A stretch of DNA of 63,037 nt, the filler included, from Klebsormidium nitens (lineage: Eukaryota; Plantae; Klebsormidiophyceae), in NCBI GenBank assembly GCA_000708835.1. It is 7 parts of 7 records of this genome, joined end to end, with 100 filler letters (N's around TTAATTAATTAA, not from the genome) between each part and the next. Parts side by side here need not be neighbours in the genome. Positions count along the whole stretch, not along the records: positions 20,943 to 31,979 come from DF238138.1; 6 more parts are not named here. One strand, given 5' to 3'. Below the pieces are notes generated by a model. It was given only the letters and a program-made list of their open reading frames with translations, was not told where the DNA came from and did not search any database. The position numbers and the translations under genes were made by a program. Below, piece after piece: positions 1 through 63,037 of this stretch; the first letter of the stretch is position 1, and every line of letters begins with the position of its first letter.

Positions 1-997
1 ATGCGCGCGCGCGCACGCTCAGGACACGCTATGGCAAGGAGCCAATCTGGCGTGACAGCGGTCAACAAAATCCTGTCGAGAACGAGGTTAGGCTTAACCA
101 GTCGTAATCGTTACAGGGAGGCACCAGGGCGGATAGATAGATGGAGGCACCACGGAGAGGTAAACGCGTTGTATTTGAACGGCCTTCAGCAGTATTCAGA
201 GGGGAGCACAAGGAGGTGGGAAGACTTTAAGCTGTGCCAAGGGTCATTGACCACCCCAGCTTTGGGAAGAGCTGTGCTACCCTCACTTTCCGTGTTGTCG
301 CTGGGTGGCTCATGACCTGAGGTTCGAAGACTCCGGATGATCCTCGGCGGGAAAAGTCAGAGCCTTGGTTGAGCTTCTGACTCATCAGCAGCACATGCTT
401 CCTTGGTATCTGGAACGGTTTCAAGAACCTCGAAGATTCATGTGAGCTGCAGACAGCGTTCTTCTCAGGTCTCGCCAGAGTTTTTTTGTGATGGAGCACT
501 TTGTGCGACAGTCGTGGAGCTTGCAATGCCTGGTCAGCGCAACCTCGGGCCGCGTCGCTGCGGGCAGCCGAGGCTTAATTCGAGTGGTGGGCGCACCGGA
601 CGAGAACACGCTGCTGCAGGCAAGCATTCTTCCCAGTGAGCTGATTGTGTGGGCCACCTGTGTTGGGCGGGGGGGTGGAGGCAGGCTGTCGTGTTTAGTG
701 TCAGAGTTGTGCAAGAGGGTTTGTTAGTGTCTACTCTTCTGGTGATATGGCTCAGGGCGCTTCTTGCGGACCACAATTATTGTTTAGTAGTCTACACTCC
801 GTTGTGCAGAAAGTTGCGGTCCTTTGTGGTACACAACTGGCCAGGCAGATTCTCCAAGAGCCACGCGCGAAGTTGTTAGTTGAAAGGGTCCTTCCCAAAA
901 AGCCCTGTGTCAGAACCTGGTGGACCAAAATAGCGATGAGCGTCCAAAAAGTGTTATGATGTGTTGGTTGAATCCTCCTTATTTTGTGCACTTGCAG

Positions 998-3900
998 CGC
1001 TGGACACTGCAAGACTTGGTTCCCTCCCTGTCTGCCCATCACTTTGAAGAAGCCGTGGGGCAACTAGAGCGGGGCCAGAAGCAACTGGCGTCCTTCTCTG
1101 CATTCCTCAACACCTGGTCCATGGAGAAGGAGACAGAACTTGGAATTGGGGGCAAGCAAGCCGCCAGCTATCCTCAGGACGAGTCTATGAAGCAAGTAGA
1201 ATCGGGTGACAATGATGAAGCAAGAAGATTCACAAGCGCTCTGCGGGGCATGCCCGGCGACCGTCCCTCCAGTTCTCCTTGTAAGGAGTGCATTTGCCAT
1301 GGGTGCGGGGTGGTGATGTCAGCAGATGGTAGCAGGGCGGGCGTCACAGAGCTGGGACAGGAAGCGAGCAAGATGATGCTCGGGGATGCAGAGCGTCTGA
1401 ACTTAAACGGTTGCGGTGGGCCGACGCCTGGAGACACGGCCAGCTGGCGCATCCCCGTGTCTGTCGAGATGCAGACAGTGGAAATAAGTGGGGCCGGCGA
1501 ATACCCTCCTTCGATCCCGTCCCCCACAGACTCTGCACCAAGCAGTGCAGTGCCGAATGAGGAGGGGCTTACGGCCCAGCAGTTGCTGCTTGTCACGTTC
1601 TCGCGGGAGTCGCGCAATGCGCAACTAGAGGCGGAGCTAGCCGCTGCCAGAACGAAGGTGGCGGAGCTGGAGGGCCAGGTGGCCACGCTGAAGGCGCACC
1701 ACCAGTACACGCTGGACCTGCACCCGGACCTTATATTTGCCAAGGATAAGCAGGTTAGGGATCCTTTGGAGACGGCCAATGTCTTCTCCGCCCCATCGGT
1801 TGGTGCGGTTTCTGCCGCCTGCGCACTGAATTTGTCCAACCTCCTAAATCTTGACTGCTAGGTCTGCTGGGAGATGTGCTGTGCCGTTTCGTCGGTTGCT
1901 TCAAGTGACTCGTATGCACAAAGGAAGGTGTGGTGCCTTTCTTCTCTCTCTGAGACTGGGCTGCGGTCACTGCCTGTTCAAGTACCCATCTCTTGCACGT
2001 TATCCAGACGTCGGTTCTGCTTCCTTACCTTGTTCCAATCTGGCCGGCTGCGTGCCACTGTTGGATCTGCAAGTCGAACACTCTCTGACGTGGCCTAGGT
2101 TAAAGAGTGACGATAGACAAGCCTGCCCATTTCCGTCTGCTATTCCTGCAGCCCTCAGCTTCACAATGTCCCGCCCCTTGGACCGCTGGGCCCTGTTAGT
2201 CTTACTCAACGCTAAGACCGAGTACCAAATTTTGGATCATCCGTGGTGCCATTTGAGAACTGAGATGGCTGTTCTCTGGTGATTGCTGTCTAGCATCTTG
2301 AAGATTCTGGGTTTTGATTTCCTCTGCAGGGCCGCTTTGTGATGTGCAACAAGGCCCTGGGGGAGCTGTACGACACGGCGCCCGCGAAGCTCATCGGGGT
2401 TCTTCCTCACTCTGTGGTCCACGACCCCGCCAACCTGCCCAGCTACGCCGAAATGGCGCGCGACGAGCGGCGGGTGCTGGAGGAGGGGGTGCAGTCCGAG
2501 ATCCCGGAGCGGTTGTTTGTGGACCCCCAGGGCCGCGAGCGCTGGTTCCGAGCGTTCAAGCAGCCATACACGCTCCTCGACGGCTCGCAGGTGGGCGCTG
2601 TGTTTTCAAGAGCGATATAGTTCTTGCTTTGTTGTCTCAAAGGAATCACTCCGGAGGAATTGAGCACAAAAGGAAAGTGGATGGAGGATTGCAAATTGAG
2701 GGTACGGACAGAAGTTGCAAGCGTCCACCCACACTCATTTCGTTTGGAGAATGGCCAGATTGTGTTGTCAAATATCTGTGATTTTCGTAAAACGCGGATA
2801 TAAGTGTTTGATTGGGTTGTGATGCAACTTGCGCCCTAGGCAGCTTGCCTCCGTGAGAGAAATTCAGTGGCCGTTGGCCGAGTTTTCAAGCCTGGAAAAT
2901 ATCCTTTCGGATGTCCGTTTTCGAGATCGTAGCTGCTATGGAACAGCCCGCCTATTCAGCGTGAGCTTCGGAAGGATTGGTGCATCCTTCGTCGTTCTCA
3001 ACTGGTTTGGTGCGTCTCCAAGTAATCATCACCGGCTCGAAGTCTAAGAGAAGCCCCGTGTGTGCAGGCTGTCCTGGGAATAGCGACCAACATCACGGAA
3101 GTCAAGGTGGGTCTCTCTCCGCGTGTGCTTTCCCTTAGCATTAAAGTTGTGTGCCCCTCGGCGCTGCATCGGGTTTTGAGATATCACGGGGTGCTTCCGG
3201 TGAAGGGTGTATCGTGAAGGCACCTAAGGATGATTGCAGGACGTGTCAACATACGTTTGCGTCCCCTCCTTAAAGTTGACCAGAGACATCATTTGAGCTA
3301 ACAAGCCTGTCCTTGTGTAGCAGCATTTTCTTCCTCCATCTGTCGACCCTTGATACAAAAGCGGCCACTGCATATAAGAGGGCCGTATTCGTGCAGGATT
3401 CGCTGCGCGCGCTGCGGCACAGCGAGGCGCGGTACCGGACGCTGTTTGACGCTGCGGGCTTGGGCACTCTGATGGTGGCTATGTCGGAGTACCGGATCAG
3501 CGAATGCAGCAAGGGCACGTGTCACATGCTGGGCTACCCCGAGGAGCGCATCGTGGGCCACAAGTTCTGCGAGTTCATTGCCGACGAGGACCTCAAGTCG
3601 GCGCTGACGTCATGGGAGGCGTTTGCGCGGGGCGGCCACGGGGAGCGCTTCAAGCAGGAGCTGCGCTGCCGCAGGCACGACGGCAGCCTGCTCTGGACGC
3701 GCATCACCATCACCATGTGCGTCTCCGAGGACCTGCCGGGGTGAGGGCCACCATCCGGGAAACGCACGGGCCCCCCGCTTGTTCAGGAGATGGTTGCGTT
3801 GTTACTGCGCTCGAGCAGATTTGGAGATTCGTTCAGATGAGCCGCTAGCAGGGTGCGTGGGGTCAAGCACTTGCATGTCGTGGTGTGCTTGGCCAAACTA

Positions 3901-6900
3901 GGACAGGGAGAAGGATCAGCGAGGGTGTGTACAAGACTTTTGCACGAGATTCTCGCATGGGCTGTGCTCCGGGTCTCAGTTTCAAGCACGTGCGCACGGC
4001 GCCTGTCTCATGGATGTCTTTGGACATCTAAGCTTAGAAAGAGGACACCGTGCGACATGTCGGACGGAGAAACGGTGCATTACTCGAGTGACACGTTTCA
4101 CCTCTGCGCAGGTACGCAGTGTTCCTGATCGAGGACATCCGCGAGAGCCGGCTGGTGCAGGAGCTGACGCTGGCCGCCGCGGAGCGGCTGCGCGCGGCCA
4201 AGGAGGCGGCGGAGGCGGCGAACCAGGCGAAGAGCCAGTTCCTGTCCAACTGCAGCCACGAGATCCGCACGCCCATGAACGGGGTCATCGGCGTTGCGGA
4301 ACTGTTGCTGGCCACGCAGCTGACGCCGGAGCAGAAGATGTACGCGGATACGATCCGCAGCAGCGGCGATTTCCTGCTCAACCTCATCAACGACATCCTC
4401 GACTTCGCCAAGGTGGGCCTTCGCGAGATCGGTCAGGAGTGTGCACAACCATGCGAGACGCTTCGCGAGTTTGGGGGCAGTTTCCATTGTAGTCAAGGTT
4501 GTGGCAAGAGAAATCCGACTGTTCACTCCGTTGATGTATTACTCTTCGTTGGAAACTGGTGCATATCTCCGCTCGTAAGCAATCTCCTTCAAAGCTTTAG
4601 CGTCTGGGGGACCGCAAAATAACTAGAGATTTACTCGACCGGCTCGGAAGGTCTAGCTTCGCGCCCCTCGTTTCGACATTCGCTGCGCGCTTCTTCAATT
4701 CTTCACTTCTGGGAGGAGCCTGCTTCTGCAGCGCCTGGTCAAGTCCGGTCTGTATTGCTGCGATTGGCCACCAACGGTTGACCGCGGCGCCCCATCCCGT
4801 GCTTGCGCAGATCGAGGCGCGCAACATCGGGCTGGAGAGCGTGCCGTTTGCGCTGCGCGAGGAGGTCGGGCAGTCGCTCGCGCTGCTGCAGAAGGGCGCG
4901 CGCGAGAAGGGCCTGCAGCTGAGCTGCCACGTCAGCGACGGCGTGCCCGGTCGCGTGGTGGGGGATCCCCTGCGCCTGCGGCAGGTGCTGCTGAACCTGG
5001 TGGGGAACGCGCTCAAGTTCACGCACGCGGGCTCCATCAAAGTCAACGTCAAAATGGCCGACGAGATGGACGACGACCCGCTCTCTCGCGGGTCCGGGGA
5101 CGAGGTGGTCGCGGGAAGTGCGGCGGAGTCTCAGTCGGATTGCACAGAAAAAGAAGGGGTGTGTTTAGAACGCGGCGGGGTTGGCGGCGCGCTCGACGAG
5201 CAACGTAGTGATTGCAGCAGTAATGGTGTGCACGGGGCTGATGACCAAAGAAAGGCAGAACCTGGGGAGCGGAACGACCATAGCAGTAACGGATCACCTG
5301 GTTGTGGCGACGGGGCGACACAGAATCGCGACAATGGAAATGAGGACGATTGCCGGGGTCCATCCGACGGTCTGACTGATGAATGCTCCAGCAGTGGTAG
5401 GAACGAAGCGGGCGAGTGCGGGAGCGAGCCGGGGAGCGAGGACGACGGCGGGTGCGGCAGCAGCGCGGGCAGCAGTCCGATCTCGCCGCTGCGCGCGGGC
5501 CTGCCGGCGCGGCTGGTGCAGGTGGAGGTGCGGGACACCGGGATCGGGGTGCCCGACGAGGCGCGCTCCAGGATCTTCAAGGCGTTCATGCAGGCAGACA
5601 GCTCCACCTCGCGGCGATACGGTGAGGGCGCGCGGGCCTGTCAGGGCGGCCGTGCAACAGGGCTGATGACGCTCTTGCTTGCGAGCGAAAACGCAAGATG
5701 TTCTGGGCTTCTTTCAGAGGACTTGTGCCGCGTAGTGCAAGGCTAAGGGAAAATGTCCACAGGTTTGCAGAGCAGCAGCATATGTGAAGTCCCAAAATGA
5801 CGCGTAATCAAGTGTGTAGAGATTATATATCGCGAGCCGTCAGTCCCGTCGTACTCGTGGAAATGGTGGCACTGAGATCAACCCGCATGCATTCGAGGCT
5901 GCGAACGAACAGGGGCATGCCGCCCAGCAGACGCTGCGTCGTTCTTGTTCTCCCCGTCTCAGCGCGTGTTCTTCCCTGTGCAGGCGGCACGGGACTGGGC
6001 CTGTGCATCTGCCGTAGCATCGTGGCTGAAATGGGTGGCCGCATTTGGATGACCAGCAAGCTGGGTGCTGGCTCGTCCTTCTTCTTCACAGTGCGCCTCG
6101 CTGTGCTCGACCACGCGCCCGCGCGCCCGCAGGTCAGCCGCGCCGCCACGCGTCACCTCTAAAAAAAGCTGCAATAAGCTCTAGGTAGAAGAAGTACAAG
6201 CTTCATGTAGGAAAAAGAGACCCGAGAATGGCATCCGCGCTGCGCACCTGCAAACCTTCATACTTACCTCACTGGTCTCAGGGAGTTGGCCTTGTTGTAA
6301 GTTTTGCTTGTAAGAGTATTCTAGAAGACCCATTCGGCACCACTCCGCGCCTTGGGCTTCAAGGCTGCCCCGCTTCGACTCGCGCCAGATCGAGGCCCGG
6401 GCTTACTTCCGGGGTGCTTAAAACATGAGCATCCTCTCCTTTCGTGCGTATTTGGCTTCGATTCGGCTTTGTAGCGAACTCACCCGCTTGTTAGATTCCC
6501 GACAGAGGCAGCAAGTCTGTCGATGCCGGCGTGACCCGCGCACTATGCCAGCTGGTTGTGTCGCCATCACGGTGCATTCCACGGCTTGGCTTCGACTTCG
6601 GCCAGCTCATCATGCCCTCAACCGGTCCCTATGCAGGAATCAAAGGGCACCAGCTCCCCGCGTGCTTTCATCCCCGCTTCCCCGCTGCCGCCGCCCTCCA
6701 AGCCGCTCCTCGAGGCGACCACCCTGGCGGGCCTCCACGTACTGGTCGCCGAGGTGAGGGCTCCTCAACACTGGGCGTTGCGGGCCTCATACCAGGCGGC
6801 GCTCTTGGACACTGAACCTTTGCTCCTTTCGATACACACACCCGCAACATACGAGGCCGCTCATGGTGCTAGTACGGGCTTATGTCTCTCAGTCTTCCGA

Positions 6901-8696
6901 ATTACGACCAGGTCTGCAGCCTCCGAAAGGTTACCTGCTCTGTTCTTGCTGTTGCGTCGTTTTTTGAAGCCGCTACGGTGCGCCCTGATCTCTTTTCCGT
7001 ACCGAAATACTGCAAGGCACTTCTTACTAGCACATGTAAGAGATCAAAAGATACCCCGATGTTGTTCTTGTCTCCCCTCTCCTCAAGTTTCCACCCTCTT
7101 CGAACAAAAAAAGATAGGGATACGATGTATTCAGAGAACGACGCTCTGTCAATTCCGCGATGCTGACTCGGCCTGCTGCGCGCGTGCAGGACAACCGCGT
7201 GAACCAGATGGTGGCCGCCCGCATCTTGCGCAGCCTGGGCTGCACCTTCGAGCTGGTGGACGACGGTCACAAGGCCGCCGCGGCCGCGCGCCGCGGCCGC
7301 TTCGCGGTCATCCTCATGGACTGCCACATGCCGGACATGGTGAGCCGCCGCCAGCAGCCGGAGTATGTGCACACAAGCCAGATTGGAGCAATGGTTGCAC
7401 TAAATCAGATGCCTTGGGGAGAAGCAGCCTGGTTCTGAAAAGTAGAAGTTGGCGTTTGTTGGGCTTTTCGTGTCGGTGACAATGAAAGGGTCGAGTAAAG
7501 AGCAGCCTATTCTGGTTTAGCACCTGGCGGGCGGTGCTTGTTGTGCCGCTCGTTTGGTCCATCATTACACTCCAAAAGGGTCGAGTGCATCCAATCATAA
7601 GCGCAGCATCCGTATGGATGTCTGCTGGAGGCCGGCGCGAGAAGTACAATTGGGTCTCAGGATTTGTGCCTGAATCCGCGGGACATCCAAACCGCTTCTT
7701 TCTCCGTGTACCTCGGATCTCGACGGGATATATGCATTTTCCTTCCCTTTAAATTGATTTTTGGAAAGGGTGACACCGAAAAGTGCACCGTGATCACCTT
7801 GCACTTCCTCGATCACTTCGGCTGCAACGTACTATCCGCAGTAGGCTCCTCCAATCTTTCTCGGCAGCCTAAGCCTCGGAGCCAGCTGTCCATATCGCCC
7901 CGAGCGGCCGACAGCTCACCGCTTTTCTGCCTCTAGAACGCATGGAGGGAATAGTTGGTGCTAACAGGTCGCATGTTTGTGTACGCAGGACGGGTTTGAG
8001 GCGACGCGCCTGATCCGAGCGGAGGAGCACTGGCGCGGGCGGCGCCACCTCATCGTGGCGCTCACGGCGTCCGCGCTCGAGGAGGACCAGCGCAAGTGCG
8101 CCAAAGCAGGTCAGGCCGCGCGCGCTGTTTGTTTTGCACCCTTTCCGCATGCGCACAGAGATCTGGGTACTCTTTGAATGTTGGAGGAGAGGAAGTACAG
8201 CCTGTTTCTAAGAAGCGAGAATTGTGAGACAGGTCCCGGTAATTGAGAAGTTGTCAGACAAATGATGTAAGCACTCCAGCTCGCCTTGACCCATCAGGAG
8301 AAATCTGCACGGTCGGACATGGGATGATCGACGAAATGCTCACCGTTGCTATCCACGATTGTCACAGACTGTCCAATCGGATGGTGGTTTCACGCTATTC
8401 TCTTATGGGCAAACCTGGACCGGTTTGGAGATTTGTGTCCCTAGAATTGTTTGAAATCTCATGGACACTACAGCAACAGCTGAAAGGCTGTTGGTCTCCT
8501 GCAAGGTTTCCTTGTCCCCAAGCCTGTTCTGAGCTCTGCTTTGAGCTGGTGGTTGAGGTCTGTTGTCCGTTGAGCAAGTGCTTACCGCCCACCTTTTTGA
8601 TATTTTGCAGGGATGGACTCGTTCCTGAGCAAGTCGGTGCGTCCAAATGATATCCGGGCGGCAATTGAGGCGCACCTCCGACCGGCCCCGCAGTAG
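998..8696 (+). CDS. Soluble hybrid histidine kinase (PAS-PAS-HisKA-HATPase-REC), multi-exon; 5' end uncertain
   Basis: GT-AG exons join in frame: 998-1753, 2330-2590, 3068-3106, 3397-3740, 4112-4412, 4811-5621, 5984-6132, 6637-6753, 7190-7339, 7989-8109, 8611-8696 (TAG). PAS1 [10 protein letters not shown]|[14 protein letters not shown]...[10 protein letters not shown]; PAS2 [10 protein letters not shown]...[11 protein letters not shown]...RRHDGSLLW; H-box [15 protein letters not shown]; N-box [16 protein letters not shown]; G1 DTGIG, G2 GGTGLGL; receiver VAE|DN...[10 protein letters not shown]|DG...ALTA...FLSK. No transmembrane segment seen. Further upstream exons possible. Confidence 0.93.
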
Positions 8697-9172
8697 TCAT
8701 CTCAGCGACTGCCCGCTAAGCGGCCACGCTGCGTCATTCTAGCCGGAAACGGGTTGGACGGCGATCGTAGAAGAGTTGCGCTCGCTGTGACGAGCAGAGA
8801 TCGCTCCGCAACGGAGGGTGATGCTTGGCTTTTGTACCTGATCAGAATAAGTTGAGACGGTTGTAGAATCAGCTCGCACAGTGGCATACATAGGATTCAG
8901 GAAGTCAATTGGGGATCATTGGGTTTCACGTTATCCACAGAATCTAGTTCGGGTAGGAGACTCAACCAGGTTACAATGTCAATTAGAGACAGTCGCTGTT
9001 TTATGATCAGATGTCAAGGTTGGAACCTTTCGACGTCATCAGGTTAGCAGATTCAGGTATCGGTGTATTGCCAAAACTCGTACAACTTGGATCAGCCTCT
9101 TTCCGTTTCTAGATTCGAAGCTGATTGGCTTCTATTTCCAACTATCAGTACGGTAGCCTGCTACTATCCTGC

Positions 9173-9220
9173 ATGCCATGGAAGCCTATGGCCCGTGTGG
9201 CTATGGCGTTTGAAAAGAGA
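9173..9220 (+). repeat. Dispersed repeat copy 1 (partner at 21563-21610)
   Basis: atgccatggaagcctatggcccgtgtggctatggcgtttgaaaagaga; 42/48 identical to the partner by manual alignment. Confidence 0.8.
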
Positions 9221-10009
9221 AACATTATCAATCGTTTAGCTTTGTACACAAGGAGTTCATGCAAAAATGCATACCTATGGGGCATGTTGCCTTGCAAGTA
9301 GAAAAAAGTCGGTACATACCGTACTACATAGCCTAATTACGCAATGTATATATCCGTATCAGTCAACAAATTCAGTGGGATCAAGGGTTGCGCCGGCAGT
9401 TGTTGATCTCTCTTCCTTCCAGATAAATGACCCGCAATTGCGCACCTGACCATCTTCAGCTAGAGACAGGATGATCTCAGGATGATGATTTCGTTGGGAG
9501 TGATCGAGCTGCTGGGACCTACAGACTACAGCAGGTGTCAACTTTGTCCTCAAATCCAGGTCCGCCGAGGCTTCCCCGGTCTAGGAGTACTACCGGTTAC
9601 CGGTAGTGCTCTAGAGTCTACGCTTGGCCCCGGTCGAGGGCTGCGGGCCAGATACTGCCGGAAGTAAAGATATGCAGGCCGTTGGATCATCAATGGATGT
9701 ACATCGCAAGGCAGATAGTCCAACTGAAATTGAACTCACCGGGTACCCATACCAGTACACAGTGGTACAACCGTACATACGCAGTACACTTCGAAGGAGG
9801 GCACTGGGCGGGCTGAGCCGGAGGCGATTCAATCCAAATTGCACGTTGGGAGAGCTTGCATCCAGGGCGTGTGCAAGGTATTTGTTTGAGAGCAGCCTTT
9901 AGGCCTGTGGCAGCCTGCCTGCTTCGAGCCTCCCGGCCAGGCTCCCTGGGGATCCCTCTCGCAAGATGCGAGGCATTCTTGGAGGAATCTGACGTGAATA
10001 CATCTCGGT

Positions 10010-13000
10010 ATGTCCGCCCCAAACGTGCCTGAGCTGGGCACAGGACACGAAGACCTCGAGTCTGATCCGGAGAGGTCTTCGTTTCCTTACAAAGAAAAAG
10101 CAGTGCCTCGGGTGAAGTATGCTGCAGATGGAAAGGGCAGAGTCCTTGCTTGGACTTTCTCTGTCGCTGTTGTGTTCAGCATAGTTACGTTGATCTCCAG
10201 ATCTCAGGCGCGGTTCTCCAATTATGTCCCCAGCCTGTTCTTGCCGGCGCAAGCTGTGGAGCAGTGCCCGGACTGGTTCGCTGCAGTGGCCGACGAGTTC
10301 TCCCCCTGGAAGGTGACGCCTTGGACTGCCAAGAGCACACACTGAAAATGCGACAGTGGTTGTTAGCACGCCTCTGTTTCTTCTCTAGCTTCATTGCTTG
10401 CAGTTCCTACGGTGTTGAGAGTAAAATATGAGATTTCGTCCTTGTCTGAGTAGGCTGGTGGTAAGACTGGCTGAGCTGACCCAGAAAGTGACTGCTTGCA
10501 CATTTGCCCCCCAGACCAGTGCCTTCTTCTGATCAGCAGATCTTTCGCTGCAATGAAGATGAGCACCATATCTGACAGTCTCCTCTGGGAAATTGCATCA
10601 ATCCTTTTTGATGCGCTGTTCTTCTGAGGCAATCCTCGGTCTTGCTTGCCAGGAGAAGGGGGGAATTGACCTCGCCGACGTGGAGGCGGCACAGCCAATG
10701 GCGTCCAGTCGCTTTCAGATCATCAATGGCTCTCTCTATGCGGAGGACTTCAAGGGGTGCTGGCAGGTGAGGCTGCGCGGGGCGCCCGTGTGGATACGTA
10801 ATCATGCCTTGATAGAGGAGCCTGCTCAATCATTGGTGTCATAAGTCTCCACTTTTTGCACTTGAAAGAAAACAAAAGGGCATCAGATTGACTTTCGGGT
10901 GACTTCTCCTGAGCGTTCCCAGGACTCGGCTGTCTCATCACAAATACTTTCCAACGCATGCTATGGACCAACCCCTGGCCCCTCCCCTGTGCAGACCCGG
11001 AAGCGGTACAGCATGTGGGGCCTGCTGATGTTCCTGCGCCACTTTGGCGATGTTGTGCCGGACGTGGACTTCATGTTTGACTGCGGGGACATGCCCCAGG
11101 CCCGCCGGAGCCCCCACCCCAGTGATCCAATCCCTGCGCTCTGGGGGTATAACAGACAAGAGGAGAGCATCGACCTCACGCTGCCGGACTGGTCGTTCTG
11201 GGGGTGGCCGGAAGTGGAGATCACGCGCTGGGAGGAGCACGGCCAGAAGATCATGGATGCGGGGAGGACATTCGCGGACTGGGAGGAGCGGAAAGCCACG
11301 GTGCGGAGCCCTGGTCCAGCTTCGCTGTTTAAGCACGTGCTTCGCTTGCTTCTTGTTTGACAGTGGTGGGTGATACAATTCACTTGTGTTTAGCCAAGGA
11401 GTCGTGTCGCATGGCCCAAGTTTGGGAAGGGCCCGCACCGAGTGCTGTCACACACTTGGCACCTAGTTAAGGGGGACACTGAGGGCATGAAGCCATTGGG
11501 AGTTGAACACTGGGCAGGGAGCAAAGTTTAGCCTGCCCCTTTCCCCATGCTGCTGTGGCCTTCCTTGCTGGTTCTGGGGGATCCCTGTCACTCCTATTTT
11601 CCTGTTACCTGCCACATCCATTGTCATCAGCCCACACTTTCACTACAACCACGCAAATGCCTCTCTTTCCATGGCTGATGTGCTGTGCGCTCCTGCCAGG
11701 CGTTTTGGAAGGGCGCCCTGGATGTGACTGCGGGGCTCACTGCGGGGCTGCGCGCCAATCTGACCGCCTGCACCGCGGATCCGGCCAATGGGGTGGAGGC
11801 ATACGGAAAAGACTGGCGGGCGGGAGGGTTCAGCGACACGCGCCAGTGGGAGCAGTGCGGCTGGAGGTGAGGCGCCGTCACAAGATAGGAAAGGGACTCG
11901 CAGCTTCATCTGCACATCGCAACTCTTTCGGCTTGACATTTCCTTGACGGTCCAGCTCCATTTGGGCTCCTGCAGTCGCCGGCTTGCATCGTAACTATGG
12001 TATGGCAGACGCTGTCCACGTTATTGATTTTAGCCCGACACTCAAGACGATGTTAAAAGTCGGGGGGACATGACGTGCTTGGGGGTCAGGAGTTTAGCAA
12101 AGCGCTCGGAGCATCGCTATGATTTGCAGTGTCAAACCTGGCTTGTTTGAAGCGGTTCCTTTCGAGCTTTTGGTGTTTACCCTCGGAGCACAGAAAACAC
12201 TGCGTGTAGAGGTTTTCAATACGCTACGAACGCAGCTTGTGGCATGATCTCTCCGGCCCGAACCACAACGTCAAAGGCCCCCGCGCGTGGGTGTTGTCGC
12301 GCAGGTACCGCATTTACGCGGAGGGCTTTGCGTGGAGCGTGAGCATGAAGTACGGCATGGCGTGCGGCGCAGTCATGCTGGTCATCGACCCCTTCTTCGC
12401 CGCCTTCTACCACCCCGGCCTGGCCTATGGCACCAACGCGCTGCTCGTGCGCCGCGTGCCCCTCTGCGAGTCCTTCCGGGAACAGGTGCGCCGGCGGATT
12501 ACGAATGGCATCTCCTTCAGATTCTTTTCGACTCGTGTCTCCTTCCTTCTTGATGAGAGGAAGAGTCATTTGAGCGACTTGTTGTGTAAAGGTTGCGTTG
12601 TGTCGGGTTAAGTTGGAACGGCCTGACGTTTGCTGGATGGCAAGGCGAGCTTACGGGTTGCAAAACGCTTTGCCATGAGACCGCACTAAGGAGACTGGTG
12701 TAAGGAGAGACTCTGAGCTCGCCGCTCAGCAGACACCTAGACTTCGAAGCCTCCTGACATGTTCCTCTATCCGACAGTTGTTGTCATCAGCCCCGGCTGC
12801 TCGGTTGGTTGTGCGGCTGGCGGCTGAATGAGACGGCCTCTCGTGGTTTGCACCGCACTGCTTCTTGGAGTCCTTTCGAGATCACATCTGACCTAGGCAG
12901 AGCACATCTTGTGCTGTTGTTCTGAGGACGAGACCTGCTTTCATCTCATGTAGAAGATTGATTGTGATAACTGGAGGTGTCGTCTTTCAGTTCATGCTCT

Positions 13001-13569
13001 TCCCACTGCGTTCGCTCCCAAATGTGAGCCGCCGTTTCTTGGTTGCAGATCACATGGGCGAACGCGCACCCTGCGGAAGCAGAGGCTATTGGGCGGGCGG
13101 GGCTGCGGTTTGTTGAGGAGGACCTGAGCATGCGCCACGTGTACGACTACATGCTGCACAAGTTTGAGCTGTATGCGCAGCTGCAGGTAAGGGACCCCAG
13201 CAAAAACTTGTTGTTTTAAATCCAATATGTTTTATTCAAACCCCTTAGCGGCACCTTGCTTGTTGTTTGTACCCGCAGTTTTCCCCCTTTGCGCGTTGTT
13301 TTGAAATGAGATGGTATATTTTTCATGTGTCCAAGCAAAATCTTGGGACTTTGTCCCTCCAAAAAAGGCAGGGTGAATTTGGTCTCACGACCCTGTTACT
13401 GAGGCCTGCTTGCGATGTGCAGACATTCACTCCCATGCGGGGAGAGCGCTCCGTGCTTGTGACTGAGGCCGATATCCTGCGGGAGGCATCGGAAATTGAG
13501 CCGGGCAAGTACCTGGTCGAGGAGGTCCCGTTACGCGGCAGGCCAGCGTGCCGTATGCATGCGCAGTGA
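10010..13569 (+). CDS. Glycosyltransferase family 90 (CAP10/rumi-like, plant type), type II membrane protein, 7 exons
   Basis: Exons 10010-10312, 10653-10766, 10995-11300, 11700-11866, 12305-12485, 13049-13186, 13423-13569. N-terminal TM (VLAWTFSVAVVFSIVTLI); motifs CPDWF...PW, PDVDFMFDCGDMP, PDWSFWGWPE, AFWKG, YRIYAEGFAWSVSMKY, LSMRHVYDYM typical of plant GT90 proteins. Confidence 0.88.
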
Positions 13570-14804
13570 AAACGGGTGGTTTCATGGTTACATCCTGTTG
13601 ACCAAGTGAAGCTGACAAGTGCTGAATCAACCCCTCCATCAAGCTGGCTTGAGTGATGTAATCTGACTTTTCTGAGGACCGAGGCTACGAGAATGTTGGC
13701 TGTGTATGCTTGACTTGATCAAAGTCAAACAGGGTGGCAGTGTTCTGTCCATCAACGGTAGTCGCGGCCACTGTTGAAAGGGGCTGTTTTATTTGGTGCG
13801 TTGGCCCTCAATCACTCGTCGCAAGGAGAGTCTCCTCTTCTTCAACGGCATGCAGTTGCTTTTGCTTGTGTGAATGGCAGCTATTCTTGACGACCAGCTG
13901 CTTTTAATCGCCAATCAGACCACAATTCTCTACGCTGATTATAGAATTTTACAAAACCCTATAATAACTCTATATGGGCATGTCTGAACCATTTCGAGCG
14001 CATCATGCGTCCGTTCTCCTGTTTGGTATTTGATGTGGCATGTGATGTAGATCTACCTACCGATCGTGAGCCGTAGCGATAATCGACCATCAGATACTGA
14101 GATGACTGCATCATGTGTGCCGGGAGGCACAAACATGTTACATCCACGCAATAAATTGCACCTTTACGATACGAGCTCATGAGCGCTGCAACTCTGATGG
14201 CCAATGAAAATTATTTGCAAAGAATTTGCATGGCATGCACGCGTATCGATTCACCTCAGCTCAGGCCCGATTGCATGCAGGTCATGCATTGACCAACATG
14301 TCAACAAAAAGGTTCTGACCAGACTCGCTCGTGATCCCATGAGAGCTAACGCGCTCAAAATTACTCACAGCATGCAGTTGAGTAAATCACTCTCGCTCAT
14401 GTGCACTGCACTGATGCGTGGCTGAGTAGGGTCGGTGCATGGAAGCTTGGCATGCCTAAGATACGACAGACCTCGCAAACAGTTGCACTTCGGGTCACTG
14501 TACTACGAGAAGCCGTCGACAGAACCATTTACGAATATTGCACACGCTACGGTGAGCTTACGGGATAGCAAGCTCAGTGACCGACCCTTCTTCCTAGAGT
14601 CCCCTTCTTCCGTCAATCTGTCTGTAAAAAGTAGGGCACGACGAAATGACCTGATCGCATTTGGAAGAGCTTCCATTGCAGCACGCAAGCTTAGCTCTTC
14701 TTCAACTCGTCCGTCTGACAGCACCACGCGCGCTTGTGCCTAGCTTTCTGAGGTTTCCCAATACACAGGCCACCAACAGCTCACAGCGCCCCTTCCCCAC
14801 CCGG

Positions 14805-17800
14805 CTACGGGCTTCCCCTGCCTGCCGCAGCAGCCATGTCGTGGAGCAGGGCTTCGACGTCGTCCTTCTCGCGGGGGACCCCTTGTGACAGCACCTGCAC
14901 CCCACCCGCGCCGTGGGGTCACGCCGGGCCACCACCGAGAAATGCTTGAGATGTAAGAGGCGCAAGCACGTAGAACATTAGCAATGAGCAGCGTGTAGCG
15001 TACTTTCTGAGACGTACCTCTGGCTCCCCGTCGGTGATGAGCACGTCGTCCTCGATGCGGATGCCAATGTCCCACAGCCTGCGCACGCAGCCACGGGGGA
15101 GCAACTTCCGGTAAACAACACTCACAAAAGAACAGCCTAACCGACCAAGATCACCATGGAAGAAGCGAATGTCTCTGGTCACTTCCAGGCAACATGGGCC
15201 CGCAGCGCACAACGGCAGGACTAACAACCCTGGGAAGCCTGCACACCGCTCCAACAGGCGCCCATAAAGGAACGAGGCAACCACTACAGCCGCACCACGG
15301 ATCAATCCGTGTCGGAATGCAGGTCACAAGAGATTCTGATGCGGCCCGCATCACTTGGAGGCGTCGGGCGTCCGCTGCCCAGGCCGAGAGGTGGGGCCGG
15401 CTCACCAGGCGGGCGTGTCGGGGTGGGCCGGGAAGTACAGCCCGGGCTCCAGCGCCAGCACCTGCAGCGGCCCGGGGCAGGGGTCAGGGAGGGGGAAAGG
15501 AACAAGCCGGGGGAGACACAGGGAGCACTGGGGAAGGAGCCCAGGAATATCGACGCCGGCGAGTGGAAGGAAAAGGTTCCTAGGCAATCGGGGGTAAATG
15601 CGCGACGCGCCCGGCGCTCACCACTCCCGGCTGCAGCGGCGTGGTCAGGCTCACGGTGGCGCAGTCGTGCGTGTCCATGCCTGGCAGCGCACAAAAGTGA
15701 GAGGGGTCAGGGCCGCGCGGGGATCAGCTCTTGTTGCACCACGTGCGCCCGGCACAAGGATGCCACAATGGATCTGCCAAGCCAGCATGCAACACATTTC
15801 TTGAATGTTCTTGTGCTCGCACGTAGTCAAGGTATCGAGACAGCCCCGTCTTTTTTTGTCTTCTTTCCATCCAGGTATCCTCTCTGACCAGCCGCCCGGA
15901 TTTGGCCACGCTCTGCTGCGACTGCCAGTCAAAGCTTCGTTCACTTGAAGCATCACCCCGCTGCTGTCAGGCACGTTCAAGCGGTCATATCCGCGCTTCT
16001 GCTCGTGCACGTTTGCTTGCGGCATCGCTCACCCAGCCAGTGCCCCACCGAGTGCGCGTAGAAGCGCGTGTACGGCTGCGTGTGCGGCAGCCGGCTGCTC
16101 AGCGGCGCCCCAAACTCCTTCATCGCTGACGTCAGCAGCGCCACCTGCGTATCACCACCATCCATCGCTGAGTTCTGGGGGCAACGTTACTCACCAGGCC
16201 GCCATACGCGGGCGTTGCGGCGAGGACGCACGACACCAGAGGACGCGCTACCTTACTTGTTTCCAAGGAAAGAGGGGGGGCAGAACGGCGACCTTCCAGG
16301 ATGGGGCCGGGAAGGGTGAGGCCAAACCCAGAGAAATTGGTGAGCTCATGCTGTCTTGAGGAGAGGCGGCGGAAACGAGATGCTCGCGGTGGGATCGTCG
16401 AGGGGACCGGCGAGCAGGCTCGTGAGTGCATATCGGGGTGCAGCAGACGCCCTCTTCTCAACGTGAAGAAACTCGCAGCGGGGGCTAGGTTTGAACGGGA
16501 CATTCAGCAGGCCAAAAAGCACGCACTTGCGGAGCAACCACGAAGACGGGTGGGGTTACTTGAGATCTACAGAAGGGAGTCAGATGGAGTGGGTGCGTCG
16601 AGTAGGAACCTTGAAGCACGTACTCCCAGTCAGAGCCAAGACACGGCCCCGAGTGTATCACAACTGTTGCAGGATGCGCGCGCTCACCGAGGTGGCGTGG
16701 ATGTCGTGCAGGGTGCGGCCGGGGCGGCACAGGGCCAGGCACGCGCGCCACACCGACAGCACCGCACTGTACACGCGGGCCTGCACGCAGCGGCAATGGA
16801 GGATGAGGGAGGCAGACCAGCGCCAGCGGCGAGTGGGGCTGCGGTGAAGCCAGTACATGCAGCGGGGCTGTAGGCCAACAGCCCGGGCTGACTCACGGGG
16901 AGACGACAATGTTCGAAGGGAGAACGTGAGGGCAATCTCCTCAGGAGTGGAGAAAGGGAGCAGCCAATCTAACCATGTCGTTGCTGGAAGACTCAAAACC
17001 TACGCGCATCCAATTCCGATTGGAAAGACAAGGCGGCAGGCGTCCCGCGCAGTGCATTCACCTGGTCCGGGGTGAAGGTCCCCGCGACGGGCCACGAGCG
17101 CGTGACGTCCGAGGAGTAGCCGTGCAGCTCACAGCCAGCGTCCATCGTCAGCAGCTCCCCCGGCCGCGCCTACTGGAGACACAGCCGCACGCGGGTCAAG
17201 ACAGATACAAGTTACAACGCACAGCAAAGACTCTGACAAGAGTGTCTGGAAGATGTGCAGGAATGAATTGAGGACTGGTCAAGCAGATTTCAGAAAGTTG
17301 GAGCCAGAAAGCGGGAACAAGCGTCTGGGTGATGAGCAGGGGTGTAGGGTGTATCCTTCATGCCAGGTGGCAGTCGCTGACTGCGTTGGGCGCTGCTGCC
17401 CCGCAGTCAGTGCCGGTGCACGCGTGGGAGCCCTCGAGCGGGAAGGTTGACTCGCTTGAAGTAATCGAGCACCTAACCCCAACATTCTCCGTGAGCGATC
17501 GACGCGGCTGCCGCGTCTTCCGGTCCTCACCTGCTTGTCGTGGCGGCTGTAGTGGATACAACACCCGTTGCGGCCCGCACCGACCACCGGGGGATACCTG
17601 CACGCCTAGCACCCGTTAACGTGGCTGCGTGCAGGCAACCGCACAGGGCTGCGGACACTGCTTGCGGCATTGCCAAATCACTTGTGCACGCAAGGCCACA
17701 CCAGGCACCTTGAGAGACCAGCCTTTCAGAGGCGCATTGCCCTGCGGCAGGGCTGTCGGACAGGGGCTGCTCACGCCATTCGCTGCGCCCCTCGCCGCTT

Positions 17801-20358
17801 GCACTCGTACTCGAACGCGGCAGCCACTGCATGCTCGTGACGGCTCTCCAAAGACACCCGCATGCCCTGCAGCCACGACGCGCGGAACAGACTCAGGATG
17901 TCGCAACACCTCTGACACCGGTGACACTTCCAAATGGAAGGCTTGCTTGGAAGCGAATGCCGGATGCTTGAGCCTATTGTTGATAGGGGACTACCGACGA
18001 AGAAGTGTACCGGAGAATCTCTGGACAAAGCGCAAGGACAAGGGGTAGACGATGTGCCAGGAGATGCTCCAGGACAACGGCAAGACTCGGAAACCGACTT
18101 CCGGGGGAGATTTCTAAGGAAAGGCACTCTTCGCCTGCGTACCTCCTTGAAAGCAGCCGCAGTAACCGCACTGACAGCCCGCATGCGCTCGATCTGCCAC
18201 ATAGAAGAGAAGAGGCTTCAGCAATTAGTATGTAAGCAAGCTTATCGACAAGATCAGGGCTTCATAGAGGACGGTTCCAACAGACTCGAACAACGGCTTT
18301 GAAAGTCGACAGCAGCACCTGTCCTTGCTGAACGAGCTAGCCCCGGAAGCACCTTTCCGACAAAGTGGCGGGCGCACCTCGGCGCTCGACTTTTTCCACC
18401 GGAGACGGTGCACGAGGGGCCGCAGTGGACGCACCAGCCTGCACAAGCGGGGAGGGATAGCCTGACAGCAAGCCATGCGGCAGAATCCCTCGTGCAGTTG
18501 CTAAATTTTTTTGAAACCCCCAGCCAAACCCAGCTTTGACAGGATTTTGCTGCACCCTTTTCAACAATCAAACGACAGGCAAGCAGCGTACCAGGCTCAA
18601 GCAGGCAGTTGCTGCGCCTGATCGCCCTTTTTATCATTTACCGGAGTCCTTGTTAGCTCCGAGTTTGGATCCAGATCTTCACGTCATCTTCGTCCTTGCC
18701 CTCCGGGAGGCTCCGCCTGGCTCACCCTTGCTCGAGTGCGCGCCCCAGTGCGGGCAGCACGCGGTGCAGGCCCGGGTCAGCGGCCCTGCCGTCATAGAAG
18801 AGCTGCACCCCCGCGCTCAGCAAGGTAGCCACGTGCCCCCCTAGCTGCTCGAGCCGCGGCGCCTCATCCGCACCAAACAGCGACAGCGCCGCAGACGAGT
18901 CAGCAAGGGGGCCGTCCCAACGCTCTCGCTGCAAAGAGTTCATCTCGCTGGTGTCACCAATCTGTTGGTGGAAACTGATGTCCGCAAGGAAAAGACAATG
19001 GATACTTCAAGGGATTGTTGGAAGCAAGAGACCGAAGCTTCGAACCTTGAAGGAAAGAAGAAAGTGGGGTGGACACAAACATTGATGAACCGTTTGGTTC
19101 AGACATTGTCATCTGATCCCACACGAAATTCACAGAACAAGGCAATCGTTACTGACATATTATCGAAGGGGGGCCAGACAGACCATCTGCAGTGCCACAA
19201 ATCCCGGTGACATGGAACTAGAATCAGCTGAATCTTTGGGAGTGGTCGTGGCAGGCACCCTAACAATACTGGCACGAATTCAAGCTGGGGGCACGAAGAT
19301 AAAGCCACGCTTTAGCAAACGAAACCACGAGTAGGGTGCATAGAAGGAAGTGCTGCTTGAGCTAATTGACGGAAGCGTCAATGGCTGGCCTGCTGTACAA
19401 CCAGGTGCCCCAAAGCCGCCTCACCACAACATCCCTGGGGGGCATGAACATGGCGAAGCGCGCCCCGTCCGCCCCCCCGCGCTTCTCTAGCACCGCCACG
19501 CCGCCCGGCTGCAGACACCCGGTCAGGTATGCGAAGTCCGCATCTTGGCGGTACGGGTATGGAATGACCCCGGCCATGTAGACAGGCGGGGCCGCAGGTA
19601 GGAGTGCAACGCTGCGGGGGGGTAGCAGGGCCAGCAGAGCGGAGCGGCGCGCCGCATACTCCGCAGCGGAGATGCCCGGGGTGACCTCGCCGGGGGCAAG
19701 CAACTAGAGGAACGGAGAGGGGGAGGCAGCAAGCCCCCGCACAAGGTTCAGTTTGGAGAAGATGGAAAGCTGGCCAAAGAAAGAGCATGAGGGGGGCCAA
19801 GACGAGGGCAGCGATGTTGACACAACAGACCCAACATGGAGAGCTGGGGTACGACAGCGGACTGCATTCTGACAGGGTTCAGCATATGTACACCACCATC
19901 TGCATTGCCGCGTGTCACAGACGGCGCGTCTTCGATTCAATCCAAAGAAGTTACCACATGCCAGTGGATTTGCGCTGAGCTTCTCGTTGACCAGAACCAG
20001 GCCCCTTCTTTCTAACGGTTCAACCTCGGAGAATTCGTTCCGGTTCGCTGCTCGCCAGTCCACATTCCCGGCCTGCATTCGCACTTGTGGCCATGTCCTC
20101 TTCGGCATGTCCTCCTCCACCAATACTCTAAAGGTCCCTCACCTCAGGGTGCGTCTCAGGTGATGGCTGCCCACAGTCCGCCGGGGATGAAACAAAGCCC
20201 CGCCATATCCACAGGGAAGGGCAGGGCCAGCCGCGCGGCGGGCATGCCCCCGGGTGGGCATCGAAGCCCGATGACGAAGGCGGCCACACTGCGCGCACGG
20301 CGGGCCACGCAGGTGCCAAGGGGGGGAGGGAGCGGGCAAAGAGCGGCCGGAGGAACAT
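14805..20358 (-). CDS. ICP55: Xaa-Pro aminopeptidase (M24B), ICP55-like mitochondrial intermediate cleaving peptidase, 14 exons
   Basis: Exons (minus) 20143-20358, 19425-19703, 18726-18928, 18378-18438, 18143-18193, 17775-17866, 17531-17597, 17062-17169, 16688-16780, 16033-16144, 15622-15680, 15406-15461, 15018-15078, 14805-14894. GQPSPETHPE|LLAPGEVTPGI, PYRQDADFAYLTG; metal ligands MDAG, SSDVTR, GHWLGMDTHD, LEPG, RIEDD all intact; Arg/Pro/Ala-rich acid-poor N-terminus resembles a transit peptide. Confidence 0.9.
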
Positions 20359-20689
20359 GGGAGCGAGCGGTGCTTAGAGGCAGTCAGACAGGCATGGCAG
20401 ATTTTGTGGAAGAAGTGTGAGTGCACGGGCGGTGCTAGCTCTGACATTGGTTGCGCAACAAGCGGGGACAGAGTCCTGGAAGTGCAAAGGTGGTGCCAAG
20501 TTGGCGCGGTTGTCCCAGAATTTAGGCTGATTCTAGTGCCAATCTTCCAGACTGGCGGCTGATGCTACCTGGATGCTGCTGCCAATCGTGCTGGTCCAAT
20601 GGCGTTGAGTCAGAGCTGAGAGTAGGCAGCTAGGATACAGACCACCTGCACTTCACTCTAATTTTGAAAGTCTGTGAACTGAACACTGG

Positions 20690-20723
20690 CAACATCAACA
20701 TCAACATCAATCAACATCAACAT
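20690..20723 (+). repeat. (CAACAT)n microsatellite upstream of the ICP55-like start
   Basis: caacat x3, caat, caacat x2. Confidence 0.8.
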
Positions 20724-20842
20724 GTACATCTATGTACTACTTGCTTTGGACAAACCAGCTAAGGGTACCGTCATTTTGTAACTGGTACCCCCCCATATTT
20801 GAATCGACCATTTTCGGAAGTTGCCCCTTGCCAGGACGGTGA

Positions 20843-20942
20843 NNNNNNNNNNNNNNNNNNNNNNNNNNNNNNNNNNNNNNNNNNNNTTAATTAATTAANN
20901 NNNNNNNNNNNNNNNNNNNNNNNNNNNNNNNNNNNNNNNNNN
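20843..20942. other. Assembly gap spacer (44 N + TTAATTAATTAA + 44 N)
   Basis: The same 100-nt spacer recurs at 31980, 44055, 48551, 58805 and 61253; sized N gaps at 33655-34162 and 38899-39795. Confidence 0.95.
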
Positions 20943-21562
20943 TCATACTCAGTATGGTCCAAACATCATGACTTATGATCGACAGTGCATACGGTAATAT
21001 GAGGTTTCGCTCATAATATCGGAGAGACTGGGTTGGTCATCGGATCATTTGCGCGGGCGGCCGCCTAGCCCCGCCTAGCTGAGCCCCCGCCCGGCCCGTT
21101 AGAAGACGGTAGGTAGTGAATGAAGCTAACACGTGTCTGACTTGTTCTTTAGACAAAACAAATCTCGCTATCTTGGGAACGCAAGTGGTGCATGAGAGTG
21201 CTTAATTCGGCGCTGCCATTCGTACTATCACTAATTAAGGTATGTTGCGCTATACTAAGCTAGCATGAAGCTAGCAAGACTCGCAGCCTTGCCAAGCCCG
21301 TCACACTGGGATACTGGGATATGATCCCAAAGTTGGAACGCGATTTCATGGCCTTGAGTCTCGTATGCATCCGGACAATCAGTGTAACGGCCGCTTCTTG
21401 TGAATGTACAAGTTGCATGAATGATTATCCAAAAATTGTGCACTTGTTCTCATTCCAATGTGCCTTCACTACTTTTCCATCAGCTAGGTTTGGACCGATG
21501 TATAGCACATGAAGATCCGGGACGGTAGCTAGGCGTCAGAACCCAAACATTTATTCCCATGT

Positions 21563-21610
21563 ATGCCATGGAAGCCTTTGGCCCATGTGGCTACGGCAAT
21601 TGAAAAGACA
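21563..21610 (+). repeat. Dispersed repeat copy 2 (partner at 9173-9220)
   Basis: atgccatggaagcctttggcccatgtggctacggcaattgaaaagaca, same orientation as copy 1. Confidence 0.8.
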
Positions 21611-23084
21611 ACATCATCCGGCTGCGGGGAGATCCTCAAAGAATTGGGGTGTACATTTTCGTCACACAAGTAAAGCCGCCAACATTAAGCCCTAGTACAC
21701 ACCGGCCAAGTTGAAGATTCTTAGAATGGCATTATAGTGATTGAATTGATCAAACGACCAGCAAGTATTACAAGTGCGTGCACTTTATCCGCATGCAAGA
21801 TAGTTGTCGCAAACCCGACAGCCCAAATTGAGCAACAAGACACAAAACCATTTGATCACACTTCAAAAATCTACGTACGGTAGTTCCGGTCTTCCAATGG
21901 TTCAGTACGGTGGACATCGATGCGCTTGTGGTGAGGCGTACGTACTCCCAATAAGCGAAAATGTCGACAAGGTAAAAGGTTCAGAATGTCAACCTACACA
22001 AAGCACGTCTGCTAGCCCTCATACTTGAGTCCACGCTAAGACCCTTGCTCGGAGAGTGGCTGTTCACAGTCATTTGGGTCCTTGAGCAGGCGGATTGAGA
22101 GTGGAGGGGTTACCCGTAAGCTTTGCTTCCACATGGAAGGCGGCAACGCTGTCCCTCTCATGATGACCCTATTTTTGACCAGCTACTGCATGCCAACAGT
22201 CTAAAGCCCGCCCCGACATTTGACAGCCGGCGCGGCGCTTCCTGATCCACAATCTACTCTGATCCCCCTGATCTCTGAGCTCGATACTCAGCTACTCTTA
22301 GACTGCCCACGACACGTATAAGAAAAAGCAAAGGCGTGTGACTGCGGTGCGAGTGACTACATCCGACAAGCTCCTACGGCGATAACACGACGACACAACC
22401 TACAAACCCTAGCCAGCATCAAAGGTCCTAGAAATGGCTTAACCGTGGCACCAATGGGCACTCCTCAACGGTAATATCAATGCTGGGTAAGCGCGCTCCT
22501 CTGGGATTCCCAAACCCTTTACGCGCTCCTCGGAGCCCGATCTGATCGCCAGACCGGAGCGGTCAGATAAGCTATCTGTACAGCCGACCAGGGCCCCAAA
22601 TTGCCGGCTTTCCCCAGCAAGTATAAAGCTCGCCGGTCGCAAGCGACGCAGCATCTGATGACGTGCGTATCGGACGCAAGCCCACTCACGCACGCCGTCC
22701 AAAGCCTGCAACCTGTGTGCACCTGCCGTTTGACGGAACCCTACAACCTGTGACGTCACAGACCTCACGGAGCTGCCTCTCCCGAAATCGATCTCTTCGA
22801 CGGCGCGGCGCCACCTCACGCACAGGGGGTGATGCTCCACCCCCCCAGCGCACGGCGCTCCGCTTCTAAACGTTACCCACGCCAGTCGACTTATTCTTCC
22901 AAAATCCTTTCCGCATCAGGATCAACATCTGCACTGATTCTCAGACCCCTTCACCTCCGGATCCGGCTTTTCAGACCCAGCAGAACCTTCAACACCCTTC
23001 ACATTCCCAAATCCCCAGGACCTCCGCGTGTTTCATCCAGCAAACCCTTGCAGGAAACTCACAACCTCCCGCTAACCCCGCTTC

Positions 23085-26000
23085 TCAGCTTCCTGCCAGC
23101 TGTCCCGCCGGCAGCTGTCCGCCGTCGCCGCTGCGCCCCTCCTCCTTCTTCGCCACGTCAGCCCACGACGCGGACCCCCCCTCCAGTGCGGACGCAGCAG
23201 GCGCCTCCCACCCGCCCGAAAAGGCGTCCAAAACGCCGTTCGAAATGCTGCCCCCCGGGAACGCGCCCCCAGCGCTGTTGCTCCTGTGGAACAGGGGGGG
23301 GGTGGCCTTCGCCCCCTCTTTCTCCCCCCCGCCCGCGGTCAGCCGCTCGACCGCCTGCTGCAGGGCCTGCGTCTTCGCGGGGCCCTCCTCCGCGAGCCCC
23401 TGCTGCTCGGGCCCGGGCGACTTGTACGCCCGGAACCCCTGCGGGCTGCCGCCAGCTGTCAGGTTCTCGGACGGCGCGTCCAGGGACAGCGTCCGCGGGA
23501 GCATGTCGGACGGCGCCTTGCTCGCCGTCTTCTCCGATTCGGGGGTGTCCTCCAGAACCACAAAGCGCGATTTGGTGAGGGGCCCCTTGGCGAGGGGAGG
23601 CGCCGCCAGCTTCGGCCGCGGGCTCGCGATCTCCCCCCCGGTTTCAGCGGCGCCAGGTGTCGGCGGCTTGGCTGCTTCCGGACGCGGGCTGTCCTTGCGG
23701 GGGGACAGTTTGCCCTTGTCGGGGGAACCCCCCTCCGACAGCACCTCGTCCAGCATCTTCCCGACCAGCTCCGCGTGGCTGTCGTCGTCCTTCGGACCAG
23801 TCACCTTCGGGCCGTCCGAACCGTCTCCCGCACTGTCCGTATTCTTTGCCCCCTCGACAACCGCCGGGGTGACTTCTGGAGCGTCCGCCGACAGCTTGGC
23901 GCTCTCCCCGTTTCCGTCTTTCTTGTTTGCCTCGGCAGCGGAGCCGCGCGCGCTGAGCTCGAGTTTCTCGAGCAGCGCGGCCTTCTGCTCCTGCTGTCGC
24001 TGGCGGAGTGCGAGTTCCTCCTCGCGCTGCTTCTTGCGCAGCTCGAGCAGCTCTTCCGTGTGCGCCATCTCCATCTCGCCAAGGGCGTCCTTGTGGTTGA
24101 TCGCCGTCGTCAGGTTTGCCGCGATTTCTTCCTCCAGCGACTCCATCTGCTTCTCCAGCCTGCGATGTTGGCGGAACATTTTGAGGTTAGCAATGGAACC
24201 GGAATCAGTAAAGAAGTAAAAATCGCAGCGCGACTGTCGCAAGAGACAACCTGCTTCAACAAGCGTGAGCTGCCGTTCAAACAACCGCAACTACGTTCCC
24301 TAAAGGATCCATCTGTGTATTCAGCGAGAAGAGGACACGACAAGTTGGTAAAGCCCCATGTATCCACATCGGGCTGTGGACGAACTCGAAGAAAGTGCGA
24401 TCGCCTGGCTGGTACATCCTCTACGTTCGGGAAGACCAGATGCTTCACCAGCACCTTTCCGACCAGCATTTGTTGTCTATGTAGCAACAGGCCCCAAGCA
24501 ACATCAGGCACACGAGAAATCAAATTTGCCGTTCATCCAGGCCGATCCCCTCTCGCTAAGCGGCTTTCCCTCAACCGAGCGGGCTACTCTCGGAAGATAG
24601 CAATGATACAGACCCGCAGAATCCTGACACCCACCTGGCCTTCTCGCCCTCCTCCTCTGCCCCGTCCTTGAGCGTCTCGAGCGCGCTCAGGCGCTTGGCG
24701 TCGGACGCCTCCCGCTCGCGGCGTTTGGCCAGCGCGTCCTGCTCTGTGGCCGTGAATTGCGTCGCCAGCTCCTTGAACTTGCCGTCGTAGAACAGCTCCT
24801 GAGACTCCAGCTGAAAACCAAGAAGGAGACGAACTAGGGACCGAGTAGTAGACCGAACGACCAGGGCTTTTTGGTCCTGATCTATCAAACAGAAATCCGA
24901 GCAGTATCTGAAGACGCTCCCATTTGCAGTAAGCCTGATCCACCAAGAGAGGGGTCACTGCACTCAAGTTCCGGCTGCTGCTGACAGGCGAGGCGGTCCA
25001 CATGGAGCAACTACGTTGTCGAACATACACAGAATTTGAAAGAAGTTATCGCCCAGAGGCTCGTTTAGTGGACCCAACCGTACCAGATCCTACCAACCCT
25101 CCTAGGATCATTGGCTCCGCTCACACCCAACAAGTGCTTGACCCTTCGGCGGCTGCAGACAATCAAAAAGCATCGCAAGCCCTCACAAGCCCTCACCGCC
25201 CTGCACCTAACCTCCTCCTCGTCCTTCTCCTTTTGCGGCTGCAAAGAACCTCAGATCCTCGCAACCCTCTCACAAAATCGTTTCAAGGGCTCTAAAGCTG
25301 CTCAAAACCGTTGCGCCAGCGCTCACCTCCTCCTCGTGCTTATCCTTTTGCTGCTGCTGCAGCTGCTCCATCTTGGCGTAGCGCTCCTGCAGGTTGCGCA
25401 GCTTCTTGCTCTGCACGCGCAGCTCGCTCTCCGCGCGCGCGCGCGCGCCCTCGTCCTCGGCGGCCTTCTCGCGCAGGCGCGACACCTCGCCCGCCTCCGC
25501 GAGGCGCTGCTGCTCGCGGCGCGCCTTCTCGTCGTCGACCGCCTCCTTCTTGGACTCGGTCCACCACTTGACCAGCTGGCCCGCCTTGCCGTTCTTGCCC
25601 TTGGCGAACTTGTCCAACTGCAACAGAGGGGGGAAAAACGCCGTTGTCAGCATCAACAGTTTCGTCCGCAGTTTGTTTGGAGTCAAAGGAAAGGGTTATA
25701 GAGTCCACATGTGACCCAGGTGTGGACAAGATGAGATTGAAAGGCAGGAAACGCTGCAAAACTTTGAACTCCAGTGCACTTGGTGGTCCGAAACAATGGT
25801 GTGGCCAGCGCTTCAAGCAGCCCAAGACTCTTTGGTTCCAAATTGTTGCCCGCAGAACCGAGAGACGAGTTTGCTCTCCGAACTTTTACAAATTCTCATA
25901 TCTGTACCAGCAAGCTAATTCTGATGAAGGCAACTTTCAGAGATGCGCACAGCTTCCGGGTCACAAAAAGAGTATAAGCAGAGCAGTGCTGTGCTCCTTA

Positions 26001-29000
26001 TATGCTCCTCGTCGCCATACTGCTGGCACACCGGCCCAATCTAGATCTCAATCAGCACAGCTCATCTGACAGTTCACCAAACGTGCTGTGGCACTTCACC
26101 AAGAACCACACACTTGCAGCCACTTCCACAGATATGCAGCCAATTCCACAGGATCTGTTTTGAGGTATCCAGCTAATAATGACAGAAAGGAGAGCTCACA
26201 AAAAGATTCAAAGAATTGGATCAAGCAGGCATGCGCAAAATTGCTCACCGCAGCCCTGATGTTTACGTGAATCCTTCAGCCCTGAAGGGACAAGAAAGGC
26301 TTGACTGCGCCTTCCTTTCAAAGAGGAGGTTGCGAGCTACCAACTCGAGTGAGCATCAAAAGACTGGGTCCATCGAAAATAGAGATTTACAAAGCAAGCG
26401 GTAATCCAGTGCCTAACTCAAAATGGCAACGGGATACCTTCGTTACCATAACATCTCTCGCAGACAGCGACACCAAAGGAACAAACCTCTGCACCCAGGC
26501 CCAAAGCGCCTCAGATACAAGCTAAGTGACTCGTGAAACAGCCACAGCGTCTCGATTGGCTTCACACTATCTTCAGGGTTCATAGCAAGTGGAGGAAATG
26601 CACCACTGACGCCTTTGCGTGCTTTGAAGACACAGTCCTCAAAAAGAGCCAGCATAATCAATTGTCTGGTTCCGACAAGAGCCCCAGCACAACATAGAGC
26701 ACACTACTAGAGCAACTCATCCAGATAAAGGAGCCTTGCTTCTAAGGGAGCCAAGCAACAACAATTGCAATTGCCACGAGGAGATAGCATGCGATTGACG
26801 TTCTCCATAACCAAACAGGGACGACGGTGCTACTTTCTCGGCCATCTTTAGCAAGAGCGGTGTGAGCTTATCGAGCTCAATCACCCTTCATCATTGGCAG
26901 CAAACACAAGGGGCTGATGTCAAGCAAGAGCGAAACTTAGAGGACAAGGGAGCCTTCCTCACTGCCAAAAGATGTGCGAGAACATACGTAGTTGCATGAT
27001 GCAAAAACGGGCTTTTTTATCAAACTACTATTACAGCCACTTCCGCATTCTGATGCTCTTCAAAATCTCCCAGGACAAGATCATGTATGCTTCTAACGGT
27101 ACGAAGCAAACATGCCAAAAGTAAGCTCTTCATATATCAAACAATCCACAAGAAACGCTCGTAATTGCACCCAAATCTTTCAGAATCTACTCAAGCCAAG
27201 CCCTGCCAATCCTCACCTGCCACATGTCCTTTGGTTGCGCCAGGTAACCAAAAACAAGCAGGTTGCCCTCCTCATCAAAGCGCTTGCTGCGGATTCCATG
27301 GGACTCCCAGCCCTCGCGCCCCCGGCTCTGCTTCTCGAAGTACTGGCTCAGCTGCACCGCCTTGTCGAAGCCGTACGGATCGGCGGCGAACTGGACCACA
27401 ACACAGCCCTGCCGAAACGGAGAAGCAAATGACCAACATTGCAGTTAAAAATCCTGGAATATTATTCAATACATTTATATGTTTTTTATCTAATAAATCT
27501 TTATTCTTTCTAATTTCAACAATAAAGTGGTGCTGACAGAGTCAAGCTCTATCCACACAATTGCTGCAGCACGTGTGGACATCTGCGATGTCGCCAGAGA
27601 CCTTTCCAGCCTTATGTAGCGTTTCCTCAATTGACTGGTTTCCCCAAAACAATGAAACGGTTGGCCTCACCCTCCAAAAATCTTAGAAACAAAAGCTGTT
27701 GCGACTACCTACTGGTGCCAGCATGTTTGATGACGCAGACACACAGACAGCTAACAATAACAAAAGCAAAGCTCTAAGGGCAGTCCACAGCCAGTCAAAA
27801 AGAGCCATAGGCCAGGTTTCTCTTCTGCTCACCTTGTGACCATCTGGCCCATATGCGGGGCGCACCGCCATGGGGTTGAAGCTCTTGTACTGGTCACGAA
27901 TCTCGGTGGCGCCGAGGCCGTTCCAATGGCCGTCAGCATCCATCCTGACGCGCGTGTTCTGCAGGATGACCGCTGGAGGCCACACAATGATCTGGTCGTC
28001 GTCTTCCACAGGCGGGAGGAGGATGCCGAGCGGGCCTGGAGAAAAGAACGTGACGAAGATTGTGTCAGCAATTGCAAACTTGAATAGATCTACTCCTCAC
28101 CAGACATCAGCCGGCATCTCACCTATTTCAACTGTCAACGACATCAAATTGCGTAAAGCTGAACCTATCACAACGTTTCTTGTGCGAGATGGCATTGTGA
28201 TGACTAGATCAGCTGTATGCGGATAATTGCCTGCAATTGAAGCCAGGCATGTCATTCATCACAACCAAATGAACAGTGAGCTTGCCACAGAATGCTCCAA
28301 ACAGCAGGCGCAAACCTTTACAGAAGACACCTCTTCACAAGACTCGTGTTGGCTTGGTGCAGAAATGAACAAAGCAGTTCTGCAAGCACTTTTGGCATAC
28401 TTACATTCAGCATACTTACATAAGTCAATGGGATTCATGATAGCTGGTGGCGCAATCGAAGCTTGACCGGCTAGCGTAAGTAAGTCCAAACATCCCGTAA
28501 GACGTTATGCATCAACACTTAATACATGCGCTAGAAAGCTGAAACGATGCTGACGGAGTGAATGCTTTTTCAGACATGCAATAAAGCTGAAATGATGCTG
28601 ACAGAGTGGATGCTTCTTCCGCAGAGTGCGCAAGACACTGTCCAGCCTCAAACCTTCTGAATAAGCGCAGTAGGACCTCTATGCCTCAACAGACCTGTCA
28701 GACAAACAAAACCAGGCCAAAACCTCACCCATGGGGTCCCTGCTGAGAAGCTCGCGCAGGGCTCGGGCCAGGCCCCTGTGCTGGATGCGCCACTCGTTCT
28801 TCTTGGTCTCGGCGTGCTGGTGCAGCGCGTGCAGGCTGTTGAACCAGAACTTGGTGCGGTTCTTGCACACCAGGCACTTCCACTGGTCCTTGGCGCCGTC
28901 ACCTGTGCAAAGACTCGCTCAGCATTCAGCTCACTTGTACAAGGAACATGCCGACTGAAGGCTCTGATGCACAAGACAGCTCAAGGTCACCAGGATGCAA

Positions 29001-31326
29001 GAAGGCGTTCCAGAAGCGACATGATCCGAATCGAGATAGAGTGCGTACAAAATCTGCCTCGACTCAATTGAATCTAAACAAGCTTTGCAATGATCCAGAC
29101 CAATTTGCCAAATGCAGAGGAAACAATATAATGAAAAATGGGTCTGCAACATGGAAAGAGCGGGCCAAGGTAGATGAAAGGCAGACCGGAGCGCTCTAAT
29201 ACCATATGCAGAAGAAGACTGCGGACATGCTCTGAACAGACCGGAACGGGGGCACTAAAAACATACGCCATAACGAGTTCCTGACAAATTGAGACGCTAA
29301 TACGTCTGACAAAGGCAGCTTTCTGCTGTTCCAATGCACGCCAATGACAGGCATATAATGGCAGCACATGTGCCAAAAATCTCGCATAGATGATGCAGCC
29401 TCCACACGAACAACTTAATTGAAACATGCTATGTCGATGACATCAAAATGTTTGCACAAAAAGCAGCCCAATCAGGATTCAAAACCCAAGCATAGAAAAG
29501 CCAGTGCCACCAAAACCCGCCAGAGTGGCCACAGCAATGATTACCTTACATTGACAGCTCAACTTGATTGCCAATATGCAATATCCATACAAAGCTGCCC
29601 CAATCAGCATGTTGTACTTTCAGAAAGTGCTGATGCATACGCAATGGTAATGGCGGAACCAAAAACCCTGTCTGATTGATCGTTCGAAGGCACTAGAATG
29701 AACAATCTGACGACAAAAAACAAAGTGCTGCACAAGGTTGACAGCACACAAAAAGTGCTCCCCTAATCACAAAGAAAGCATACATCCACCAAAAAAACTT
29801 TGCTGTCCACAAGGTTGCTCACCTTTGCTGGCCTCCTGCAGCAGCTCAAGATACACTCTCCTGTATTTCTTGTATGCCTTCTCCTCCTTCTCCTTGGCCA
29901 ACCCCTCGAACCCTTCCAGCTCGTCATCGGACGCAATGTCCAGCTCATCGCTCTCACTGTCGCTGACCCCCATTGCAGAGCTCCCTGCCATGCTCGGATA
30001 ATCGGGGTCCCGAAACCCCTGGAGGGGCCCTGCATTGCCCCATGGCGGCACCCCCCGGTTGTAAAACTGGCTGCTCGCATCCTCATACCTGCTCGAATTC
30101 ACACTCGGTGCACCCCTTCCATCGCCAGGGTGTGGCCAGTTGCCCTCCGGAAGGTACGGCGCACCCCTGCTGCGATTCGCGGCAAAACTGCCCCCCTCAA
30201 AACCCCCTCGGCCACCAGGAGGACCGCCAGCCCAGCCACCTCCCCTGCCTCCAGGCAAACCATACCCAGGGCCTCGCTCAAATTGCATCATCTGGGACTC
30301 ATAACCTGGGTTGATGTGCTCCCTCCCTCCGCTGCCAACAGAGGAAGCAGAACCAGGTCGAGGGAATGCGCCGTAAGCTGCTTCCCTTAGATGCATCGGC
30401 ACATGGACCGGATCATCTGGTGGCACGTTGCCATACCCGTACGCGCGATTGCTGAACTCCGAGCCAGCGGTCCTGTAGCTCAACCTGTCAGATTCATACT
30501 CCTCGTACGCGCGCTTGTCATCGACCTTGAGCATAGTCTGCTTCTCAAAACCCCAGCCTCTGTTAGTAGGAATGGGACCCTTATAGACTGGGGCTGCGGG
30601 CGCGGAGCCTCTCTTCGTCCTGTTTCCAGGGGGCCTAAGTGCCATCCCGCCTCTTGCAACCGCAGCAACCCTTGATTTGCTCGTCCGAATTGACTCCTCG
30701 TCCCACGTGACTGAGGGAGGGCTCGGCTGGCGTGCCGTGGGGCTGATACTGTGCTGGCTGCCCCAACTGTTCTGAGGAAGAGTCGGGCTCTGCCATCCTG
30801 CGGAGCTCCCAACTCCGATGCTCACAGGCGGGAGATCCCAGCCTCTTCCGTGAGGGGTGTCTGGCGGGGTGTGAAGAGGCCCTGAGGCACGGTATTGTGC
30901 ATGCGGAGCGCGTGCCGGCACAAACTCCCTTGCATTAGGATCCTGCCACCCATGGCCCTTGGGTCTGTTACCAGGGGTTCCCAATGACGCTGCTGACAAG
31001 AGTTCCCTTGCACTCCCGCCCCCATCAGCCCAGTGAGCCTCCCCTCCCCTCCCCTGCAACTCCCAACCATTTGGTTGAGGGCTAACTCGACCAGAAACCC
31101 TCTGGCTGACCGCCTCCTGAGCACTTCCGGCGTCCCATCCCCTGTTGGCTGGCACATGAAGGGCGTTCCCACTATCCCAATTAAGGGTGGGAGAGACAGT
31201 CCCAGAACCCCCTTGCTGGGGCAGAGAACTGTTACTCCATCGCGGAGCTTCCTGTCCAGGGGCATCAGACCACTGCCACCCAGCACCTCTGGCTCCAGGA
31301 GGCAGGTCCCAACCGTTTCCGGCCAT
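23085..31326 (-). CDS. SGS3: SGS3-like RNA silencing protein (long GW/RGG-rich N-terminus, zf-XS, XS domain, coiled coil, low-complexity tail), 7 exons
   Basis: Exons (minus) 29823-31326, 28729-28902, 27833-28035, 27217-27408, 25327-25617, 24635-24810, 23085-24159, phases consistent. zf-XS QWKCLVCKN...LHALHQHAETK...QHRGLA; XS IIVWPPAVILQNT...W.GLG..E...RPAYGPDGHK|GCVVVQF...RG.EGW...VFGYLA..KD; followed by E/K/Q/R coiled coil. Confidence 0.88.
28535..28618 (+). repeat. Intronic tandem duplication, two 36-nt units at period 48
   Basis: aaagctgaaacgatgctgacggagtgaatgcttttt vs aaagctgaaatgatgctgacagagtggatgcttctt (4 mismatches), in SGS3 intron 2. Confidence 0.75.
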
Positions 31327-32079
31327 GAGAAAGCCTGTGACGGTGCGCTTCCTCCAGTTACACAAGGGATTCTTGAAATGCAGACTGGCAACTCAACTGC
31401 ATTTGGAGAAACATGGAACCGAACGAGCTTCTCCTCCAACAACACCTACTCAAAGTGGAATGACTTTACACAGCTCGCCACGCTCTTCACCTACATGATT
31501 AACATAGAGAACATGATGCAGCCTACAGCCACCTTGACCAAACCCCTCGCCCCGTCCTCCCCTGCTATCCAGCTGCCTAGCTTCTGTCCTTGCTGTTGAG
31601 AAGGCTAGGACCGCAGTGCTGCTGAGTGCTGCTGCAACTTTGCTCCAAGTCTTCTCCTGGGGCTGGAGTAGGCTTAAAAGCGACAAGAGCTTACACAACA
31701 ATCTGTTCTTAGAAGCCTTATCTAGATGGAGGTGCCTCCAGTGTCAAGATTCGTCGCTGGGGAAACGGTCAGTTCCTACTCTAGTGGCAGTGCATGCCAC
31801 AATGGCATATGGTTTACGCCAGATATTGTAGGATGACGAATGTCAACCGTCAGATGGAAAGTTGTCGAGCGATCCGACGTTTTGTTAGCCAACGCAAAGG
31901 CTTATCGACGGCTCTAAAGTTCCTTAAACAAAATGGACGGTTCACAACAAAGGTACCAAGATCCAGCTCAGTGATGGGTNNNNNNNNNNNNNNNNNNNNN
32001 NNNNNNNNNNNNNNNNNNNNNNNTTAATTAATTAANNNNNNNNNNNNNNNNNNNNNNNNNNNNNNNNNNNNNNNNNNNN

Positions 32080-32122
32080 GGGAGAGGGTGAACCCTTATC
32101 AGCTAAGGGTTCACCCTCTCCC
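32080..32122. repeat. Perfect hairpin, 19-bp stem with 5-nt loop
   Basis: gggagagggtgaaccctta (32080-32098) tcagc taagggttcaccctctccc (32104-32122); begins at the gap edge. Confidence 0.9.
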
Positions 32123-33049
32123 TCATCCCTGGGGTCTCCTATACCCCCCTTTCATCGCCTTCATCACCCCCATTTTCCCCACCGAAGATGAGGAGGATGA
32201 GGATGAGGATGAGGGTGAGGAATGGATGGTGCATTTGAATTTCCAACACTTCGAGAAATGCCGATCTAGCTATGCCGCGCACGTCTTCCTCCTTACGTTC
32301 TTCGGGCTCTTCAATGAACGTGAGAATATTGAACGGAAACACAAGCAGTCCGGCCTGGAGGGGTAGACATGTAGGCCCCATTAGGCCGGCAGGTTTTGAG
32401 GTGTGTCAAGTCTTCGGTGGCGACCGACTACAAGCAATTCCAGGTACTACCGAATCGAGTCTTATCGCCGGCTTGCGCGCCGTACAAAAATGGAGTCGTA
32501 CGGTCGATTTTGATGACGTCATAGATCAGTCTTGGCGCCTTCTAAGTTGTATAGGATGATTCAGCGACGCGGCACTGCAGAATTTGCAGCACGGACGATG
32601 GCCAGTCTTGACAGTCGCAAAGAAGACTCAAAGATCGCTCAATATTGTAGGGAGCCTATCCTTGCTTGCTTGTTTATGCATCTTTTCACGTGCTGTAAAA
32701 TGCTACTAGCATCCATTCTTTAAACGTGTTCTGATGTTAGCAACAATCGTTGCAAATTTCCATAAAGAATTGCGCAATCGGCCGGGTTACTTTACTAAGT
32801 TTGCGGCCACCCTTATATAGAAGCTGCTGTATTGAGCCTCTCGATCCAAAAAGTTGTTTGGCATTGCAGGCTTTTTGAGCTCCCAGTGTCGGCCGGCCGA
32901 CCGAAGTGAAAATTCGGGCCGTAGCATTGATCATCGCGAACGGTGCAGTGTTCAAATCTCGACACTAGCAATTTTACCAGGGACCGGTTGTGAACCTGAA
33001 CTTTGATGAGGAAAATGAAGCTTTTCATCATGTGAAGGATGAAATGATG

Positions 33050-33400
33050 AATATCTGAATATGAAAATGAAGGCTAAAGTTGTTAAATCTACAACCACAT
33101 TGGTACTTCGTGCGTATGGCATGACCAACATGGTCGAAGCAATTTGCAGACGCTCAATTCTGATGTGTACCCTCACCTTACCCTCAGCACGACGAATTTC
33201 ACCAGACGAAGTCTTGTAGGTCATTTTGGTAGGCTTGATCTTAAGCCATACCAGAATTGTCAACGGTTTCTTGGGACATCCCAGAAAAGTGCTCTCCCGC
33301 CGGTTGCTGCTCTGCCTTCTGGTTCGTAGGGAGTAGCACCGGAATCGAGCTGGATCTTCATGCGAACACCTTCAATGTCGGCATAGATTTGAGTCCGAAG
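33050..33400 (-). mobile_element. Degenerate retrotransposon aspartic protease (retropepsin) fragment, frameshifted
   Basis: ADIEGVRMKIQLDSGAT (D-S-G active-site motif at 33332-33349), followed in another frame by KIKPTKMTYKTSSGEIRRAEGKVRVHIRI, a flap/beta-hairpin-like pattern of retropepsins; lies between assembly gaps. Confidence 0.55.
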
Positions 33401-36400
33401 AGGAAGAGGCGGAGCATCATGCCGCTCGATCCTTGCTTGAAGTACCAGACTCGGACTCGACCTCAGAGTGTAGATAACAAGAGTCAGACAGCTGGGGAAT
33501 GTTGTCAGACGGAGAGGAAACGTCAACCGCAACAGCGAAGCAATTGGCGGCATTGCCTTTTCTACCCAAGGCGGACGAACAACTTTCTTTTGCTCCCGAT
33601 CATGAGACAAAAGCTTGTCAATGTAATGATGCATATCAGTCCGGAGGTGCTTAANNNNNNNNNNNNNNNNNNNNNNNNNNNNNNNNNNNNNNNNNNNNNN
33701 NNNNNNNNNNNNNNNNNNNNNNNNNNNNNNNNNNNNNNNNNNNNNNNNNNNNNNNNNNNNNNNNNNNNNNNNNNNNNNNNNNNNNNNNNNNNNNNNNNNN
33801 NNNNNNNNNNNNNNNNNNNNNNNNNNNNNNNNNNNNNNNNNNNNNNNNNNNNNNNNNNNNNNNNNNNNNNNNNNNNNNNNNNNNNNNNNNNNNNNNNNNN
33901 NNNNNNNNNNNNNNNNNNNNNNNNNNNNNNNNNNNNNNNNNNNNNNNNNNNNNNNNNNNNNNNNNNNNNNNNNNNNNNNNNNNNNNNNNNNNNNNNNNNN
34001 NNNNNNNNNNNNNNNNNNNNNNNNNNNNNNNNNNNNNNNNNNNNNNNNNNNNNNNNNNNNNNNNNNNNNNNNNNNNNNNNNNNNNNNNNNNNNNNNNNNN
34101 NNNNNNNNNNNNNNNNNNNNNNNNNNNNNNNNNNNNNNNNNNNNNNNNNNNNNNNNNNNNNNTTAAGATTCCGGACGATATGCAGCAATATCTTCATATC
34201 TTGTTGAACACCCTTGAGAAGAGAACGGGTGATACCAAGATGTTTGACAGGCTCACGTTTCCGAGGAAGCTTATCTGCATCACGCTTTTGAGCTTCAGAA
34301 GCCCCGAGAGCCTCAGCATCACGCCTTGACTCTGGCTCACGCCTTTTTTTTCCAGCGAAGATTTCCTGATCCGAATCCAAAACCTATGTATCTAAACTCT
34401 CATAACCAGAAGACTCGAAAGAAGCATTAGACTCATCCCACTGCCTGCGAACAACTCTACATGACGACAATCATCATCAGATGCAACGGAATCGACCTCA
34501 TTGGCCTCAAGAAAGCGAGAAGAATTTACGTACGGGACCGCTACTACCATGTTACCCGCGTTACATAGCCACAGGAGACTCGGCGTTAAATAGGGGAGAT
34601 ACTCTCGACCAGATGCATTTGTTAACGACTGCCGCACAATGGCGGCATTCTGTTATGTGTGAGTATTTCAAGTTTGCCAGATATTCCCCTTCACTGTACA
34701 AGATATTCCGTGCTATCGTCAAGTACGTGGCGGTAAATTGCTTGGCTCCTTACGTACATTAGTATTGTGATCTAACGTTGCGAGGCATCATATAGCGTCC
34801 CCCAAAGTGCGTCAACATCCACGTGATTATACTTTCCATTCATTCAAGTAAAGAGGTAACCCAATATGCATGGGACCCTCACAAGTCAGGAGTTAGTGAC
34901 GTTACCGATTGCTGTCAATCATAGTCTTCGTTTGATTTGATTTTGATTCTTCAAGTTCGTGAATATTTAGGGTTTTTGACGAATTCTTGCCCTAACTTAA
35001 GCTAACCAAAAGGTGAGCGCTCTGGGCAGGCCCGATCTTGGCGAACCCCAACAAGAACCTAATTGGTGGAGTAGGGGTTGAATTGATGAAGTTGCACAAC
35101 GTCCTTGGCAAAGACCTGTCTATTTCGAAAAGCATAATGCAGGAATTTGGGCTGCCAGGACGGAAATCGCGCCCTCTAGCTGACACGCGCAGGGCCCATG
35201 AATCCTGCGGGATTCATGGGGCCCCAAGTGTATGCGGATTGAACCCGTGACCGTGCCATCGCCGCCTTCAGATCTGCCGTGCACCCGATCATTGGCCGGC
35301 CTCGACTTTTAGATCTTTCTTATAACTTTCAATTGTGTACGTTCTCAGCTGGCATACCAACTTTGACGACTGTTGATGACGTGTCCGCATAGATACCATC
35401 AACGGTGGAGACGTCAACTGAGATATTCACTTGGTAAAACGGGCCATTCTCTTTGCTCATCACATACGTGCATTGACAATGGCAAAACAAAATCCATGGA
35501 GCTACTAGGGTTGCAGCTGTCGTTCGTACCGACGACGCCAAAGTTACAGAACTCGCAGGCAATGGATGAGGATCGAAACATGAGATACGCTCATCATTTG
35601 TCGTTCATCGCCTGATGAGGTCGGAACTTTCAGCTTCGTACGTGCAGGCAAAGATTAGACTGCCTCCTACTTAAAAGATTGTTCTCAAAAATTCAAGCAA
35701 CTCAAAGTAAGCGCACTTGGAGCCATTCTTTCGAGTCCGAAATCCGAGTGAGAATCTGGTAATAATATGCGCTTGTACTCAATTCTTTCCAAGAAAACAA
35801 AAATAATCTGGTGAACTGTTTCGGAACCCGGATACCGCATACTTCAAGTGCATGTTTGAAGATTTCAAGTGCGTAAGGTAAGAGTACTGGCGGAGTTCCT
35901 TGTGGTGTTTCGAACTTCGTGTCAATCTTTGGAGAGTGGTCATGGGTAACTTTAAACAACGAGGCTTGCTATACTCGGTTGAGGATTCGGAACCATAGGG
36001 TTCTATGATAGCACGGAGCTTCGGAGGGCTGTGTTATTTTCAAAAGAAAAACCACTGATACATTGGAACCACTCATTGAAATCACTAATGAATCTTGCTC
36101 CCATACGGCTTAGAGCTATACTAGCTAACAACTGATTGTGAGCGTGCTTCGACATAGCGCCACAGACAAGTCGTTATCTACTTAGCAATTAATGCATTAC
36201 CCTGTGATTGGTTCGCCTGCTGCATGTTATAGCGTATGGCTTAGTGGTACCTCCACATTTAGGCGCCAGTTGTATGCAGATCCTAACATGTTTTTTAAAT
36301 TCCAAAGGTGTTCCAATCATTGAGTAGATCAGCAGGAGGGGGGAGTTCTTTCTTAAATAAGAATCGAATCACGATTGTCAAGAACAAGGCGTCCTGATCG

Positions 36401-36686
36401 ATGATGAAACTTCGACAGAAGATGCGCGCAACTTGTCAGGCTAAGAAAGGCTGGATGCATATGGTGGGCTTTTATAGCGATCCAAGTCTCAGACAGCAGC
36501 AATCAAGAAAGCGTTTGAAAAGGTGCTTTGAAGCCGCATGTGCAAGTGCTTTCGGAAATAAGTGCGAGGTGAATCGTGCGAATGTGTTTGTAAATCGTGT
36601 GCTCATTTGGGAAAGCCAAAGACTATATGAAATACCCTATAGTGAAACAAGGGCGAAAATCCCTCTGCTGCCTAACCACTACAGAG

Positions 36687-38177
36687 TCAAGCTCTTGTAA
36701 ACCACAGCCATGATGTGTCTTCAACATAAGAGATATTCTGATCTCGAGTGCTAAAGAGAGAGCGCGTGTGAGCCAGGAAGCCGCACTCATCTTTGACCCA
36801 CATAACACCATTCTCCTGCAACACCCCATCCTTGTAAACAAAACCATAGTGGCACCTGAAATGCTGGACCCTCTCTGGAAGAATCAAAGCTTTCGGCGGC
36901 CACTTTGTCTCCCAATCAATTCTAGTATAAGAGCGAAAAGGGTCCTTTCCCTCAGTTGTCCAGATTTTCAGTTCATCATCTCCTGTCTCGCTACACTCTT
37001 CTCCTACACATAATATATTATGACGGTGCAGAAGAATCTGCTCAGACCAGTTTGCGCATTCATAGAATCTGGTTATATTCCCCGGTCGTGGCAAGACAAG
37101 GAACTCATCAAGATCAACTATAAGGATACGTATATTTTCTCCCCACCTGTCCAGAAGAGCATGATTGTACAAAAACACTTGCTCGTAGTATCTCAACCTT
37201 GGCTGAGGTGAGTATCTTGCAAGTGCGTCCCACACAATAATCCGCAGTTTGCCTTGAAGAACCAGCTCTGTGATATCCCGGTCTTTGAGCAACTCACACG
37301 CATAATGGTGCTGAACATATATGCTCCCGCCCAGGACGCCCATCCTCAAATGATGCCTAATGCTCTGCACGACCAGCTTAGCGGACAGCAAAAAATCGCC
37401 TTGTGGTGGAAAGAACAGAAACCCCTTCCAAACCAGCCAGGTCGCCGTTGTCCTCTCCTCAAACTGCCTCAGCAGCAAGGGTCTTGTTAGAACACTTCTA
37501 AACACATGGAAACGAGGCCAGTCATCAATATGGATCTCAGGGACCTGCTCTGTCACCTCCAGAGGCAACTCAAGCCAGAAATAGAAGGGGAGCCGCTCCC
37601 TGTCAGGCCCGTATTGAACCTTGTAAGGCATGTACACAGTCTCTGGAGATGTGCGATGGCGACAGCGGATCTCAATGTGGGGTTCCCACGTCCTGGCCAA
37701 AGGGGGTTGCATCAGATGCGTGTTGAGAATCTCGAATGGCCCTGTTGTTTCTGCATAGACCCATCCGTGGCAGATGATGGACGTTGCAGCAAGTCCACCC
37801 CCTGTCAGCATGCACTTAACAAAGACGTGCAACATTACACTGGCAACCTCGCTGGAGTTGGCAGAGGCAATCTGACCTGGGAACAGATAGTGCTCCACCG
37901 AAGTGTCTGAATCAGCAAGCAGATAATATGCCCCTGGCTTGCTACTGCTACCGGGCTGCTGGGGGCAGGCACGGCCTACTTGGAGTACGGTACTGCCCCC
38001 TTCCAAACAAGCTTGACTATAGACGATGCTGGAGTCCCCCCTATCTACCAGAGAACATGGGGCGAAGGATACCATGGTGAAAGTGAATGAGCAGAGGGAA
38101 GCAACCACGCATACCCCGAGGATCCAAACAGCACCTAACAACCAGGATCGCTTTCCCCGAAGCGCTTGTATGTCCAT
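36687..38177 (-). CDS. Intronless type II membrane GT-A glycosyltransferase, GT92/DUF23-like, 496 aa
   Basis: Single uninterrupted ORF from ATG 38177; N-terminal TM (WLLGAVWILGVCVVASLCSFTF); QVFLYNHALL...RILIVDLDEFLVLP (DxD motif) and KALILPERVQHFRCH match the GT92-type pattern from memory. Confidence 0.7.
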   Translation of the reverse strand: MDIQALRGKRSWLLGAVWILGVCVVASLCSFTFTMVSFAPCSLVDRGDSSIVYSQACLEGGSTVLQVGRACPQQPGSSSKPGAYYLLADSDTSVEHYLFPGQIASANSSEVASVMLHVFVKCMLTGGGLAATSIICHGWVYAETTGPFEILNTHLMQPPLARTWEPHIEIRCRHRTSPETVYMPYKVQYGPDRERLPFYFWLELPLEVTEQVPEIHIDDWPRFHVFRSVLTRPLLLRQFEERTTATWLVWKGFLFFPPQGDFLLSAKLVVQSIRHHLRMGVLGGSIYVQHHYACELLKDRDITELVLQGKLRIIVWDALARYSPQPRLRYYEQVFLYNHALLDRWGENIRILIVDLDEFLVLPRPGNITRFYECANWSEQILLHRHNILCVGEECSETGDDELKIWTTEGKDPFRSYTRIDWETKWPPKALILPERVQHFRCHYGFVYKDGVLQENGVMWVKDECGFLAHTRSLFSTRDQNISYVEDTSWLWFTRA

Positions 38178-38431
38178 GATTGGCAAGCCTGACCCCAACG
38201 TATAAAAGCATCAGAGTGATCAGTGGAGCCGTGCAGTTTTTCAAAAGCTCACGTTCCTCTTTTAGTATTACGCATCTAGCGTTTGCATGAACTACTGTAG
38301 GTAGTACTAGAAGCGAGGAGGCACAGCCACACACGAGCCCGGTATAAACGGGTCGGCAAAGCCAACAGTCCGGAAATATGAGTCGAGCCTGGGTCTCTAC
38401 TCTCGAGGATCCACGGGGGTATCCTCCTACC

Positions 38432-41152
38432 CTAGACAGAGTGTGCAAGTCTGCGCTGCGAACTCGGGCCGCGGGCGTCCTTGAGACCTACCGACCTCTC
38501 AATCGCGCGGGCCGCTCTATGGTGAACTGCCCGGGCCTGGCTACGCTGGAGGCTAACCGAAACTCGCTGACGGAAGTAGCAAGTAACCTAGATGCCATGG
38601 GTGCCGACTCTAGGCCACCCATCCTAAGCTCTACTGCACGTCTAGCACAAGTGCCCAGAAACTCATCGAAGGAGGAGTCCAAACACCCGTATGTCTCGAC
38701 CGCAAGGGGAATGAAGGTGTCGTCAGCGGGGTGATCGCCGTACTTCACCGCCTTCGCCTGCGGCGCATCCCGTGCTGCCCGCCCGCGCTCAATCGCTGCC
38801 TCCGGAAGCATCCCGTCTCTCAACGGGTCTGCGACCGTCACATCACGTCGGCGTCGGCTAGAATCCGAGAACCACCCCGGGAGTCTGCTCCGACCAAANN
38901 NNNNNNNNNNNNNNNNNNNNNNNNNNNNNNNNNNNNNNNNNNNNNNNNNNNNNNNNNNNNNNNNNNNNNNNNNNNNNNNNNNNNNNNNNNNNNNNNNNNN
39001 NNNNNNNNNNNNNNNNNNNNNNNNNNNNNNNNNNNNNNNNNNNNNNNNNNNNNNNNNNNNNNNNNNNNNNNNNNNNNNNNNNNNNNNNNNNNNNNNNNNN
39101 NNNNNNNNNNNNNNNNNNNNNNNNNNNNNNNNNNNNNNNNNNNNNNNNNNNNNNNNNNNNNNNNNNNNNNNNNNNNNNNNNNNNNNNNNNNNNNNNNNNN
39201 NNNNNNNNNNNNNNNNNNNNNNNNNNNNNNNNNNNNNNNNNNNNNNNNNNNNNNNNNNNNNNNNNNNNNNNNNNNNNNNNNNNNNNNNNNNNNNNNNNNN
39301 NNNNNNNNNNNNNNNNNNNNNNNNNNNNNNNNNNNNNNNNNNNNNNNNNNNNNNNNNNNNNNNNNNNNNNNNNNNNNNNNNNNNNNNNNNNNNNNNNNNN
39401 NNNNNNNNNNNNNNNNNNNNNNNNNNNNNNNNNNNNNNNNNNNNNNNNNNNNNNNNNNNNNNNNNNNNNNNNNNNNNNNNNNNNNNNNNNNNNNNNNNNN
39501 NNNNNNNNNNNNNNNNNNNNNNNNNNNNNNNNNNNNNNNNNNNNNNNNNNNNNNNNNNNNNNNNNNNNNNNNNNNNNNNNNNNNNNNNNNNNNNNNNNNN
39601 NNNNNNNNNNNNNNNNNNNNNNNNNNNNNNNNNNNNNNNNNNNNNNNNNNNNNNNNNNNNNNNNNNNNNNNNNNNNNNNNNNNNNNNNNNNNNNNNNNNN
39701 NNNNNNNNNNNNNNNNNNNNNNNNNNNNNNNNNNNNNNNNNNNNNNNNNNNNNNNNNNNNNNNNNNNNNNNNNNNNNNNNNNNNNNNNNNNNNNNGTGGG
39801 CGGCCGAACCGATGGGGACGCCAAGACCTACGATGCTGTGGGGGGGGCGCCGGAACTCGGGGGGGATGGGAAGGCGGGGGGAAGCTCGGCGGTCGAAAAG
39901 ACCGCGCACTTTGCCAGCTTCACCCGTAGGCTCAGCGTGGCTAGGCCGCCCTGCAGATGCGCGAAAGTGTCTGCGGCTCGCACTGGCGCGTTGACGATGT
40001 GAGTATCGTCAGCGTAAGAAGGGAGTTGGACATCCGGAAAGGCTGCGCACGTGGCGGAAAGGGGGCAGTGGTAGGCTAGGGCAAACAGAAACCCGGCTAA
40101 AGGGTCCCCGTGCCGTGACCCCGTGCTGGACTGCAACAACTCCCAATCCCCGCTATCCCGTCTAAGTAGCAACCGGGACGGCTCCCCATAAAAGCAGCGG
40201 AAAAAAGGGAGGAGCTCCAGGAAGTGCAACCGGAGCTCATCAAACATGGCTACACGATCAACCTCGTTGAACGCGTTGGCCAAGTCGACCTGCAGAACCA
40301 GCGTCTCCGGCTCCAAATCTAAGCAAGCCCGGATACCAGCTACAACCGCCTCACATCCCCCCGGCGTCGCCACCCCATACTGAAGCGGAGAGAAAACTCA
40401 CGAAAGCGCTCTCTATACTGCAGGCGCACCGCCCGAGCTACGAGCCGATGCAAGACCTCTCCCACTGCCAACGGTCTGACCCCATCCGGCCCCCCCTCAA
40501 CCCGCTTGGCCATAGCCAAAAGCCGAGAGCTACTAAGCGCGGCGCGCGCACGTAGGGGCACCAAACCCCGTGCGATAAGGCAACAGACCGAATGGAAAAC
40601 GGCAAACGTGGCCGGCGAATCCCCCAGAATGTCACGATAGTGCTCGTACACCAACCCCGACGGCCCACCAGCAGATAGACTAGGCGCTGATGCCAGGGCG
40701 GCATGAAGAATCTCGGGGCTAAGAAGGCAGGAATCGACGGGCTTAAAAGTAGCTACCCAATCAGGAATCGGGGACGGCGCTGCAGGATGCAACTGTCTAA
40801 GGGTTTGAACAGTCTCCTCCGTAACGGGAGCCGGTCTGCTCGACTCCAAAGCTCTAGCTGCACGGCTAAGCTCACCCGCCCGTTCAAGCCGAAGACTAAG
40901 GCGGATCCTGCGCGCCTGCACCTCCTCAGTGGTGGGCTCACCCGCGGCAGCCCCATGCTCCCCCTCCTCAAACCGCTCCGCAAGAAGATCCTCGTCTTCG
41001 TGGTGATCGTCCAGCAGGCCCTCCCAATCCCCGCTCTCGAAGCGGCGGCATCGCTCCTTGAGGTTGCGCAGTCTAGCCTTGCCCCCCCGCACCAGTGCCC
41101 CAAGGAGAAGGAGAAGGATGGCCCATGCTCCCTCGTCGGTGTGATCGGCCAC
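38432..41152 (-). mobile_element. Degenerate CRE-clade non-LTR retrotransposon (RT plus C-terminal restriction-like endonuclease), interrupted by a gap
   Basis: GELSRAARAL, SAGGPSGL..EH, GVRPLAVGE.L.RL, QYGV...GG.EA (frameshift near 40380), LQVDLANAFN.VDR, GSRHGDPL..FLF, SYADD; after the gap DVTV...A...KAVKY...FIPLAVETYG, then (frameshifted) YFRQRISVSLQR, stop at 38432-38434. Confidence 0.85.
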
Positions 41153-41734
41153 TATCCTCTTAAGCGGTAAGAGAAGGGCTCTAGCTAGATCGCCACGAGC
41201 GGCTTGTGGGATGCGAATTTGGCGCGTCCCAAAGCCGGGAAGAAGCTCCTCCTCGAGGTCAACCTCGGTCGCGGCCCATTCTCAATCCGCGGGGGTGGGA
41301 ATGGCATGCGGGCTCCATTAACTCCATGCCCTTGGAATTGTTGGACCTGCAATGCCTCCTTCCTATCGCACGACCTTTTATGCGCCGCCCCAAGCCCCTT
41401 CAAGTTAGCACCTTTACATTGCTTGGCGCATCGCGGGCACCTTCGCCAATCTACTTGGTTTCAGCATCCTGAGGCATCGTGACGTTGCGCAGGGAGCGGT
41501 ACTAGCATCCGGCAAGGCTGTGTTGGTGCCATGAGAGCTTTGCGGGGAGCCTTCAAGCACCGGACAAATGGTGCCCGAATGAGGGAGATACTATACCTCC
41601 CGCTACTCGCGGCAGCCATGGCGCCAGATTTGAATTCGGAGCGCCCTACTAGCCGTTGCACACTACCCTAAGTTATAGGTTGTAGCGGCGTAGCCGGGTG
41701 AACTGCATACCGTAACATTTCAGGAATACCGGTA

Positions 41735-42303
41735 CCGTAGTTCAACGTGATGATTCTGAACGATTATGTTTCGAACTATTTTCCAACAATCCGACCAAGA
41801 AAGTGAAATTTTTATTCTGATTCCGACCAAAATCCGAATGCCCTATGGTCTCACTCAAAAGGGAGCTTTTGGCTGGTTTTGGCTGTTTTACGGCTTCCTA
41901 GGATCATTTCGGGGTTATTTGAACTTTCCGGAAATTCACTTTCCGAATGGGTGATCCAAATTTCAGACTTTCCGAACGCATGTAATTATTTATTTATTTG
42001 GAATCATCACGTAGGCCTATCCTGGACCCAGAGGTTGCCAGAGTTGCCCGCGACGTTGCGCAACTTTCTGCGATTCTTCGCGACTTTACGCGACTGCTCC
42101 GCGACTTTGTTTCGCGATCTTCGCGACTTTCACAAGATCTTACTAAGCTTTCGGAAACATGTTTCAAGCAAGTTTTGTGTTTAGATTCTTGCAATGCTCC
42201 GCAACGTTACGCGACTTTCCGCGACTTTCCGCGACTTTCGTTCGCGACGTTCACCGCGACTCTGCGACCTCCGAGTCCAGGATAGGCCTTCACGTTGACG
42301 GGT
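41735..42303. mobile_element. Outer MITE-like element with TA|CCGTAG left end; right TIR interrupted by an inner element
   Basis: Left end ta|ccgtagttcaacgtgatgattc (41735-41756). Removing the inner element and one TSD copy restores the right TIR gaatcatcacgttga (42001-42012 plus 42296-42298). AT-rich interior. Confidence 0.6.
42013..42289. mobile_element. Inner 277-bp non-autonomous TIR element with 6-bp TSD and internal CGCGAC repeats
   Basis: Perfect 15-bp TIR aggcctatcctggac (42013-42027) / gtccaggataggcct (42275-42289), extending imperfectly to about 26 bp; flanking direct repeat tcacgt at 42007-42012 and 42290-42295; ten co-oriented cgcgac units inside. Confidence 0.8.
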
Positions 42304-42775
42304 GGACTATGGTACTAGTATTAAAGCTCAAGGAGTACCGATAGTATAAGATTACCAGCCTTGGACGGAAAGGGTTAGTTTGGGGGTTTAGGGTGGGTAC
42401 GGGTGCGAAGCAGGTAGATTTACATAATAGGTTAGGTTTTTAGTTGTTCGTTTGAGCTACTATACTACTATACTATTCCGGGTCGATCGTACGCCGTACA
42501 ATCGACGTACGTGACGTTGCCGCTTTGATTTACTATATTACTGTTAAGGTGCCCGGAAGGTATACCCCCGGGCGCCCATGCCTTCTACGAGACTTCTGAA
42601 ATTGAGTTCGGGTGACAGTTTTAAGAAGTTTGTTCACACAGGCTCAAGGGAAGGTTTTTGCTTGACCGGCAGAGTTACCAAGAAACGGTCATCCCTTACC
42701 CCCCTTCCTGCAGTGCGCGTGTCTCCTTTTCACCTCCTTCGTTCTTACCCCTCCTTTTGCTTCCTCCCTTCACAG

Positions 42776-43918
42776 GACATTGTCGTTTACGTCACCCCCG
42801 CCTCCCGCCCCCCTGTATCCACCGGATCCTCCGCCTACGAGGGCTCTATGACGTTCCTCCTCAGCTCCGACTTTGTCGACGGTTTTCCCTCTGCCGCCTT
42901 GGCTGCCAATGCAGTCCGTGCTGCTTTGATGGCTCGCCCCGAGTATCCGTGGATGCGTGTGTACGTCCCTGCCCACACCACAGACGTCAGGGGGGTGAGC
43001 ATCCGCGACTTTTGCCGTTTGTACCTCCCAGGCTCTGTCTCGTTCCAGCAGCTGCACCGCCACTGGGCTCCGGAGGGGTTTCCCCTCACGGCGACCACTA
43101 CTCGATCGGGGGTCGTCCTCAGGACTTCCTTCGTATTACACCTCCCTTGGGAGGTTGGGTCACGTACGGCCCCGAGCAGCTCGTGTTCCCCCTCACGGAC
43201 TCCGACCGCTTCGCCCGCCTGGACGACCCGCCGGCGCACATCATCTCGGCGATCAACCTCTTCTATCGCGAGCACGACATCCCCGCCACCGAGCGCTTCA
43301 CACGCGAGCGCGTCACCTTCGACCACGACGAGCAGGGCAACGTTCGCTTCACCGTCACAATGGACAAGTTGTGCCCTGCCGCCCTCGTTATGATGCGAGA
43401 CTTTCGCATCTATCCTGAGGGGTTTGCTCGTCAAGAGTCCTCTTTCACCAGGAACCCGGTTCTCAGCATCATTCTCAATGAGAAGCGTCAGTCTGCGTCT
43501 GACGGATTTGTCCAGGTTCGGCCTAGGCCTTCTGCCGCGCGCGCTCGCCTTGTGAAGCTCTTTTCGGCGGTACAGTTCGTCTTCGACCGTTTGCTGGCCC
43601 GCGAGCGCGCCCGTGCTGCGGCTGCCCGCCGTGGCAATGTGCCGTCCATCGTGGAGCTCGCAGACGCAGGTGAAAATCTCGTCCCTCAGGAACTACAATC
43701 GCTACTCTGTGTCCCTACAATCTTCAACCTTCCCTTCTCACTCGTTGCTCTCTACTTGTCATAACCTCCGTTTCCACTGCCTGCCTCTGGTGTCGCCCCG
43801 CATTTCCTCCTCCCTTTCTCCCAGTGCGTTTCAAGGCGGACCTTTCCCACAACTTCCATACTTTCCTGCAGCCGGCCCCGCTGGCCCCGCCGGACCTGAC
43901 CAGCCGATGGCACCGTAG
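42776..43918 (+). CDS. Orphan spliced ORF of unknown function with one frame break at a G5 run (pseudogene, sequencing error or frameshift)
   Basis: Polypyrimidine acceptor at 42774-42775, first ATG 42848, coding-like GC3-rich codons; frame changes at ggggg 43108-43112; donor 43670, pyrimidine-rich intron, acceptor 43870-43871, last exon AGPAGPAGPDQPMAP* (TAG ends 43918). No family recognised. Confidence 0.45.
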
Positions 43919-44154
43919 TCGGCCCCCCGCCTTGGCGTGCTGCTGCACCGCTCTTCAGCAGGTATCCTCGCTTTCTACCCTAACCTCCGTCGTCCGTCAC
44001 CACCCTTCTACATCAACCTCTGCCGCCGGTCCGCCAATTATGCTTGTTGAGAATNNNNNNNNNNNNNNNNNNNNNNNNNNNNNNNNNNNNNNNNNNNNTT
44101 AATTAATTAANNNNNNNNNNNNNNNNNNNNNNNNNNNNNNNNNNNNNNNNNNNN

Positions 44155-47100
44155 GAAGGAACGGAAACGCAGGAGAGCGACCTCGACGACGAAGACGCAG
44201 GGATGCCCAAGCTGTTGCCCCCGGAGGAAGGATCCACGGAGCCGCCGCCGATGGCTGATGACATCATGACGTCAGCCCCCGCTTTTCCTGCCTCAACGAT
44301 GGAAGGCGAAATCGGCGAACCTACTCCCCCAAGCGCAACCCTGATGCAGGAAGAAGGCGCCGTCCTGCTCGGCTTCGCGGAGAACGGCGGCGATCAGGAC
44401 TCCTTGGACTTTTCTGACTGCGACGAAAGCGCAGAGGAAGAGTGGCATGAGTCAGCACTCTTGTCCTGGATGGCGGAAGCTCGGGCAGAAGGAACGGACC
44501 CCCCCACGTTAGCGGAGGTTTTGGACAACTTCGTCGCCCTTCACATCATCCGTCCGGGAGCTACTTGGACCAATGGCCTGACGGAAAGGCCAGGAGAGGA
44601 AGAAACGCAGGCGCCAAGTGATTACGTCAGCAATCCGGAAGGCGAACAATTCGACTCAGATGACGACGTTCCCGACTTAGTCCCCTACGCGGACGAGGAA
44701 GAGGACGAGATAGGTGAAGCTAACTTCGTAGTTGTCCCCCCGGCCGTGGCGCCGGCGCCCCGAGCGCCGCCCGCTCGCCGGGGGAAGCTCAGATTTCGCT
44801 CCGACATCGCGCTCATGGGCACAGCGGCGTTCACCCAACTTTGTTACACGGATGACACCGTCTCCTGGCTGGAACAATTCGAGGACCCGGAAGAAAACTC
44901 TCCGGCAGATGCGGAGCCTCTGTGCTCCCCGCCTCGACCGTTTAGGAACGAGCCCCCGGACAGACCCGACCGGGGCATTGTACTCTCCTCCCCGCAGGAA
45001 GTCCGCTGCTTCTTCGACGAGATGATGCGGCAGAACGTATACTCTCCGGATTATGCTTCGAACAGAATCAGAGAGTATGAGCAGACGTTCCTTCAATTCG
45101 ACGTGGACGAGATCCTGCACCCCATACCCACACCTCTACTGGCTGCGCTACCCCCCGGATTCTGCGCTACCGTCCTGTTAGCCGAAGCGGAAGTAGAGGC
45201 TGGTGACGCTCGCGAACGAGAGCGGACAGATGATTGGGGAGAGGACATATTCGGGCTCGAGCTTCCGCAGGTCCAAAAAGCAACGGACTGCCCCGAGGTC
45301 GAAGCGAAACCGCTCCCTCGACTTCCCCCCGAGGAACAATGGCAGTCCGTCTTGCCCCAACTGCAGATCGCAGAAAGCTTAACTCCGGAGCAAAAGAAAA
45401 ACCTTCTTGACGTCCTCAAGCGTCACCCTCACGCCTTCTCCAAAGATCCATCTGACCTAGGGTTGGTAAAGGGGTACACTCACAGGATCGACACCGGGGA
45501 CATCAAACCCATTCGGGAAGGCCCCCGGAATCACAGCCCTTTTGAAAAAGATGAAATTGACAGACAAATGAAACCCATGGAAGACTACAATGTGGTCCGC
45601 AGGTCAAGCAGCCCCTATGCGGCAGCTGTCGTGCTTGCACGAAAGAAAGGGGGCAAGTGGCGCTTCTGCGTCGACTACAGGAAAATCAACCTGGCGACCG
45701 TACCTAATCGGTACCCCTTGCCGCGCATCGACTCCATCTTTGACAAGTTGGGGCGAGCGACTTACTTCACTTCGCTCGACGCGCAGGCAGGGTATTGGCA
45801 AATCCGGCTGCACCGGGAGGATGTTCAGAAAACGGCATTTCTCACCCACCGCGGTCTATTTGAATTTCTCCGGATGCCGTTCGGCCTGACCGGAGCCCCG
45901 GGGACTTATCAAATGGTCATGGACCAAACCCTGCAGGCAGAGATCAGCGGACCTAAGCCATGCGTGACGCAGTACCTGGACGACACTTAGCTCTACTCCG
46001 ACGACTTCGCAGAGCACCTTTCTGCGTTAGACACCGTTCTGACGAAGCTCGAGGCCATCGACCTTAAGCTCTGCCCAAGCAAGTGCCACTTTGGTGCCAG
46101 CGAAACCGAACATCTCGGGCACCTTATCCGGCACAATCAACTCTTGCCCACACCGGAAAAGGTTCGCGCAATCCGAGATTGGTATGAACCAATCAACCCT
46201 ACGGAGATCAAAAGCTTCCTAGGGATGCTGGGCTATTACAGGATCTTCGTCCCCCAGTTCGCATAGCTGGCCAAGCCGCTTCACGACCTGACGAAAATCG
46301 GAGTCCCCTTCGACTGGGGCCCGCACCAAGCGGAGAGCTTCAAGCTGCTCAAACAGGCTCTGATCGATGCGCAGGCGCTCACCCGACCTGATTTCGAACG
46401 CTAAGCCGTTCCTTCTGGATACGGATTACAGCAAGCTTGGCATCGGGGCAACCCTCAGCCAGCTTAACGAAGAAGGTCGCGAGTGCCCGGTTGCATTTGC
46501 GTCTCGCGCACTCCACGGCGCCGAAGCCAACTATTCTGTCACGGACGGAGAGTTGCTAGCCATGGTCTGGGCGATAACGGACAAGTTTCGCTCTTACCTT
46601 TTCGGGGGCCCCACTTTTACAGTGCGAGTCGACCACAACCCCCTCGTATGGCTTCACCAACAGACCGGGCTGACGGGGCGACTCGCGCGCTGGCACTGCA
46701 AACTGTTGGAGTTTAACTTCACAGTTGTTTACAGACCGGGTCGGCTCCACTCAAACGTGGATCCCCTTTCCCGTAATCCGGTAGCAACCCTACCTTGGGA
46801 ACAGGACGAAGACCCCGACGAGCTTCCCAGCTATGCAGCGCCGGATTTTGAATACCCACCCTCCCTCCCTCAGGTCTCTTTGTGCGTAGTCGCCCGGGAC
46901 GTCGACTTTAGCGAGGGGATGGAATACTCTCCTTGCACACCGGATGCAGACTCTCACATGGACCTTACGCAGGAGGATAGAGGTTCTCCGGTCAAGATGA
47001 CTTGGGAAACAGTGAACGACGGCGCAAGCGACTGGGAGGACAAGTCCGGAGAAGAAAGCGCTAGCGAACGGGAGGAAGTGACTTTCCAACCGCGCAAGCT

Positions 47101-48550
47101 GTTCGAAGAAGAGGAGGAACTCCTCATAATGGAAGAGGAAATCACCTTCCAGGATTGGGCGGCTCCGGAGGGGCTCACAATCCTGACCATCCTTGCAGGA
47201 GAGACCACGGCCTTGGAACCCCCCGAACGAATGCAGGGACTTCCGGAAATCCCGGCTCGGGCACGCATAGTTCTGGAGGAAGAAGAAATGGTAGAACAGC
47301 TGACACGAGACCTGGACAGGCACCTGGGCTTGGACGCACAACAAATCCTGGAAGCGGCAACACGCAAAGGGGAAGCGGAACTTCCGGAGCCAGATGGCTT
47401 TGATGCTCACGTCCAGCAGGTCCTAACTCGACGCAGGAACTTTCTGCGAAACGGGGGAGTAAATACCCCTTTAGCGGAAAGCACTCTAGTGGAAAGAGTG
47501 GCCATAACGATCCTCCAGTTGCCCGAATGCGGACCCAGAGGAGGTTCTGGGGGAGGCCAAAAAGGCCATCCTGAACATGCGGCAAGACTTGCGGGAGAAC
47601 CTCCTAGCTCGGGGTGGCCAGAATCCTAGCGAGGGGATTAGGGACAACTCCAACGAAGCCGGCGCCGCCCAGATGGAAACATTCTCCCTGGAGCACCTTC
47701 CCCGGCCCGAACCGGAGCACTTCCTGTGCGGAGATGCAGAAGTAATAGCTTGGCTGTGCCGCGGACAACTTCCAGCATTCAAGGAAATGACGGCCAAACA
47801 GCGCAAAGAAGCGCGCCGCCAAATCCGGGACAGAGCTCGCCGCTTCTTATTCGAAGAAGGCAGGCTTTGAAAACTGGACGCGCCCCCAAAGCGCAAGAAT
47901 CGAGTGCAGGGGCCGGTCCGCAGGCGTGCCGTTTTGACGGAGGAAGAAAAACAAATGGTCTTGGAAAAAGTACACAATCAGGGAGGGCACCCCTCTATTC
48001 CGAAGACGAGAAAGCTTTTGTAGGCACGATTCTTCTGGAAAGGAATGTACGAGGACGTGCGCGACTTTATCAAGTCCTGCGTCGCCTGTCAATTCGCCAA
48101 CCAACCCACAACAGAGCGAACGAACGGCCGAAAGCTGACGAGCACAGAGGTAGACCTACCCCTTGAGAAAGTCGGCTTCGACTTGCTCGGGCCATTCCCC
48201 CCAACAACAGAGGGATACGAGTACGTCTACATTTGGTACGACTACTTCTCCGGCTGGATTGGTGCAGGGTTGGGGAAGACCAAGCAGTCTGCGGAGGTCG
48301 CGGAGTTCCTTAAAATGGATCTCTTTGCGGCCCACGCCTGCCCGGCACTTATAATCATGGACAATGACGCGCACGTCGGGGAGGTAAAAGACCTCTGCCA
48401 ACGGATGGGGACACAAGTGCAGGTGATTGCCCCCTACTCCCCCTGGATGAACGGAGGAGCGGAATCTTCGGTGAAGATTTTCACCAAGAATGTTCGCAAG
48501 CTGGTGATTCAGTATGGACCTGACTGTGTGTCTCACATCTACGAGGCCTT
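44155..48550 (+). mobile_element. Decayed Ty3/gypsy LTR retrotransposon pol (RT, RNase H, integrase), both ends in gaps
   Basis: RT: SSPYAAAVVLARKKGGKWRFCVDYRKIN, YPLPRID, LDAQAGYWQI, MPFGL, YLDD; RNase H: LDTDYS..GIGA.LSQ, ELLAMVW, VDH.PL, RLARW, NVDPLSR; integrase: H...GH...C..CQ and FDLLGP...YDYFS...MDN...NGGAES. Order RT-RH-INT. In-frame TAG at 45988, 46264 and 48021 plus a frameshift near 46400. LTRs not identified. Confidence 0.93.
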
Positions 48551-49815
48551 NNNNNNNNNNNNNNNNNNNNNNNNNNNNNNNNNNNNNNNNNNNNTTAATT
48601 AATTAANNNNNNNNNNNNNNNNNNNNNNNNNNNNNNNNNNNNNNNNNNNNATCATATAGACTACAACACCGTATAATCAACTAGCTAGAGCTAAATAGCT
48701 TTTTACAATAAGATCAGTCAAAATTGCTTCACGTGTGACCCGACGCCGGTTTTAGAGACCAACCATCGAATTTGCCTGGCGCGCCGAGGAAAAGGAGAAA
48801 GTTGCCTCGCGACCGTGTTTTAAGTATCGATCGCTCCCATTCTCGGTGAACTAGTCGAGCAAATTTGCCAGTGTGCTAGGAGGAGTGGCATGCTTCCGAT
48901 TTGAAATTCGAGAGTTCACGAGCCGGGTTGGTAGTATAGACTGACGAACCTTGAAGAGGGCCTTGCGGAAATGGATGCATGCATGCTGACGGAGCTAGAT
49001 ACTCAAGCTCTGGAACTGCATTTGAGTGACTTTGCCAACTTTCCATGCAATTGAAAACCACCATACGCGGCTAAGTCAGGCATTGCGGGTCACAGGACAC
49101 GCGCCCTCTTTAATGAAGTCGATCCAAAAAGCTATTGTACTTGCTCGTGAAAAGGTTAATTGTTTGGATGGCGGGAACTTGATCTGTTTGGTTTGTAGAT
49201 AGACGTGCTGTGAATCTGCACACACAAGGTCTCAGTAGTGGCGGCGGAGACTGGTTCAATCAGCATATCGACAAATTCGGACCACCGTGCGTCGAATGGG
49301 GGACAACAATCGTCTAGAACGAACGAGCCATCATGGCCCACCATAGTCGACCTGCGACTCTATGATTACAATCTTGACAAGCAACAAACATCGTCTCCGA
49401 GATAAATCCTTGACTTGCATCAAGCTGTTCGATATTGAATTCTTTTAATGGCTACTTCGACGAGTAAGAAGTCAACACTCACTCTGACCTATCTTCACGG
49501 ACTGCTCTGTAAGCTTAATCTTCTCATTCAACCCCTAGGGCTGAGGTACTGACCAGACCAACTTCGCTCGCAACCCTCAAACACTGAACGCCCAACGACA
49601 GCAGACAACGCGCTCGCCGGTGACCAAGCCCGCATCTTAACTTAACGCTGTTCTCCGCGAATGATTGACCTGGATGCAGCTCCCTGCTCTGAGCGCTTGT
49701 ACCTACACGGTTTTACACCTTGCTTCCGAACATTCCCTTTGCTCGCTCTGGCTGCCCGTCTTCCGCGTTGACCTGCCGTCTCTCTTCCGCAGGCTCCCTT
49801 GCCCACCTGCGCGCC

Positions 49816-52800
49816 TCAGGCTGCGGCCACCGGGGTGGGCCCGTTCTGCTTGGCGGGGGGCGCGCCGCGGAAGCGCAGCGGCTTGTCCAGCTTCTCCTCC
49901 TGTACCAGCTGCTTGATGGCGGGGCCACCGTGCCGGATGCCCACGTAGAAGCTCGCGTACTGCACGCAGCCACGCAGCACCGAGTCAGCGCAGGGCGGCC
50001 AGCCACCGCAAAACAGAGGCAGGGACACGCGATACGAACGTTAGCAGCGGTGATCAGCCAAGGGATCGTGCCAGCTGAGCCGCCAAGTACGGTGTGCAGG
50101 CCAAGACCCGCTGTTCGGGGACTTGCAAAAGCAGGCACTGTCTTGCAGAGGAGCGAAGAGAGGGGGCCGGGAGGGCGCGGAGACCGCCGCTCACCATGTT
50201 GACCCGGTCCATGTACTGGTCGCTGCAGCGCACGCGGATCACTGCACACAGCACGCGCAGCCACGTCAGCAATGGGCAGCGCAGCACCGCGGCCGAGTGG
50301 GCTGCGGCGCCCACGCAGGACGCGCCGCAAGACAGCAGTGGGCACCGGGCGCAGGCCCCCATCCGGGAGGAGCAAGGAAAGGGCGAGCGGGGGTGGCACC
50401 GACTGCGAGGCACCAGAGCTGAGGCAGGTGGGCGGTGTCCACATGAAGGCGGCGCCAGCGCAGCATGGGGGGAGGGAAGTCTCACCCTTGAAGCCGGCTG
50501 CCTCGATGGCGCGCGCGTAGTGGGGCTGCTTGGAGGCGCTCCTCCAGATGACGCGGCCGCCGGGGCGCACCTGCGCCTTGAGCGCGGCGGCGAGGGTGTC
50601 GATGTCGGGCTGGTCCAGCCAGTCGACGTGGTCCATGAGGATGACCTTGGTGTACTGGCGCGCGCACAGCTGGCTCACGAAGCTGTCGGTGCGGATGAGC
50701 AGCCGCTCGCCCGCGGCCAGCTCGTGCTTGAGGCGCGCAAAGCAGTCCTCCTCCAGGAAGCGCGGGCAGCAGTGGCGCGCAAAGCGGCCGGTGAGGCAGA
50801 GGCGGTAGAAGTAGTTGGAGTCGCGCAGGTTGGAGTACTTGGCCACGTTGTCCAGGCAGCGCACGATGTAGCTGTAGATGTTGTCCTCGTTCTTGATGAG
50901 CGCCATCTGGCTCTTGCACACGCCCGCGCAGAACCACATGGTCACGCGATTCGTCACCAGGAAGCCCAGCGCGCGCGCCATGACGCCCGCGCGCATCAGC
51001 CACTGCCCCGCGGTGGCAGTCCTGCACACAGCGCACGCCACGTCAGAGGGGGCGAGGCAGAGGCGAGAACGAGAGGGCAGAGGGCGACGACAGTGACCAC
51101 CCCAATCTTGGTCCAGCACAAACACCTTCACAAGGAAGGCAGCGTGAGCGGGGCTGCCTAGGTAGAGAAAGGGACAGTTGTGGGGCTCCCAGACCGAAGT
51201 GAACAAAAGAAGGGTGACGGGGTAGAGTGGGGAGAAGCCCATGTTGGCTGTCTGGCTGCGGGCAGGTGGAGCATCCGCCGCGGGGGTGCTTAGAGAAGTC
51301 CCCGCAGAGCCAAGAAACAGACGTGGGGCTACCTGCTCGTGAGGCGCAGCCAGGTAGGGGGGCCTATGAGATCTTTCACGTCTTTTAAACACTGACTCAG
51401 GGGCTAGCACGGTTCTTACGAAAAGTGGTTGAAGAGAAAACTGCAAGTAAGGTCGTGTAATAATGTCTCCAGAGTGATCGAGAGAGCCCGCCGCTTTTGA
51501 CTTGTGCGCGTTGTGATGGCAGTGGGACCAAGTAAGAGCCTGATCTGCCGGCCCACGGGTTTTCAAGTAGGCCAGGCGCACAGGCATCGCAGTGGCATGG
51601 GGTTGAGGGGAGGGGAAGAGCGGGAGGCGCGCTGACCAGAGTTCGTGCTGCTGTTCCACGGTGGGCGCGTTGACCAGGGAGTCGACCCAGTCCTCCTTGC
51701 GCGTGATCTTGGCCAGCACCTTGACGGCCTTCACCAGGCGGCCCATGCCCCCATGGTAGTACATGCCGTCCTTGAAGTAGTACGCCTTCTTGCGCCTGCG
51801 CACACGCAGCAGCGCCCAACGCGTCAGAGATGCCCCAAAGAGGAGGACCAGCGAGCACCCTCAGACAGCCACCCTCCACTGGACAGGCTACTCCAGAGAA
51901 TGGGGATGCCGCAGCGATCCTTGTTCACCACCACACAGTGCCGGAGGCGGAGGAACGAGGCACTTGGTGTTGGTCAAGGGACGCGTGCCCGCAACAAGGG
52001 CTTGCAGGCACACACTGGCAGCACACATGGGCTGGAAGGGGCAGGGCACAGCACTGCAGTTGCTGGCAAGGCCAGACAGCAGCGTCTATCCGATGATAAC
52101 CTTGAATTTCCATTCCACCCCTCCTGCTTGTGTTGTAGCGCGCCCTCACCAGAACTTGAGTGCGCCCTGGCTGAGGAAGGGCCCCAGCTCGCGCTGCAGC
52201 AGCTCCTCAAAGCGCTCGTGGCGGCCCTCCCCAAAGATCTTCCACACGTCCTCAAACGGCAGCCGGATGACGGCCACGCGCTTCAGCTCCAGCAGGTAGC
52301 TCTGCGCCGGGTTCATGTCCACGCCCACCACGCACCGCGCGCCCTGCACGCGCCACCGCCACACGCTCAGCACAGCACCGGGGCAGGCCAAGGACCGCAA
52401 GGGAAGGGGGCCAAGAGGGAGGGGCAGGCTGCGAGGGGCAGGGCATGGCGCGCAGGCGCGAGCATCGCATGCCCCCGGCACTGACCTGCAGGATGATGTC
52501 AAGCGCGTTGCAGCCGCCGGAGGTGAGGGTGAGCACGGTGTCGTTGGGGTTGATGTCCAGCACCTTGGCGTCCTCGCGCGGGTCCTCCCAGGACAGGCTG
52601 TACAAAAAGGTGGGGGGGAAGCCCTTGGGGCGCCGGCACTCAATGTCATCCGTGGCGCGCACCGGGAAGCGCGTCAGGTTCACCACTGCGCGCAGAGGGG
52701 GGGGAGCGATCAGGGGACCGGGGCCATGAGGGAGGCAAGGCCCACGGCTCTGGGAGCACGGGCAAGACGGACGGTGTAATATCATCTCCAAGAGCTCAAT

Positions 52801-54506
52801 CTGAAGGCAAAGTAGATGTCGGCGGGTATTTCATTAAGGAGCTTGGAATGCACCAATCGTCCAAGACGCACCTATTTTCTCAGTTTTGCCATTATTCAAG
52901 GTGTAGAAAAAACAAACGTGGTTCTTGAGCAGAAAAGCACTAGACCAGCGGAGAGATAATAAAGCTGTTTACAAGGACAGACTACCCGGTGATTGCACCC
53001 AAAGGGCCCTACACGGTATGAATTATCAATTGACAATCTGGACCATATCAATCTGCACAATCACCCACCAGATCTAGCGGTGTGTGGCTTTTGAACCTGG
53101 ATGAGCAATTTCACTTGCCATCCCTACAAGTGTCCAAGTGATTGTTATGCTGCGAAGGGTCCCAAACAATGGGAGATTGCGAAATCCAACGCAAGTGATG
53201 ATCAAATGCAGGGAGCAGATCTCAGTGCAGCCTCCATCACCTGGCCCTGCCCCTGCCAGCCTCACCTTGCAGCTTCTTGTGGCGGCCGACCCAGATGTAG
53301 TACGGGGCGCGCAGGTACGGCACGTACGGGATGCGCCCGCTGCTGTTGTACTCGTACACCGGCTCCATGCTGTGCTCCAGGTAGTGCCGCCGCTCGGGGG
53401 ACAGGTCGATGCCGTCGCAGTCAAACACAGCCTTCCAGAACCAGCGCCGCGCAAACGGATGCTGCCGGTTAGGCGTGTCGTACTTGGCGGAGGTGTAGAA
53501 GTCGGCCACACCCACGATGCCGTCCGGCGCCAGGCCCGCCACCGCATTGTCCACCGCCGCCATGAACGGTGGGATCACTGCACCAGCAGAGCAGGCAAGG
53601 TTTGGGACACACTGCAGCCAGTGAGCACACACAGGCAGCGGCCGAGACTTTCCTTGCCATAACAAGAGGAGGAGAATGGAAGGAGTTACTGCTAAAACAA
53701 ATAACTCCACCTTGTCATCCCCCAATTTGGCAGCGAGAACCTCATGTAGACCCAATTCCGAAATCTCAGGTAGACACAAAGTGGATCCACGCAGGACACA
53801 GATCTTGGCAGGATATGCCGCTGGGGGCTGCCAAGGCTTAAGCTGCTCACTGGTAAGGGAGTAGGAGAAGGTAATGAGCTGTGCAGCGTCAGGGGCTCGG
53901 AAGGTGCACGCATCTGCCTCCACAACCTCCACGTTGTGCCACCCGCGTGCCGCCACCTTCTCGCGTGCAACGGCGCACAGCGACGGACAGATGTCCACAA
54001 CGTAGATGCGCTGGAAGGCGGCCAGGTCCAGGTACTGCGCCATAAGGTCCACATTCTCCGCGGTGCCCCCGCCCAGGTCCACCCACACCAGCCCCGACGC
54101 TCCCCGCAGCCGCGCAGCGCACGCCGCCAGCATGCCTTTGCGGCCGTGCAGGAAGTTGGCGCGGAAGCGGTCATCTGCGGAGGGGAGGGACACCGAGCTG
54201 AGAGGCGCTCCTGGCCGACAAAGGTGGCACCTCAATGCACGAGAGAAAGCACCTCAACCCAATCAGTGCACGCCAGATCTGGGACAAGGGTGGTACACAA
54301 GAATGTTGAGGAGACAGAGCAACAGCAGAGGGACCAGATCTGGCATGGAGGCAGGTAGCAGGGATCTCACAGGCGTGCGCTTGAGGCCCATAGAAGCTCT
54401 CCAGGCGCTCCTTGTGGGTGCCCCCCTGGATCTTGCGGAACCACATAGATGAGATGCACTGCATATCTGCTGCAAACCCAGCCACCTGCTCCATGCCGAA
54501 AGCCAT
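49816..54506 (-). CDS. BTA1: Betaine lipid (DGTS) synthase, BtaB-like methyltransferase fused to BtaA-like domain, 9 exons
   Basis: Exons (minus) 54371-54506, 53851-54174, 53266-53577, 52486-52685, 52150-52343, 51637-51795, 50486-51021, 50195-50241, 49816-49959. HKERLESFYGPQAHAYD, WVDLGGGTAEN, ITFSYSLTMIP, FLYSLSWEDP, TLTSGGCNAL, VILMDHVDW, YMDRVNMYASF closely follow Chlamydomonas BTA1 as recalled. Start codon could instead be 54494. Confidence 0.95.
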
Positions 54507-54806
54507 CCCGGCAGCAGGAGGCGCCCAGATCAGGGCAGCAGAAGCGCAAGCAACACACAATGTGGGCGCTACAACCAGCGCGCGGAGAGCTGCTCAAAAT
54601 CACACCCGTGAAGGAGCGGCTAATGCAACTCGATGACTGCCAGCTGCCAGCGAAGCCCAAGCGGAATGGATTGACACAGTCTTGCAAACCTGAAGAGACC
54701 TCTGGAAGACCTACATAAAGCTCTTGGGATCAGAGGGAAGCTGTTCGTTGTTTGAAGCCTGGATCGAACACTGAAACGGGAAACTTGGACCTTGGATTCG
54801 GAATTA

Positions 54807-55076
54807 CCGTAGAGACATTGTCCATTCGCACTAAAATAATTATTTTTAGGGCTTGCCAAAAAAGTTTTATTACTTTCGACGCAGGTGCGAAAATGCGAAT
54901 AAAAAATAAAATCTGAAGAAGCCAAAAAACCTGCAAAATGGGGCTTTAAAAACTTAAAAGTCCAAATTTGGAAAAAGCGAAAATTTTAATAATATCGTCG
55001 ATGCTGGTGCGAAATGACAAAACGTTCATAAATAATATTCGCACCAAGGTGGTGCGAATGGACAATGTCTCTACGG
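54807..55076. mobile_element. Tc1/mariner-type MITE, 270 bp, perfect 25-bp TIRs, TA target duplication
   Basis: ta|ccgtagagacattgtccattcgcac (54807-54831) and gtgcgaatggacaatgtctctacgg|ta (55052-55076); AT-rich interior with extra gtgcgaa/ttcgcac copies. Confidence 0.92.
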
Positions 55077-55511
55077 TATGGTAGGCAGCCTGCAAAAGCT
55101 GTCCTGCCTGTGCACACTGCAGTTTTACTTCGGCTGCACTGGCCGCCAGTCTGATCCTTGGAGATGGGTGCACCGGCCCCCCGGGTACGCCATACGGTAT
55201 TGGCCTTTCCGGCGATCGAAGATGGGCTCAGATACCGGAGGAAGCGGGCCCGTCGGCCCGACCAGCCTCTCGTGACTTCAACATTCGACAGCACCCTTCG
55301 CCGGCTTCGGAAAGGCAATCACCGGGCGGCCCACCGTCCACCGCAGCGGACTCCGACTCGGGACTCGTCAGCTGATCGGACTTCCCGCGAAAAGATCCAA
55401 GATTCAGCGGGCAACCGTGGCGTTTGTGGAATCTCGCTGACAGAGAATCCTGTGCTGACTGGGTACCTAGGGCATCTGCGACATTTCTCCGCTTCATGTA
55501 CTCACGGCTTA

Positions 55512-55888
55512 GTCACCGGATTGTGTATTGTACAATCCATGGCGGACCGGTCGATGGTACCAATTGTACACCATCCATAGCAGAGCAAAATTCTGATTGT
55601 ACTGCGAGTGTATGTGCAAATGTTATCAGACAGAGGCGGAGGGCTTGTTTTCTTCTTTATCCACCAATTTTACTTCATCGGACGGCTCAGATTTCTTAGA
55701 TAGTCATCTGAAGGTAACAACGAGCCCAAAACCCAAGCTTTAGTTCGATTATTCCTTCAAATTCCGATATTTCTGGTGAATATTGGTCCAGCATACAATC
55801 AGGCATACAATCAAGTATCATTTATAAGAGCAGCCCTGATTGTATAAGATTGTACCATCCATGGCCCGGCCACATACAATCCGGTGAC
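55512..55888. mobile_element. Second TA-flanked MITE-like element, 377 bp
   Basis: ta|gtcaccggattgt (55512-55524) and acaatccggtgac|ta (55876-55888), a perfect 13-bp IR plus TA; internal recurring attgtac/catacaatc motifs. Confidence 0.7.
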
Positions 55889-57189
55889 TATGACATAGTC
55901 TCACGGTACCTGAGATTTGTGTAAGTACCCAATGTTGTCCTTCGAATCTACCGTAGGTACGGTCTACCTAAACAGAACCAGAACGGTTCTGATAACCGAC
56001 ACTTCGCAGCGCAGGCTTGCATGTCCAAGACTTCTTTTTATTCTTTTAGGGTTTTCCTGGGTTTTCCGGTGTTCCCTGGTTTTGGGGTTTTACTTTTAGG
56101 TCATTACCGTAGGGCCAGGCCGCAAACCAGTGACTCGAGCAGAAATCGGGAAATAGGGCCTAGAAATAGCTAACCGGAATGAATATACCGTTTTACCGGT
56201 ATACCGATATACCGAGTATACCGAGGTGGAGCCGAGGTGATACCGTAGCCTAGTACCTTATAAACCTTAGACTAGTAGCTAGCCGCGGTCGCTACAGTAG
56301 AGGCGGCTAGTACTTTCAGTCAAACACTGGCACACCGTCACGTGACGAGCCGGTATGATATATCATTACTACTGATATGTTGAGAGGTCGCTCGTACGTA
56401 CCCGCCGGGCGGCATATTGTGAGACTACAAAGCCTATATAGGCAGTAATCCAGTAAGTATAAATTGGGGTTCAAAGGCCCTTCACTGGCAGGCCGGTTAC
56501 AGACAGATGTGCAGACTCCGAGTTTCTTCTGAGTGTCGGACGGTGACACTCGACTCCAGGCCGGTGGTTCAATCAACGCAACCGTCGGGCATGCAATGAA
56601 CGGACTCACGGGTGCCCGTCGGATTGCCGGCAGCATTGCAAAGTTCTTCGAACTTGACGTTGTAGGGACGTTGTTGCGACACCTTTTCATTGATTTGCAC
56701 CTCAAGCATAGAGCTGAAATAGTTAATCACTGTGATAATTGCCAGCTATATGCGAAGAGCGGGCTAGGTTACTAACATGACACGATCAGCAACCATGTGC
56801 GGAAACTCGGAAACCATGGAAGCAGGCGTTTTTAAGCGATGGCGCAGCTCAGAAAAATTATCGTCTTTCTGCCCAAGACAACTTATGTCCTCTTGTTGGA
56901 CAAGTCCCTCAAGACATCCTTCAAGATTCCAGAGTCTTGTTTCTGCCTGCATTCAGTCAATCATGAATCGTAGAGAGTGTAAACTTGGGCCTGCAGAGCC
57001 CATGGCTGCATCTAGTCATCTTCATAACGTCCTTCCAGTGTGGCAAAGAGCATACTTTTGACTTCAAAGTAGAGCGTCCTGCGCCTTGCCAAGCAATCCT
57101 GGTCATGCAAGACTCCATGCTAGTCTAGTAGCTCTACTTATGCTACTATTGACATACCCAATAATAATTATTATCGAACATTACTGCGA

Positions 57190-57238
57190 CACTTGCCACG
57201 TGTCACAACTCGACAGTGGACTTCACTTGCCACGTGTC
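57190..57238. promoter_or_regulatory. Tandem 15-bp direct repeat, each containing a G-box/ABRE (GACACGTGGC on minus strand)
   Basis: cacttgccacgtgtc at 57190-57204 and 57224-57238. The repeat is seen directly; regulatory function is not shown. Confidence 0.4.
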
Positions 57239-58904
57239 GCAAGGCGACCACGGATTTAACCATGTGCATTTGAGCGGTTAGACTTAACCATAGCCCAATC
57301 GTCACACTGTAACGTTGCCTTTCACAAGTTTCGGAATTGAATCGTCATAACGTCCCTTCTACTAGTAGTAGAAAGTAGTACTCTCCTACTTTTTAAGTCC
57401 AACAGCCTAAATACTGAATCCTAAAAGCCTAAAGCTTAGTGTCACCCCTGTGTCACCAAGTTGAACTCAAGTTGCGCTTGTTTTGAACAGAGAATGAAAT
57501 GATACGAAGCTGCTTCGACAAGAGCCAGCCAAAGGCGACGTCGTCGAGTTTTGAGTCGACATGCGCCGTCCGGATCATCTTTTCATTATCGGCGCCTAGA
57601 ATGTTTGAAAATTATGATCAGCTGGTCAAGCATCGGTCCACTGTGAGAGATGGGCTATGGTTAAGTCTAACCACACATCGTCATCAGTAAAGTTAACCTT
57701 CGGGTTCGCGCGTGTGCTAGGTTGCGGCATATGAGCACAGTATTGATGTGAGGGACGTAGTTAATGCAAGTTTGATGAATTACGCCATTGAATCTAGTTC
57801 GTAGAGTGCAAGATAAGTATGCTTAGTAGTCAGTGATGTGACGTTCACGTCCATAGCATGATCTTGCCAGTCTACGGGATGACCAGGATTGCTTGGCATG
57901 GTGCATGGCACTCTACTATGTGGTCGTAGTATGCAATCGGACGAGTGCATGGCAGAGCTGTCTTGGATATGACTGGATGCGGCTACGAGTCGCCTAAGGG
58001 CACTCCTCGAAGCAGGCTCTCCACGATTCAAGACTTGGCATTGAAGTACTAACTGGAACAAGACACAGAACCTTGCGGGGATCATTCGAAGTGCGAGTTC
58101 CCAACCAGCAAGCAGAACTGGACCTTGAGCAGAAAGACAACATTCTTACAGACTCCAAGCGCTTCAACCACTGAGAATGTCTGCCACCATGGTTTCCGCA
58201 CATTGCTGCCGTTAGGGTATCACGGGTTATCTTGCCAGCGCAAGTTCGCTCAAGCTGGCCAACCGCTCACATCCACGATCTGAAGATTTGTCTTCTGGAA
58301 TGTTCGGAACACTCCGGCGGAATCATTGACGGTCCATTGCCGTAGAAATCATTGTACCAGCCTTGACAAACAGTCGAAACTCGGCGTTCCGAGTTGCTCA
58401 TGTGCTCTTCAAGAGCTCGGACGGTCGCGACACTTGACCGAGTGTTGCAATGTTGTCGAGCGACTGTTGCCAGGGCAACCGTTGCCCGACGGTCGACCGT
58501 GGTGTTGGTTTGTCACAACACCGAACGTGACGTTGCAACCGCAGAAACTAGATATGATAGCAACAACGTCTTTGCATCAAACTTACCGTCTATACCAGTC
58601 GGCGTTGCGCCAAATGAACGGTCATACACTAGGCTTTTGTGTTAAGATACGGGGTTCTTTGACGGCCAAATTGTAATAGAGTTAGGCGGAAATAGAGGGT
58701 AGTTCCGCTCTATTTCCATATGTTAGATTTGGGAGTACTAATCTTCAGTACACCCGATTGTCTTGTGATTGATTCGTCCATAGAATCGTAGATTTGATGC
58801 ATAANNNNNNNNNNNNNNNNNNNNNNNNNNNNNNNNNNNNNNNNNNNNTTAATTAATTAANNNNNNNNNNNNNNNNNNNNNNNNNNNNNNNNNNNNNNNN
58901 NNNN

Positions 58905-61248
58905 CAGTACAGCGATTACACCTTTGCTACAAAGAATTTTGGATATCGCTCTATTCTTGACCGCGTCTTCACAACCATAAACAAGCAACATTGTGACCCG
59001 ACAAATGTCACTGATTTCGGTATCAACATGTCGGATCACCGCCCAGTCTTAGTCACAATCAATCTTCATTCTCTTTGTCACGGATGGTTAGAATATCCAC
59101 AGTCACAATTCCGTCTTCCTCGTATAAATATCAACGTGGAGAACGAGAAGAAGATGGATCTTCTCTGTAAGCTAACAGACGAATGGGCACAAAAAACAAT
59201 AAAACGCACTTTCCATGTAATGGCAAACAACATTCAATCGGCAGAAGAACATTATGAGACTCTTCAAAAGATATTTGTGGATCTTCCAGCCAAAGCTTTT
59301 CCCCCCGCCCGGAAGAAACGAAAGGATTGGAAATCAAGAGCAAGGCCTGGCAGAAGCGGATTTGAGATGGATCATTCGATATCTTCGAGCTGTAAAGCAT
59401 CTTCGAGATTGCAAGATGGGAAGGGTTTGTCTAGGTTTTAGAAAAGAACAACATATTGACCAAGTGTGGCGCAATTTTGGGTCCTTGCAATCGCCTATTG
59501 ATGATTTCGAACTCTTAGACGCAAGTATGTATCAAACTTGGTCCATTGTAGCATGTGAAGATCACATCTTGACAGCTGAAACTATTTTGAAGCGTTTAAA
59601 ATCCATATATGATAAAGAGGTATTTGCCGATAAAAAGCTGCAACAAGACGCAATCGATAGGGAAAACAGATCGCATCAACCAAACTCGAAAAAGAAAAGA
59701 CGGTATCATATGCCGCATAAATACGCCGCCTCCGCTCTACCAAGTGTTATGAAGCGAAATGATGGACAAAAGGGTTTTGTCACGGGAGACGATCTAAATG
59801 AAAGTTGGAGACATCAACTTGATCTCAATAGCGCCTTCAAAATGCCCAACGTTTCCACAGAGCAAGGTCCACCATGGTTACAAGACAATCTTTGGAAGGA
59901 TACTCGTGATCGTTTAGCTCCTCATCAAGCGTCCCTCATGAATCCAATTACAAAAGAAGAGCTTGCAACTTACATCAACAACGTTGGTGCTCCGACACCT
60001 GGTATTGATCGTATTCAATCTGAAGTCATACGACTGATGCTTTTCCACGATCGCCTTAAGAAACATAACTTTGAAAAAACTCTTCTTGACTTTGTCAACA
60101 ATATTATTGCCTCTAAATCCTTTCCATGAACGATGAAGAATGCTCTTCTTGTATTTATCCCAAAAGACGGGGATCCACTTCTACACACCAACTATCGAGG
60201 AATAGCTCTCCTATCATCCATCTATAAAATAGTGACAGGCGTTTTAAATGCAAGGCTCACAAAAACACTGCATGATTTTGGGGGCATAGAAGTTAATCAA
60301 GGGGGAAACAAAAAGGGAGTTAACGCAGCACACAAGGCGGCAGTTTTAATGAACGTGATATCCGATGCCCGTTATGAGCGCAAACCTCTTCACATTATAT
60401 ACACAGACATCAAGAAAGCTTTTCCAAGTACCCCATATCAAGCATTCCATGACGCCCTCCAGGTGCTAGGAATAAACGAGGATTTCATAGACCTTATAAA
60501 GGACTCACAAACGGACTTTTTCACCACGGCCAAAGGCCCAACCGGATTATCAAGTCCACGGGAAAAGTTGGTTGGTGTCCATGAGGGGGATTGTCTGAGC
60601 CCCACTTTATTTTGCCTAGTAATCAATATGTACAGCAAGTGGGCAAACAATCAAGACATTGGTTACACAATGAATGGTCCACCCAATACCTCTTTGCAAT
60701 CAATGAAGATAGCAACCAACGCATACATGGACGACATGGCTATGTTTGGCGAATCATTCGTCCAAGTTCAAAGCTTGTTGACACTTTTTGAGAGATTTCT
60801 ATCATTCTACGGTATGTCATTAAATAGCTCCAAATGCGCCTATCAATTTCGGAAACCTCACGGTACTTTCGTACCTAGTCAACCAGAAACAAAGTGGGGA
60901 AAGATTCCGATATATGGTCCTAAACAAAGTTATAAATATCTTGGTTATTTTGTGAACATCAGTCTTGATTTTGCCACCCAACATAAGGAGATGACCAAGA
61001 GATTGAATAAAGCTTGTTCTAACCTGTTTAGTGAGCATGGTTTGAGCATTCAGGAAGCCGTAACTTACGTAAATTCAGATCTTGCCTCCGTGCTACGCTA
61101 TCGCATGTACCTTATTGCATTTCCTGAATCCTACTTAAAGACATTCGACCACCGCCTTGCATCCGCCGTTAAACGCCTCGGACATCTTTCTAAGTCAACA
61201 CCTACGGATATACTAATCGACCAAGGACTGTACAATGTTTTCCATTGA
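58905..61248 (+). mobile_element. Degenerate APE-type LINE ORF2 (endonuclease C-terminus plus reverse transcriptase), ends in gaps
   Basis: YTF...RSILDRVF...SDHRPV endonuclease end near 58910-59050; RT: IPKDG...NYRGIALL..IYKI, DIKKAF, GVHEGDCLSPTLF, AYMDD, LNSSK, YKYLG; frameshift near 59300-59400 and stop at 60127-60129; markedly AT-richer than host exons. Confidence 0.9.
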
Positions 61249-61352
61249 ATGCNNNNNNNNNNNNNNNNNNNNNNNNNNNNNNNNNNNNNNNNNNNNTTAA
61301 TTAATTAANNNNNNNNNNNNNNNNNNNNNNNNNNNNNNNNNNNNNNNNNNNN

Positions 61353-62537
61353 CTTCTTGTTGCCTTGGCTCATCAGATAAACGGCCAAAACCCCATAAAG
61401 CTGGACACAGGCGTACGGCGCAAGTCGGTCAATGGCCCTAAGTCCGCTAGAACCCCGCGCTCCTCCTTGCTGAGAAAACGCTTTGAGCTTTTCAAGCATA
61501 GGGTTGGCCGTGGCAGTATGCGGACCAGTCGTTGCAGCAAGGTATTGCTTGCCGTTCTCCGCCATTGACGGAGCAGAAGATGTGCCTGTAGGTTGAGAGA
61601 AAGAGGTCAAACTCGATAGACGAGCACCAATTGGGGTCGTAGTTGAACGCCCCTCATATGTAGGTTCTTCGAAGATGTCGAGAGGGCTAACATCCGGCGA
61701 AGGAACACCAACGATCTGAATATTTGACGTTCCTCCTTGTTCCGGACAGAAGAACTGCATGTATTGACAGAAAATGGATATTGGTTTAATAGCAAGTAAG
61801 GAGTTGAAAGGCTCGCAAGGCAGAACTACCGGGTTGAAGAAGGGTTTCCAATCTTCTGTGTAATTCTGCAATGTGCCTAGACTGTTGACAAAGGCGAGCT
61901 GACGCGTGAGGGCTGCTTGTGCAAGTTCTGCACAGCAACATTCTTTTCCTTTTTGGGGAAAGAGACAGATGTGCCCTCGCTTAACGTTGTACGCCATTTT
62001 CTGAACTGCCTGGTGATAATAAGTTGAGGAAAGAAAAGGCCGAAGGGATGCCTTGAAAGCGTTTTTCCGCTCAGGCACCAAACTGTGACAACATAGCAGA
62101 ATTCTTGAGAGCATGTCGAGCAGTAGGAAAGTGTTGACTGAAGGAAAGGAAAAGGACTGAACCCGTTCGGTTCGCTTCAAGAGTGTGGCTATTTTGATGT
62201 CAGATGTAAACCGCGGGTTAGCTAGGAAAGCATGAATCGTGTAGCATCTGAATCCGTGCATTTGCACGTGATGTGCGATGCTGACTAGTCCCAAGTTCTC
62301 GAAGCTGGTGATATCAAGAGCGGCTACGATCTTGAGAAGGGCCCTCTCGAGTAGCCTGGATAAGATCGTGGATTCGTAAGACCTTGTAACTGAAGGCACC
62401 AAGTCGAAGTATTTGAGGCTCGACAGGATCTTGCGCTCCTGTTGTAGGAAGGGGTCCGTCTCCACCGTTAGGAGGATCGGCTGGGAGGTTTTGGACTGAA
62501 GCGGGATCAATGTTTTGGCCATTATCAATATAATCAT
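61353..62537 (-). CDS. Additional ORF (>=395 codons) 3' of gypsy integrase, unknown function, truncated by gap
   Basis: Open frame from ATG 62537 to the gap at 61352 with no stop; overlaps the pol tail (62314-62537) in a different frame; no signal peptide or family recognised. Confidence 0.6.
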
Positions 62538-63037
62538 ACACGAACTGTTCACGGGACTCAAACTTGACTATTTCTTCCCCTTTTCTGAACCACACGCGTC
62601 CGCGGTTGTCCTTCAGGACAGCTAGGCGGCGCTGACTAGTACTGACCCAACCTTTAAAAATATACGGACCCTCCCAATGAAGCTGGAAGCCACGGATAGT
62701 ACCGGGTTTCTGCATGAGAACGTAATCACCCTTGGTTAGTTTGTCTGCTCTAGCGCGGCGCTTACTATTCCAACGAGCATAATTTTCTTTCTGCCGGATT
62801 TGTGCTTGCTCGATCTGTAGTTTTGCTTGGTTTTGCAAAACCTTGATCTGAGCGACTCGTGCTTCATGGTGTTCCCACGACGAATCAACGGTCGACTCAA
62901 GAGGCAAAAGGTTAGGCCGAGGATAGAAGTGATCAGCCGGGATTATAGGCAAACGCCCATATGTGATCATAAAAGGAGACGTTTTTAAAGACTCTTGGTA
63001 AGAGGTGTTGTACTCAAAGAGGATGCTCTGAACGTGA
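62314..63037 (-). mobile_element. Ty3/gypsy integrase C-terminal region, element continues beyond the window
   Basis: FEYNTSYQESLKTSPFMITYGRLP...QAQIRQKENY...GDYVL...HWEGPY, the typical post-catalytic integrase and GPY/F region. Confidence 0.82.

Follow-up and report, generated by a model that had tools for sequence, protein, structure and literature searches.

The window analysed here, a stretch of 63,037 nucleotides from Klebsormidium nitens (assembly GCA_000708835.1) in which positions 20,943 to 31,979 come from DF238138.1, carries on its minus strand the SGS3 orthologue of this klebsormidiophyte alga. Its first exon encodes an N-terminus of about 460 residues that is predicted to be intrinsically disordered, is under strong purifying selection and contains 17 tryptophans. 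By analogy with Arabidopsis SGS3, this 17-Trp head is probably an enlarged Argonaute-docking region. What is new is the threefold expansion of tryptophans in an early-diverging streptophyte alga, together with a conserved PAM2-like island.

The SGS3 gene and its product

A first-pass annotation had placed an SGS3 homologue at 29823-31326 with the strand left out. A plus-strand reading of this interval is ruled out, as its translation is full of stops; the reverse complement is a single open frame of 501 codons that starts MAGNGWD. The full model comprises seven exons and encodes 1204 aa, with the following features:

31327..31608, minus strand: 5' leader of the mRNA, at least 282 nt, unbroken with exon 1 (RNA-derived contigs reach 31608)
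31358..31414, minus strand: putative 18-codon upstream ORF within the 5' leader, ~88 nt ahead of the main ATG
29823..31326, minus strand: coding part of exon 1, 501 codons plus one base with a phase-1 donor, encoding the predicted disordered N-terminal region (open frame, RNA joint to 28902)
28729..28902, minus strand: exon 2, zf-XS-like zinc finger, WKCLVC...HALHQH (RNA-contig joints)
27833..28035, minus strand: exon 3, N-terminal half of the XS domain (Pfam XS and RNA joints)
27217..27408, minus strand: exon 4, C-terminal half of the XS domain (Pfam XS and RNA joints; loose end leading to 25617)
25327..25617, minus strand: exon 5, start of a charged helix-type, coiled-coil-like region (start from the RNA loose end)
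24635..24810, minus strand: exon 6, continuation of the coiled-coil-like region (placed by GT-AG, frame, Interfilum cDNA and tblastn to two orthologous loci)
23085..24159, minus strand: exon 7, which finishes the coiled-coil-like region and adds a long disordered C-terminal tail and the stop codon (ORF, model)
23145..23222, minus strand: two Trp motifs in the C-terminal tail, SGGWEAP (W1164) and SASWADVAKK (W1179) (gene model)

The gene is expressed. RNA-derived transcript contigs, drawn from four runs belonging to as many studies, join exon 1 with the zf-XS exon and continue into both XS exons through minus-strand GT..AG joints that connect 29823 to 28902, 28729 to 28035 and 27833 to 27408. 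The exon 1 donor GT lies at 29822-29821 and its joint to 28902 is found in all four runs, so that the continuity with the zinc finger on which the first-pass annotation depended is real. The end of exon 5 was set by GT-AG, reading frame and Interfilum cDNA. A 27-nt mini-exon candidate between exons 5 and 6 (PQKEKDEEE, ~25213-25240) was left out of the model because the Interfilum cDNA runs directly from ...HKEE to LES.... The same seven exons are present in two orthologous genomic loci, L001 and L002, and each of the three genes has an upstream ATG opening a short ORF, at -88 here, -87 in L002 and -89 in L001. Rfam, tRNA and tandem-repeat scans of the window gave no matches.

The identification as SGS3 holds. 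The XS domain (PF03468) is matched by exon 3 at 47.5 bits (profile positions 1-56) and by exon 4 at 35.4 bits (59-111), both above the Pfam cut-off of 25 and jointly spanning positions 1-111 of 113. The zinc finger had been called canonical; the exon is there, with its CxxC...HxxHxH pattern and its position upstream of XS kept, but it scores 15.1 bits, under the 22-bit cut-off. It is 100% identical in L001 and L002 and near-identical in Interfilum, whose SGS3 was handled as an SGS3 with zf-XS/XS domains by Morozov et al. (PMC5907777). Residues ~715-915, the supposed coiled coil, are rich in K/E/R/L/Q, and their only Pfam matches are weak ones to helical families.

Two published sequences are orthologues: the SGS3-like GAQ92898 of Klebsormidium nitens (Morozov et al., PeerJ 2018, PMC5907777), with which the gene here may be identical or closely related, and the SGS3 of Interfilum paradoxum (1KP FPCO_2030239, PMC5907777). 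The latter has the same motif order from MAGNGWD to the C-terminal SGGWE/SASWAD, with 17 Trp in its disordered region, GHGWQDPNAREFVPA, the acidic patch and the zf-XS/XS core, and it repeats the Trp motifs of the C-terminal tail nearly letter for letter (FSGGWEAPAASALDGGSASWADVAKK).

Layout and conservation of the N-terminal region

Every motif listed in the first-pass annotation, including its 11 GW/WG tryptophans and GRGG/ARGG boxes, was recovered on the minus strand of the 501-codon exon. Tryptophan accounts for 3.4% of exon 1 residues, and 11 of the 17 adjoin Gly: NGWD (W6), AGWQ (W17), RGWD (W64), NGWE (W88), HGWQ (W127), RGWD (W163), AGWQ (W178), SWG (W188), RGWG (W258), GGWA (W365) and PWG (W429). 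Gly is over-represented at the -1 position of Trp (binomial P = 5e-4) and Asp/Glu/Gln at +1 (P = 1e-4), and the residues flanking Trp are small or polar in 82% of cases and bulky hydrophobic in 8%. The exon divides into the following segments:

30547..31326, minus strand: W-rich segment, residues 1-260, with 14 Trp and only 2 Tyr and 2 Phe (composition, spacing, internal repeats)
30913..30984, minus strand: 24-residue island LGTPGNRPKGHGWQDPNAREFVPA, residues 115-138, with the PAM2-like core PNAREFVP (alignment)
29977..30546, minus strand: Tyr/Phe/Gly/Arg-rich segment, residues 261-450, with 12 Tyr, 7 Phe and 3 Trp (composition)
30190-30255, minus strand: RGG boxes GGRGGGW...GGRGGF, residues 358-379, within the Tyr/Phe/Gly/Arg-rich segment
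29881..29970, minus strand: acidic patch, residues 453-482, SDSESDELDIASDDELEGFEG... (charge scan)
29827..29928, minus strand: predicted helix at residues 467-500, ...KEKEEKAYKKYRRVYLELLQEASK, that connects to the zinc finger (AF2)

In the W-rich segment the Trp lie ~10-30 residues apart (median ~14), mostly as [G]W[D/E/Q], and a module GWDLPP...AGWQ is duplicated at residues 5-18 and 162-179. The RGG is preserved in L002 and Interfilum and reads RGA in L001. The charge scan gives a net charge of -10 over residues 441-480, and the acidic patch occupies the position of the acidic patch/NCR of Arabidopsis SGS3. The prediction of disorder comes from AF2, which, with an alignment of three sequences, gives exon 1 a mean pLDDT of 38.6, with values below 50 for 451 of its 501 residues and for almost all of residues 1-459. 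The helix is the sole confident element (block pLDDT 64-83), and the SGS3 of Coleochaete has a similar AYKKY...EL at this point.

Selection on the exon is strong, with dN/dS of 0.04-0.05 at dS of 0.6-1.8 against L001 and L002, and of 0.01 for the acidic patch. Against L001 exon 1 is 84% identical, and tblastn gives ~77-78% for the C-terminal XS half and for the exons of the coiled-coil-like region; exon 7, also by tblastn, is 63% identical to L001 and 89% to L002. L001 and L002 share every one of the 17 Trp, and so, compared by eye, does the published Interfilum cDNA. AREFVP is likewise identical in the two loci and near so in Interfilum, so the conservation in close relatives that the first-pass annotation looked for is present. 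By residue, conservation is 17/17 for Trp, 13/13 for Lys, 36/38 for Arg and 16/17 for Tyr, as against 27/49 for Ala.

A neutral low-complexity sequence would produce GW motifs as a by-product of its G-rich composition. Gly makes up 15% of exon 1 residues and some GW pairs are therefore expected, the mean in residue shuffles being 4.8 Gly-adjacent Trp; the 11 observed are reached by only 31 of 20000 shuffles, all 17 Trp are retained in four taxa, and a dN/dS of ~0.05 with near-saturated dS effectively refutes this reading, to which we attach a vanishingly small probability.

Relatives outside this group are scarce. HMMER with exon 1 against 1.84 billion cluster representatives gave a lone match, a 357-aa fragment from a close relative, and a word-indexed search of 5.8 billion proteins, with a length range of 275-877 aa outside which full-length SGS3 falls, gave two close relatives only. 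A feature search of the ESM Atlas returned no usable match, and metagenome scans with alignments of exon 1 and the zf-XS exon gave pattern matches with no confirmed relative among them. As just one related protein was found among the 1.84 billion representatives, homology to the Arabidopsis region is positional and compositional rather than alignable.

Probable Argonaute docking and alternative readings

The N-terminal disordered region of Arabidopsis SGS3, with its GW/WG Trp and acidic patch/NCR, has been described in two preprints (Lopez-Marquez et al., bioRxiv 10.1101/2025.10.18.683247; Fujimoto et al., bioRxiv 10.64898/2026.01.02.697351). Five Trp and the acidic patch are needed there for siRNA amplification that depends on the AGO1 pockets, and plants in which these Trp are replaced by Ala or by Tyr, or in which the charge of the patch is reversed, have the phenotype of AGO1 Trp-pocket mutants (bioRxiv 10.1101/2025.10.18.683247). 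The acidic patch/NCR is required for secondary siRNA. A direct interaction of the disordered region with AGO1 could not be demonstrated in vitro by the Arabidopsis authors.

The comparison with land-plant SGS3, drawn from literature descriptions, reveals an order shared with the Arabidopsis protein: W-containing disordered region, acidic patch, short basic/aromatic helix, then in the alga a zf-XS-like finger, XS and a coiled-coil-like region. The Trp are often Gly-adjacent in both, and the algal protein is, like its counterpart, a presumed partner of RDR6. The alga differs in having 17 Trp in ~460 residues where Arabidopsis has 5 in ~200, which bears out the earlier remark that the land-plant N-terminus is shorter. 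It also differs in its separate Tyr/Phe/RGG-rich segment, its PAM2-like island, the two Trp motifs of its long C-terminal tail, and KAYKKY in place of KWFK/RWFK; owing to this last replacement the motif filter of the 2025 survey, by its stated rule, would have excluded this SGS3. The disordered-region sequences themselves cannot be aligned.

Contact with Argonaute through GW motifs, as the first-pass annotation proposed, is plausible by homology with Arabidopsis SGS3 because the layout matches that of a protein for which genetic evidence shows a joint requirement for the Trp, the acidic patch and the Trp pockets of AGO1. The Trp side chains would act as multivalent short linear motifs entering the Trp-binding pockets of an AGO1-type Argonaute, and the acidic patch would assist by pairing with the basic surface round those pockets. 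Target-bound RISC could in this way recruit SGS3, and hence RDR6, for synthesis of double-stranded RNA, while the aromatic and Arg-rich middle segment probably contributes to condensate formation and RNA contact. One RDR6 is encoded in each of K. nitens and Interfilum, along with AGO1/5/10-type proteins, and the AGO1-type proteins of these algae were reported in one phylogenomic survey to be without the DDH slicer triad. Taken whole, an enlarged modular SGS3 disordered region, with Argonaute-docking Trp, an acidic patch, a condensate segment and a helix leading into zf-XS, is on balance the probable explanation.

Against this explanation stands the conservation of Tyr, Phe, Arg and Lys, which is almost as high as that of Trp and fits a sticker-and-spacer condensate equally.

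The aromatic and Arg residues might then be no more specific than the stickers of a prion-like or RGG-type region, which would serve phase separation into siRNA bodies and non-specific RNA contact with no docking into Argonaute pockets. The RGG boxes and the Tyr/Gly-rich segment exist, and conservation covers the aromatic and basic residues alike but not Ala, Ser, Val and Ile, which vary. The PrLD of Arabidopsis SGS3 drives condensation, and in vitro, pieces of the Arabidopsis disordered region form condensates and adhere without selectivity. Stickers alone would not account for the segregation of the residues, 14 Trp against 4 Tyr and Phe in residues 1-260 and 3 Trp against 19 Tyr and Phe in 261-450, or for the specific context of the Trp, with Gly at -1 and Asp/Glu/Gln at +1. 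Moreover, replacement of Trp by Tyr in Arabidopsis, which keeps aromaticity, still abolishes AGO1-pocket-dependent siRNAs, and in another study the PrLD was dispensable for siRNA production. We regard condensation without docking as rather unlikely.

Motifs containing W serve several pocket-bearing partners, as is established for GW182, and the algal Trp could dock elsewhere than on Argonaute, either in the Trp pockets of CCR4-NOT (CNOT9), as the silencing domain of GW182 does, or on RDR6/SDE5. The sole genetic evidence on SGS3 Trp points to AGO1 pockets, and such a partner is highly improbable.

Resemblance to plant GW/WG Argonaute-hook proteins (NRPE1, SPT5L/KTF1, SDE3, NERD) lies in multiple Trp with small or polar flanks in a disordered silencing factor; the structured domains and pathways are other ones, and NRPE1 and SPT5L bind proteins of the AGO4 clade. 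Among algae, Entransia SGS3 has a like order, with a short W-containing region, acidic patch, helix and zf-XS (2018 supplement, PMC5907777). The N-termini of Zygnematophyceae and Coleochaete SGS3 are not W-rich in the sequences available from that supplement, some of them 5'-partial transcripts, and the W-rich trait is thus not uniform among streptophyte algae.

The PAM2-like island and the GW182 comparison

The island, whose motif may also be written GHGWQDPNAREFVPA or GHGWQDPNAREFVP (island peptide NRPKGHGWQDPNAREFVPARAP), contains WQDPNAREFVP at 30916-30948 on the minus strand. It is invariant across this gene, L002 and L001, the DNA alignment showing third-position differences, and Interfilum has one conservative change of R to K. 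In the definition of Kozlov and Gehring (2010), PAM2 has Leu, Pro or Phe at position 3, Asn or Ser at 4, Pro or Val at 5, Ala at 7, Phe at 10 and Pro at 12. The motif reported in the first-pass annotation is there and agrees at positions 5, 7, 10 and 12 (P130, A132, F135, P137); it departs from PAM2 at position 3, where Gln128 stands in place of a hydrophobic residue, as that annotation had itself cautioned, with a Trp at position 2, and at position 4, which is Asp129. Pfam PF07145 scores the island at 11.6 bits (E 0.24) against a cut-off of 20, covering profile positions 8-15 of 18 only, and gives no PAM2 match when the whole of exon 1 is searched. Neither the ELM PAM2 pattern nor a full pattern built from the Kozlov-Gehring definition matches. 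A PDB sequence search with a 30-residue island at E up to 10 found nothing, PAM2 peptides there being mostly shorter than 20 residues. With canonical PAM2 (Paip2, ataxin-2/CID, eRF3) the island shares the core P-N-A-[KR]-E-F-V-P and a disordered context. It is a conserved linear motif resembling the C-terminal half of PAM2, and by its sequence binding to the MLLE domain of PABP is possible.

Were GHGWQDPNAREFVP a variant PAM2 docked on MLLE, SGS3 would bridge AGO-RISC, poly(A)/PABP and RDR6 in a GW182-like coupling. PAM2 is the sole Pfam family reported for the island peptide, the core pattern arises in just 1.8% of shuffles of the exon 1 protein, and variant PAM2 motifs with unusual N-terminal halves are known (eRF3 PAM2-C, LARP4, GW182); the fit at four positions and the invariance of the island speak for the coupling too. 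Apart from Gln128 and the failed Pfam and pattern searches, it is opposed by the Asp at position 4, where Asn/Ser touches Glu587 of MLLE (Kozlov-Gehring). The remaining disordered region is almost as conserved, and conservation is therefore not island-specific. Entransia and Coleochaete SGS3 lack the motif (2018 supplement, PMC5907777), and none was seen in the partial Zygnematophyceae N-termini of the same source. Of 179 papers that combine two or more of SGS3, PAM2 and MLLE, the 15 ranked highest make no mention of SGS3. The coupling is accordingly unlikely.

The N-terminus had been called GW182-like. Searched against Pfam at E up to 1, exon 1 matched no family, and so no Ago_hook, UBA, TNRC6 PABC-binding or RRM domain; with no GW182 family domain on the exon the term is an analogy only, and by its sequence the algal SGS3 is not a member of the GW182 family. 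The likeness to animal GW182/TNRC6 is that one protein combines a disordered multi-GW array with a PAM2-type element and is expected to act as an adaptor downstream of Argonaute. It is a likeness without homology; the structured part of the algal protein is a zf-XS-like finger, XS and a coiled-coil-like region, its PAM2-like element lies inside the GW array, and its expected output is dsRNA via RDR6, not deadenylation. The boldest proposal is that klebsormidiophyte SGS3 is a functional GW182 analogue, in which the 14-Trp array would clamp one or more non-slicing AGO1-type proteins and a variant PAM2 would bind MLLE, delivering a polyadenylated target to RDR6, land plants having later trimmed the array to five Trp and lost the PABP contact; we consider it quite unlikely.

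Nor is the protein an undescribed silencing scaffold, as had been suggested. The link between SGS3 GW motifs and AGO1 is in the October 2025 preprint, and Interfilum SGS3 appeared in print with this N-terminus in 2018, although Morozov et al. built their phylogeny on the zf-XS/XS core only and make no comment, in the portions of the paper available, on the N-terminus, its GW motifs or the PAM2-like island (PMC5907777).

Apart from any role with AGO or PABP, the locus is a clean example of a disordered region under very strong purifying selection. Binding of PABP by the island, if it occurs, would for the first time connect the siRNA amplifier with the poly(A)/PABP state of its template. Streptophyte algae are where SGS3 first appears, Klebsormidiophyceae being the deepest lineage in which it is known. 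A W-rich disordered region with an acidic patch is already found in their SGS3, far larger than in the land-plant form, and this would date the GW-pocket connection of Argonaute with the RDR6 amplifier to the origin of the SGS3 protein. The algal SGS3 also offers a naturally high-valency form with which the Arabidopsis model could be tested, direct binding having proved difficult to demonstrate there.

The SGS3 gene and its transcripts

The sequence observation of the first-pass annotation at 29823-31326, the first exon of an SGS3 homologue, was confirmed on the minus strand. A plus-strand reading was rejected because its translation contains many stop codons; the reverse complement stays open for 501 codons from MAGNGWDLPP onward and lies in a 532-codon minus-strand ORF. 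Pfam places the XS domain in two halves, in minus-strand ORFs at ~27.9 kb and ~27.3 kb (47.5 and 35.4 bits; cut-off 25), and gives a weak zf-XS match at ~28.8 kb (15.1 bits; threshold 22).

Contigs from four public runs, belonging to four separate studies, were aligned over 25700-31650. Their totals of 33-44 Mb and a coverage limited to exons are typical of transcriptomes. All four runs contain the joints 29823 to 28902, 28729 to 28035 and 27833 to 27408, each GT..AG on the minus strand, and contig depth is ~100-290 in exons versus 0-26 in introns. The doubt that exon 1 might not be spliced to the zf-XS exon therefore does not refute the annotation, as RNA-type contigs of every run join the two. 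Upstream of exon 1 the transcript is unbroken as far as 31608 or beyond, so the 5' leader measures 282 nt or more. A loose contig end at 27217 points to 25617, and the exons beyond were deduced from GT-AG sites, reading frame, an Interfilum cDNA and tblastn comparison with two orthologous genomic loci. The resulting model has seven exons and 1204 residues.

Intron 4 (25618-27216, minus strand; 1.6 kb) is wholly covered by low-depth contigs in all four runs (depth 6-26 versus 100-290 in exons), and introns 1 and 3 are covered in part by smaller ones. Unspliced pre-mRNA is their probable source; intron 4 may alternatively hold a separate or antisense transcript, since the strand cannot be read from the contigs. 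Between exons 5 and 6, 27 nt at ~25213-25240 (minus strand), flanked by AG and GT, encode PQKEKDEEE in frame; the stretch is missing from the Interfilum cDNA and could be either an alternatively used micro-exon or a coincidence. Long plus-strand ORFs of 249, 324 and 461 aa at 22829-24671, antisense to the GC-rich last exon, most likely reflect a GC content of 69% rather than genes.

HMMER with exon 1 against 1.84 billion cluster representatives returned one match, a 357-aa fragment of 88% identity, and a word-indexed protein search one further relative at 95% identity. The contigs that encode these two proteins are the orthologous loci, each with the seven exons of the window gene:

L001: 165-kb JGI metagenome contig, orthologous locus
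L002: 12-kb Logan contig, orthologous locus

Figure S6 of Morozov et al. (PeerJ 2018, PMC5907777) prints the complete SGS3 cDNA of Interfilum paradoxum, a member of the Klebsormidiophyceae. Compared by eye, its product begins MAGNGWDLP, as in the window, and keeps 17 of 17 Trp in unchanged order together with the string GHGWQDPNAREFVPAHPPHAPYR; it also shares the acidic patch, the zf-XS/XS core and the C-terminal FSGGWEAP...SASWADVAKK. This match, with the K. nitens SGS3-like protein GAQ92898 named in the same paper, identifies the window gene, by sequence, as a Klebsormidium-type SGS3. Other lineages printed there differ. In Entransia the N-terminus is short, holds Trp at four sites (MSW, RGWNQ, EDWG, QSWAD) and is followed by acidic patch, helix and zf-XS; Coleochaete has the acidic patch without Trp, in a transcript that may be 5'-partial; and the printed Zygnematophyceae N-termini are not W-rich.

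In each of the three loci a short upstream ORF begins ~88 nt ahead of the main ATG. Its position is kept in a leader that has otherwise diverged, and a role in regulating SGS3 translation is possible:

Window, 31358-31414, minus strand: peptide MFLQMQLSCQSAFQESLV
L002, about 221-277, plus strand: peptide MSLQMHLSCQSAFQVSLS
L001, about 9408-9452, plus strand: peptide MQLCCLLPLPVLNL

A constrained, tryptophan-rich N-terminus

All 11 GW/WG contexts listed at first pass occur in the exon 1 translation, as do the RGG boxes (GRGG, ARGG, GGRGGGW...GGRGGF). Exon 1 has 17 Trp (3.4% of residues), with nine GW and three WG dipeptides. Eleven of the 17 adjoin Gly, against a mean of 4.8 in shuffled residues, and 11 or more were reached in 31 of 20000 shuffles. 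Gly is enriched at -1 (P = 5e-4) and Asp/Glu/Gln occupy +1 in 9 of 17 (P = 1e-4); residues within ±5 of a Trp are 82% small or polar and 8% bulky hydrophobic. The Trp context is thus non-random, Gly aside too. Composition changes along the region:

Residues 1-260: 14 Trp, 2 Tyr, 2 Phe
Residues 261-450: 3 Trp, 12 Tyr, 7 Phe and RGG boxes
Residues 441-480: net charge -10

The two-Trp module GWDLPP...AGWQ is present twice (residues 5-18 and 162-179) and NRGW two more times, recurrences that suggest growth of the array by internal duplication.

The region is predicted to be disordered and is under unusually strong purifying selection. In an AlphaFold2 model built from a three-sequence alignment pLDDT averages 38.6, with 451 of 501 residues below 50 (nearly all of 1-459) and one confident helix at 467-500. 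Against L001, dS is 1.8 (near saturation), dN 0.096 and dN/dS 0.054; against L002, dS is 0.60 and dN/dS 0.042. These ratios, with near-saturated dS against L001, led us to reject a neutral low-complexity reading. Every 30-codon window with a computable ratio has dN/dS of 0.14 or less, falling to 0.01 in the acidic patch and helix. Identity to L001 is 84% in exon 1, ~77-78% by tblastn in the second XS half and coiled-coil-like exons, and 63% in the C-terminal tail.

Exon 1 residues conserved between the window and L001
Trp: 17/17
Lys: 13/13
Arg: 36/38
Tyr: 16/17
Phe: 9/10
Gly: 68/76
Ala: 27/49
Ile: 3/6

The zf-XS exon (28729-28902, minus strand) encodes protein 100% identical across the three genomes, with near-saturated synonymous sites against L001; its zinc finger is a shortened, clade-specific version, WKCLVCKNRTKFWFNSLHALHQH. 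The end of the otherwise fast-evolving tail (23145-23222, minus strand) holds SGGWEAP and SASWADVAKK, which form a further small cluster of W-containing linear motifs at the far end of the protein and are nearly letter-identical in the Interfilum sequence of PMC5907777. The printed Entransia N-terminus contains a resembling QSWADEVEY.

The PAM2-like island

WQDPNAREFVP was found at 30916-30948, as annotated. PAM2 is defined by a hydrophobic residue at position 3, polar Asn/Ser at 4 (contacting Glu587), Pro/Val at 5, Ala at 7, Phe at 10 and Pro at 12 (Kozlov and Gehring, PMC2854688). Aligned as G1-W2-Q3-D4-P5-N6-A7-R8-E9-F10-V11-P12, the island satisfies 5, 7, 10 and 12; positions 3 (Gln) and 4 (Asp) depart from the definition and the Pfam score is below cut-off. 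For a 30-residue island peptide PAM2 was the sole Pfam family reported (11.6 bits, cut-off 20; E 0.24), aligned over profile positions 8-15 of 18 only; a scan of whole exon 1 reported no family. Neither an ELM-style regular expression nor the full Kozlov-Gehring-based pattern matched the exon 1 protein, and the core [PVT]xAxxFxP arises in 1.8% of its shuffles. Across three genomes no residue of the 24-residue island differs, and the DNA alignment shows differences at third positions; the Interfilum sequence (PMC5907777) has one conservative change. Several other exon 1 stretches are as conserved. SGS3 was absent from the 15 best-ranked of 179 publications that contain two or more of SGS3, PAM2 and MLLE. 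That the island is a PAM2 variant binding MLLE seems unlikely; we keep the reading because variants with atypical N-terminal halves, such as eRF3 PAM2-C, bind MLLE (PMC2854688).

Proposed Argonaute docking

In Arabidopsis, the disordered SGS3 N-terminus has five Trp, often GW/WG, and a conserved acidic patch (residues 149-193); one and the same subset of RDR6-dependent secondary siRNAs depends on these and on the Trp-binding pockets and surrounding basic surface of AGO1 (bioRxiv 10.1101/2025.10.18.683247, October 2025). Trp-to-Tyr substitution gave no rescue, evidence for specific docking over condensation alone; direct SGS3-AGO1 binding was not demonstrable in that work. The Trp and acidic patch are kept across 196 plant species (same preprint). 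Another preprint distinguishes in this N-terminus a prion-like domain from a negatively charged region, the latter essential for siRNA production (10.64898/2026.01.02.697351). Module order is the same in the algal protein, so an Argonaute-hook reading appears well founded by homology, but the principle was already known. The papers found mention neither a tripling of the Trp array in an early-diverging lineage, nor the separate Tyr/RGG segment, nor the PAM2-like island. The 2025 survey, which mentions neither algae, Klebsormidium, PABP nor PAM2, used a KWFK/RWFK motif to delimit the disordered region; the window protein has KAYKKY instead and would therefore drop out.

Trp intervals in the first 208 residues are mostly 10-36. 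Several TNRC6 GW motifs are reported to fill pockets on one or closely spaced human Argonautes (Elkayam et al. 2017), and by analogy we infer that the algal spacing would suit multi-pocket binding. Likeness to GW182 is functional at most, that of a multi-GW disordered adaptor downstream of Argonaute. The protein is not a GW182 family member, because its structured part is a zf-XS-like finger, XS and a coiled-coil-like region and Pfam detects no GW182 family domain. The earlier interpretation is partly supported: the Argonaute hook stays plausible by homology, the likeness to GW182 is an analogy only, the scaffold is not undescribed, and the PAM2 assignment is weakened.

The best explanation is a Klebsormidiophyceae SGS3 orthologue with an enlarged, strongly constrained, Trp-rich disordered region. 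This region would most likely serve as a multivalent Argonaute-docking platform and probably also contribute to condensate formation and RNA contact; it carries the conserved half-PAM2 island. In K. nitens, Interfilum and Chara, according to one preprint, the AGO1/5/10-type proteins lack the land-plant DDH triad; if that is true, a GW-adaptor-centred mechanism would become more attractive in these algae.
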